Part shown: one piece after another, positions 1 through 46,909 of the stretch | Numbering within the stretch: position 1 is the first letter of the stretch | Layout of the letters: each line of letters begins with the position of its first letter | Assembly (NCBI GenBank): GCA_014359355.1 | Contig: JACIZP010000257.1 | Location: 1-46,909 of the forward strand | Source: Calditrichota bacterium | GTDB taxonomy: Bacteria > Zhuqueibacterota > Zhuqueibacteria > JANLFK01 > Oleimicrobiaceae | Length of the DNA stretch: 46,909 bases | Direction of reading: 5' to 3' | Notes under the pieces: model-generated | Told to the model about the DNA's origin: nothing | The model's input: the letters and a program-made list of their open reading frames with translations, nothing else | Databases searched by the model: none | Program-made: the position numbers and the translations under genes

Positions 1-417
1 TCTTCGTGCGCGGAGCCATCACAGAAAACACAAATGTTGGGCCGGAAGAATGAACCGGGGATGCAGCGCGGCTCCATGATGCTCCTCTTACGCTTCGTCC
101 GGCAGCCGCAGACGCCCGGAAGTTAGTGCGTCGAGGAAACTCCGTTGAAGGGAGCGCACATCGGCGAAAGTCCGGCGAGTTGTTGCTCGCGCAAGCCTTC
201 TCCAGAGAATACAGCACGAAAGGCCCGGTGAAGTCGTGCAGCCCATTGCGGCAACGAACAATCGTCCCGGGATTCATGAAACAGTCTCCACGACAAGCAC
301 CCTGCTTAGATTCATCTCTCGCGCGCCTCTCCACTTCAGCATGGGCGGTTGCCATTTTTTCAGCCGCGGGGAGGTGACATGTCTCGTGCCAAACCACCGC
401 TGCAAGGTGGCGCAGCC

Positions 418-933
418 TCACAGCCCCGCCGGGTCGACAAAAAGGTCAATCCACGGCAACTTGTACGTGAAGCGCACATAGAGCAAGGCGGAGACGACCA
501 CCAAAATGACCACCAGCACCCGGAAAACGACCGTCGGCTTGTTCCCTGCGAGCTGCTTCTCCAGCACTCCACCCATGACGCCGGAGATGTAGGTAACCGC
601 AAGCGCCCAAAGGAGCTCCACGGGCAAAGGCTCGAGCTTACCGCACAGAGCCGGACCCACATACCAAATCAGAAAGACCAGCCAGGGCACGAACACTGTT
701 GATAGCAAGCGTGAATACCAAAAGGCCGCCGTTTCGCGTACCCGCTGCTTGGCCGCGGCGTATTCGATCGCGCTGGCCGCGAGATAGGACCAAAACGCCA
801 TCTTCAGGTGCTGAAACACCGATTCGTTGGTGCCACAAAAGGGAGTGAGAACGGCCCAATGGGTCAGATCGTAGAGGAAATGGAGTACGGAAAAGAGAAG
901 CAGGTAGACGAGCGCCTTCACGTAGCTGTTCAT
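418..933 (-). CDS. uncharacterized polytopic membrane protein
   Basis: ORF 418..942 has several hydrophobic helices (ALVYLLLFSVLHFLY, VFVPWLVFLIWYV, VVFRVLVVILVVVSALLY). The ATG at 933 lies 9 nt after AGGAG, whereas the GTG at 942 abuts the AGGAG, so 933 is preferred. Confidence 0.6.
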   Translation of the reverse strand: MNSYVKALVYLLLFSVLHFLYDLTHWAVLTPFCGTNESVFQHLKMAFWSYLAASAIEYAAAKQRVRETAAFWYSRLLSTVFVPWLVFLIWYVGPALCGKLEPLPVELLWALAVTYISGVMGGVLEKQLAGNKPTVVFRVLVVILVVVSALLYVRFTYKLPWIDLFVDPAGL

Positions 934-957
934 CTCGGTCACCTCCTGCGATTGCGC

Positions 958-1842
958 TCAGCCGGCAAACAAGAGTCCCACGCCTGCGACGGCAACCAGG
1001 GCACCGACCCACGCGCGTGGCGAAGGCTTTTCTTTGTAGACCACCCGCACCACCGGGATGATGAGGATGGGCGTGGTCGCCATCAGCGTGGAGGCGATGC
1101 CTGTGGCGGTCAGCTTCACGGAGGTCAGCATCAGCCAGATGCCTAAGAACGGCCCGACAATGGCGCCGCCGGTCATGAAGGCGAGCGCTTGGCGGTTGCG
1201 CAGGGCACGGACGCCCGCCTGGGCGCGTCCCGCAACCAGCGCCAAGGCCCAGACGCCCACCACGGCGGTGGTCACGCGAATCACCGTGGCAGAAAGTGCA
1301 TCCAGGCTGTTGCCCATAGCCATCTTGGAGAGGACCAGGCCCACCCCCTGGGCAGCGGCCGCTCCGACTCCGGCGACCACACCCTCGATGTTTACGCCTT
1401 TGGCGGTGGGAGTAGCAGAGTTTCGCTCGGACACGACCCACACCACGCCGGCCAGCGTCGCCACCATACCCGCTACAGCCACAGCGCTGAGGCGTTCGTG
1501 CAGCACCACTCGCGCCGCCACTGCCGCCACCGGGGGTGCCAGCGTGCTAAGCAGGGTGGCAAGGCGCGGGCCCAGGAGCACCACGGAGCGGAAGAAGAGC
1601 GCGTCGCCCATCGCCAAGCCGAGAAAGGAGCTGCCAGTGAGCAAAGCAACCTGGCGAGAGGTTGCCCAGGTGGGCCAGAGCACACCGCGACTCACAAAGA
1701 GGGTGGAGACCAAGAAGAAGGCCCCCATAGGGATGCGCAGCAAATTGGTGGCGAAGGCCCCGACCCTTTTGCTTGCCTCGCCAAACAAAGTGGTGCCCAA
1801 CGCCCAACAGGCGGCAGTCGCCAACGCTGCCAGTTCGCCCAC
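958..1842 (-). CDS. DMT-superfamily (EamA-like) transporter
   Basis: 294 aa, about 10 hydrophobic helices in two similar halves. N-terminus ALATAACWALGTTLFGEASKRVGAF is typical of EamA repeats. GTG start. Confidence 0.8.
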   Translation of the reverse strand: MGELAALATAACWALGTTLFGEASKRVGAFATNLLRIPMGAFFLVSTLFVSRGVLWPTWATSRQVALLTGSSFLGLAMGDALFFRSVVLLGPRLATLLSTLAPPVAAVAARVVLHERLSAVAVAGMVATLAGVVWVVSERNSATPTAKGVNIEGVVAGVGAAAAQGVGLVLSKMAMGNSLDALSATVIRVTTAVVGVWALALVAGRAQAGVRALRNRQALAFMTGGAIVGPFLGIWLMLTSVKLTATGIASTLMATTPILIIPVVRVVYKEKPSPRAWVGALVAVAGVGLLFAG

Positions 1843-1889
1843 GTGCTATGCCTTTCCTCCGCGGCTGCCCTTGAGGTTGCCGCCCCTGC

Positions 1890-3086
1890 TCACGCCGCCC
1901 TCGCGCTGCTCACGCGCCCGGCATCCTGCTTTGCCACAGGGATTTCTACGATGGCGCGTGTGCCCACCCCCACCTGGCTTTCCAGATAGAAGCGGCCTCC
2001 GTGAGACTCGACAATCTGCTTGACGATGGGCAGGCCGAGGCCCGTCCCCTCTCCCTCCGCCTTGGTGGTAAAAAAGGGCTCGAAAATCTTGTCCTTGATC
2101 TCGTCAGGAATCCCCTGGCCATTGTCTTCGATGACCATGCGCACAAAGTTGCCATCCTCCGTCAAAGAGGTGGACACGGTGAGCACGCCATCGCTCTTCA
2201 TGGCGTGGGCAGCGTTGATCTCCAAGTTGCGGATCACTTGCTCGATCTGGTTGCGGTCCCCGCACACCGGTGGGAGATCTGGCGCAAAGTGTTTCTCAAT
2301 GCGAAAGCGCTTCAGCACCCCGCTGAGCACCAGCGTATCGGTCGTGTCCTCCAGCACCTCGGTCAGGTCCATGCTCTGCAGTTGTGGGCGAGCCGGCTTG
2401 CTCAACGACAGCAGGTTGCGGCCATGGAGCGCCACTTTCTCCAGATGGGTCAAGAGGCGCTGGCCTATTTTCCGCACCTCCTCCTGGTTGTCGGCGCGGC
2501 GCAGCAAGAGCTGAGTCTCCACCAGCAAGCCGCTGACCAAGTTGTTCAGCTCGTGGCCGATGCTGCCGGCGATCACTCCGAGGGTCGCCTGCTTCTCCGA
2601 CTGGATGAGTTGTTCCTGCGCCCTCTTCTGCTCGGTAATGTCCTTGTAGATGAGGGAGACAAACTGCACTGTGCCGTCCTCGCCGAGAATGGGCGTGGCC
2701 GAGATGAGGACGTTGCGCGGCTGGCCTTCCTTGGTGTACCGCACCGCCTCGTAAACGCGCACCACCTTGCCGGCGCGAATTTGGCTGTTGACATAGTCGC
2801 TGGACGGACTGACGTCCGGCCGGATGATCAGATCATCGAGGGTCTTGCCGAGCGCTTCCTGTTCAGTGTAGCCGAACACCTCCTCGGCACCCTTGTTCCA
2901 GGAAAGCACGCGCAGGTTGCGATCGACGGTCATGATGGCGTCCGTCGCGCCGTCCACGATGGAGCGGTACAGGTGCTCGGACTTGCGCAAGTCGGCGGTC
3001 ATCTCGGCAAAGAGGTCGCGGAGCCGCGCAGCATATTCGGCCAGCTCTCGTTCGTACTTCTGTGCCTTGCTTGTGGATGTCACCAC
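1890..3086 (-). CDS. PAS-domain sensor histidine kinase
   Basis: PAS segment [17 protein letters not shown]-box [13 protein letters not shown]. ATPase boxes [26 protein letters not shown]. The ORF extends to 3299, but GTG at 3086/3083 follows GAGG and precedes the coiled-coil/PAS region. The start is uncertain. Confidence 0.8.
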
Positions 3087-3248
3087 TGCTGATACCTCGC
3101 AAAGATGCGCAAACCCCGCGGCGTTGCGCGGGGACAGATTCACGGCCGCTGCAAAGTAACAAAATCGCGCAGCAAAATCAAGCAGAAATCTGCGCCCTTG
3201 CAGCTTTGCTCGGAAGCTCGGCCACTTCGCGCAACCAGGAAAAATGTC

Positions 3249-3277
3249 TTGACAATGGCACTGCGCCTCCGTACATT
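3249..3277 (+). promoter_or_regulatory. candidate sigma-70-type promoter (TTGACA-17-TACATT)
   Basis: TTGACA at 3249..3254, a 17-nt spacer, then TACATT at 3272..3277, in the divergent intergenic region about 230 nt upstream of the 3506 start. Confidence 0.3.
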
Positions 3278-3505
3278 TGGGCCACGCTCCGAGCAGCAAG
3301 ACGGGACGGCACGCACCGAGGGAACCTGGGGCTTGAACCGCGGAGCGACGCAGAATGCTGCCACAAGCGGCAGATCAACGGTGCTGCCTCCGCGTAGTGC
3401 CTTATCCTGACGGCTACACCCGGCATGCCTCCGGTTACGTTCGCGTTGGCACAAGGTGAGAAACACTGACTGAGTCAGCTCCGCCACACCAGAGGAGGGA
3501 ACAGG

Positions 3506-3916
3506 GTGCAACGAGTCTTTTTTGTCCTGGGGGTGGCAAACAATGTGATGCTCATTGCGGTGTTTGTCCTGCGCGTGCGGCACATGGCCCTGCTGGAGCG
3601 GTTTGGCTGGGCATACCTGCTCTTAGCTCTGCCTGCGGCCTACGCCCTGCTTCTTACACGCAGCCACCCACAGGGAGTGCAGTACGCGGTGTTTTTGAGC
3701 ATCTTCTTGGCGTTCTTAGCTCTTGAAGGGCTGTTCGACTTTGTGCTCCGCCTCCCCTTCCGCGAGCAGTGGCGCCTGTTGGCGCCGTATCTCATGCTGT
3801 ACTTTGCCATGAACTATGGCTTCGTAGTCATGAGCTGGAAAGCCTCACCCAAGCAGGGCCTGGTCATGCTCGCGCTCTTCGTGCTGCAGATAGCAGCGAA
3901 CATTGCCACCCATTAG
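3506..3916 (+). CDS. small membrane protein, unknown function
   Basis: 136 aa with 4 predicted helices. GTG start 7 nt after GGAGGG. Confidence 0.55.
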   Translation: MQRVFFVLGVANNVMLIAVFVLRVRHMALLERFGWAYLLLALPAAYALLLTRSHPQGVQYAVFLSIFLAFLALEGLFDFVLRLPFREQWRLLAPYLMLYFAMNYGFVVMSWKASPKQGLVMLALFVLQIAANIATH

Positions 3917-3976
3917 CCGTATGCACGGGCGAATGGCTACGCCCCAGAAGTGTACCTGCACTGCGGGAGGGAAAAG

Positions 3977-4495
3977 ATGGCACGATCAAGGGCGAAGGGC
4001 TCCGCCTCTGTGGCGGAGTCCGGTTCGGCGCTCCACAGGTTCATCCATGGCCTGCGGCACCTTGCCGCCTCTTTGGCTCTGCAGCCGCACGAGTATCAGT
4101 CCCGTCGGCGACTGGGTGGGCTGCCCATGCTGAGCATCAACCTTGGGCCGGAGACTTCGGACGGCCAGCTCCGCCATGCGCGGGGCATCATCGCCATCGG
4201 CACCAAGGCCACGGGCGTGGTGGCCATCGGCATATTCTCGGCCATCGGGGTCGTCGCGCTGGGCTTTCTCACCGCCGGTGTCGTGGGAGTAAGCATCGCT
4301 GGCGTCGGTCTGCTCACGGTGAGTGTGTTCGGCTTAGGCGGCATCAGCGTGTCTGCTCTCGCGATCGGCTACATAGCGGTCGGCGTGTTGGCAGTGGGCA
4401 TGCGCGCCCTCGGCGTGGTGGCAATCGGGGTGAAGGCAGTGGGCATAGTGGCCCTTGGGCGCAGTGTGCGCACCCTGTTCGCACTCTGGCGCTGA
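3977..4495 (+). CDS. membrane protein with tandem Gly/Ala/Val-rich repeats
   Basis: ATG at 3977 follows GGGAGGG. A basic N-terminal region is followed by about 110 aa of reiterated AIG/ALG/AVG units (GVVAIGIFSAIGVVALGFLTAGVVGVSIAGVGLL...GVVAIGVKAVGIVALG). Confidence 0.55.
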   Translation: MARSRAKGSASVAESGSALHRFIHGLRHLAASLALQPHEYQSRRRLGGLPMLSINLGPETSDGQLRHARGIIAIGTKATGVVAIGIFSAIGVVALGFLTAGVVGVSIAGVGLLTVSVFGLGGISVSALAIGYIAVGVLAVGMRALGVVAIGVKAVGIVALGRSVRTLFALWR

Positions 4496-4950
4496 AGCAC
4501 GCTGCGAGGTCTCGGCACCTGTCCAGCCCGGGCTGTTCCTGGGTCGAGGAGGGCCGAAGCGCCAGCAAGCACGGCCTTTCGCCGCACACCGCACGGTCCC
4601 GCCATGTGGCCAGCACGACCTTGCTCCGCTCTGCCATACAGCAGCGGCGGAGCGGATCACAAACGAAGGGCCTCGTCAGCAACGTCAGCGGGCGCCCGCA
4701 GACTCAAGGCTCACAAAGCCTCGGCGAGCGAAGAAGCCACGGACGTTGTAGGCAACGAACGGCGTACTCCAACCCGGACACCTCGAATAGCGCCACTCCC
4801 CCAAGAGCCTTGATGGGCAACCGGAGGCTGCTACCCCGGAACACGGGCTCCTTCGCCTCTGGCCTCTACACCTGTTCTTCCCCAAGAAGCTATCGGTGGG
4901 TCAGCTCCCTCGTCGTGCGCTCGCAGTGTCGCAATACGCGCCTCCCCCGC

Positions 4951-5940
4951 TCAGGATGCCCATTGTTGCTTCATCTGCTCCCGGGTGTAGTCGATGACCT
5001 TTTGCAAAATTTCATCCAGGCTGAACTTTGGCTGGTAGCCGATGAGTTGCCGGATCTTGGTCAAGTCCGGCACGCGCACGCGCATATCCTCAAACCCGGC
5101 CTCGTAAGCCTTTTCGTAGGGGATGTAGACAATCTCGGAGGGGGAACCGGATAGTCGCTTAATGCGCTCCGCCAGCTCGGCAATGGTAATCGCCTGATTG
5201 TTGCCGACGTTGTAGATCTGCCCCTCTGCCGCCGGATGCTCTGCTAAGGCAATGAGCGCCTCCACCACGTCGGCCACGTAGGTGAAGCAACGCACCTGGG
5301 AGCCGTCGCCGTACACAGTGATGGGCTCGCCCCGCAGGGCCTGGCCCACCATGCGCGGGATCACCATGCCGTAGCGCCCGGTTTGCCGCGGCCCCACAGT
5401 GTTGAACAGCCGCGCAATGACCGTGCGCAAGCCCTTCTGCTTGTGGTAGGCCAGGGCGAGGAACTCGTCGATGCCCTTGGAGGCTGAGTAGCTCCAGCGG
5501 CTCTTGGTGGTGGGCCCCAACAGCCGGTCGTCGTCCTCTTTGAACGGCACCGCTTCGCTCTTGCCGTAGATTTCCGAAGTCGAGGTGATCAGCACCTTGC
5601 GCAGGTAGCGGTTAGCCAGGCGCAGCACCACATGCGTACCCAAAATGTTTGTCTCGATGACCTCCACGGGCCTGCTGACGATGAGCTCGACGCCCACTGC
5701 CGCAGCCAGATGGTAGATGATGTCGCACTCCGAGACCAGCCGGTCCATGACCGTCTCATTGAGAATCGTCTCCACCGCCACATGGAAGCGCGGATTGTCC
5801 CGCAGGTGCTGGATGTTCTTGAGCGTACCCGTGGATAGATCGTCAATAGCCCACACCTCGTAGCCGCGGCGCAGCAGTTCCTCGCAGAGATGCGAGCCGA
5901 TAAACCCTGCGCCGCCCGTCACCAGTATGCGCATGCGCAC
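4951..5940 (-). CDS. NAD-dependent nucleotide-sugar epimerase/dehydratase (extended SDR)
   Basis: Rossmann motif VTGGAGFIGSHL, catalytic YSASK (YxxxK), 329 aa. Confidence 0.85.
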   Translation of the reverse strand: MRMRILVTGGAGFIGSHLCEELLRRGYEVWAIDDLSTGTLKNIQHLRDNPRFHVAVETILNETVMDRLVSECDIIYHLAAAVGVELIVSRPVEVIETNILGTHVVLRLANRYLRKVLITSTSEIYGKSEAVPFKEDDDRLLGPTTKSRWSYSASKGIDEFLALAYHKQKGLRTVIARLFNTVGPRQTGRYGMVIPRMVGQALRGEPITVYGDGSQVRCFTYVADVVEALIALAEHPAAEGQIYNVGNNQAITIAELAERIKRLSGSPSEIVYIPYEKAYEAGFEDMRVRVPDLTKIRQLIGYQPKFSLDEILQKVIDYTREQMKQQWAS

Positions 5941-5951
5941 TCCTTTCCTGT

Positions 5952-7073
5952 TCAGTCCTGTTCCTTGGGTGCCCCTCTGCGTCGCCGAATGTGCATCAGG
6001 GAAACGATAATCGCAAAGATGACGAACTCATTCAAGAGCACCAGGATGCTCTGCCAGACGTTGAGGCTGGGGAGCAGCGCGGCCCCTACGCCCACGCCAA
6101 AGGTCACGAGGTACAAAAAGAGCACCGCCTGTCTGGGCGTCATGCCCATGTCCATCAGACGGTGGGAGAAGTGGCAGCGGTCCCCGACCCAGATCGGTCG
6201 CCCTTCGCGAAGGCGGATGAACACCACGGAGAACGTGTCAAAAAGGGGTACCCCAAGCACCAGCAGCGGCAAGATGACCGGGAGCAGGCCCGGACTGCCT
6301 GGAACCACGTACGAGCCGACCAGCGTCAGACAGGCAAGCACATAGCCCATGAACAGGCTGCCAGCGTCGCCCATGAAGATGCTGGCCGGGTAAAAGTTGT
6401 AGCGCAGGAAGCCCAGCACTGCCCCCACCAGCGCAGCGAGCATCAGCGCCGTGAAGACTTGACCTTGCAACGCTACCACAGCAAAAAGCACGCTGGCGGC
6501 GATTGCGGCGATCCCAGCGGCTGCACCGTCGGTATTGTCCAGGAGATTGAAAGAGTTGGTTATGCCCACGATCCAGAGCAGCGATATGAGATAATCCAGG
6601 GCCACGCCCGGCATGAAGCTGGTGCGTATTCCCACGGCAATGGCCGTGAGGGCCGCTACCGTCTGCCCGGCAAGTTTCACCCGCGGCGAGAAGTGGATGC
6701 CGGTCAGGTCGTCCGCCGTGCCCACACCGGTGACCACCGTGGCGCCCAGGAGAATGCCAACCACCTTAGGCAAGACGTGGCGCAGGCGGGAGACCTGGAC
6801 CACAAGCGGCGCCAGGTAATCAGCCACGAGCGGATTAGAGCGCAACAAGAGGAAAAGGCCGATGTTCGCCACCACCACAAGGAGAAAAGTGGCATACATG
6901 GCGATGCCGCCCAACAACGGCATCGGCTTGGCATGCGCCTTGCGCGAGATGGGCCGGTCCAGCACCCCCAACTGCAGGGCAAGACGTCGACAACACGGCA
7001 CCAGCAGCAGTGCCAGCCCGAAAGAGCTGACCAGCACGTACGCATAGAGCAAGGCTTTGAACTGCCAGGTCAT
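5952..7073 (-). CDS. MraY/WecA-family polyprenyl-phosphate sugar-1-phosphate transferase (glycosyltransferase family 4)
   Basis: About 10 TM helices with NSFNLLDNTDGAAAG and FMGDAGSLFMGY motifs. The ATG overlaps the upstream stop (ATGA). Confidence 0.85.
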   Translation of the reverse strand: MTWQFKALLYAYVLVSSFGLALLLVPCCRRLALQLGVLDRPISRKAHAKPMPLLGGIAMYATFLLVVVANIGLFLLLRSNPLVADYLAPLVVQVSRLRHVLPKVVGILLGATVVTGVGTADDLTGIHFSPRVKLAGQTVAALTAIAVGIRTSFMPGVALDYLISLLWIVGITNSFNLLDNTDGAAAGIAAIAASVLFAVVALQGQVFTALMLAALVGAVLGFLRYNFYPASIFMGDAGSLFMGYVLACLTLVGSYVVPGSPGLLPVILPLLVLGVPLFDTFSVVFIRLREGRPIWVGDRCHFSHRLMDMGMTPRQAVLFLYLVTFGVGVGAALLPSLNVWQSILVLLNEFVIFAIIVSLMHIRRRRGAPKEQD

Positions 7074-8287
7074 CGCACCAGTGCCTCCAAAAGGTGGGCG
7101 AGCCTCTCGGCCTGGGCGCGGCGCGAGAAATGCTGCTCCACGTAGCGCCTGCCGTTGGCTCCCAGGCGACGCGCCAGAGCGCGGTCTTTTGCCAGACGCA
7201 GGATCGCCCGGGCAAGGGCCTCGGGGTCCTCGGGTTCCACAAAGACTCCCCCCTGAGCCTCTTCCAGCACGCGGCGTGCTTCCCCGTCCACCGCCAGCAG
7301 CACTGGCCTGCTGCAGGCCCAGGCGTCGAACATCTTGGAGGGCAAGGCGCCTGTGAAAAGCGGCTTCCTCTTCAGCGGCACGATACAGGCGTCGGCGGCA
7401 GAGATAAGCTCCGGAATCCGCTCGCGGGGCACTTCGTCAAGGAGGAGCAGGTTGTCAAGGCGCCACTGCTGCACCAAAGCGCGCACCTGCTCCTTGACCG
7501 GCCCCTCACCCACGAAGACAAAACGGACGTCGGAGTGGTCCTTCAAAAGCCGGGCCGCTGCGCAGAGCACTTCCATCCCCTGGGCAATGCCGAAGATTCC
7601 GGCATACATGGCCACGAATTCATCCCTTAGGCCCCATTCCCTGCGCGCCCCTTGCCCGCGGTCATAGAACAGCTCGGTGTTCGTGCCGTTGGGGATGAAG
7701 ACCAGCTTCTCCTCGGCCACCCCTCGGGAACGAAGCACCTCGAAGATGCCTCTGGTCACCACCGGCACCGCCAGGGCATTCCGGTAAAGGGCCAGCTCCA
7801 ACTTTTCAGCCAAGTGAGCGTAGGTACGGCTGCGTATCTCGCCCAACTCCACTGCCGAGAGTGGCCAGACGTCGCGTACCTCGAACACAAACCGCGTACG
7901 GCGGACGCGCGCAATGGCCAGGCCTGCTGCGCCGACAAAGAGAGGCGGCGACGTGGCAAAGACCACGTCGAAACGCTTGCGGTCAAGCATGCCTGTCAGC
8001 GAGGCCATAAAGGCGAACGAAAGGTAGAACGCTAAGCGAGTGGCAAAGGTTTTGCGCGGCGAGGTCATCACCCAGACGCGCAGGACCTCCACGCCATCAA
8101 GCCTCTCGCGCACCAGGAGCTTGCCCCGGTAGCCCGCGTGAATGATGCCCTTTGGGTGATTCGGCACCTCGGTCAAGACAGTGACCTTATGCCCCATGCG
8201 CACCAGATTCGTCGCCATTTCGTAGGCGCGGTTCTGTGTAGCCCCCACCTCCGGGGGGAAGTATTGCGAAAGGTAGAGGATATTCAC
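7070..8287 (-). CDS. GT4-family (WbuB-like) glycosyltransferase
   Basis: N-terminus MNILYLSQYFPPEVGATQNRAYEMA is typical of WbuB-like GT-B enzymes. 405 aa. Confidence 0.85.
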   Translation of the reverse strand: MNILYLSQYFPPEVGATQNRAYEMATNLVRMGHKVTVLTEVPNHPKGIIHAGYRGKLLVRERLDGVEVLRVWVMTSPRKTFATRLAFYLSFAFMASLTGMLDRKRFDVVFATSPPLFVGAAGLAIARVRRTRFVFEVRDVWPLSAVELGEIRSRTYAHLAEKLELALYRNALAVPVVTRGIFEVLRSRGVAEEKLVFIPNGTNTELFYDRGQGARREWGLRDEFVAMYAGIFGIAQGMEVLCAAARLLKDHSDVRFVFVGEGPVKEQVRALVQQWRLDNLLLLDEVPRERIPELISAADACIVPLKRKPLFTGALPSKMFDAWACSRPVLLAVDGEARRVLEEAQGGVFVEPEDPEALARAILRLAKDRALARRLGANGRRYVEQHFSRRAQAERLAHLLEALVR

Positions 8288-8348
8288 GTCAGTTGGGCAG
8301 ATTCCTCGGTGTCCAAGAAGCTTCTCTCTCTCAGTTGGCTGGCAGATG

Positions 8349-11300
8349 CTACCGCGCCACCACGACCTTGCCTATTACCGCCACCTGTTTTCCCTCCTGG
8401 GTCGCGGTGATTTTATAGAGGTACACGCCGTTGGCCAGTTCGTCGCCGTCCTCGTCTCGACCGTCCCAATGCACGCGGTTGAACCCGGTTGCGCTTGGGG
8501 CGTCATGAACCGTTTTGATCAGCCTACCGGCAAGAGTGTAGATGCGAATGCTCACCTCGTCTGCGGGCGCGGTCAGTACATAGCAGAAATCCGTGCCCGT
8601 GCGGAACGGGTTCGGGAAGTTTACCACGTCGCGCAGTTCGAGGCGCTCGGCCACCTGAAAGTCGATCCGAAGGTGAGAGGTGTTGCCGTTCGGGTCAGTG
8701 AACAGGACCTCTATCTCGTGCCGACCATTGGCCAGGGTCGGCTGAAAAACTATGGAGCCTTTGAGGCGCTGGTCGGCAGCCGCGTCGGGCGGCAGGAGCT
8801 GTAGGCGCGGCTCGCCACCGGCGAACGACAGGCGCGTCCCATCCAGCAGCAGGTGCAGGCCGGCGGTGTCGGTGAGGGCCCCTCCGCTGTTGTCGTACAG
8901 GCGCACCACAATCTGCGGGCGACCACTGACGAACTCACCGGCCGCGACGGCGTGGCCGTCCGCAAGCAGCTCGAGGGCCGGCGCGAGCGAGTCCCGCTGG
9001 ACCTCCACGACGCAAGCCTGATCGTTGTTGAATTCCGCCGGCTCGCCGATCTGGTCGCCTGGATCGACCCTGGCGCGGAGCTCGTAACGGCCTGCCAACC
9101 GCGCAGTCGGCCATGCGCGCCGAACCACTGCGGCGCTATCCGGCGCAAGGGGACGGCGCAGGGTGTCGGTGCCGAACAGGTCCTCCTTGCTCTGGCTCAC
9201 CTGACTCCACCAGACCACCACCTTTTCGGCAGGGGCATAGCCGAGGTTGTGGACCTCCAACTCGAGCTGCACAGGGTCGCCAGCCACCACGTTGCCTGTG
9301 GGTGTGACCCGGAGGGGGAGCGCTGCCAGCTCCGGCGCAGGCGTAAAGGAGGTGGCCCACCACTGCAGCGTCGGCGACCAGCGGCCGTCGCTGGTGAGCA
9401 GCTCCGCACGCAGCCTCACCAGCCTGAAACGCTGCGCATCCAACCCGCTGAGGTCCAGTGTTCCCTGCGGGCCACTGCCTTCCTGCACCCTGAGCCAGGC
9501 ACCTGAGCTCCACTCGTAGCCCTCCACGGCTACTGCCACCCTCGTGCAGGGGGCGGGCTCCTCTGCCTGCCATTGCACTTTCTGCCAGCGCGTGGCCGGC
9601 CCGATCAGCGGCGACTGCAAGATGCCTTGGGCAATGTAGAAGAAGATGCTGTCCTGCAGCACCGCCACGCCCTGGCCACTCTTCACCAGCTTCTCGGGCA
9701 CGCTCCCGGGGGTTGCGCCCTTCCTGCCGATGATGGCCCAGGAGTCGCGGGCTCCCACCTGTCGACAGAGCGCACTCCCTATCGATTCCAGCGCTTGGTA
9801 GGCCGCCTCGGTCATGCTGTGGCTGCCCTCGTCGGCAATAGCCGCCAGGACAAGCATGCCTTCAGGTATCTGCGCCACAAAATCAGCCAGCCGTTGCGCC
9901 TCGGCAGTCGACTCGTAGGTGTCGAAGGCCATGGCCTGGACCACCTGTCCGTTGCCTGGGTGCACGACGGCCAAGTTGTGGCCGCGCCCTTGTGCCAGGG
10001 CCGGGCTGCCGGCCACCAGAAGCCTGGCGTACTGCCCGTCGTTGTACCCTGCCGACTCGGCGCGCAGAACCACTTTTTCCCGCGCCAGCTGCACCCCTGT
10101 GGCTGTTTGTTCTGTGCCCGCGAAGAGACCCGCATCTGTCTCCGCGGGGAAAAGCTGCTGCCAGCGCGTCTCTTCGGCCCCTTCAGCAAGAGTGAAGGAT
10201 GCTGCGCGCCACGGCCCAGGCCCGTTTGCATAGACCGCTCTTGCCCGCCAAAAGTAGCGCCGTCCCGCAGAAAGCGGCGCAGGAGTCCATCGCGTGGAGA
10301 GCAAGCCAGGCAAGATCTCCGGGGAGCGCTGCAAGGCTCCTGACGAGAAATCCGCAGTCGTATCCACCTCGAATTGCACGTATTGAGGCGAGCCTGAGGC
10401 GGACACCGGGGTGAGTACCTCCAGCGTCGGGGTGACGTCCAGCAGCGCATGGGGGAAAGGCTTGAGCAGCACCACCTCCACGGCGCCCACCGGCACGCGG
10501 ATGGTGGCGCGGTTGTTCGTCTCCACCGCCTCGCGGATGCTGTCGTCAGGATCGACCACCGCTTCCAGATCAAAGCTGCCGCTGCGCCCTCCCAGGCGCC
10601 AGGCAAACGCGGCAGTGTCCTGCCACCCCAAGGCAGACAAAAGCTTGGGCGTGTCAATGGGAAACGCGCCAGTTCCTGGCGACCGTCCCCAGAGCCCCAC
10701 CTGTACTGGGCCGGGCGTAGCCAGCCCAAAATTGTGCACGCGGACGACCACCTGGACCAAGGAGTCCTCTTCACTGGGCGTGGCAGGAGTCAGGGAGAGG
10801 TCAGCGGGCTGAACCACCAGGTCCGGCAACGAGGGCAAGGCCAAATCCGTAGCCGGGTCACCAAGCAGCGAGTACTGCAGAATCACATTCCTGGTGAACT
10901 GACTGTTCCCGAGGCTCTCCCACAGGCGCAGCTTTGCCAGGGTCGTGGCGGCGCCCAAGAGGTGTACAGTGTCGACGAGCGCAGCGCGAAACAGATTGGT
11001 AATCAGCACCTGGTCGTGGAAGAGGTAGCCCCATCCGGTGGTACCCCAGAAGCCGACCGCGCCGCTCTGGGGCAGTGTCAGGAACTCTTCCCCAAAGCAA
11101 TTGGTGTAGGGATTGGCAAAGCGGGCCGTGTGGCAGGTCATGCTGGTCACAAACGGATAGCGCCCCTGGTTACGCAGCTCCCGCAGGTCAGTGGAGTTGA
11201 ACATCAGGTCCCAGGTGCCGGTGCCCGCGTGCCCTACAAAGTTCGTCCACAGCACCCCCGCATTGAGAGCCGCCAGAATGTCATCGCGATGCTCCCCTTG

Positions 11301-14174
11301 GAAATACCCTTGCGAGGTCTTGCTTATCACCACGGGTTGGCAGGAGGCCGGCGGCTTGGCGATGATCGAATCCACGAGCAGCCGCGACTGTTGGGCGAAT
11401 TGCTGCTGCTCCCAGGTGTCGAATCCACCGTTGATGAGCAGCACCTGCTTCTTCCATGCCGCGGGGGTGCTGTCCGACTCGTAGGCGATGATTTTGCGCA
11501 CCATGCGCTCGGCCTGCTCCCCGTTCTCCGCAGGAATCCGTCCCACAAGAAGGTCCGGTAGAAGATCGTCAGGGCCGTCCGTGCAGGCGAACCAGGCATC
11601 GCTCACCGGATTGCCAAAAGTGGGCACATAGTCCTTTTTCACCGTTTGCGCAAGCAAACCCTTCGGGTCCCAGCACGCATCGCCGAGCAAAAGCAGGAAA
11701 CGTGGGCTCCGCTGCCAGTGGGCAGTTGCGTGCTCCATAAGCAGCCGGATAGCGGCGGGGTCGGCCAGGCCATAGGTGAATTCGTCGTACACATCTTCAA
11801 TGAACGCAGAGGTGACGGCGAAGCCATTGTGAACTCGGCGGAACGCGGCCAGCTCCTCTGCGGCAGCCGCAAAGCGCGGGTGGGTGATGAGCAGATAGTC
11901 CGCAGCATTCTGCGCCGAGCGCAAGTGCGAGGGCTGGTCCAGCACCATGCGAGCTGGGCTCCTCAACGTGCCCAGCTCGGCTGCCATGAGGTGCAGGGCA
12001 ACACCCGACGAGTCTCGGAATGCCGCAGTCACTCCTCTGCCACCTGAGGAAAAGGAGATTACCTCGGCCAGGCGTGCTGGCCCCGTGCGTGCAGGTGCCA
12101 AGACCTCGGGCACAGACCCTGGGGTTGCCCCTTTGCGTCCGATCAGGGCCCAAGAGTCCCGCACGCCTACCTGCCGCGTGAGGGCGCTGCCCAAGCTCTC
12201 CAAGGCACTGTGCGCCCGCGGCGTCATGCCCACGCTCCCCTCATCGCGGATGGCGACCAGCACGACGGTGCCTGCCGGCAGACGCTCCACGTAGGCCGCC
12301 ATGCTGTCGGCATTGGCCTGCGAAGCGTAGGTGTCGAAATTCCTCTTGTCCAGCACTTGCCCGCTCTGGCCGTCCAAGACCAGCAGGTTGTGACCCCGGC
12401 CACCACTCCACAGAAGCTGGTCGTCCTGCCAAAACTCGGCGCGGTTGCCATCGTGGTAGCCGGCAGAGAGCAGAACAAAACGTGCCCACCAGCTCGTTGA
12501 ACAGCGGACCTCGGTGACCAGGCGCCCCTTGTCCACGTCGACAACGAGGATGCTGTCGGAAGAAAAGCCCTGAATTGCAATGTCTCGTGCCCCTCCACTG
12601 GCTGGCAGGAGGCCAGCGAAGCGGCCTGCTATGGCCTTGGGGCGACGCGGGTATACGAGTTCGATCCAGTCAAGATAGAATTGGTCGATGCCGGCACCCG
12701 TATTGCCGACTGAGGCAATGGCGAGATCGTTCAGGGCGCGCGCCGCATCGGCGGGGAACGTTGCGTCGACAAAGATGAGCTGCCGATTGTCAAACCAGAC
12801 GTCGGCGGCCAGGCGGCCATTGAACCAGAGGCGCGCATGGTGGTCCGGGTTCGCCTGGTCCAGCGTGGTACCGCGCAGAAGCACCCTCAGCCGCAGGCTA
12901 TCCCCTTCGAAAGCCAAATCGGGCAGTGGCACCGGCACGCTCAGGGAATCCCCGGGGTTGAAAAAGTGCCAAACCCACCCTTCGCCAGGTGTGGCGAAGG
13001 TGTTATGCACCTCGGCGTCGCTGTCGCCGTGATAGTAGTGCCTCTCTTCTTCAAGGTGCAGGGTATCGGCGAACCAATGGAGGAATTCCTGCCCGGCAGG
13101 CGCTGCTGCAGTTGCGACCAGGCGCTTTCCTTCCGACCCTCCCCAGGTCAGCCAGTAGACGTTCGTGTCCGACTGGGCCGCATAGTAGGTGGTGTCGCCC
13201 CGTCGGCGCTCAGCAGAAAAGACCAGCCAGTCGTCTGCATCGAACACGCCATCGCCGCCTTCGGCCACGTGCAGAGCTACCTCCTCGCCCCTGTAGTACA
13301 GGCGCAGCGTACTGCTAGGAACCACGCTGGAAATGCCCAACGACTGCAGCTCGCGGCCGCGGACCGCGTAGAGGCCTTGTTCCAGCAGCAACAACTTGCA
13401 GTAGGGCCGCGCCGGGTCGTACCAGCCATACTCGTCCTGAGGAGTGCTACGCCCCAGCGGCATTGGGGCCTTGCTACCCCGCAGGAGGTCGCCCGCCACG
13501 CGTTTGAGCTCGTCCCCCACAGGCGGCAGTTGAAGGGGGGTCTGCGCCGTACCCTGCCATTGCACGCGGAGGCGCGCCCGCTCGACAAGCCGTATGCTCC
13601 CCGTGGTCGCAGCATAGCGGAGCGGATGGACTGCCACCCGGACGAGCCGGTGACCAGCCACTACGGCCGCACCGTCAAGCATTGCGATTGGCCTTGCGGC
13701 GACCGGGTCGCCTGGCCCGTGTTGTGCAGGGGCAGCAAACCGATAGCTCACTCGGCTCATACCCTCAGGGCCCTGCTCCTGGGCAAGCAGGACACGCGGC
13801 AGGCGATAGGTCCCGGCAACTGGTGTGCAGATGCTGTCCTCTACAAGCACCGTGACCCTGGCCCCGGGCGGCACCTCAATGGCCAGGCCTGCGACTGGCA
13901 AGGCCAAAGCCCCATCGACAAGGTCTATGGGCAGGTCGCCGAGCAGAGGGAGGTGAACTTCCTCTCCCCCATCCACCAAGCGCTCAAAACGCAGGGCAGG
14001 GGCAGCCCACTCCAGCACACAGTAGTTCGCTCCCCGCTCGACCATGTGCAGGGCAGGCTGCCCGGCAAAGGCCAAGGCGGCTACCGAGCAGAGGAGGCTC
14101 ACTACCGTTGCTCTATGTGCTCGCAGGACAGTCACGTTCTCCGGCCAGAAGGTCATCGCCTGCCTGAGGTCCAC
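8349..14174 (-). CDS. giant secreted C25 (gingipain-like) cysteine peptidase-family protein with two ILEI/FAM3-like modules, CARDB-like modules and a T9SS C-terminal sorting domain
   Basis: 1941 aa with a signal-like N-terminus. His/Cys contexts NFVGHAGTG and FVTSMTCHTARF. Two paralogous modules end in RDSWA(L/I)IGRKGATPGSVPE. CARDB-like segments VRVHNFGLA...ETNNRA and EVHNLGYA...EFNNDQ. The C-terminus NFPNPF...GVYLYKITA...VVVAR is T9SS type-A-like. Confidence 0.85.
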   Translation of the reverse strand: MDLRQAMTFWPENVTVLRAHRATVVSLLCSVAALAFAGQPALHMVERGANYCVLEWAAPALRFERLVDGGEEVHLPLLGDLPIDLVDGALALPVAGLAIEVPPGARVTVLVEDSICTPVAGTYRLPRVLLAQEQGPEGMSRVSYRFAAPAQHGPGDPVAARPIAMLDGAAVVAGHRLVRVAVHPLRYAATTGSIRLVERARLRVQWQGTAQTPLQLPPVGDELKRVAGDLLRGSKAPMPLGRSTPQDEYGWYDPARPYCKLLLLEQGLYAVRGRELQSLGISSVVPSSTLRLYYRGEEVALHVAEGGDGVFDADDWLVFSAERRRGDTTYYAAQSDTNVYWLTWGGSEGKRLVATAAAPAGQEFLHWFADTLHLEEERHYYHGDSDAEVHNTFATPGEGWVWHFFNPGDSLSVPVPLPDLAFEGDSLRLRVLLRGTTLDQANPDHHARLWFNGRLAADVWFDNRQLIFVDATFPADAARALNDLAIASVGNTGAGIDQFYLDWIELVYPRRPKAIAGRFAGLLPASGGARDIAIQGFSSDSILVVDVDKGRLVTEVRCSTSWWARFVLLSAGYHDGNRAEFWQDDQLLWSGGRGHNLLVLDGQSGQVLDKRNFDTYASQANADSMAAYVERLPAGTVVLVAIRDEGSVGMTPRAHSALESLGSALTRQVGVRDSWALIGRKGATPGSVPEVLAPARTGPARLAEVISFSSGGRGVTAAFRDSSGVALHLMAAELGTLRSPARMVLDQPSHLRSAQNAADYLLITHPRFAAAAEELAAFRRVHNGFAVTSAFIEDVYDEFTYGLADPAAIRLLMEHATAHWQRSPRFLLLLGDACWDPKGLLAQTVKKDYVPTFGNPVSDAWFACTDGPDDLLPDLLVGRIPAENGEQAERMVRKIIAYESDSTPAAWKKQVLLINGGFDTWEQQQFAQQSRLLVDSIIAKPPASCQPVVISKTSQGYFQGEHRDDILAALNAGVLWTNFVGHAGTGTWDLMFNSTDLRELRNQGRYPFVTSMTCHTARFANPYTNCFGEEFLTLPQSGAVGFWGTTGWGYLFHDQVLITNLFRAALVDTVHLLGAATTLAKLRLWESLGNSQFTRNVILQYSLLGDPATDLALPSLPDLVVQPADLSLTPATPSEEDSLVQVVVRVHNFGLATPGPVQVGLWGRSPGTGAFPIDTPKLLSALGWQDTAAFAWRLGGRSGSFDLEAVVDPDDSIREAVETNNRATIRVPVGAVEVVLLKPFPHALLDVTPTLEVLTPVSASGSPQYVQFEVDTTADFSSGALQRSPEILPGLLSTRWTPAPLSAGRRYFWRARAVYANGPGPWRAASFTLAEGAEETRWQQLFPAETDAGLFAGTEQTATGVQLAREKVVLRAESAGYNDGQYARLLVAGSPALAQGRGHNLAVVHPGNGQVVQAMAFDTYESTAEAQRLADFVAQIPEGMLVLAAIADEGSHSMTEAAYQALESIGSALCRQVGARDSWAIIGRKGATPGSVPEKLVKSGQGVAVLQDSIFFYIAQGILQSPLIGPATRWQKVQWQAEEPAPCTRVAVAVEGYEWSSGAWLRVQEGSGPQGTLDLSGLDAQRFRLVRLRAELLTSDGRWSPTLQWWATSFTPAPELAALPLRVTPTGNVVAGDPVQLELEVHNLGYAPAEKVVVWWSQVSQSKEDLFGTDTLRRPLAPDSAAVVRRAWPTARLAGRYELRARVDPGDQIGEPAEFNNDQACVVEVQRDSLAPALELLADGHAVAAGEFVSGRPQIVVRLYDNSGGALTDTAGLHLLLDGTRLSFAGGEPRLQLLPPDAAADQRLKGSIVFQPTLANGRHEIEVLFTDPNGNTSHLRIDFQVAERLELRDVVNFPNPFRTGTDFCYVLTAPADEVSIRIYTLAGRLIKTVHDAPSATGFNRVHWDGRDEDGDELANGVYLYKITATQEGKQVAVIGKVVVAR

Positions 14175-14490
14175 GGGCCACTCGAGACGGTGTCCTCAGT
14201 TGCTGCTTCCCTTGTTGCGTCAAAAGATAGCACTATTTTCCGAATCTGCAAAAGTCTTTTTGCAACGTGCCCCTTCCACTACTCTTGGCACACACCCTGC
14301 AGGCCCGCAGGGGCCCACCTTGCCAGCGAGAGGCCAGCTCACCCCCGAGAGGTTCCTCCGCACAGTCCTCTTGCCCGTAAGGCATTCCCCCGCGCGCTTG
14401 TCAGAACCTCCCGGAGGCTCCCCCACAGGCGCCCGAGGCGAAACCATGAGAACGCAGCGGGCTCTTGAGACCCGCCCCGGGCTCGCCACA

Positions 14491-14534
14491 TTCCCAAAAG
14501 CAAAGAGGCCGCCGGCGAAATCGCCTGCGGCCTC
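14491..14534 (-). terminator. rho-independent terminator candidate after the LTD/T9SS gene
   Basis: GAGGCCGC...GCGGCCTC stem (14505..14534) with an inner GGCG-AAAT-CGCC helix. On the minus strand it is followed by TTTGCTTTTGGG. Confidence 0.5.
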
Positions 14535-14581
14535 TCGCGAAACAGGGGACCGTAAAGCCAAGGGCTGGAGGGCGCCCTTCG

Positions 14582-15739
14582 CTACTTAAGCAGCACCATG
14601 CGCCGCGTCGCCGTAAACTCCCCGGCCTGCAGCCTGTACAGATACACGCCAGAGGGCAGATCACTCCCGTCCACGACTATGCGGTGGCTGCCGGCGGCCA
14701 GGGGTGCGTTGACCACCTCTTTGACCTTCTGCCCGAGAGCGTTGAAGATGACCATGCTGACGTGCGTGTTGCTGGGCAGATACACGTCCACATACGTGGT
14801 CGGGTTGAAGGGGTTGGGGTAGTTCTGGCTCAAATGATAGGTGCCCAGGACCGCCGGCTGTTCTGCGACGCGCACCGGCGAGCCGTTGCTACCGCCCCGC
14901 GTGATGACCGACACGAGCTCCCAGGGCCCGCCATCTGGGACGCGACTGTAGGACTGGGTGACGTCCATCGCCGGAAAGGCGACCGAGTCTATCACCACAC
15001 CGTCAGCGTCCTCAAGCCATGCCCACTCACCGCTGCTTGACAGGCCAAAGTCGGCCGGGTCACCGGTGTTATCGGTGACAATGACGAAGAAGCCATGCGG
15101 CGGAAGCACTGTCCCCGCCGGAAGGAGTTTCTTCGGCTTGGTGCCCGCCTTGCCGCCGTTGTCGTAAATCTTGTAGCCGGAAATGTCCACGGTGTCGAGG
15201 GTGGCGTTGTAGACCTCGATCCAGTCTGGATCAGAGGTCGTTCCGCGGGAGTAGATCTCGTTCATCCGGAGGACACCGTTGAGCGAGCCGCGCGTGACGC
15301 GCTTCAGTATCTGCCACGGACCGCCGTCCGGGTACCGGCCGTACGATTCGGTGGTAGCCAGCGCGGGAAACGCCACCGTGTCGATCACCGCACCGGTGGC
15401 ATCCTCCAACCATACGGTCTCGCCACTGCTGGAAAGGCCAAAGGCGCTGGCCGTGCCGTCCTCGGTAACCACCACGTAGACCCCCAGGGGCGGGATCACG
15501 GTCCCGGCGGGAAACTCCTTCTTCGGCTTGGTGCCCGCCTTACCGCCGCTGTCGTAGATCTTGAAGCCGGTGATGTCCACCGTCTGTGAGCTGGCATTGT
15601 AGAGCTCAATCCAATCGGGATTCTCGTTGGTGCCACGGGAGTAGACCTCGTTGAGGAGAATCGCCGACTGCGCGTAGAGAGCTCCTGCCAACAGCCATGC
15701 GGCAACCATGAATGCCGCACCGTAACTAAGCTTCTTCAT
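14582..15739 (-). CDS. secreted protein with two lamin-tail domains (LTD) and a T9SS C-terminal sorting domain
   Basis: Start MKKLSYGAAFMVAAWLLAGALYAQS follows AAGGAGG. Two repeats of NE(V/I)YSRGT..DPDWIE.YN...DI(T/S)G(F/Y)KIYD.GGKAGTKPKK...FGLSSSGE..WLED. The C-terminus NYPNPFNP...GVYLYRLQAGEF...VLLK. Confidence 0.8.
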   Translation of the reverse strand: MKKLSYGAAFMVAAWLLAGALYAQSAILLNEVYSRGTNENPDWIELYNASSQTVDITGFKIYDSGGKAGTKPKKEFPAGTVIPPLGVYVVVTEDGTASAFGLSSSGETVWLEDATGAVIDTVAFPALATTESYGRYPDGGPWQILKRVTRGSLNGVLRMNEIYSRGTTSDPDWIEVYNATLDTVDISGYKIYDNGGKAGTKPKKLLPAGTVLPPHGFFVIVTDNTGDPADFGLSSSGEWAWLEDADGVVIDSVAFPAMDVTQSYSRVPDGGPWELVSVITRGGSNGSPVRVAEQPAVLGTYHLSQNYPNPFNPTTYVDVYLPSNTHVSMVIFNALGQKVKEVVNAPLAAGSHRIVVDGSDLPSGVYLYRLQAGEFTATRRMVLLK

Positions 15740-15810
15740 GTCCACCTCCTTTGCAATGCACTCCTTCCGTGCGCCAGCTCGGCGATGCACCGCACGCGGA
15801 GCCGGCCATC

Positions 15811-16590
15811 CTACGGCTTGTCAAAGGCGTAGAGCTTTGACTCGCCGTCCTGCACCACGTAGAGGGTGCGCCCAACTACAGCGATCCCCTCCCCTTTAGA
15901 AAAAGGTATGAACCACTCCCCTAACAGGACGCCCTCCCTGCTGAACTTGCCGATCTTGAGCGACTCGTCGCTGATGATCCACAGGCAGTCTTCCGCCTCG
16001 TCATAGCAGATGTCCGACAGGTCGGTGAATGCCGTGATCTCCACTCGTGCCACTTCGGCCCGCCCGCGGTACCGGAGGAGCATGCGGGGGTCCTTCTCGT
16101 TCACCACGTACAGGTTGCCGTACTTGTCCAGCGTGACCCCTTCGAGCGCATGATTCTCCGCAGTGGCCACGCGCACTGAGAAGGAAAACAGTTCTGTTCC
16201 GTCCCAACGCACGGCGGTGACAAGCTGTGGGCGTTCCTGAACAACGTAGAGCGTATCGCCACTACCGGTAACTGCCACGCCTTCGAGGTCCACGCAGGCG
16301 ATCGGTATGCTTCTAATAACCCTGCCCGTGAGGTCTATCTCAAATACCTCCCCGCGGTCATCGGATACCACGAGCAGCGAATTGCTCACCTTGCGGTAAC
16401 AGATACCAGAGGCCTCCGCAATCGCCGGACTGATGACGTAGGTCGCCACTGGCTGCAGCGTCGGCACCTCAGCTTGCGGCGGGAGTCCAGTGGGTGCTTT
16501 GCGGGTGCACCCACTGAACACCACGCCTGCAACCAGCACTGGCACCAAAAGCCACTTTCGCCACTCACCGGCTGACCGGAGAAAGCTCAA
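15811..16590 (-). CDS. SdiA-regulated/YjiK-like beta-propeller lipoprotein
   Basis: Lipobox VFSGC. EASGICY...LLVVSDDRGEVFEIDLTGRVIRSI...DLEGVAV resembles the SdiA-regulated (YjiK) family. Confidence 0.7.
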   Translation of the reverse strand: MSFLRSAGEWRKWLLVPVLVAGVVFSGCTRKAPTGLPPQAEVPTLQPVATYVISPAIAEASGICYRKVSNSLLVVSDDRGEVFEIDLTGRVIRSIPIACVDLEGVAVTGSGDTLYVVQERPQLVTAVRWDGTELFSFSVRVATAENHALEGVTLDKYGNLYVVNEKDPRMLLRYRGRAEVARVEITAFTDLSDICYDEAEDCLWIISDESLKIGKFSREGVLLGEWFIPFSKGEGIAVVGRTLYVVQDGESKLYAFDKP

Positions 16591-16635
16591 CGCCTCCTCT
16601 GCTCCGACAGTGCTCCTTCCTTCGGTGGGGGGCCC

Positions 16636-17151
16636 TCATGGCTGGTTTGGACCGCCGCGAGTAATCGTGGCAAGCTGCCAGGTGGTCCCGCCATCCGGGA
16701 TCCGCGAGTACGACTGTGTCACGTCCATGGCAGGGAAGGCGACGTAGTCGACGACCGTACCGGTGCTGTCCTCCAGCCACACTTCTTCACCAGCACTGGA
16801 CAAGCCAAAGTCCGAGGGATCGCCGGTGTTGTCGGTCACCACCACGTAGTAGCCATGGGCCGGAACCGTCACGCCTTGCGGAATCGTCTTCTTCGGCTTG
16901 GTGCCACCCTTTCCTCCGCTGTCGTAGATGCGGTACCCACTGATATTCACCGCCGAGTTGAAGGGATTGAAAAGCTCCACCCAGTCTGGGGCATCTGCGG
17001 TGCCTCGGGAGTAGATCTCGTTCATCACCACGTAGGTGGCCTCTGGCGGCGGAGGCTCGGGACCTTGGATGGGCGGAGCCTCGCGCGAGCAGGCGAAAAT
17101 GAGCAGGCCGGCCACCATTCCCAGACTCATCGCTTCCGTCTTTTTCAACAT
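16636..17151 (-). CDS. lamin-tail-domain lipoprotein
   Basis: Lipobox LIFAC. A single LTD, NEIYSRGTADAPDWVELFN...ISGYRIYDSGGKGGTKPKK...FGLSSAGEEVWLED, paralogous to the LTDs in 14582..15739. Confidence 0.75.
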   Translation of the reverse strand: MLKKTEAMSLGMVAGLLIFACSREAPPIQGPEPPPPEATYVVMNEIYSRGTADAPDWVELFNPFNSAVNISGYRIYDSGGKGGTKPKKTIPQGVTVPAHGYYVVVTDNTGDPSDFGLSSAGEEVWLEDSTGTVVDYVAFPAMDVTQSYSRIPDGGTTWQLATITRGGPNQP

Positions 17152-17169
17152 CGTGCAACCTCCTTTTGC

Positions 17170-18420
17170 TTAGAATGCCGCCTGGACGCGGAACTGAATG
17201 AACCAGTGATCGTCGTCGCCCAGCAGATTGCCCTTGCGCGTGGCGTACTGGTCCAGGTCGACCTTGGAGTAGTTGAACTGGAGCTTGATGTTCCTGTTCG
17301 GGTAGTAGTTGACGCCAAGCATCATCTGTTTGGAAGAGCCCCCATGGATGCCTGCTCCCAGGTCGTTCAGGTCAAGGAAGCTGGCGCGCGCCGCCAGTTC
17401 CAGCGCTCCCCACGAATGCTTCGGCATCTCCACAGGGCCTGGTTCCCCTTCGTCGACGTAGTAGTCGCGCGTCTCGCCGGTGACCATCCAGGTGACGAAG
17501 GCATAGCCGCCCTTCATGTCCACGCGCGGCTTGTTGTACCAGCGCTCCACGGTGGTCCACATCGCCTCAGACTGCAAGAAGAACGGCCCGTAGATGCCGA
17601 GCAGTTCCACGCCGGAGCGCAGGTAGTAGTTCACGTCCCGAATGTCGCCAGTGTGCAGGAGCTTGGGGTCGGACACGTAGGTCTCGTGCCGCGATTTGAT
17701 CTCGATGGTGTTCTCTGGCAGATCGGCCACCGCGTCCGGGATCTTGTAGGCAAAGGCGCCACCGATGTGCAGGTTCCTCCCGCGCTGATTGATGGGCGCC
17801 AAGGTGAGGCGCACGTTGGTGGAGTAGCCCTCGTCGCGCGTCCCTTTGTCGATGCGCGTGCCAGCCTCGTGCCCCATGATCGCACCGGTCAACTGTCCGT
17901 ATTTGGTCCAGTAGCGAGCCGCGGCTCCAATCCTCCTGCCAAGGGGAAACGCGTTGGAGACCGACGAGCGCTCCAAAAAGGTCAGGAGCAGCGAACTGGT
18001 GAGCCTCTCAAGCCCAAAAGGCTCTTTGAAATTCCCCACCTGGAGAGACAGATGAGTGCCTGGCACTCTGTACTTGACCCACATGTCCCGCAGGTCGAGA
18101 ACCGCCTCGGCAAAGTCGACATCCAACTCGGTCTCCCAGTCCTTCCACAGCACGGTTTTCATGGCAAAGGTGAGTCTGCGAAACACGGCGCCGTCGCTCA
18201 TAGGGTTCTTGCTGTCGAAGTAGAAAGCCGCGTCCATTTGCAGCCGTGCGTCGAACCACCAGCGGAAGGAGCCGTCCGCGGTCTGGAACACCATCCTGCC
18301 GTTCCTGGCCTCTGCACCCAGAGGCACCGAGTAGTCGCCTCCGGGAATTCTGGAGGCCTGACCGAAGACGAGCGCGGTGCCGAACAGCAGCATCACGACA
18401 ACGGCGAATCGCTGTTTCAT
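17170..18420 (-). CDS. OprO/OprP-like phosphate-selective porin family protein
   Basis: Start MKQRFAVVVMLLFGTALVFGQ (signal peptide). RWWFDARLQMDAAFY, LQVGNFKEPFGLERLTSS and the terminal aromatic (..RVQAAF) fit the Porin_O_P family. Confidence 0.75.
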   Translation of the reverse strand: MKQRFAVVVMLLFGTALVFGQASRIPGGDYSVPLGAEARNGRMVFQTADGSFRWWFDARLQMDAAFYFDSKNPMSDGAVFRRLTFAMKTVLWKDWETELDVDFAEAVLDLRDMWVKYRVPGTHLSLQVGNFKEPFGLERLTSSLLLTFLERSSVSNAFPLGRRIGAAARYWTKYGQLTGAIMGHEAGTRIDKGTRDEGYSTNVRLTLAPINQRGRNLHIGGAFAYKIPDAVADLPENTIEIKSRHETYVSDPKLLHTGDIRDVNYYLRSGVELLGIYGPFFLQSEAMWTTVERWYNKPRVDMKGGYAFVTWMVTGETRDYYVDEGEPGPVEMPKHSWGALELAARASFLDLNDLGAGIHGGSSKQMMLGVNYYPNRNIKLQFNYSKVDLDQYATRKGNLLGDDDHWFIQFRVQAAF

Positions 18421-18665
18421 GACATAGCCCTCCCAAATTGGTCCAAAAGCCCTGTACTGCTCTCTACGCAAAACTCCCCCTGCGCCACACATTCCAGCCG
18501 CTTGCCACGCAAGGAGGCAGTCCTCTCCGCCGCAAGACCTCCCTGCCCTCTGGGCAGCCAGGCCACAGGCCCAGTGAGGCCTCTTGTGGCCGAACCCCCT
18601 TGCCCATACCTAGCGGAGTGTCGGTTTACCTCGGAGACCGTAGCCACCTCCAGGCCCGGCCCTGC

Positions 18666-19715
18666 CTATCGCACCACCGCTTGTTGGAAGACGTTTTGCA
18701 CGAAAAACAGAGCGACAAAGGTCAACAGGGCGGCCACGACCGGCGTGAGCACCCAGCCGACTACGATCTTGCCCAGGTACCGATAGTTGACCACACGGCT
18801 ACTCTTGAGCAGCCCCAAGCCGGAAATGGCACCGACGATCGCCTGGGAGCTGGACACCGGCACCAGCGGCAGTGACGGCAAGCCTGCACTGGTCAAGAGT
18901 GTCTTCAGTCCCTTGGAAGCAAAAAGCAGAAGTACCAGCGAATGCGCAAGGACCGCGATCATGGCAAGAATGGGCGTCAGCTTCACGATTTCGTTGCCCA
19001 CCGCCGTCATCATGCGAAACGAGTAGCTACAGATGCCTAAGGAAATGGCCAGGCTGCCCAGCAGAAAGAGCTGCTGTCCACCAGTGATGCGCAAGGGCCC
19101 AGCAATGGTGATGTCGGTGAAAGGTGAAGCACGCACAAAGACCCCCACCACATTGGCAATGTTGTTTGCCCCCAAACTGTATGCACCAAAAGCACCCACC
19201 AGGATCAACCCCGCCCTTGTGTAGGCATCAAGGCGCAACAGATGAATGTGCGTCCTATTGAGCACACCCTTGAAAATGAAGTACAACACCACGGCGAAGG
19301 CACCCGCCAAGACGGGCGACACTACCCAAGTCGCGACAATTTTGCTGAGCACTGCAGGATCGGTGCGCGAATGGGTGAACATGTTCCATCCCAGAATGGC
19401 ACCGACGATGGCCTGGGTCGTCGACACGGGCAACGTCGCCTTCGTCATCCAAAAAACGGTCAGGCCGGCGACCAGGGCCAAGGTGAACGAAGCAGCAGGC
19501 GCGCTAACCGCCCCGAGTGCCACCAGCGTCTACGTGGTGCCCGCCCCTCCAACTACCGCCCCGAGGATGACAAAGGTGCTGGAGATGAGGGCGGCCGTCT
19601 TGAAGCGCACCATCCTCGCCCCCACCGCCGTTCCAAAGACGTTGGCAGCGTCGTTGGCGCCAAGCGACCAACCCAAGAACAGCCCACTCAGTAGGTAGAA
19701 CCAGAACATGCGCAC
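18666..19715 (-). pseudogene. PiT-family inorganic phosphate transporter interrupted by one in-frame TAG
   Basis: ORFs 19530..19715 and 18666..19523 are in the same frame, separated only by TAG at 19530..19532. The joined product carries the PHO4/PiT signature GANDAANVFGTAVG and continues ..GGAGTT*TLVALG...PVSTTQAIVGAILGWN. Confidence 0.6.
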
Positions 19716-19719
19716 GCGC

Positions 19720-20364
19720 TCACACGTAGCGTTTGATCGTAGCGATAGACAACCTGTCGCAGACGTCCTCCGCTTCCTCGGCGATTAGCTCGACATGGTA
19801 AGCGAAGTAGCGCAGGTGAATCTTGTGGCTCAGGCGCAGCTGGTGAGCGAACACTTCCCTCTTCAACTTCTCCGCCATCTTGTTGGTCTCTTTGCGGTAA
19901 AACTGCACCTGGTTGATGTTGTCCCGCACCGAGGTCAAGTCAGTGAAGTAGGCGCGAATTGCCCTGACCATCCCTTCCACTGCGGAGATGGAAAAGTCGG
20001 CAAGGTCTCCGAAGAAGGGGGAAAACTCTTCGCAGATATCTGGGCGCTCCACGGAAAACTGGAGCAACGTCTCCGCCATCCGGTTGAGCACCTTGTCGGC
20101 GTTTTCCAGCAAGCCAAGGACATCGCCTCTGGACTCAGGGATCAGCGTGTGCGAATAGAGGCTGGTCTCGATTTCCCGCCGAAGCCTGTCCCCAAGGTCT
20201 TCCATGTCCGACAACTGCTCCAAGTGCGACTCGAAATCTGGCAAGCGGCCTTTCAGGTAAAACTTCACCCCCTCCCTAAAGACCAGTCCCCCCTTGACGA
20301 TGAGGTCCAGGTACTCATCAATCTGTACCTCGAGCCGTTTGCTGCGCCGGAAGAATATGCCCAT
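19720..20364 (-). CDS. DUF47-family (PhoU-like) phosphate-transport accessory protein
   Basis: 214-aa helical protein immediately upstream of PiT, the usual DUF47/PiT pairing. N-terminus MGIFFRRSKRLEVQIDEYLD. Confidence 0.8.
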   Translation of the reverse strand: MGIFFRRSKRLEVQIDEYLDLIVKGGLVFREGVKFYLKGRLPDFESHLEQLSDMEDLGDRLRREIETSLYSHTLIPESRGDVLGLLENADKVLNRMAETLLQFSVERPDICEEFSPFFGDLADFSISAVEGMVRAIRAYFTDLTSVRDNINQVQFYRKETNKMAEKLKREVFAHQLRLSHKIHLRYFAYHVELIAEEAEDVCDRLSIATIKRYV

Positions 20365-20382
20365 ACGCGCTCGCCGTCCAAG

Positions 20383-21978
20383 TTAAAAGATGCCAAAGAC
20401 CCCGTGCGGCGTGATTCCTAAGAGGCGGAACCACGTCTCGCTGGCAAGCAAAGTGATTATCCATGTGACAATAAGCATGGTGAACCCATAACGGAAAGCC
20501 TCGCCGAGACTGTAGTGGTCGGTTTCGTAGAGCAGCAACGCCGGCTTACTATTGAACGGCAGGACGTAGACGTGCTCGATCAGAAACGCCACTGGCAGAG
20601 CCAAGCTGACTATGGGATAGCCAAACCGCGAGGCAGTACCGATGGCAAGCGGCACAAAGATCATGGCGCGCATCGTCTTTGACTGAAAAAGCAGCGCACT
20701 GAATAACATCACACTGGTCAGCAAGACGTACAACAACCAATAGGGAGTGCCTTCGCCGATGCCCACGTGGTCGAAGAAGGCATTGACGAGCAACGAGGGA
20801 AGATCGGTGATGGACAGCCCCGCGCCAAGGGCATAGGCACCCGCGGAGAAGAGCATGAGGTGCCAGGGGATGTCCACGTCGTTCCACTTCACAATGCCGA
20901 TGCCGGGAAGCAGCGCCACGATCCCACCGACAAAGGCCACTGCCGTGGCACTGATGCCGTGCAGACGGTCCGTTGCCCACATGGCCAGGATGGCCATCAG
21001 GATGAGCACCGCCCGGATTTCTCGTGGCGAAACCGGGCCAAGGCTGCGGTACTCCGCCCGCAGCCGCTCCATCCCCCCCTGTATCTGCGGCACCCGCTCT
21101 TGCGGCGACAAGGGGAAGAAGACCTTGGTGGCCAGCACAAATCCGACCAACAGAATCACCAGCGTGACCGGCAGCATGGCTACCAGCCAGTCGGAGAAGA
21201 ATATCTTCTGGCCAGTAGCGCCGCCGATTATGGCCACGGCCAGGAGGTTGGCCGCCGAGCCGGTCATGAACGCCTGGGCACCGACGCAATTCTGAAACAG
21301 GTTCTGAAGCACTATGCTTCGGCCGAAATTGTTGCGCTTCTCCCCTCCCTGAGCTCCATAAATGGCGGCAATGACCATGAAGATGGGCAGCAAAATGGCC
21401 GCCTTGGCAGTGGTGGCCGACACCAGCGCCGAAAGCACAAGATTGATGACGAGGAAGCTGAGGAAAATGTAGCTGGGCTTGCGCCCAAAGCGCAGGATGA
21501 ACCACAAGGCAAACCGCTTGGCAACGCCGGTGGACACCAGCATGCTCGCCAAGACAAACGACATGATGTTCAGCCACATCACCTCGTGGCCCAGTTGCGC
21601 ATAGGCTTCCTTCTCGGGGAGAACCTTGGTCAGCACCAGCGTGACAATCAGGATCAGGGAGGTCAAGTAGTTGGGGATAGCATCTGTGGCCCACAAGATT
21701 ATGCCTGCCAAGAAGATACCCAGCATCAGGTGGTTGCTGCGCGCAAATGCTTCCGGCCCCAGGTTGCGGTAAGCGCTCTTGGCGGCATTGGATACCAGCT
21801 GCGCCCCGTCGATGTGCTGCAGGAAGGGAAGCTTGACTAAGTAACCGATGGAGATGAATGCCCCCAGGGCGAGGAAAGGACCGATCAGAGCCAGCCATCG
21901 CTCCAAAGAGGTCTTTTCCCTTTTCGGCAACCGATCGATGCGGTAGTTGCGCATGTCAAGGGGGTCGAAAGCGGCCAT
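20383..21978 (-). CDS. SLC13/DASS-family anion permease
   Basis: 531 aa, more than 12 hydrophobic segments, with the overall composition of ArsB/NhaD-superfamily SLC13 permeases. Confidence 0.75.
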   Translation of the reverse strand: MAAFDPLDMRNYRIDRLPKREKTSLERWLALIGPFLALGAFISIGYLVKLPFLQHIDGAQLVSNAAKSAYRNLGPEAFARSNHLMLGIFLAGIILWATDAIPNYLTSLILIVTLVLTKVLPEKEAYAQLGHEVMWLNIMSFVLASMLVSTGVAKRFALWFILRFGRKPSYIFLSFLVINLVLSALVSATTAKAAILLPIFMVIAAIYGAQGGEKRNNFGRSIVLQNLFQNCVGAQAFMTGSAANLLAVAIIGGATGQKIFFSDWLVAMLPVTLVILLVGFVLATKVFFPLSPQERVPQIQGGMERLRAEYRSLGPVSPREIRAVLILMAILAMWATDRLHGISATAVAFVGGIVALLPGIGIVKWNDVDIPWHLMLFSAGAYALGAGLSITDLPSLLVNAFFDHVGIGEGTPYWLLYVLLTSVMLFSALLFQSKTMRAMIFVPLAIGTASRFGYPIVSLALPVAFLIEHVYVLPFNSKPALLLYETDHYSLGEAFRYGFTMLIVTWIITLLASETWFRLLGITPHGVFGIF

Positions 21979-21981
21979 CGC

Positions 21982-22449
21982 TCACCAGTTCTTGTATGGG
22001 TTCTTCATGAGCATCGCGTTGTAGTAGCGGACGTCCCCAGTCACCTCGTCCCCCAACCACTCAGGCTTCTCGAATTCCTCCTCTTCAGAGTCCAGCTCCA
22101 CTTCGGCGAGAATCAGGCCCTCGTTGTCGCCATAGAATTCGTCGACTTCAAACTTTTTCCCCCCAACCTTCACCTCGTACCGGCACTTGTCAATGACCCC
22201 AGGTTCGCAGATCTTCAGGAGGTCCTCGGCAACGTCGACGGGTATCTCTTGCTCCCATTCGAAGCGGCTGGCCCCAGAGGCGCCGCCGATGCCCTTGATG
22301 GTCAGGTACCCTTTGTCGCCTTTGATGCGCACGCGCACCGTCCTCTCTGGCACCGAAGAGAGGTACCCCTGCACGATGCGGGTCTTTTTCTCCGCAAGGT
22401 GCTTGAAGGGACCTTTCACCAAGAACTTGCGCTCAATCTCTCGGCCCAT
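21982..22449 (-). CDS. CYTH-domain protein (triphosphate tunnel metalloenzyme)
   Basis: N-terminal EIERKFLV (ExExK) motif, with later RVRIKG, LTIKG, RFEWE and LAEVEL strands. 155 aa. Confidence 0.85.
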   Translation of the reverse strand: MGREIERKFLVKGPFKHLAEKKTRIVQGYLSSVPERTVRVRIKGDKGYLTIKGIGGASGASRFEWEQEIPVDVAEDLLKICEPGVIDKCRYEVKVGGKKFEVDEFYGDNEGLILAEVELDSEEEEFEKPEWLGDEVTGDVRYYNAMLMKNPYKNW

Positions 22450-22479
22450 GTTTCGACCCTTTCTCTTTGCCGCCCGACC

Positions 22480-23106
22480 TCAAAAGCGAACGCGGTACAC
22501 GGAGGATTCGGGCAGCGGCGCCATGCCTATGATGCGTTTAATCGCCAACAGGTAGTTGACGTTCTCGTAGCCGGTCAGACCGACCATCTCTTTCGCCTGC
22601 AGAATGGCCTCCACATGCTCGGACTCTATGCTGGCAGTCATTATCTTCGCCCCGTTGACGTATACCTCGGCCAGCTCAGCGATACAGCCGTTGATCGTAA
22701 AGCCAAACCGCCGCTTGAAGACGTGCACCGCGACGAGCGAAGGATGCGGGAGAATCAGCTCTTGAAGGAATTGGCGCAGGGTGTAGGTCTCCCGATTAAA
22801 CTGGGGGCTGGCCACCCCAAACGCGGGGAATACCTGCTCGCCAATGATCTGCGCAGACATGGGGAACTGCCCTTTCATGCGGGGGTTCCACTGCTCCAAG
22901 CCCAGCTTCTTCTGCACAAGGACCTTAATGTCCATCAACTCATCACGGATCTTGGTGTTGTTCTCATTGTTCTCTGCAGAGACGATGTAGATTTCAAGGC
23001 TCTCGCGAATCTGCTCCACCGGGCTCAGCGTGCGCATTCTTTCTTCCACAAGTCCAAAGTTCTGCGCGAAAGCACGAAACTCAAATCGCGGTCTTACCTC
23101 TGCCAT
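22480..23106 (-). CDS. hypothetical protein, possibly a divergent CYTH-like fold
   Basis: Strong RBS (GGAGGAG). N-terminal RFEFRAF in place of ExExK. C-terminal VFKRRFGFTINGCIAELAEVYVNG..TASIESE resembles the CYTH pattern VxKxRxxxxxxGxxIxLDxV...EIE. Confidence 0.55.
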   Translation of the reverse strand: MAEVRPRFEFRAFAQNFGLVEERMRTLSPVEQIRESLEIYIVSAENNENNTKIRDELMDIKVLVQKKLGLEQWNPRMKGQFPMSAQIIGEQVFPAFGVASPQFNRETYTLRQFLQELILPHPSLVAVHVFKRRFGFTINGCIAELAEVYVNGAKIMTASIESEHVEAILQAKEMVGLTGYENVNYLLAIKRIIGMAPLPESSVYRVRF

Positions 23107-23357
23107 TCCTTCTCCTCCACCTCAGTTTGCTGGATTGCGATTCTCTCTGTCATGGCCGACGGCACGGCTTGGACCTGCTGCTGAAGCCTTAGCGCGGGGG
23201 GCCCTCACTTCGACTCGCGCAGGTGGGAGGCAACCGCCTCGCACTGCGACCGCTCGCTGGGGGAACACGTGCTCCATGAACCACTGCATTGTGCCCGATC
23301 CGATCCTGGCACCTCAGGTTGTCGTGGGCTGGTAAACTCGTGGCCAATTGTATGTTC

Positions 23358-23373
23358 GGCAAGAGCTGTGCCA
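23358..23373 (-). promoter_or_regulatory. sigma-54 (RpoN) -24/-12 promoter element
   Basis: The minus strand reads TGGCAC-AGCTC-TTGCC, an exact TGGCAC-N5-TTGC match. It points toward the 22480..23106 gene string, about 240 nt upstream of its ATG. Confidence 0.55.
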
Positions 23374-23441
23374 GGGAGGGCCGACGCGAAATCAAGAGGT
23401 TAAGGCAGGCGAGAACAACGGCCGGTCGTCGGCTGTTGAGG

Positions 23442-23464
23442 TTTCGGCAGAAAGTCTGCCGAAA
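23442..23464. promoter_or_regulatory. perfect 10-bp inverted repeat, candidate enhancer/operator site
   Basis: TTTCGGCAGA-AAG-TCTGCCGAAA, centred about 80 bp upstream of the sigma-54 -24 element and ending about 15 bp upstream of the candidate plus-strand -35. Confidence 0.4.
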
Positions 23465-23478
23465 TTTCGACAAAGCTC

Positions 23479-23507
23479 TTGCATTTGCCGAGTGAAAACT
23501 GTACATT
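23479..23507 (+). promoter_or_regulatory. candidate sigma-70-type promoter (TTGCAT-17-TACATT) for the PhnD-like/kinase/regulator operon
   Basis: TTGCAT at 23479..23484, a 17-nt spacer, then TACATT at 23502..23507. Confidence 0.35.
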
Positions 23508-23706
23508 TCATCCCAAAGGCAGTGCTCCGCCACCGGTCATAGAGGGTGCGAGCCTTTCAGAGGCGCCGATTGCTGTGCAAAGCAGCGTCATGTGACAATC
23601 CAGGCAGCAAGGCGGCCGGTGGCGCTCTACAAGAAGCGTGGCATCGTTTCCCTGCACGCACGGCACCTTCGTCTGCCATGACCACATCCGCAGCTTGGGG
23701 ACTCCG

Positions 23707-24627
23707 ATGAAGCGCAGGTTTGCGTATCTGTTCGCGAGCATCTTTCTCCTGGGGGTCATATCTCTCGGCCTCTATGTGGTTGTCATGGACATCCGGACGC
23801 CGTCGGCCTGGCAACACGCCGCGGCACCGGGGGAGGGCATCACCAAACGGGACACCATCCGCGTCGGTGTAGTCTCGCGTTTTGCGCCCAACCTCATCTA
23901 TCAGGGTTACCAGCCCATCGTGGACTATCTCAACGAGGTGACCCCCTACCATTTCGTCTTGAAACTGGGTGGCTCCTATGAGGAGACCATTCAGCAATTG
24001 GTGCGGCGCGAGGTACAGCTGGCGTTTGTCGGCACCTTTGTCTACCTCAAGGCCAGGCACAAGTACCCTATTCGGTGCCTCCTCAGTCCTCTGAATAGGC
24101 GCTACGAGCCTTATTTGCGCTCCGTGCTCGTCACCCGTGCCGACAGCCCCATCCGCAGTGTTGCCGATTTGGTCGGCAAGAGTCTGGCCTTGCCTTCGCC
24201 CATGTCTTTCTCCGCCAATTGGCTGCTGCGCGCGGAACTGCCCAAATACGGCTTGCACGCAGCTGACCTTGCTGCCGTACGCCACTTTGACTTCCACCAC
24301 ACGGTAATCTACGAGATTCTCAGTGGCAGGATCGACGCAGGGGTAGTGAAAGATCGCGTTGCGGAGGAGTTTTTCGACAAGGGCATCCGGGTGGTCGCCT
24401 CCTCGCCGCCAATACCAGGCTCGCCGCTCGTGGTGAGAAGCGATCTCGATTCTACCCTGGTCCTGGCCATCGAGGAGGCCCTCCTCAGGGTGGACACCCG
24501 CAAGCCGGAGTTTGAGCAGTTGGTGCGAGATTGGGACCCTGAGTTCACCCATGGCTTCACCAGAGTTCAAGACAGCGATTACGACGAAGCCGAGGGTGCG
24601 GTTTTCTCCGGCGAGGACGAGCTATGA
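23707..24627 (+). CDS. membrane-anchored PhnD-like periplasmic binding-domain protein
   Basis: Start MKRRFAYLFASIFLLGVISLGLYVV (TM anchor). IRVGVVSRFAPN...YQPIVDYLN...VQLAFVGTF.Y...VLVTRADSPIRSVADLVGKSLALPS fits the phosphonate-binding (PhnD) type-2 PBP fold. The stop overlaps the kinase start. Confidence 0.75.
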   Translation: MKRRFAYLFASIFLLGVISLGLYVVVMDIRTPSAWQHAAAPGEGITKRDTIRVGVVSRFAPNLIYQGYQPIVDYLNEVTPYHFVLKLGGSYEETIQQLVRREVQLAFVGTFVYLKARHKYPIRCLLSPLNRRYEPYLRSVLVTRADSPIRSVADLVGKSLALPSPMSFSANWLLRAELPKYGLHAADLAAVRHFDFHHTVIYEILSGRIDAGVVKDRVAEEFFDKGIRVVASSPPIPGSPLVVRSDLDSTLVLAIEEALLRVDTRKPEFEQLVRDWDPEFTHGFTRVQDSDYDEAEGAVFSGEDEL

Positions 24628-26072
24628 GGCCCAGAAAGAGCCTCAAGAAGCGCATCCTCCTCTTCCTCGGCGGACTGACGACAGTCCTGATGACGGCCGT
24701 GTTTGTCAGCGTTCTGCTGCGCTGGAAGAGCCTCATCCTAGACACCCACCGGCAGCGAGCCCTGGCCGTGGCGCACACCTTCTCGGCCTCCCTGCTGGAT
24801 GCCCTCATCTACCAGGAAAGCCGGCCGATCCGCGATGAGGAGTTCTTGGCGAATCATATCCACAGATTCCTGTCCATGAATCCTGACATCAAGAGCCTCA
24901 TCCTCTACGACCAGCGAGGGACGCCCATCTTCCGCAGCAGACTGGGGAGCGGCGCCCTGTCTGAGCAAACGCTGCGCCAGCTATCGACGGTTAAAGAGCC
25001 GCTGGTGCACATCTACCGTTCCGAGGACCTTGGCTGGGTTCTTGAGACCACCCTCTTACTCCGCATCCACAACCGGCAATGGGGATGGATGAGGATGGCG
25101 TTTGACGCCGAGCCGGTCCGGCAACAGCTCAAGTTCCTCTTCTTCCTCCTGTATGGCCTGGGTGCAGGTTTCACTCTCGTGCTCCTGGCTGCCACCTTTC
25201 TGATCGTCGACCGCCTCACGCAATCGCTGCGTCACCTCGTGAGCGAAATGCAACGACTCGACCTGGAGCACATCGAGCCCACCCGTCTACGCCCAGGCGA
25301 TGACGAGGTGGGGCTGCTGGTGGAAACTTTCGAGATGTTGAAGAGCCGGCTGGTCCAGTCCCGGAAGCAGCTTCTGGAAGCCGAAAGGCAGGTCTATCAG
25401 GCCGAAAAGCTCGCCTCCATAGGCCGTCTGGCCGCAGGGGTGGCACACGAAATCAACAACCCTCTGCACGGTCTGAAGAGCTGTTTGTTTGCCATGCAGC
25501 GGGAGCCAGATAACCCGGTTGAGGTCACGAAATACCTCTCTCTTGCCGATGAGGCCGTCGACCGCATCTCCAGTGTGGTGGAAAAGCTACTGAACTTTTC
25601 GCGACAGGGGGCGCAGCAACGAACCGAAATGAACCTGAATGACGTCATCGAGAAGGTGCTTGCCCTAATCTCCTACCGCCTTGACAAAGGGGGTATCTCG
25701 GTGGTCAAGGAACTTGATCCCTCCTTGCCGAGCATCCACGCCGACCCGCAGCTCATCGGCCAGGTGGTCATGAATATGCTCATCAACAGCTACGACAGCA
25801 TCCAGGATGGCGGCGAGATCCGCATCAGCACGCGGCGAGTTGATGGGCAGAAGGTCTGTATGGCCATCGCCGACACCGGTTGTGGCATCGCGGAGGAACA
25901 TCTCGACAAGATATTCGACCCCTTCTTCACCACCAAGGAGGAAGGCCGGGGAACTGGCCTGGGGTTGTCGGTCAGCTTGGGAATCGTGGAGGCCCACGGC
26001 GGCACCATCACCGTGCACAGCAAAGTCGGGGTGGGCACCACGTTTCAGGTGACGCTTCCCATTGGAGGTTGA
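24624..26072 (+). CDS. transmembrane sensor histidine kinase
   Basis: Two TM segments flank a sensor domain of about 130 aa. H-box AAGVAHEINNPLHGL. ATPase boxes MNMLINSYDS, DTGCGI, GTGLGLSVS. Confidence 0.85.
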   Translation: MRPRKSLKKRILLFLGGLTTVLMTAVFVSVLLRWKSLILDTHRQRALAVAHTFSASLLDALIYQESRPIRDEEFLANHIHRFLSMNPDIKSLILYDQRGTPIFRSRLGSGALSEQTLRQLSTVKEPLVHIYRSEDLGWVLETTLLLRIHNRQWGWMRMAFDAEPVRQQLKFLFFLLYGLGAGFTLVLLAATFLIVDRLTQSLRHLVSEMQRLDLEHIEPTRLRPGDDEVGLLVETFEMLKSRLVQSRKQLLEAERQVYQAEKLASIGRLAAGVAHEINNPLHGLKSCLFAMQREPDNPVEVTKYLSLADEAVDRISSVVEKLLNFSRQGAQQRTEMNLNDVIEKVLALISYRLDKGGISVVKELDPSLPSIHADPQLIGQVVMNMLINSYDSIQDGGEIRISTRRVDGQKVCMAIADTGCGIAEEHLDKIFDPFFTTKEEGRGTGLGLSVSLGIVEAHGGTITVHSKVGVGTTFQVTLPIGG

Positions 26073-26074
26073 GC

Positions 26075-27472
26075 ATGAAGGTCTTGCTCGTGGAAGACGA
26101 GAAGGTGTCGCGCATTGCCCTCAGTGACGCGTTAAGGAAGGCGGGTTACCAAGTAGTCGCCTGCGAGAGTGGCAATGAAGGCCTGGAGTGGATAGAAGAG
26201 GACCATTTCGAGGCGGTCATCACCGACTTGCGTCTGCCGGACCTGAGCGGCATGGAGATCCTGAAGGCGGCAAAGCAGAAGGATAAGGACTGCGCCGTCA
26301 TTGTCGTCACCGCCTACGGCACGGTGGAAAGCGCCGTGGATGCTTTGAAGCTCGGTGCCTACGATTACCTGACCAAGCCCTTTTCCACGGACAAACTGCT
26401 GGCGATGCTCAAAAACATCCACCACCTGCACGAGCTGCTGCGCGAGAATCTCCAACTCAAGAAATGGGTCACCACCTACCAGGAGCGAGAGATCATTGGC
26501 AACTCTGCCCCAATTCGCCGGGTGGTGGAAATCCTGCGTTCGGTGGCCACAACGGACTACACGGTGCTCATCCAAGGAGAGAGCGGTACCGGCAAAGAGC
26601 TGGCAGCCCGCTTCTTGCACCGGACAAGCGAAAGACGACAAGGACCATTCGTTGCCGTCAACTGCGCCGCCCTCCCAGAGGGTTTGTTAGAGAGCGAGCT
26701 CTTCGGCTACGAAAAAGGGGCCTTCACCGGGGCCGTGCGTCGCCACGTTGGCTACATCGAGCGCTCCCGCGGGGGCACACTGTTCATTGACGACGTGGAC
26801 GACCTGCCGCTCCGTTTGCAAGTCAAGCTGTTGCGCGTGCTGCAGGAGAGAGAAATCCAGCGTCTCGGCGGGGAACACCCCATTCCCGTGGATTTCCGTT
26901 TGGTGTGCGCAAGCAAGGCGAACTTGGCGCAGCTGGTTGCCTCGGGTTCGTTTCGCGAGGATCTCTATTACCGGCTGAACATCATCACCGTCACCATGCC
27001 GCCCCTGCGCGACCACCGCGAAGATATTCCGATCTTGATTGACCACTTCGTCAAGCGCTACGGCCAAGGCAAGGCGGGCTTTGCCCTCACGCGCACTCAG
27101 CTGGAGCAGCTCATGGCCTACGACTGGCCCGGCAACGTGCGCGAATTGGAGAACGTCGTGCAACGCATGCTGGCCCTGCCCCCGGGGGTGGATTTGCTGG
27201 AGCTCGGGAGCACTTTTCTGCCGGAAGTGCAGGAGCGCCAGAGTCCCGCATCTGCCTCGCCGCCTGCAGAGGAACTTCCGGCCCTTGCGGATTTTGTCAG
27301 GGCGCAGGAGTACGAACTCATCGCCAAAGCCATGCGTCTTGCCCAAAACAATATCAGTCGCGCGGCCCGGCTGCTCAAGATTCCGCGCACCACACTCCAG
27401 TGCAAGTTAGACAAGATGCGCCTGGCGAGACAAGGGGGACCACTGAGGGCTGGCGGAGAGGCAGTCCGGTGA
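26075..27472 (+). CDS. sigma-54-dependent Fis-family response regulator (NtrC-type bEBP)
   Basis: REC domain (KVLLVEDE...DLRLPD). AAA+ Walker A GESGTGKE, the GAFTGA loop (EKGAFTGAV), and a C-terminal HTH (ISRAARLLKIPRTTLQCKL). ATG at 26075 follows GGAGG. Confidence 0.9.
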   Translation: MKVLLVEDEKVSRIALSDALRKAGYQVVACESGNEGLEWIEEDHFEAVITDLRLPDLSGMEILKAAKQKDKDCAVIVVTAYGTVESAVDALKLGAYDYLTKPFSTDKLLAMLKNIHHLHELLRENLQLKKWVTTYQEREIIGNSAPIRRVVEILRSVATTDYTVLIQGESGTGKELAARFLHRTSERRQGPFVAVNCAALPEGLLESELFGYEKGAFTGAVRRHVGYIERSRGGTLFIDDVDDLPLRLQVKLLRVLQEREIQRLGGEHPIPVDFRLVCASKANLAQLVASGSFREDLYYRLNIITVTMPPLRDHREDIPILIDHFVKRYGQGKAGFALTRTQLEQLMAYDWPGNVRELENVVQRMLALPPGVDLLELGSTFLPEVQERQSPASASPPAEELPALADFVRAQEYELIAKAMRLAQNNISRAARLLKIPRTTLQCKLDKMRLARQGGPLRAGGEAVR

Positions 27473-27978
27473 TGCGCGCGCAGCCAAAGCGAGTGCCGCC
27501 AGACCTTAGGACGACGCTGCAAGACGGTTTTGCAGCAGCAGGTAAGAGTCAGCCGAAGTAAATCCGCCGCGCGAGCCGTTCGCTGCGAACGCGCGGCTCG
27601 AGGACCAGCCGCACTTGCCACATCCTGCAACTCGTGGACGTAGATGGCCGGCAGCTCCTCCCGTCCGGCGACGGACTCGTCCACCGTGACCTGGTAGTCC
27701 AACCACTTGCCTTCCACCTTCTCAGACCAGCATCCAGCCGTTCGGTGACCCCACAAGGGGAAAGGAACGAGGAACCGGCGCTCTCTCATGCCAGGGCCAT
27801 CCAGAGTCTTGAGCACCCTCCAGCATGATCCGTGCTGAACGATTTGCAAGACGATTGACAGGGCATGGCCCCTGAACTTGCACACTCTCGTTCGCCCACC
27901 AGGTGCACTCATGTGGAATGAGGGCATCGGGCACCGGAGAGGACTTTCACGCCAGGCTGGCGTTGTTCTTGGCGCTTC

Positions 27979-29070
27979 CTAAGGCAGGTGGACGCGCTCG
28001 TCGAGCAGACGGGCGAGGCCGGCGCTGTCCCCCGGCGACCATCCAAAAGATCGGCGCCAGACCTCGTCGCTTTCCATGCACAGGTAGACCAGAACGTGCG
28101 GCGCATGCAGGCGAATGCGCTGGTACAGCCACTGGAACATCTCCTCCCGAATCGCGCGAAAATAGCGCAACTTGCCATCCTTGCCGGGTACCAACTCCCC
28201 CAGCGGCAAATCGCTTTGCCTGTGGCGCTCGCGGATCAGCTCATCCAGGTGAGCGGGGTAGCGCAAGGCACCCAGGCTTATCCAGGCGATGTTCTCGGGC
28301 CGAGCGAAGGAAAAGAGGCGATCGACCACGCCCGCATACTCCTCCTTCCACCCCTCGTACCAGATGAGCGGGTCGAAGTGGAAGCCCAGCCGGTATCCGG
28401 CATCCTGCGCTTTCTGTGCCGCCTCCAGCCGCCGCGTTAATGGGGCACTGTTCGGCTCATGGGCCGCAACCATGCGCGCGGTGTTCAAGGACCAGGAGAG
28501 CACCGTGCGCCTGCCATGCTCGAGGCCCAATAGCGGCGCAATGGTGTCAGTCTTCGTCTTCAACTCGAGGAGGGCGTGCCTCTTGTCGGCAAAGTAACGC
28601 ACCAGCTCCCGGTTCAAGTCGATGAGGTGGTCAAAGGCAAGGCTGTCGGCCAACTCGCCTGTGCCGATGCGCACTGCCGCCGGCCATCGTCGCGCCAAGA
28701 GCTCGTCCAGTTCCTGCCACAGGTCGGCACTGTTGGTGTAGATCGTCGCCACCGGGCAATTCAGATATCCTTGGAGAATACAGTAGCGGCAGCCGATGGT
28801 GCACCCCATGGCAACATTGAGGTTCCAATAACCGCAGCAGATGTAGCCCTTGGTGCCGGGGCACGGCTTGGCGAAATGCCCTCGCTGTCGCGCAAGGAGA
28901 AGGCTGTGCGCGGCCTCCTCCTCGGTCACCTGGGGAAACAGGCCGCCCTCCTCCGGCAGAAGGATGTGCTGCGCCCCGGGCAGCCTGTCGAGCACACGCT
29001 TGGTCAGCGGCTCCTCGGCTACCGAGGAGGCGATGAACACCTTCTCAGGAGCGAAGGCGCGGTAGGTCAC
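27979..29070 (-). CDS. spore-photoproduct-lyase-family (SPL-type) radical SAM protein
   Basis: CTIGCRYCILQ (CX3CX2C followed by LQ, as in SplB) and overall collinearity with SplB as I recall it. GTG at 29070 follows GGAGAA. Alternative TTG start at 29097 overlaps the ParB-like stop (TTGA). Confidence 0.75.
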   Translation of the reverse strand: MTYRAFAPEKVFIASSVAEEPLTKRVLDRLPGAQHILLPEEGGLFPQVTEEEAAHSLLLARQRGHFAKPCPGTKGYICCGYWNLNVAMGCTIGCRYCILQGYLNCPVATIYTNSADLWQELDELLARRWPAAVRIGTGELADSLAFDHLIDLNRELVRYFADKRHALLELKTKTDTIAPLLGLEHGRRTVLSWSLNTARMVAAHEPNSAPLTRRLEAAQKAQDAGYRLGFHFDPLIWYEGWKEEYAGVVDRLFSFARPENIAWISLGALRYPAHLDELIRERHRQSDLPLGELVPGKDGKLRYFRAIREEMFQWLYQRIRLHAPHVLVYLCMESDEVWRRSFGWSPGDSAGLARLLDERVHLP

Positions 29071-29093
29071 TCTTCGTTCTCCGCGGACCTTTG

Positions 29094-30080
29094 TCAAGGC
29101 AGAAGCAGCAATTCTCGCAACGTCGAGCTTTCGGCGATTTGCTGAAGTCGTTGCGCCGCTGCCCGCAACTCCTCACCGCTCCCGAATTGTACGTGACACT
29201 GCCATTCGCCACCCTCAAAATTGGCTGGAGGAGAAAGACGCACATTGGCCGGGAGATCAAGACTGCGGATCAGCTCATGGGAGCGGCGTTCCGCTTCGGC
29301 TAAACGGGGGAACCGCCGCTGGCGCAGCCAGGTCAGCACCTTCTCCGTTTTCTGGCCTGGGCTCCAGTCGGTCTTTCGCAAGACCTCTTGCAACTCCGGC
29401 GCAGAAAGCACCTGCTGAATGGACATCGACTCCCTGCGCGCCACATCCTCTGCGAGTCGGACAAGGTCGCGTTGGTGGTTCTTCCCCAGGCGCAGCTGCG
29501 AGATCACGGCAAACAGGGCCGAGGCGTCGCCGTCGCTCATTTCGACGAGGCGGAGGGCCACCTCCTGGGAGAGACGGTCCTCGGCCAACCATTGCCGCAT
29601 TGGCTCGGGCAGCCCGGCCAACGAGAGGTAACGCTGCAAGAGCGTACGGCTCCCCTGCAGGTTGAGGAGCGGCATGTACCGGCTTACAACCTCTGTTTCA
29701 GGCACATGGAATTGCCTGACCAGTTTGTGGAGGGCAACGGCGCACTCGACGACATTCAGGGCGCGGATGCCAAGATTGTCGCCCAAGGACCACACGAAGA
29801 GGGCAAGTTCAGGGACGGCTTCTTCCACACACCAAGCGGAGATGGTTGTTGCCCCCTGCTCCCTCAGGAGGGCGCACCGCCGGAACCCTGCGACCACTCG
29901 CCAACGGCCGTCCTGCCGCCTCTGCACAGTCGGCGGATTGATCAACCCCACCGTGTGCAGGGATGCCGCCAAAGCCGGGGGCGGCGGCCCATAGCTAACC
30001 TGATACCACCGATCCTCAAGGTCGATCTCCGTGAGGGCAACGCTTGCCAATTGCCGGGGAATGTCCTCTTCGATGCCCAT
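29094..30080 (-). CDS. ParB/Srx N-terminal-domain protein with a long helical C-terminal region
   Basis: LINPPTVQRRQDGRWRVVAGFRRCALL matches the ParB GxxRxxA arginine-patch region. ATG at 30080 follows GGGAG (the ORF itself extends to a TTG at 30101). Confidence 0.7.
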   Translation of the reverse strand: MGIEEDIPRQLASVALTEIDLEDRWYQVSYGPPPPALAASLHTVGLINPPTVQRRQDGRWRVVAGFRRCALLREQGATTISAWCVEEAVPELALFVWSLGDNLGIRALNVVECAVALHKLVRQFHVPETEVVSRYMPLLNLQGSRTLLQRYLSLAGLPEPMRQWLAEDRLSQEVALRLVEMSDGDASALFAVISQLRLGKNHQRDLVRLAEDVARRESMSIQQVLSAPELQEVLRKTDWSPGQKTEKVLTWLRQRRFPRLAEAERRSHELIRSLDLPANVRLSPPANFEGGEWQCHVQFGSGEELRAAAQRLQQIAESSTLRELLLLP

Positions 30081-30189
30081 GATCTGTCTCCCTTCGGGCA
30101 AGGAACGGCTGCACAGACGCGGACATATGCAAGTCTACAACAAGCTCTGCACAAAGTCAAGAGCAAAACCTAACCCGCACAAATAGATG

Positions 30190-30218
30190 TTGACATTGCC
30201 GCGATTTTTTGTTATCAT
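30190..30218 (+). promoter_or_regulatory. sigma-70-type promoter (TTGACA-17-TATCAT)
   Basis: TTGACA at 30190..30195, a 17-nt spacer, then TATCAT at 30213..30218, about 45 nt upstream of the AGCS start codon. Confidence 0.5.
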
Positions 30219-30262
30219 ACAAGCCACAAGCGACGACGAAACTCAGCCAGAGGGAGCTCGCC

Positions 30263-31768
30263 ATGACCGCCTTTCTCGAGGAACTCTTGCGCATCTCGCA
30301 AATGCTGGCGGACTTTATGTGGGGCAACTGGATGATCCTGCTCTTGGTGGGCACCGGCGTGGTGCTCACCGTGGTGACGCGCGGCATTCAGGTGCGCAAG
30401 TTCTTTCTGTCCCTGAAATTCGCCTTCAGCGGCGCCTCCAAGAAGAGCGCCGTCCACTCCAAGCAGGGTGACATCTCGCCGTTTGCGGCGCTGATGACCG
30501 CGCTTGCTGCCACCGTGGGGAACGGCAACATTGCCGGCGTGGCTACGGCCATCGCCACCGGCGGACCAGGCGCGCCGTTCTGGATGTGGGTGTCCGCCCT
30601 CTTCGGCATGGCCACCAAGTATGCGGAAGGGTTCTTAGGGGTGAAATATCGCAAGGTCGCCGAGGACGGCTCCATGGCGGGCGGTCCCATGTACTACTGC
30701 CGCTACGGCATCAAGTGGAAGCCTCTGGCGCGCGTGTTGGGGATGGTATTTGCCGTCTGCGGTGCGTTCACCGCCCTGTTCGGCACCGGCAACATGATGC
30801 AGTCCAACTCCATGGCGCTGGCCTTCAAGACGCAGTTCCACGTGCCGACCATCGTGAGCGCCGTGGTCATCACCGTCCTGGTCGGCTTGGTCATCATTGG
30901 CGGCATCAAGCGCATTGGTGCGGTTGCCGAGCGCCTGGTGCCCACCATGATTCTCTTTTACCTGGCGGGGGCGGCTGTCATTCTCATCAGTAGGGCAACA
31001 GCCCTCGATGATGCCTTTATGCTCATCTTCCGCTCGGCATTCTCACTGCAGGCAGCAGGTGGCGCGTTGGTCGGCACGACCGTGCAGAAAGCCATCAGCC
31101 TCGGCGTGCGCCGCGGGGTGTTGTCCAACGAGGCGGGATTAGGCTCGGCAGCCATAGCCCAGGCGGCAGCCAAGTCGCCGGACCCCACGTACAACGGACT
31201 GGTGGCGATGACTGGCGTGTTCATCGACACCTTGCTCGTGAACACCATCACCACGCTCACGATCGTGGTCACCGGCCTGTGGATGCTCACCCCTGCGGCC
31301 GGAGTGGAGTTGTTGCGGGAAGGCACCCGCCTGGCCCCGGAGGCTGTCGCCACGCTTCCGCCCGCCGCCCAGCAACTTGCCGCACGCATAGGCTATGACC
31401 TGGCCAACGGCGGGCTGTCGAGCACGGCACTCACTACCATGGCCTTCAATTCGGTTATCCCCTTCGGCGGCTGGATTGTGGCCATTGGCTCTTTTCTCTT
31501 CGGCTATACCACGCTCATCGGCTGGGCCTACTACGGTGAGCAGTGCATCGAGTACATTTGGGGCGTCAAGTCGAAGATGCCCTACCGCCTGGTCTACATC
31601 ACTCTGCTCTTCTTCGGCGCCTTGATGACTGGGAAGTACTTGAACATTGTCTGGTACGTGGGCGACACCGCCAATGCCATCATGGCCTTCCCCAATCTGA
31701 TCGGGCTCTTATTGCTCTCGGGCGTGGTGGCACGTGTGACACGGCACCATTTCTTGGAGCAGATGTAG
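30263..31768 (+). CDS. alanine/glycine:cation symporter (AGCS family)
   Basis: Start MTAFLEELLRISQMLADFMWGNWMILLLVGTG. GNGNIAGVATAIATGGPGAPFWMW and LSNEAGLGSAAIAQAAA motifs are typical of AGCS transporters. Confidence 0.85.
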   Translation: MTAFLEELLRISQMLADFMWGNWMILLLVGTGVVLTVVTRGIQVRKFFLSLKFAFSGASKKSAVHSKQGDISPFAALMTALAATVGNGNIAGVATAIATGGPGAPFWMWVSALFGMATKYAEGFLGVKYRKVAEDGSMAGGPMYYCRYGIKWKPLARVLGMVFAVCGAFTALFGTGNMMQSNSMALAFKTQFHVPTIVSAVVITVLVGLVIIGGIKRIGAVAERLVPTMILFYLAGAAVILISRATALDDAFMLIFRSAFSLQAAGGALVGTTVQKAISLGVRRGVLSNEAGLGSAAIAQAAAKSPDPTYNGLVAMTGVFIDTLLVNTITTLTIVVTGLWMLTPAAGVELLREGTRLAPEAVATLPPAAQQLAARIGYDLANGGLSSTALTTMAFNSVIPFGGWIVAIGSFLFGYTTLIGWAYYGEQCIEYIWGVKSKMPYRLVYITLLFFGALMTGKYLNIVWYVGDTANAIMAFPNLIGLLLLSGVVARVTRHHFLEQM

Positions 31769-31770
31769 CT

Positions 31771-32265
31771 TTGCCTCAAAACGTAGAAAGTAAGGCGCAG
31801 AACGAGCCGACTCGCCACTACGTCTACATTGTCCGCTGCGGCGATGGTTCGTTCTACACGGGCTGCACCAAGAACGTCGAGGAGCGCGTCCGGCGCCACA
31901 ACGGCGAACTGCACGGAGGGGCGCGCTACACACGCACGCGGCGACCCGTGGTGCTGGTACACTGCGAGGAGTTCACCTCCTTGCGAGAGGCGCGGCGCCG
32001 GGAGAGGGCACTCAAGCGCCTCTCGCGGACGGCCAAGGAACTGCTCATCGCCGGCAGCTCTGCAGGTGGGGCAGCGGATACGTTGGCCCAGGCAGGAGGC
32101 AGCAGGATTTCGGCCGCACGCAAGAAGGCCACCACGCGTATTGACGTGGATGAGCTGTATAAGAAGCTCCGCAAGCCCATGCCCAAACCGACGGTGGTGC
32201 ACAAGGACCGCAAGCGCTATTCGCGGAAGCAGAAGCACCCGCGCATTCCTGAAGAGGAGGAGTGA
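31771..32265 (+). CDS. GIY-YIG nuclease-domain protein with a basic C-terminal extension
   Basis: HYVYIVRCGDGSFYTGCTKNVEERVRRHN...RRRERALK is a GIY-YIG (UPF0213-like) core. The only in-frame start after the upstream stop is TTG at 31771. A lysine/arginine-rich tail of about 70 aa follows. Confidence 0.65.
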   Translation: MPQNVESKAQNEPTRHYVYIVRCGDGSFYTGCTKNVEERVRRHNGELHGGARYTRTRRPVVLVHCEEFTSLREARRRERALKRLSRTAKELLIAGSSAGGAADTLAQAGGSRISAARKKATTRIDVDELYKKLRKPMPKPTVVHKDRKRYSRKQKHPRIPEEEE

Positions 32266-32292
32266 GCGGTCGAGGCTCAATGCAACAGAACC

Positions 32293-33033
32293 ATGTCGTC
32301 GCCCCTCCTCGTCAGGGAGATTCGCTGCAGGGCGGCGCTCACGCGCTCGCGCATTCCGGGAATTGACTATGCCCTGAATCCCTACGTGGGCTGCGCCCAT
32401 GGCTGCCGGTATTGCTACGCGGAGTTCATGCGCGGCTATACCGGCCATGCCGAACCGTGGGGCAGTTTTGTGGATGTGCGCATCAATGCGGCCAGGCAGC
32501 TGGCAAACGATGTGGCGCGGCTGCGGCCAGGGGTAATCGGCCTGAGCACCGTCACCGATCCTTACCAGCCGCTGGAACGGAGGTACCAACTGACGCGTTC
32601 CTGCCTTACGGTCCTCCAGGCCGGCCTCTTCCCGGTGTCGATCCTGACCAAGTCGCCGCTGGTCACGCGGGACATCGACGTGCTCCGCTCTTTGGCAGAA
32701 TGCGAGGTGGGACTGACCATCACCACAGATGACGAGCGCATGCGCCGACTGTTCGAGCCCTGTGCACCACCGGTTGTGCGGCGGCTGGAGGCGCTGGCGG
32801 CGCTCAAAGCGGCAGGGCTGCGCACCTATGCCTTCGTCGGGCCGGCGCTGCCAATGGATCCGCAACATCTGGCGAGGTTGCTCGATGGCCTTGTGGACGA
32901 GGTCCTGGTAGACCGCATGAACTATGCGCACAAGGTCGTCTCTCTGTATCGCGCCCACGGCCTGACAAAGTACCTGTCCAATGCGTACTTTGAGGAAGTT
33001 GAGGCGGCGATGTCATCTGTGGCGCGACGCTAA
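32293..33033 (+). CDS. radical SAM protein, COG1533 / DNA-photolyase-like (SPL-related)
   Basis: YVGCAHGCRYCYA (CX3CX2C), then ...LSTVTDPYQP...ILTKSPLVTRD, typical of the COG1533 family. Confidence 0.8.
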   Translation: MSSPLLVREIRCRAALTRSRIPGIDYALNPYVGCAHGCRYCYAEFMRGYTGHAEPWGSFVDVRINAARQLANDVARLRPGVIGLSTVTDPYQPLERRYQLTRSCLTVLQAGLFPVSILTKSPLVTRDIDVLRSLAECEVGLTITTDDERMRRLFEPCAPPVVRRLEALAALKAAGLRTYAFVGPALPMDPQHLARLLDGLVDEVLVDRMNYAHKVVSLYRAHGLTKYLSNAYFEEVEAAMSSVARR

Positions 33034-33196
33034 GCTCCGGATGCCCTCTGCATCTGGCTGTTGCATTTGTGCGGCGTTTCTGCTAAATTGCAGGGCCAAT
33101 GAGAGCCGTCGAGCAGACATTTCCGCTGCGAAGCAACGATGCGCCGCGGCGCTACCACCGCATGGGCCATTCGTTAGCCAGCTCGCAGGAGCGCTG

Positions 33197-34045
33197 ATGA
33201 GCAGTTTGCGTCCGCCTATGCGACGCACGCGCAGCGCGGCCGAAGTCGCCATTTTGGCAAACCAGTTGCGCGCGCATGCGCTGGGCAAAAAGGTGGTCCA
33301 GGCCTGGTTCCCCCAAGGTTGGGCAGGCGAGTTGCCGCCACGACCCGAAGCGCTTGTCCGGCACTCACGGGTCGCAGGCGTCGACCACTGTGCCACCTGC
33401 CTGACCATCGACTTTGACACAGGCCTGTCCATGGTGGTGCAGCTTGCCAAAGGAGGCTCGGCGCGCTGGGTGGCTGGCCCAGAGCCAACGCGCGAGGACG
33501 AGCAGATGGTCGTGCGCTTCGAGCGCGACACCTGGCTTCTGGTGAAAGTGGAAGGCCCTCGGGCAACAAAGTTGCTGCCCAGTGCGAACCTCCGGCGCCT
33601 GCCTCCGCTCAAGGGCCTCGGGCCGGACGTCCTGTCCGCGGAGTTTACTCTGGAGGTGCTGCGCGCCGCACTTGGCAAAGCGGGTGCGCGCATGGTGCGT
33701 CCCCTGCTCCTTGACCAGCGGCGCATCGCCGGGCTTGACGAGCCGCTTGTGGACGAGATCCTGCTCCGCGCACGCATTCACCCCCGCACCGAGGCGCGCC
33801 GCCTCTCTGCGGAACAGCAGCGAGGCCTGTTCGAAGCCATCCGGGAGGTGTTGCGGCAGGCAATGGAACAAGGAGGCTCAGCAACCACGGGCTTTGTGGA
33901 CCTGCATGGCAAGCGCGGCAGATTTCGCTCCGCCGGCTGGGATGCGCGCATACGCACATGCTGGCGTTGCGGCACTCCCCTCGCCCGCCAGCTCTGCGCG
34001 CGCCGCCCCTGTTTCCTGTGTCCCCTGTGCCAGGAGCTCTCGTGA
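33197..34045 (+). CDS. Fpg/Nei-family-like protein (H2TH plus zinc finger) lacking the N-terminal PELPEVE catalytic motif
   Basis: LLLDQRRIAGL..LVDEILLRARIHP (H2TH-like) and CWRCG...CPLCQ (CX2C-16-CX2C). The N-terminus is MSSLRPPMRRTRSAAEVAIL instead of MPELPEVE. ATG at 33197 follows AGGAG. Confidence 0.7.
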   Translation: MSSLRPPMRRTRSAAEVAILANQLRAHALGKKVVQAWFPQGWAGELPPRPEALVRHSRVAGVDHCATCLTIDFDTGLSMVVQLAKGGSARWVAGPEPTREDEQMVVRFERDTWLLVKVEGPRATKLLPSANLRRLPPLKGLGPDVLSAEFTLEVLRAALGKAGARMVRPLLLDQRRIAGLDEPLVDEILLRARIHPRTEARRLSAEQQRGLFEAIREVLRQAMEQGGSATTGFVDLHGKRGRFRSAGWDARIRTCWRCGTPLARQLCARRPCFLCPLCQELS

Positions 34046-34662
34046 ACGCGACCCCTTTTCTGACGGCAGTGGTTGTCGCGCTCGCGACACAGCGGTGCCG
34101 GCAGACGACGATGAGCCTGGAAGACCTCGTGCGTTGGCATTTGGCTCATCACGCGGGCATCCAGGTGCAAGACGTCTACAAGATGTTCCACCAGGCCGTC
34201 TATGGCCCGGCGCACATACTCGCCGATCCGGAGCGTGCGTTGCGGGAGTTGCGCCGCGAATGGCTGGAAGTGCAGGCCTCCGGAGAAGAACCTCTGGCAG
34301 AACCCATTTCCCCGGACCACTCCGTGGTGCGCCTCAACCTGCGCCGGTACAAACAGATGGGTGGCGCCGTCGAAGCTCTCTGGCAGGCGCTGTTAGAGTC
34401 CGCCGGCGCGATGCACAGCAGCGACGAGGCCTTCTTCGCCCTGTGGCGGCCTTTTGCTGCTGCGGTACGTCGCGGAGAGCTCCCTTTTTCCGCCTGGGAA
34501 GTTGCGGCCATGGAGGACTCCTTGGCGAAACGGGGAGTAGTTGCCGTGCATCACTCAGAAGCCTACCGTCGCGCCAATGCACCGGCTTATCGAGTGCTTA
34601 CCGCAGCGGCCCTCCGCCGCTTGCGGAGGTCACTTGCGAAAGATCGTGGGGGCAAGCCATAG
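34042..34662 (+). CDS. hypothetical protein
   Basis: GTG at 34042 overlaps the upstream stop (GTGA) and follows AGGAG. An alternative ATG lies at 34111 (MSLEDLVRWHLAHHAGIQVQDVYK). No family recognised. Confidence 0.5.
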   Translation: MNATPFLTAVVVALATQRCRQTTMSLEDLVRWHLAHHAGIQVQDVYKMFHQAVYGPAHILADPERALRELRREWLEVQASGEEPLAEPISPDHSVVRLNLRRYKQMGGAVEALWQALLESAGAMHSSDEAFFALWRPFAAAVRRGELPFSAWEVAAMEDSLAKRGVVAVHHSEAYRRANAPAYRVLTAAALRRLRRSLAKDRGGKP

Positions 34663-34676
34663 CTCAGGAGGGAGAC

Positions 34677-34907
34677 ATGTCCTGTTACCTGCGTCATCTC
34701 AGCAGTGAGCTGCACGAGGCGGGCATCGAGCTCACGCCGGCCAACCGGCGGCAGGTTGATCAGATGCTCCACGAATTGGTGGGTGTACCGTTCAAGGCCT
34801 GTCCCGAGGCCTGGAAAAGGCTCAAGGAGGAGCTCCGCGGCGACCCGACACGCCGCGCCGCCTTTGTGGCCCGCCTGCGGGACCTCTGGGCGGCCAAGAG
34901 CAAATGA
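34677..34907 (+). CDS. small hypothetical protein (76 aa)
   Basis: ATG at 34677 follows AGGAGGGAG. MSCYLRHLSSELHEAGIELTPANRRQVDQMLHELVG. Tightly packed between its neighbours. Confidence 0.5.
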   Translation: MSCYLRHLSSELHEAGIELTPANRRQVDQMLHELVGVPFKACPEAWKRLKEELRGDPTRRAAFVARLRDLWAAKSK

Positions 34908-34933
34908 AGGACTGACAACCAAAAGGGAGGCCT

Positions 34934-36187
34934 ATGGGCAAGACTTTCGCGGAAAAGGTCCTGGGACGCAAAGCAGGAAAGGAAGTGGTAGCAGGCGAAA
35001 TCGTGGAGGTCACTCCCGACGTAGCCATGAGCCACGACAACACCGCTGCCATTGCCAAGACCTTCTACAGCATCGGCGTGGAGAAAGTCTACAACCCGGA
35101 CATGCACGTGGTCATCTTGGACCATTGCGTGCCGGCAGCCAACGAAAAGTTCGCGCTGAACCACAAGGAGGTGCGCGAGTTCGTGGCCAGGCAGGGGATC
35201 ACCCACTTTTACGACATCCACCGCGGTATTTGCCACCAGGTGTTGCCGGAAGAGGGCTTTGCGCTTCCTGGGGAACTCATTGTGGGCAGCGATTCGCACT
35301 CGACCACCTACGGCGCGTTCGGCGCCTTCGCTACGGGCATCGGCCGCAGCGAGATGGCGGTCATCTTTGCCACCGGCAAGATCTGGCTGCGGGTACCGGA
35401 GACCATGCGCATTGTGGTGACCGGCGACCTTCCGGAAGGCATCTCTGCCAAGGATGTGATGTTGCACATCATCGGCAAACTCACGGCAGACGGTGCGCTG
35501 TACAAGGCAGTGGAATTCACCGGCCCCACGATCCGGCAAATGAGCATCGCCAGCCGCATGGTTCTCACGAACATGGCTGTGGAAATGGGCGCCAAGATCG
35601 GCTATGTCGAACCCGACGACAAGACCCTGGCATGGCTCGAGGGGCGGGCACGCCGCCCGTTTGAGGTGGTCACTTCCGATCCGGATGCGCTCATCGAGGA
35701 AGAACACGTGTTCGACGTCAGCAACCTCGAACCGATGGTTGCCTGCCCCCACACAGTGGACAACGTCAAACCGGTGCGCGAGGTGAAGGGGGTAAAGGTC
35801 CACCAGGTGTTCTTTGGCTCTTGCACCAATGGGCGCCTCGAGGACTTTGCCGAGGTGGTGAAGGTGCTGCGGGGCAGGCGCATTCACCCCAGTACGCGCA
35901 TGATCGTGATTCCCGCCTCTCAGCAGGTGCTCAAGGAAGCGCTCGCTGCCGGCTACATCGCCGCGCTGGTGGAGGCTGGAGCGGTGATTGTCAACCCTGG
36001 TTGCGGGCCGTGCATGGGCAATCACGAGGGGATCCTGGCCCCGGGCGAGGTGACCCTGAGCACCTCCAACCGCAACTTCAAGGGGCGCTTTGGCTGCAAG
36101 GAAGCGGAAATCTACCTCGCCAGCCCGCGTACCGCAGCGGCAACGGCCCTCACCGGCACCATTACCGATTTCCGCGAAGTGGTCTGA
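34934..36187 (+). CDS. leuC: 3-isopropylmalate (or homoaconitate/methylmalate) dehydratase large subunit, archaeal-type
   Basis: Aconitase-family motifs VAMSHDNT, GSDSHSTTYGAFGAF, GSCTNGRLED, NPGCGPCMG. 417 aa. Confidence 0.9.
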   Translation: MGKTFAEKVLGRKAGKEVVAGEIVEVTPDVAMSHDNTAAIAKTFYSIGVEKVYNPDMHVVILDHCVPAANEKFALNHKEVREFVARQGITHFYDIHRGICHQVLPEEGFALPGELIVGSDSHSTTYGAFGAFATGIGRSEMAVIFATGKIWLRVPETMRIVVTGDLPEGISAKDVMLHIIGKLTADGALYKAVEFTGPTIRQMSIASRMVLTNMAVEMGAKIGYVEPDDKTLAWLEGRARRPFEVVTSDPDALIEEEHVFDVSNLEPMVACPHTVDNVKPVREVKGVKVHQVFFGSCTNGRLEDFAEVVKVLRGRRIHPSTRMIVIPASQQVLKEALAAGYIAALVEAGAVIVNPGCGPCMGNHEGILAPGEVTLSTSNRNFKGRFGCKEAEIYLASPRTAAATALTGTITDFREVV

Positions 36188-36208
36188 AACGCAGGAGAGC
36201 AAGCTGCC

Positions 36209-36706
36209 ATGAGCATAATTCGAGGAAGAGCCTGGAAGTACGGTGACGACGTGAACACCGACGTCATCTTCCCCGGGAAATACACCTACACAGTGACCGA
36301 CCCCAAGGAGATGGCCAAAGTGGCCATGGAAGACCTCGACCCACGCTTTGCGCGCGAAGTACAGCCAGGCGACGTGGTCGTGGGAGGCAAGAATTTCGGG
36401 TGCGGCAGCTCTCGTGAGCAGGCCGCCTTTTGCCTCAAGTACGCCGGCGTGGGCGCGGTGATCGCCAAGTCCTTCTCCCGCCTCTATTTCCGCAACTGCA
36501 TCAACGCCGGCCTTCCGGCCATTCAATGTCCGGAGGCGGTCGAGGCCATCCAGGACGGGCAAAGCGTGGAGGTGGACCTCAAGGCCGGCCTGGTGCGCGT
36601 GGGGAGCAAATCGTTCTCCTTTCCCCCGCTCCCGCCAGAGGTCATCGGCATCTTCGAGGCCGGAGGTCTCATCCCCTTCACGCGCAAACGGCTGGGCCTG
36701 GAGTAA
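36209..36706 (+). CDS. leuD: 3-isopropylmalate dehydratase small subunit
   Basis: [13 protein letters not shown] motif, 165 aa, directly downstream of leuC. Confidence 0.9.
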
Positions 36707-37085
36707 ACCACCGAGCGAACTTTACGCGCAGAGCAGGCGAACTGGCGGTCTGCAGCTCCCCCAACTGAATGCGACGGAAGCTCGACCGCCCTTGCTGACT
36801 CTGAGCCAGACGTAGATCGACCAAGCGCCGAACACTGCGGGGCTATTCTTGGACAGGACTTTCCTCACCCTGCGAGCCAGGTCTTGTTTTGAGGATCCTT
36901 GATAACTGGGCTTTCGGGCACAGCCAGGGCAAAGGACGATTCGCGCAGCCACGAGCCCGGGCGGGCAAGGGGAAGTGGAAAGCGCGACCTCATACCCTGC
37001 GTGCCACTCAACTATGCGGATGGGAGGTGGACGCTACATTAGGACGCTCACTGCGTTGGGCATGGATCGCGCTCACACAGGTAAA

Positions 37086-37163
37086 TGGCGGGGCCGACGG
37101 GACTCGAACCCGCGACCTCTGGCTTGACAGGCCAGTGTGCTAACCAAGCTGCACCACGACCCC
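37086..37163 (-). tRNA. tRNA-Asp (anticodon GTC), CCA encoded
   Basis: The reverse complement GGGGTCGTGGTGCAGCTTGGTTAGCACACTGGCCTGTCAAGCCAGAGGTCGCGGGTTCGAGTCCCGTCGGCCCCGCCA folds as a cloverleaf. Anticodon loop CTGTCAA. Confidence 0.9.
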
Positions 37164-37167
37164 GTTG

Positions 37168-37245
<78 letters not shown>

Positions 37246-37252
37246 GCGTCTG

Positions 37253-37558
37253 CTACCCCTGCGACGAGGACGACGAGGTAGGGCCCGGCTGCTCGCTGGG
37301 CCGCTCCCCCTGGTTCTTCCCCCTCCAGATAATTGCAAGTGGCATGATGACACAATAGCCGGCAACCAGAAGGATGGGGGCCACGGTGAGGGTAAGAAAA
37401 CCGTTAACCGGCGGCTGAGCAAGACAGACGTAACCGATGACAATCACCAGCAGCCCCAAGGCCGCAAGGATATAATTGGTCTTGCCCAGAGCGATCCCTT
37501 GTCGCCTGCTCCACGCGTCGCGCCGGCCGCCCTTATGTCGTTTCGCTTCTTTGCTCAT
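37253..37558 (-). CDS. small two-helix membrane protein, DUF3098-like
   Basis: Start MSKEAKRHKGG. Basic N-terminus, then LGKTNYILAALGLLVIVIGYVCLA and a second helix, the pattern I associate with DUF3098. Confidence 0.55.
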   Translation of the reverse strand: MSKEAKRHKGGRRDAWSRRQGIALGKTNYILAALGLLVIVIGYVCLAQPPVNGFLTLTVAPILLVAGYCVIMPLAIIWRGKNQGERPSEQPGPTSSSSSQG

Positions 37559-37978
37559 ATGGCAGGGCAAATATACAGAAAAATATCCTCAATGTCAAGT
37601 GCAAAAAGCCTGTGGATTACAGCGGACGGCGCTCCCAGTGGCGGTAGGGAAACGGGAGGTTTGCGCTACTCCGCAGGCAACTTGCGCACTGGTTTTTGCG
37701 CAAATCCGATGTTTGTGGTACAAGGCGCCCCCCAGACTCATGCCAAAATGCTGCATGACTGCCGCCCCGGGCGCTCGAGTCGCCCATGAGGTTTGGGGAG
37801 CACGGTTGCCCGGGGAAGAAGCCTCAAACCGCGGCGCCATCCTCGTTGGGGTTGGGGTGGCGCAAGGGGGAGCTCCCACCCTTCCTCTCCACGGCCCTCA
37901 AAGATTCTCCTTGCATTTCTCCCTTGCCCTGGTTACCTTTGCCCAGACAAAGCACGAAGCAGATGACCGGAGGCAACC

Positions 37979-38239
37979 ATGTCAGTGTTAGGGTTTTTCG
38001 TTCTGTTGATTGTAGCTGCCATATGTGGCTCCGTGGGCGCCGCGATCGCCGGCTACTCTCGCCGCGGATGTCTCACCAATATCGCCATCGGCCTGATCGG
38101 CGCTTTGATCGGCAGCTGGATGGCGGGAAAACTGCACGCCCCCTTGTTCCTGGTAGTGGAGGGCATCCCCGTGCTCTGGGCGGTGGTCGGCGCCGCCCTG
38201 TTCATGGCCGTCATCGGCGCCCTCAGCGGCAGACGATAG
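37979..38239 (+). CDS. GlsB/YeaQ/YmgE-family (transglycosylase-associated) membrane protein
   Basis: 86 aa. LLIVAAICGSVGAAIAG...NIAIGLIGALIGSWM is typical of the family. Confidence 0.8.
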   Translation: MSVLGFFVLLIVAAICGSVGAAIAGYSRRGCLTNIAIGLIGALIGSWMAGKLHAPLFLVVEGIPVLWAVVGAALFMAVIGALSGRR

Positions 38240-38270
38240 CCCACATTTGCGTCAGCTCGAGGAATAGCCC

Positions 38271-39467
38271 ATGCGTCCACTCTGCTGGATCACATTCTTC
38301 GCTTTGAGCCTGTGCGGGCTCACTGCCACATGGGCCGGTCTCCCGCACGCGCGACCCGAAGAGGTGGGGATGTCCAGCGAACGCCTCGCCCGACTGGACG
38401 AGCTCATCACTCAAGCAGTGACCAAGGGGGAGATACCGGGCGCGGTGGTCCTGGTCATGCGCCACGGCCGTATCGTGGTGCACAAGGCCTTTGGCCATTC
38501 TCAGCTCGTGCCGGAGCGCAAGCCCATGGAAAGAGACATGATCTTTGACCTGGCCTCCATGACCAAGCCAGTGGCCACCGCCACCTCGGTGATGATCCTG
38601 GTGGAACAGGGCAAACTCCGCCTGCACGACAAGGTAAAGACCTTCGTCCCCGAGTTCACCCCCTTCGTCGACGACAAGGGGGCGCCGGCTGAGGACGCCT
38701 GCGTGTGGCATCTGCTGACCCACACCTCAGGTCTTCCCCCCTATGCCAATGCCGACAGCGTTGCGCGCCGCTTCGGTCGCCCCTGTCCCACAGACTCGCT
38801 GGTTGCCTACATCGCCAAGCTCAAGAAGCTCAATGCACCCGGCAAGGAACTCCACTACAGCTGCCTGGGCTTCATCACCTTGGCCCACATTGTGCACCAG
38901 GTCTCCGGCCAGCCTCTTGACCAATTCGCCGACGAGCACATTTTCCGGCCTTTGGGCATGAAGAGCACCGCCTTCTGTCCCGGCAAGGAGCTTCTGCCGC
39001 GGGTCGTCCCCACCGAGGTGGTGGACGGCGCGCCCTTGCACGGCGTGGTGCACGATCCCTTGGCGCGCTTGCAGGGCGGTGTTTCGGGCAATGCGGGACT
39101 CTTTTCCTCTGCGGAAGACCTCGCCATTTTCGCCCAGATGATGCTCAACCAGGGGCACTATGCAGGCGTGCGCATCCTCAGCCCTTTGACCGTGCGCCTG
39201 ATGACCTCTGTCTATCCCGAAGTGCCACAGGCTGGCCGTGGCCTGGGCTGGGACATCAGCAGTGCCTACGCCTCAAACGGCGGGGACCTTTTCGCTGGCG
39301 GCTACGGCCACACGGGCTACACCGGCACTTCCATCTGGATCGACCCCGCCACTGACGCAGCGGTCATCTTGCTGACCAACCGCGTGCACCCCAAGGACGT
39401 AGGCAGCGTGGTGCGTCTGCGCAGCCTCGCGGCAAACGTCGTGGCCGGGGCAATCGTCGGGCCGTAG
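38271..39467 (+). CDS. serine hydrolase of the beta-lactamase/transpeptidase fold (class C-like)
   Basis: Signal peptide, SxxK motif in LASMTKPVAT, C-terminal GHTGYTGTSIWIDP. 398 aa. Confidence 0.85.
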   Translation: MRPLCWITFFALSLCGLTATWAGLPHARPEEVGMSSERLARLDELITQAVTKGEIPGAVVLVMRHGRIVVHKAFGHSQLVPERKPMERDMIFDLASMTKPVATATSVMILVEQGKLRLHDKVKTFVPEFTPFVDDKGAPAEDACVWHLLTHTSGLPPYANADSVARRFGRPCPTDSLVAYIAKLKKLNAPGKELHYSCLGFITLAHIVHQVSGQPLDQFADEHIFRPLGMKSTAFCPGKELLPRVVPTEVVDGAPLHGVVHDPLARLQGGVSGNAGLFSSAEDLAIFAQMMLNQGHYAGVRILSPLTVRLMTSVYPEVPQAGRGLGWDISSAYASNGGDLFAGGYGHTGYTGTSIWIDPATDAAVILLTNRVHPKDVGSVVRLRSLAANVVAGAIVGP

Positions 39468-39478
39468 CTGCAGCGCCC

Positions 39479-40084
39479 TCATTCGGCCAAAGCCCAGAAG
39501 TGGAATGGGGGCGCGGGGAAGCGGTCAATGGCCTTCAAGTAGCGACCCGGCCGGAACAGAAACGCCGGCCCCCGCTTCACCTCCTCGCCGTTCACCTTGG
39601 TCACGGCGTATGAGGCGCCGAAGTAACGATCGCCGTTCTGCACCGGGGTGATTGCGAAGCAGATCTCGTAGATGATGGTGGTATCCGGCGCGAAAAAGGT
39701 GTACGTGTAGCGCTCGCCCCCTCGGACCGTAGTCCTGAACAACAACTCATCGAGAATCCGGCCGGCACCGGTGTCCACCCGGGCAAAAAAGAGGCCCTCC
39801 TCCGTCTCCCGCACTGCGAAGAATTCCCCCAAAGGCAGGTACTCTCTGCCCTGCAGCATTACCGGTTGCCCGATCTGCCACACCACCGTTTCCACCATGC
39901 GGGCCGCTCCAGGTAGGCTGTCATAGATTGCATGGCGATATGCCCAGGATGCGCCCACCGCAAGAGGCAGAAGCCTGGTTCCCGAGGGAAGCGTTTCCGG
40001 AACCTCGGTGGGCCACTTCTCTGCGCAGCAAATGAAGACCATGCCGGCGGCGAACCCTACCAGCAAAATTTTCCGCGCAGACAT
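39479..40084 (-). CDS. hypothetical lipoprotein
   Basis: Signal/lipobox MSARKILLVGFAAGMVFICC. 201 aa. No family recognised. Confidence 0.55.
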   Translation of the reverse strand: MSARKILLVGFAAGMVFICCAEKWPTEVPETLPSGTRLLPLAVGASWAYRHAIYDSLPGAARMVETVVWQIGQPVMLQGREYLPLGEFFAVRETEEGLFFARVDTGAGRILDELLFRTTVRGGERYTYTFFAPDTTIIYEICFAITPVQNGDRYFGASYAVTKVNGEEVKRGPAFLFRPGRYLKAIDRFPAPPFHFWALAE

Positions 40085-40217
40085 TGCTCATGCCCTCCCC
40101 AAATTGTACCGAATATGCGGCCGTCTCTGGAGGCTGCAAGAAAACGACGAACGTAGCCCACACCCGATGCACGCTATGGCCAGACGAGCAGCCCCTGAGA
40201 ACTTTGCCCCAATTGAG

Positions 40218-42101
40218 CTACGTCCTCTTTTCCTCGTCCCTCTTCTTGCCAAACTCCGGGTCCAAAGGGAGCAGCGTCACAATGATGAACCCGGGGATGG
40301 TGCAGAGCAGCACCCAGAGGAAGAACTTTTCGTAGCCAATCAGCTCCTGTATCCACCCGCTGATCATGCCGGGCAACATCATGCCCAGCGCCATAAAGCC
40401 GGTGGCGATGGCAAAATGGGCCGTCTTGTACTCCCCCTCTGCGATGTAAATCATGTAGAGCATGTAGGCCGTGTAGCCAAAGCCGTACCCGAACTGTTCG
40501 GTCGCCACGCACAGATTAATCAGCAGAAAGTTGTCCGGCAGATAGTGCGACAAATAGACGTAAACCACGTCAGGCACGTTGATGGCCAGCACCATCGGCA
40601 GAATCCACTTCTTGAGGCCGTCCCGCGCCACTAAGAAGCCACCGAGAATGCCCCCTAACGACAGCGCCAACAACCCCACGGTGCCGTAGACAAAGCCCAC
40701 CTGTCCGGTGGTCAAAGCAAGCCCGCCTGCCTCCTGGCTGTCCAAGAGGAACGGGGAGGCGATTTTCACCAACTGGGCCTCGGCGAGCCGATAGAGCAGC
40801 AATAGCGCCAGGGCAATGCCGATCTGCTTCTTGGTGAAGAAGGTGGCAAAGGTGCGGGCAAAGTTGGCCAAGAAAGGCCTGAGGCCACCGGTCCGACGCG
40901 GCACATCGGCCTTCGGGTAGGGCAGCACGAAGCGATGGTAGACCATGAACAGCAAGAAGAGGGCCCCGAGCCCGGCAAAGGTGAGCGTCCAGGACAGGCG
41001 GACGTTGCCGGCGCGCGCCACAAATCGCGCAGAACTCGGCGTGCGCAGCTTAGGATCAAGCTGAATCACCGCCACCGCCGGTTGCGCCCAGTTGTCGCTG
41101 GTGAACTCGAACCTACCCCCTTCGACCAAAGAGATGCTCTTGTCGCCACCCTCCCGGCCAAAGTGCACCACCACGCTCTTGCCCGCCGGCGGCGGACCCG
41201 ACAGATGCAGCCAGACCAGCCCGACGTTCCCCGCGACGGTCTGGCCGCTCTGGCCTGCGGAGCGCGAGCCGAACACCGCCACAAATGCCGCGGCCACCCT
41301 TCTGGCCACATGCCGCTGCCACCACGAGGGGTGTTGGGCCCGTGCTGCCTGCCGCTGCTCGGCAACCGCGCTGGCTGTCGGTTGCCGCCGGGTGTTCCAC
41401 TGGCGCGCGCGAGCGATGAGCTCATTGACCTCCGCCGGCGCTCGGGTCTGCAAGCCGATGGCCAAAGTATCGGGCCTGACGATGATCCGCAGCTGTCCTT
41501 CGGTCGGAGCGACTGTGCTGTCGGCCCAGATGACCTCCGCCCCTGCGCGGGTGGCCAGCACCGGCACCTCCACTGGCCGCAAGCCCGTGTGGCTCTCGAT
41601 GTAGCCCGCCACAATCACCAACAAGCCCTGACCGGTGAGCATCGCAAACCGGTAGAAGGTGCTGCGAATGCCCACGAACCACGCCTGCTGGTGTTGGCTC
41701 AGGCCCAGCATGTAGAAGCCATCTGCCGCAATATCGTGCGTGGCAGAACTGAAGGCCAGCAGCCAGAGGATGGCCAACGTCACCTTGAAAAAGTTCGGCA
41801 ACGGGATAGCCAGCGCCATCGAGGCCAGGGCCGCGCCAATGACCAGTTGCATGAGGACGATCCACATGCGCTTGGTCTTGATAATCTCGACCACCGGGCT
41901 CCACAGCGGCTTGATCACCCATGGAAGGTAGAGCCAGCTCGTGTAGAGGGCTATCTCGGCGTTGGACATGCCCATGCGCTTGTAGAAAATCACCGATACG
42001 GTCATCACCACGATGTAGGGGATGCCCTCGGCGAAGTACAGACTGGGCACCCACAGCCACGGCGAGCGCCCCTTCTTCTGCGCGGTCTCTTGCTCTGTCA
42101 C
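40218..42101 (-). CDS. AmpG-like MFS transporter with a large central insertion
   Basis: N-terminal WLWVPSLYFAEGIPY and LYLPWVIKPLWSP motifs are typical of AmpG/PAT-type MFS proteins. 627 aa, with a non-hydrophobic segment of about 195 aa between the two six-helix halves. Confidence 0.75.
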   Translation of the reverse strand: MTEQETAQKKGRSPWLWVPSLYFAEGIPYIVVMTVSVIFYKRMGMSNAEIALYTSWLYLPWVIKPLWSPVVEIIKTKRMWIVLMQLVIGAALASMALAIPLPNFFKVTLAILWLLAFSSATHDIAADGFYMLGLSQHQQAWFVGIRSTFYRFAMLTGQGLLVIVAGYIESHTGLRPVEVPVLATRAGAEVIWADSTVAPTEGQLRIIVRPDTLAIGLQTRAPAEVNELIARARQWNTRRQPTASAVAEQRQAARAQHPSWWQRHVARRVAAAFVAVFGSRSAGQSGQTVAGNVGLVWLHLSGPPPAGKSVVVHFGREGGDKSISLVEGGRFEFTSDNWAQPAVAVIQLDPKLRTPSSARFVARAGNVRLSWTLTFAGLGALFLLFMVYHRFVLPYPKADVPRRTGGLRPFLANFARTFATFFTKKQIGIALALLLLYRLAEAQLVKIASPFLLDSQEAGGLALTTGQVGFVYGTVGLLALSLGGILGGFLVARDGLKKWILPMVLAINVPDVVYVYLSHYLPDNFLLINLCVATEQFGYGFGYTAYMLYMIYIAEGEYKTAHFAIATGFMALGMMLPGMISGWIQELIGYEKFFLWVLLCTIPGFIIVTLLPLDPEFGKKRDEEKRT

Positions 42102-42140
42102 CTACTCCTCGTCTGCTGAGGTCTCAAGCACCGTTCCGGC

Positions 42141-43346
42141 TCAAGGCAGCGTCTCCAACACCTCCTTGATGCGCACGAACGCCCAGTCGATGTCCTTCTT
42201 GGTAATGACCAGCGGCGGCGCAAAGCGGATGACATGCTCATGGGTCTCCTTGCACAACAGGCCCTTCTTCTGCAATGCCTCGCAGAAGCGCCGTGCGCCC
42301 CCTGCCTGCGGATGAAGCTCCACGCCGATGAGCAGTCCCTTACCCCGCACCTCCTTGACGTGCTTGCTGTTGATGGTGCGGAGCTTTTCCATGAAATAAG
42401 TGCCCATCTTGAAGGCGTTCTCCGCCAAACGCTCCTCGACGATGACCCGCAATGCCTCCCTGGCGACCGCACAGGCGAGAGGATTGCCGCCGAAGGTAGA
42501 GCCGTGCTCGCCTGGGGTGAACACGCCGAGCACCTCCCTCTTGGACAGGACCGCCGACACTGGATAGAACCCTCCGCTCAGCGCCTTACCGATGGTGATG
42601 ACATCCGGCTTGATCCCCTCGTGCTCGTAGGCGAAGAGCTTGCCGGTCCGGCCCAACCCTGTCTGGATCTCGTCAAGCATCAAGAGTACATTGTGCGCGC
42701 GACAGATCTCCGCCGCCTGGCGCAGATAGCCCACCGGCGGCACGATGATGCCTCCTTCGCCCTGGATGGGCTCCACCAAGAAAGCCACGGTGTTTCTGTT
42801 GATGGCCTTCTCCAAGGCGCGCGCATCCCCGTAGGGGATAATCTTGAAACCCGGCGTGAAGGGGCCGAACCACTGGCGGTAGAGCGGCTCGGTGGAAAAG
42901 CCGACGATTGTGGTCGTGCGTCCGGCAAAGTTGTTCTCGCAGACAATGATCTCGGCCTTGTCTTTCTTCACGCCCTTCTGCGTGTAGCCCCATTTGCGCG
43001 CCGCCTTGATGGCGGTCTCCACTGCCTCGGCGCCGCTGTTCATGGGCAGCACCATGTCAAAGCCGGTGAGCTCGCAGAGCTCCTTGCAGAAGAGGCCGAG
43101 TTGGTCGTTGCGAAACGCGCGTGAGGTGAGGGTGAGCCTGCCGGCCTGGCGCGTCATCGCCTTGACCAGGCGCGGGTGACAGTGTCCCTGATTGAGGGCA
43201 GAATAGGCGCTGAGAAAGTCGAGGTACTGATTGCCCTCTACATCGTAGACCCAGATGCCTTTTCCCTTGGTGAGGACGACGTCCAGTGGGTGGTAGTTGT
43301 GCGCCCCGTACTGGTCCTCGATCCGGATCAGCTCCTCTGTCTTCAT
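42141..43346 (-). CDS. rocD: ornithine--oxo-acid aminotransferase (class III PLP aminotransferase)
   Basis: Start [25 protein letters not shown] follows [44 protein letters not shown] (PLP lysine). Confidence 0.9.
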
Positions 43347-43390
43347 CCAGTCTCCTTTCGGCTGTTCCAACTCTTGCACACCCGTTGGCA

Positions 43391-43419
43391 AAAATACAAC
43401 AAATGCCAGCAATTTGCAA
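43391..43419 (-). promoter_or_regulatory. candidate sigma-70-type promoter for rocD (TTGCAA-17-TATTTT)
   Basis: The minus strand reads TTGCAA, a 17-nt spacer, then TATTTT, about 45 nt upstream of the rocD ATG. Confidence 0.4.
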
Positions 43420-43557
43420 ACGCAATCTTGGGCGCAAAAGTGGCACGCCTTGGCCGCAGCTTGTGCCCCGCTCGCCCGCATTTCCCGTGTTCGTGTGGTC
43501 AGGGCGGAAGCGACACCGGAGGTTTGCCTGGCGGACCTGCCGAGATGCTCAAAATCC

Positions 43558-43586
43558 TTGACTATTGCCCACGGATTTCCTAAATT
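43558..43586 (+). promoter_or_regulatory. candidate sigma-70-type promoter (TTGACT-17-TAAATT) firing into the ORF-free region and cassettes
   Basis: TTGACT at 43558..43563, a 17-nt spacer, then TAAATT at 43581..43586. Confidence 0.3.
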
Positions 43587-44166
43587 GTTCGCGAAACGGC
43601 GAGCGAGACCAGCATGGGAAGTTGCGCGGCGAGGGGACGCACCGCGCGGAGGTCAGCTAATCCTGCAGACGTTTCAGAGGGAGGTAAGAGAGGCCACCAC
43701 TCTACACCGAACAACATCTCCCGTTTTCCACGATCTTTCCGCCAGGCGAATCAAGCCGACTGTGCCATGCGCGGGGCAGGGGTCACTGGGACATGACGAG
43801 CAAAGGACAACGACGGTCTGCGCTCATGTTCCTCGCCACGGCGCCCGTGGCGGGAAAAGAGCTATGGAGGCCCGCCCGAGGGGGCAGGGCTGTTAAGGGG
43901 AAGGCAGATAGGGGGCTTCGCGACGGGAAGGGCAACTCTCAGTGTGCATTGAGACTTGGGCCAAGAGGATGAGTGGGTCTTGTCTGGAGGAGAGATGCGA
44001 AGCCGGGGTTGTCTCTAAACCACATAAAGAGTAGTTAGCCGCGGGGGAGAAATCGCGGGGCACGTAAAGGGAATACCGATACAGGGGTTGGTCGGTCGGT
44101 GCAATAACGTGGGGGTTGAGCCGGAGGCAGGCAAACGGCCGTGTCCCGGCGCGCGAAGGAGAAAGC

Positions 44167-44230
44167 GTCTAACCCGCCGCTGCAGCCGACGCCGCCTGCG
44201 GCGGCGCCGCTCAGTCGCAGGCCGTTAGCG
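44167..44230 (+). repeat. integron attC-like recombination site (64 bp), copy 1
   Basis: GTCTAAC (RYYYAAC-type inverse core) ...CAGCCGACGCCGCC-TGC-GGCGGCGCCGCTC... GTTAGCG (GTT core). An imperfect long hairpin with a bulged A, same length and layout as copy 2. Confidence 0.6.
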
Positions 44231-44261
44231 GCTTTCTAACAACGAGGGTTCAAAGCAGGCG

Positions 44262-44579
44262 ATGTCAAAGAAGGTTTACGAGCGAGCCATCACCAGTTGG
44301 CCCGAAGAAGATCGGCCACGAGAAAAGCTACTCAAGTACGGCGCGCACATCTTGAGCAACGACGAGCTTTTGGCCATTCTCATCCGCACGGGCGTGGAAG
44401 GCTCAAGCGCCGTTGACCTGGGCCGCGAACTGCTGCGCCGGTTCAAGACCCTGCGCGCACTCAGCGCCTGCGATCCAGCCGAATTGCGCGAGATCAAGGG
44501 CCTGAGCACCGCCAAGATCGCCCAGATCAAGGCGGCGGTGGAATTGGGGCGGCGGGCGCTATTTCAGTTTTGCCGATGA
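44262..44579 (+). CDS. RadC/UPF0758 N-terminal (helix-hairpin-helix) fragment lacking the JAB domain
   Basis: WPEEDRPREKLLKYGAHILSNDELLAILIRTGVEGSSAVDLGRELL...LREIKGLSTAKIAQIKAAVELGRRA is collinear with RadC N-termini. The ORF then stops (..LFQFCR*) where the JAB/MPN domain should begin. Confidence 0.65.
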   Translation: MSKKVYERAITSWPEEDRPREKLLKYGAHILSNDELLAILIRTGVEGSSAVDLGRELLRRFKTLRALSACDPAELREIKGLSTAKIAQIKAAVELGRRALFQFCR

Positions 44580-44628
44580 GGGACTGATCGAGGAATATCA
44601 GATGCAGGCTATTCGGTGAGGTTGTCTT

Positions 44629-45819
44629 GTGAACCCAGAACAGTTCCGCAAAAGCACGTCCGGTCAGGTCGTCCGTGTGGGACAGGGTGAGGCTGCTTAT
44701 TGGGCCTTTGTCCCTCATCCGCTGCCGCCGAGTCTGCCGGCGGATTGGGAGTTGACCCGCGCCCTTTCGGAGGCCGACCGCGCCCTGAGCGAACTGGCCG
44801 GTCTGGGGCGCACCATGCCCAATCCCCACTTGCTGATCGGGCCGTTCGTGCGCCGTGAGGCTGTGCTTTCCTCGCGCATCGAGGGCACGCAGGCCAACAT
44901 TGCCGATCTGTACGCTTACGAGGTCGGCCAGTTGCCGTTGCCCGGCCTGGAAGCGCCGCCCGAAGCGGATGTGCGCGAGGTGCTCAACTATGTCAACGCT
45001 CTGGAGTACGGCCTGAAGCGCCTGGAGACCCTGCCGGTCAGCCTGCGCCTGATGCGCGAACTGCACGAACGGCTGCTGGCCGGTGTGCGCGGTGAGCACG
45101 CCACGGCAGGCGAGTTCCGCCGCTCCCAGAACTGGATCGGCCCGCCGGGGTGCACCCTGAACGAGGCCACTTTTGTCCCGCCGCCGGTCCCGCAGATGCA
45201 CGAAGCTCTGGACGCTCTGGAAAAATACTTGCACGGCGACGATGTGTATCCACCACTCTTGCGCCTGGCGCTGGTTCACTATCAGTTCGAGGCCATTCAT
45301 CCCTTCGTGGACGGCAACGGGCGGATTGGGCGTTTGCTTCTGTCGCTATTGCTTGTCCAGTGGAGGCTGTTGCCGCTGCCGTTGCTCTACCTGAGCGCCT
45401 ATTTCTATCGCCACCGCCAGGACTACTATGACCTGCTCTTGGGGGTAAGTGCACGGGGCGCGTGGCGTGATTGGCTGCTCTTTTTCCTGCGCGGCGTGGC
45501 TGAGCAGGCGGGGGATGCCGCAGCGCGCGCCAAGAAACTGCAGGACTTGCAGGAAGAATGGCGTGCCCGCCTGACCCAGGCGCGGACCTCTGTTCTGACT
45601 TTGCGTCTGGCGGATTCGCTTTTTGCCAACCCAATCCTTACGATTCCACAAGCCAAGCGCTTGCTCCAGGTTGGCTCTTATCACAGCGCGCAAAAGAATG
45701 TGGAAAAACTGGTGAGCGCCGGCATCCTGCATCCGGCGGAAGAAGCGGCTTATGGCAAGACGTACATAGCCGCCGAGATTTTGCGCATCATCCACGACGA
45801 GTTTCAAGATACGGGGTAA
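44629..45819 (+). CDS. Fic-family protein (AMPylase-type) with an intrinsic inhibitory helix and C-terminal winged-helix region
   Basis: Canonical HPFVDGNGRIGR active-site motif. N-terminal SSRIEGT matches the (S/T)xxxE(G/N) auto-inhibition motif. 396 aa. GTG start after GGTGAGG. Confidence 0.9.
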   Translation: MNPEQFRKSTSGQVVRVGQGEAAYWAFVPHPLPPSLPADWELTRALSEADRALSELAGLGRTMPNPHLLIGPFVRREAVLSSRIEGTQANIADLYAYEVGQLPLPGLEAPPEADVREVLNYVNALEYGLKRLETLPVSLRLMRELHERLLAGVRGEHATAGEFRRSQNWIGPPGCTLNEATFVPPPVPQMHEALDALEKYLHGDDVYPPLLRLALVHYQFEAIHPFVDGNGRIGRLLLSLLLVQWRLLPLPLLYLSAYFYRHRQDYYDLLLGVSARGAWRDWLLFFLRGVAEQAGDAAARAKKLQDLQEEWRARLTQARTSVLTLRLADSLFANPILTIPQAKRLLQVGSYHSAQKNVEKLVSAGILHPAEEAAYGKTYIAAEILRIIHDEFQDTG

Positions 45820-45849
45820 AATTGCACTTTTTGGTCGAAAAGTGCAATT
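45820..45849. repeat. perfect 12-bp inverted repeat immediately after the Fic stop codon
   Basis: AATTGCACTTTT-TGGTCG-AAAAGTGCAATT. A third AATTGCAC box lies at 45861..45868. Confidence 0.6.
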
Positions 45850-46046
45850 CTGGCCCGTTGAATTGCACAAAAGTACAAATCTGGATTCGCAAAGGATACC
45901 AAGTAGGATCCCTTCGTGGCCTTAGTGTCCTTCGTGGTTTTTGATTCCGGCTTGTCTGGGTTAGGAGTGGGTCATTTGTTTCTGCCCTGGATGCCGCACT
46001 GGGGGAGAATGGTCAGCAATAGACACGGTGCGATTCATAATGGGCC

Positions 46047-46110
<64 letters not shown>

Positions 46111-46129
46111 GCATTACGGTTCCAGGAGA

Positions 46130-46567
46130 ATGAGCCTCCCGTTTTGGAAGAACCTGTGGAACGCGCTCGTAGCTTCAGAGGAGCAGCTTTCGGAGGCCGG
46201 CGTTCGAGGCTTGCTGGCACATCTGCCACAAGTCGACACGGAGACCCTGCAGTTTTTCGAGCCTCCCTGTCGGGTCATGATCGGACATGAAGTTTTTGTT
46301 CCGCATGTTCTCGGCGAGTTTCGCGATCCTTCCGTCGCCATCGTCTACGGGGAGGGGCGTGGGCACGCGTTCGTGCGCGTGAGCACGGTCGCGAATGTCG
46401 CTGGCAGGCTACCGCCCCATGCTCGGACCCTGGGTCCGCTGGTTCGCGCGCTAGACCACCAAGGCTTTCGCGTGAAAAACATACGGCACTTCGTCTGTGA
46501 AGTGTCGAGCGCCTCGCGAGGCGCTGCAACTGACCGCTATTCCGCTGCGCCCCATAGCGACAGGTAA
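46130..46567 (+). CDS. hypothetical cassette-filling ORF (145 aa)
   Basis: ATG directly after AGGAGA, and the ORF spans almost the whole interval between attC copy 2 and the next GTTAGGC core. Codon usage is unconvincing, and a 63-aa minus-strand ORF (46175..46366) looks at least as coding-like. Confidence 0.35.
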   Translation: MSLPFWKNLWNALVASEEQLSEAGVRGLLAHLPQVDTETLQFFEPPCRVMIGHEVFVPHVLGEFRDPSVAIVYGEGRGHAFVRVSTVANVAGRLPPHARTLGPLVRALDHQGFRVKNIRHFVCEVSSASRGAATDRYSAAPHSDR

Positions 46568-46823
46568 GCTTGGCCGTTAGGCCAAAAGCCGAGGAGGGAT
46601 CCACGAATCGAGCAAGGTGGGAGTAGATTGTTAAGAAGTACTCGGAGCCTATCTGTTTTGGTCGTATTCAAGAATGCGCGACATCATCTAAGTGGCCCGA
46701 GCAAAGAAATCGACGAGGATCTTCCTGTTCCGGAAAACAAAGATGGAAGTAGCGTTGCAGCCATTGGGAGAACTAGGTAAGATTGCAGGGTTCAGAACAT
46801 CGTGATATGCAAAGAGATGTTTC

Positions 46824-46909
46824 ATGATCGAGTACGAGTTTTCGGAACACGCTTATGAGATGCTGAGGGAACTGAACATTCAGGAGTCCTGGGTGAAGTT
46901 GGCTATAGA
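46824..46909 (+). CDS. DUF4258-like toxin, N-terminal fragment (runs off the window)
   Basis: MIEYEFSEHAYEMLRELNIQESWVKLAI matches the DUF4258 opening pattern (I.F..HA...M.ER.I....V). It lies in a stretch of visibly lower GC. Confidence 0.5.
   Translation, partial: MIEYEFSEHAYEMLRELNIQESWVKLAI

Follow-up and report, generated by a model that had tools for sequence, protein, structure and literature searches.

Two adjacent genes on the minus strand of a 46,909-nt contig from a Calditrichota bacterium (JACIZP010000257.1, here called the window) constitute one conserved module that extends well beyond close relatives. The upstream gene encodes a ParB-like protein that, on sequence criteria, is not a partition ParB, and the downstream gene encodes a radical SAM enzyme predicted to have the full spore photoproduct lyase (SPL) fold together with its SAM ligands, yet not to be an orthologue of SplB. 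The pair is tentatively read, with a probability of about 45%, as an operon for a two-component DNA-directed radical SAM system in which the ParB-type protein would serve as the targeting or licensing partner. SPL is, to our knowledge, the only radical SAM enzyme known to repair DNA and is seen as a specialised enzyme of endospore-forming bacteria; the subfamily described here is a distinct, large SPL-fold group found in non-sporulating, largely uncultured phyla.

The ORF list places two co-oriented minus-strand ORFs exactly at 27979–30080. The ParB-like gene (29094–30080, minus strand) encodes 328 aa from an ATG at 30080 to a TGA stop at 29096–29094. Its longest form begins at a TTG and spans 29094–30101, but ATG 30080 is the most likely start because a GGGAGA ribosome-binding site lies 6 nt upstream and because gene callers assign 328 aa to this protein and to its homologues. 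The SPL-family radical SAM gene (27979–29070, minus strand) encodes 363 aa from a GTG at 29070, or 372 aa from an alternative TTG at 29097. The GTG appears the more likely start since it is preceded by GGAGA at 7 nt and gives a 363-aa product like those of the closest homologues, P0016 and P0017. The GTG start leaves a 23-nt gap between the genes and the TTG start produces a TTGA overlap, which bears out the spacing, of at most 23 nt or a TTGA overlap, given by an initial reading made from the sequence only.

Both genes appear to lie behind a single conserved sigma70-like promoter, TTGACT-17 nt-TAGACT (30132–30160, minus strand), located upstream of the ParB-like gene by a consensus scan; both hexamers are also kept in the upstream regions at two homologous loci, where the ParB-like protein is 55–60% identical to that of the window. 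At the other end, the palindrome ACGCCAGCCTGGCGT (27949–27963, no strand assigned) lies 16 nt past the stop codon of the SPL-like gene, between convergent genes, and is a possible terminator hairpin, with a T-run following it on the plus strand only. No ParA-type protein was found by Pfam among the window ORFs scanned and no canonical parS within three mismatches near the locus, as the sequence-only reading had noted for parA and parS-like partners. The window's promoter contains no parS-like or operator palindrome, and no 8-mer was enriched in 63 upstream regions. Palindromes common to loci L006 and L031 were considered as an operator and rejected, since they proved to be a repeat within coding sequence and the intrinsic terminator belonging to an upstream KH-domain gene.

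The association of the two genes is far beyond chance, since it is kept in nearly all informative related loci. The ParB-like gene was directly upstream of the SPL-like gene in 64 of 71 informative loci around SPL homologues in species-representative genomes, and the SPL-like gene was downstream of the ParB-like gene in 18 of 19 informative metagenome loci around ParB-like homologues, a sample drawn from a narrower alignment and biased towards the LGKNRQ[RK]E sub-clade. The adjacency that the sequence-only reading had proposed to score is thus kept beyond close relatives and in several phyla. The two genes most often meet in a 4-nt ATGA overlap (23 loci). Identity matrices of the two proteins co-vary (r = 0.82, a value reached by 0 of 999 permutations), with median identities of 29% for the ParB-like protein and 48% for the enzyme. 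Seven loci carry the enzyme with no ParB-like gene within 6 kb, and several ParB-like genes occur on their own after purC or lack the enzyme gene, so the two genes can uncouple, at least in position. The SPL-fold subfamily is present in at least 410 species-representative genomes, about 90% of its members are joined to a ParB-fold gene, and it has a constant signature, in which Glu invariably takes the Cys140 position alongside four extra invariant cysteines. Record names place the carriers in phyla not known to form spores, and span KSB1, Calditrichota, Zixibacteria, Gemmatimonadota and Desulfobacterota. Many carriers appear to be dwellers in dark sediment, where UV photoproducts are unlikely.

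Only the ParB-like and SPL-like families recur across 86 loci; no third recurrent gene was found among them, and the flanking genes represent 108 Pfam families among 114 neighbours. In 8 of 57 loci the pair is directly adjoined by a gene for a UvrD-family helicase, and genes for UvrD-like helicases, SSB and nucleoside salvage recur near the pair only in sub-lineages. The pair was absent from 2.9 M viral contigs, the ParB-like protein had no match in 72,556 plasmids and PADLOC gave no defence-system matches; these results do not support a defence or mobile-element reading.

The ParB-like protein matched Pfam HTH_ParB above the gathering cut-off (E = 4.1e-5, score 24.1, cut-off 22.6) and ParB_N below it (E = 0.0092, score 16.4, cut-off 26.3). 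Among seven further members of the family, four (P0137, P0140, P0148 and P0150) passed the ParB_N cut-off. Foldseek searches with the AF2 model (pLDDT 93) returned the CTP-clamp structures of ParB, Noc and KorB with a probability of 1.0 over ~200 columns, and weak matches to sulfiredoxin and SbnI. This protein shares with ParB/Spo0J, Noc and KorB an N-terminal ParB-CTPase fold and, after it, a ParB-type HTH. In the model, beta-strand 1 already begins at residue 10 and there is no ParA-activating N-terminal peptide.

The arginine-patch region recognized in the sequence-only reading is indeed kept: VVAGFRRCALL is present in the window's protein, and within it G65-F66-R67-R68 (29877–29888, minus strand) corresponds to GERR, the nucleotide-binding motif of ParB. 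Among 69 family members, G65 is conserved in 69 and R68 in 68, the third position is K or R in 60, and the second is F, Y or L in 65 (F 39, Y 14, L 12) and Glu in none. The basic pair of GERR and the (E/D)N..R motif of ParB/Spo0J, Noc and KorB are retained, the latter as (D/E)N..R..N..E in the 69-member column counts, whereas their catalytic Glu is replaced by Phe, Tyr or Leu and their QPR-type N-terminal motif is absent, with ID..D..[YF] in its place. Because both the catalytic Glu and the QPR-type motif are missing, nucleotide use by the ParB-like protein is uncertain.

Residues ~200–328 form a family-specific C-terminal domain of ~130 aa (29097–29483, minus strand) with LRLGKNxQ, RYP and FEG motifs and invariant Q203, R256, P258 and F288. 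The domain lies beyond the ~200 columns that Foldseek matched with ParB structures, has no Pfam match, gave a best E of 0.018 in a sequence-profile search of the PDB and is unrelated to any ParB dimerisation domain. The C-terminus described earlier as unrelated accordingly has no detectable relatives in the Pfam, PDB-profile and Foldseek searches.

An ordinary partition ParB, the contrary case named by the sequence-only reading, was rejected: the protein scored 30 bits against TIGR00180 (cut-off 58.45) and 36.2 bits against the Noc family TIGR04285 (cut-off 315), no parA or parS lies nearby and no plasmid match was obtained. Its gene also differs from those of ParB/Spo0J, Noc and KorB in having a radical SAM gene as its usual partner. 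An exhaustive search matched ~2,078 clusters (50% identity) to the ParB-like protein over its full length; the impression of a narrow clade of 15–19 proteins, given by a word-indexed search, was an artefact of the word filter.

The SPL-like enzyme matched Pfam SPL (PF20903) with E = 1.4e-32, and the best Foldseek matches of its AF2 model (pLDDT 86) were SPL structures (E = 5e-25, TM 0.75/0.82, ~346 columns), with the next fold at 3e-5. The likeness to SplB (PDB 4FHC–4FHG, 4K9R and 4RH0) covers the full-length fold, although identity to SplB is only 21–25%. Residues were matched to SPL by multiple alignment with Bacillus, Clostridium and Deinococcus proteins (sequence alone failed for the C-terminal third); residue numbers follow the 372-aa form and column counts were taken over 192 sequences. 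The CX3CX2C motif common to the two enzymes, C99-x3-C103-x2-C106 (28780–28803, minus strand), is invariant in the 192 sequences and aligns with C90, C94 and C97 of the G. thermodenitrificans SPL. The SAM ligands Lys174 and Ser195 are kept as K182 and S203, invariant or nearly so, the counterpart of the phosphate-binding Arg273 is invariant, and the Tyr96 equivalent, Y105, is kept in 191 of 192 sequences. K309-L-R311-Y312 (28162–28173, minus strand), also invariant, lies in a predicted flexible beta-hairpin and is the counterpart of the SPL base-flipping hairpin (Arg304/Tyr305), with Y312 aligned to the hairpin Tyr of SplB; strands at 303–311 of the model have low pLDDT.

Other active-site residues are altered. 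The Cys140 position is occupied by an invariant Glu, the Tyr98 equivalent is Ile in 170 sequences, Val in 20 and Phe in 2, and the Arg193 equivalent is Ser in 153, Ala in 37 and Gly in 2. Glu268 has no acidic counterpart, in a region where the alignment is ambiguous, and Tyr339 possibly corresponds to the invariant Y338, with a register uncertainty of one residue. The fourth conserved Cys associated with H-atom donation is present only in its Clostridium form, C79. This residue lies in the C79-PGT...I-C87-C88 segment (28834–28863, minus strand), in which each cysteine is found in 192 of 192 sequences; C79 aligns with the Clostridium-type catalytic Cys, and the C87-C88 pair sits inside a 6-residue insertion absent from SplB. 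Clostridium Cys77 and Geobacillus Ser76 occupy equivalent positions (PMC3467042). C340 (28078–28080, minus strand), adjoining Y338 near the Tyr339 position, is the fourth extra invariant cysteine after C79, C87 and C88, and the four are candidate ligands of a second metal or Fe-S site. The CC insertion, C340 and a C-terminal extension of ~32 aa belong to this enzyme and not to SplB.

Classification as an SplB orthologue was rejected on the basis of the TIGR04070 equivalog score (114.6 bits, cut-off 400) and the replaced Cys140, Tyr98 and Arg193 equivalents. The label "spore-photoproduct-lyase-type" applied by the sequence-only reading thus holds for the fold and the SAM site but not for the Bacillus-type catalytic Cys or for two of the three lesion-reading side chains. 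The inspection of SplB residues beyond the Fe-S cysteines that it had proposed gave a divided result, with Lys174, Ser195, Arg273, Tyr96 and Tyr305 kept and Cys140, Tyr98, Arg193 and Glu268 not. The altered pocket, with Glu at Cys140, Ser at Arg193, the CC insertion, C340 and the 32-aa tail, suggests that the substrate is probably not the classical spore photoproduct but a lesion or base other than it, or one bound differently. The TIGR03886 "spore photoproduct lyase family protein" of Deinococcus and others is likewise an SPL-family radical SAM protein of non-sporulating bacteria, but the present enzyme scored only 49.9 bits against this model (cut-off 437). The TIGR03886 family keeps Arg193 and lacks the CPGT, CC and C340 cysteines and the C-terminal extension, and the D. 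deserti locus, unlike the pair described here, has no ParB-like gene.

Under the favoured reading of a DNA-directed two-component system, the operon would be of ancient origin and transmitted vertically within several phyla of uncultured, mostly anaerobic bacteria that do not form spores. The enzyme would bind SAM at the CX3CX2C [4Fe-4S] cluster, the conserved Arg-Tyr hairpin would flip a damaged or target dinucleotide from duplex DNA, and 5'-deoxyadenosyl-radical chemistry would then follow, with hydrogen returned from the Clostridium-type C79. The partner, with its ParB-CTPase fold and HTH, probably still binds nucleotide and would hydrolyse it poorly. Its C-terminal domain would mediate DNA targeting or licensing of the enzyme, the protein acting as a clamp, scanner or sensor on DNA; a physical interaction between the two proteins and a role in loading the enzyme would be expected, and translational coupling would allow both to be made in step. 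Counting against this reading are the negative search for an upstream parS-like or operator site, the uncertain nucleotide use, the positional uncoupling in some loci and the dark-sediment habitat apparent for many carriers. A related arrangement is found in 7-deazaguanine DNA modification and phosphorothioation, where DpdB and DndB, likewise ParB-fold NTPases whose C-terminal domain is helical, are encoded next to an enzyme that works on DNA (PMC10164549; PMC10853773); the base-flipping DNA enzyme DpdA depends for its action on DpdB, a ParB-fold ATPase (PMC10164549). DpdB and DndB differ in carrying DGQQR/DGQHR-type motifs in place of G[FYL][KR]R, in lacking the ParB-type HTH and in residing in restriction-modification or defence islands, whereas no dnd, dpd or restriction neighbours recur around the present pair and PADLOC found no matches.

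The arrangement also resembles the Bacillus splA-splB operon, in which the small gene splA, encoding a 79-aa protein where the present partner is a 328-aa ParB-fold protein, lies directly upstream of splB in the same orientation, and this likeness argues for the ParB-like protein being only a transcriptional (auto)regulator of the operon, as are SplA, DndB or KorB, with the enzyme finding DNA unaided. The ParB-type HTH, the KorB structures among the fold matches and the seven loci with an enzyme but no adjacent ParB-like gene are consistent with such a role. It is nevertheless considered rather unlikely: no conserved palindrome or operator turned up in the promoter regions, the frequent ATGA overlap implies that the two proteins are made in a coupled and near-stoichiometric way, and a 130-aa C-terminal domain and nucleotide-motif arginines kept at <30% identity exceed the needs of a simple repressor. 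Installation of a DNA modification, as an epigenetic or self-marking system in which the ParB-like protein picks sites and a radical SAM enzyme with an auxiliary cluster performs the chemistry, is improbable. Radical SAM enzymes whose reaction inserts or modifies groups typically carry auxiliary clusters, and the four extra invariant cysteines, the loss of SplB lesion-reading residues and the occurrence of the ParB-fold partners DpdB and DndB in modification systems fit this proposal. However, no restriction or effector partner recurs, PADLOC, viral-contig and (for the ParB-like protein) plasmid searches found no matches, the contexts are varied and housekeeping in nature, the two genes co-vary as if co-inherited, and the nearest fold by far is that of a lyase.

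An enzyme acting on RNA, protein or a small molecule, with the ParB-fold protein as an NTP-dependent enzyme of the kinase or sulfiredoxin-like kind, is slightly more doubtful still. ParB/Srx folds do include non-DNA enzymes, sulfiredoxin and SbnI are among the weak fold matches, and the substrate pocket is unlike that of SplB, but the ParB-type HTH is retained, the SPL hairpin Tyr and phosphate-binding Arg are invariant, and UvrD-like helicase and SSB genes are recurrent neighbours in some lineages. The automatic names "DNA photolyase", "spore photoproduct lyase" and "ParB-like chromosome segregation protein" would suit an ordinary SplB orthologue placed by chance beside an ordinary partition ParB. 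This explanation is scarcely credible given the scores (115 against 400 bits for TIGR04070, 30 against 58 for TIGR00180), the cross-phylum linkage, the missing parA and parS and the replaced Cys140, Tyr98 and Arg193 equivalents.

Should the two proteins work on DNA, direct reversal of damage by radical chemistry, or else a new DNA modification, would extend to anaerobes, and the ParB-CTPase-fold switches, a fast-growing list, would gain a new role. It is conceivable, though unlikely, that a nucleotide-gated ParB clamp scans the chromosome and brings in or licenses an SPL-fold enzyme, equipped with a second Cys-ligated metal or Fe-S site, that directly reverses a DNA lesion characteristic of anoxic life. 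Anaerobic phyla would then have a DNA repair pathway not recognised before, and the protein would be the first ParB clamp devoted to repair. One example of such a lesion is an intrastrand cross-link with a methylene bridge, distinct from the spore photoproduct. No description of a ParB-like/SPL-like pair was found in the literature searched, in agreement with the sequence-only reading, which knew of no such two-gene module. A 2025 large-scale survey of the ParB-CTPase fold does not mention a radical SAM partner; it applied Pfam gathering thresholds, and these are not reached by the window's protein or by two of the seven further members scanned. The ParB-like protein and the enzyme are both small and soluble-looking.

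The ParB-like gene (29094-30080) and the gene for a radical SAM enzyme of the spore photoproduct lyase (SPL) family (27979 to 29070 or 29097) were located by ORF scan in the same orientation on the minus strand. The ORFs and starts agree with the sequence-only reading, which had described two co-oriented genes separated by at most 23 nt or overlapping as TTGA. The ParB-like gene most likely starts at ATG 30080, 6 nt downstream of GGGAGA, and encodes 328 aa, a length matching gene-caller lengths for this protein and its homologues. The more probable start of the enzyme gene is GTG 29070, preceded at 7 nt by GGAGA, which leaves a 23-nt gap and a product of 363 aa, the called length in homologues 87–92% identical; the alternative, TTG 29097, gives the TTGA overlap with the stop of the ParB-like gene. 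The pair is preceded by a promoter-like site (TTGACT-17-TAGACT, 30160-30132, minus strand), both hexamers of which are also kept 5' of orthologous pairs in two other contigs, and a palindrome lies 3' of the enzyme gene (27949-27963). A divergent Na/alanine symporter gene and a convergent sigma54 two-component system flank the pair. A strong sigma70-like promoter match facing the symporter gene (30190-30218, plus strand; TTGACA-17-TATCAT with TG, 11/12) stands back to back with the ParB-like gene promoter in a ~130-nt divergent control region, partly conserved in the related locus L002.

A word-indexed search with the ParB-like protein recovered few relatives, and those at 27–31% identity were located after purC without an SPL gene, which could have told against a conserved pairing. 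These members lie directly 3' of purC (SAICAR synthase) on two Desulfobacterales-type contigs (L004:1258-3106 and L005:314-2174), with the SPL gene absent downstream. Enzyme relatives numbered in the thousands, and in three of them (50–56% identical, unrelated contexts) the start was overlapped by 4 nt by a ~320-aa gene. When one genome per species (185,579 species) was scanned with the enzyme alignment, a relative was present in 410 genomes, and 80 loci were fetched. Using a family profile, a ParB-like gene was detected directly 5' of the enzyme gene on the same strand in 64 of the 71 loci having enough upstream DNA; in the other seven it was truly missing within 6 kb. The reverse survey, a metagenome scan with the ParB-like alignment, yielded 26 loci, and the enzyme followed 3' in 18/19 with downstream DNA, locus L093 being the sole exception. 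ATGA was the most frequent junction (23 loci). Only the ParB-like and enzyme families recurred upon clustering of neighbouring ORFs, and the nearest flanking genes belonged to 108 different Pfam families. The pairwise identity values of one protein follow those of the other (r = 0.82, reached by 0/999 permutations), with the ParB-like protein evolving much faster (median identity 29% vs 48% for the enzyme). Because the linkage persists at such identities, there is strong evidence that the two genes form a functional unit. The adjacency extends beyond close relatives, and the records are named KSB1, Calditrichota, Zixibacteria, Gemmatimonadota, Sumerlaeota and Desulfobacterota/'delta proteobacteria'; the nearest homologues carry candidate division KSB1 names. 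By an exhaustive HMM search, the ParB-like family comprises about 2,078 clusters (50% identity; full-length matches, E ≤ 1e-30). Three 'delta proteobacterium' loci (L076, L081 and L088) contain the enzyme and no ParB-like gene.

The AlphaFold model of the ParB-like protein is confident (pLDDT 93), and its first ~200 residues resemble CTP-bound ParB, Noc and KorB structures (probability 1.0, 18–22% identity); sequence searches also point to a ParB-type protein. Among 69 family members, G65 is invariant and R68 is present in 68, confirming that the arginine-patch region is kept, and position 67 is Lys/Arg in 60. The catalytic Glu of GERR (position 66) is replaced by Phe/Tyr/Leu, while (D/E)101-N102...R106...N109...E112 is largely conserved. 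The QPR-type N-terminal motif is replaced by I-D-x-x-D-x-x-[YF], and the first strand has no preceding N-terminal peptide. Read by established knowledge of ParB CTPases, these motifs predict that the protein binds a nucleotide but hydrolyses it weakly or not at all. Residues ~200-328 make up a single domain, helical with a small beta part, in which Q203, R256, P258 and F288 are invariant and for which no relatives were found in Pfam or the PDB. The protein falls below every curated ParB and Noc family cut-off and matched nothing among 72,556 plasmids, and neither a ParA-type gene among the window ORFs scanned nor a parS-like sequence in the window was found. The pair is not a partition locus and the protein not an ordinary partition protein; a defence or mobile system was likewise unsupported by the available tests, including the plasmid comparison.

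The enzyme model (pLDDT 86) fits SPL structures over its full length (E 5e-25, TM 0.75/0.82), the second-ranked radical SAM fold reaching only E 3e-5. Residues were mapped by HMMER alignments to G. thermodenitrificans SPL chains (offset 27) and by a multiple alignment that included SplB from Bacillus and Clostridium and an SPL-family protein from Deinococcus, counted over 192 sequences, and read against published structural roles (PMC3467042). The assignment to the SPL type stood for the fold, the cluster cysteines and the SAM ligands Lys174 and Ser195 (G. thermodenitrificans numbering); Tyr96, the phosphate-contacting Arg273, hairpin Tyr305 (preceded by an invariant Arg) and the Cys at the Clostridium Cys77/Geobacillus Ser76 position (C79 here) are also kept. 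It did not extend to Cys140 (an invariant Glu), Tyr98 (Ile/Val), Arg193 (Ser/Ala) or Glu268 (not kept), and the enzyme scores far under the cut-off in both curated SPL families. From this pattern, the DNA- and SAM-handling parts look conserved and the lesion pocket remodelled. Compared with SPL, the family gains a 6-residue insertion bearing invariant C87 and C88, an invariant C340 next to Y338, itself invariant, and ~32 additional residues at the C terminus. The invariance of four extra cysteines suggests either a thiol relay or a second site, for a metal or an Fe-S cluster.

The best-supported reading, and a plausible one, is that the enzyme is a radical SAM lyase, or possibly a modifier, directed at DNA, and that the ParB-type protein is its dedicated partner, which would target it to DNA or license it there. 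In function, the nearest precedent is the ParB-fold ATPase DpdB, on which the base-flipping enzyme DpdA depends (PMC10164549). The main rival, a purely regulatory ParB-like protein, draws on the analogy with splA-splB. The translational coupling of the two genes and the conserved nucleotide motif and private C-terminal domain of the ParB-like protein favour the partner model, which is preferred and not proven. No ParB-SPL two-gene module was known to the sequence-only reading, and the literature searched contained no paper tying ParB to radical SAM enzymes or to SPL; nor does the pairing come up in a survey of the ParB-CTPase fold from 2025. Two things are rated as new: the signature of this SPL-family enzyme, and its conserved partner of ParB type.

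Neighbouring genes in some lineages, recurrently a UvrD-like helicase and SSB, hint at DNA repair. A UvrD-family helicase gene (~1,060 aa) on the same strand ends at or overlaps the ParB-like start in 8/57 loci (L008:1707-5042, L023:1801-5007, L039:1810-5019, L041:1849-5010, L044:1086-4259, L057:1685-4894 and others) and may form a three-gene operon with the pair in one sub-lineage; L008 also has a gene for an AP_endonuc_2 TIM-barrel protein immediately 3' of the pair. One group of loci, L007 (2538-4888) and some 15-18 related ones, carries SSB and a row of nucleoside-salvage genes (for thymidine kinase, uridine kinase and cytidine deaminase) upstream of the pair in divergent orientation, which is probably lineage synteny. 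A similar hint comes from a plus-strand cluster in the window (~31800-34045), in which a second SPL-superfamily radical SAM gene (32293-33033; 'DNA repair photolyase', PA0069/COG1533-type) sits between a GIY-YIG nuclease-domain gene (in ORF 31543-32265) and an Fpg/H2TH glycosylase-like gene (Fpg/Nei-like, in ORF 32981-34045). At 246 aa, this second radical SAM gene, located 3-4 kb away from the pair, is unusually short, and it scores 147 bits where the cut-off is 360. The same gene order was seen in L002, whose ParB-like protein is 60% identical, and in no other locus.

The window also encodes a Lamin-tail/T9SS-sorting-domain protein (14582-15790), which fits an FCB-group organism. A very long ORF of 1,941 aa occupies 8349-14174 on the minus strand, and a 1,985-aa Peptidase_C25/CARDB/FlgD_ig protein is encoded near the ParB-SPL pair of the related locus L001.
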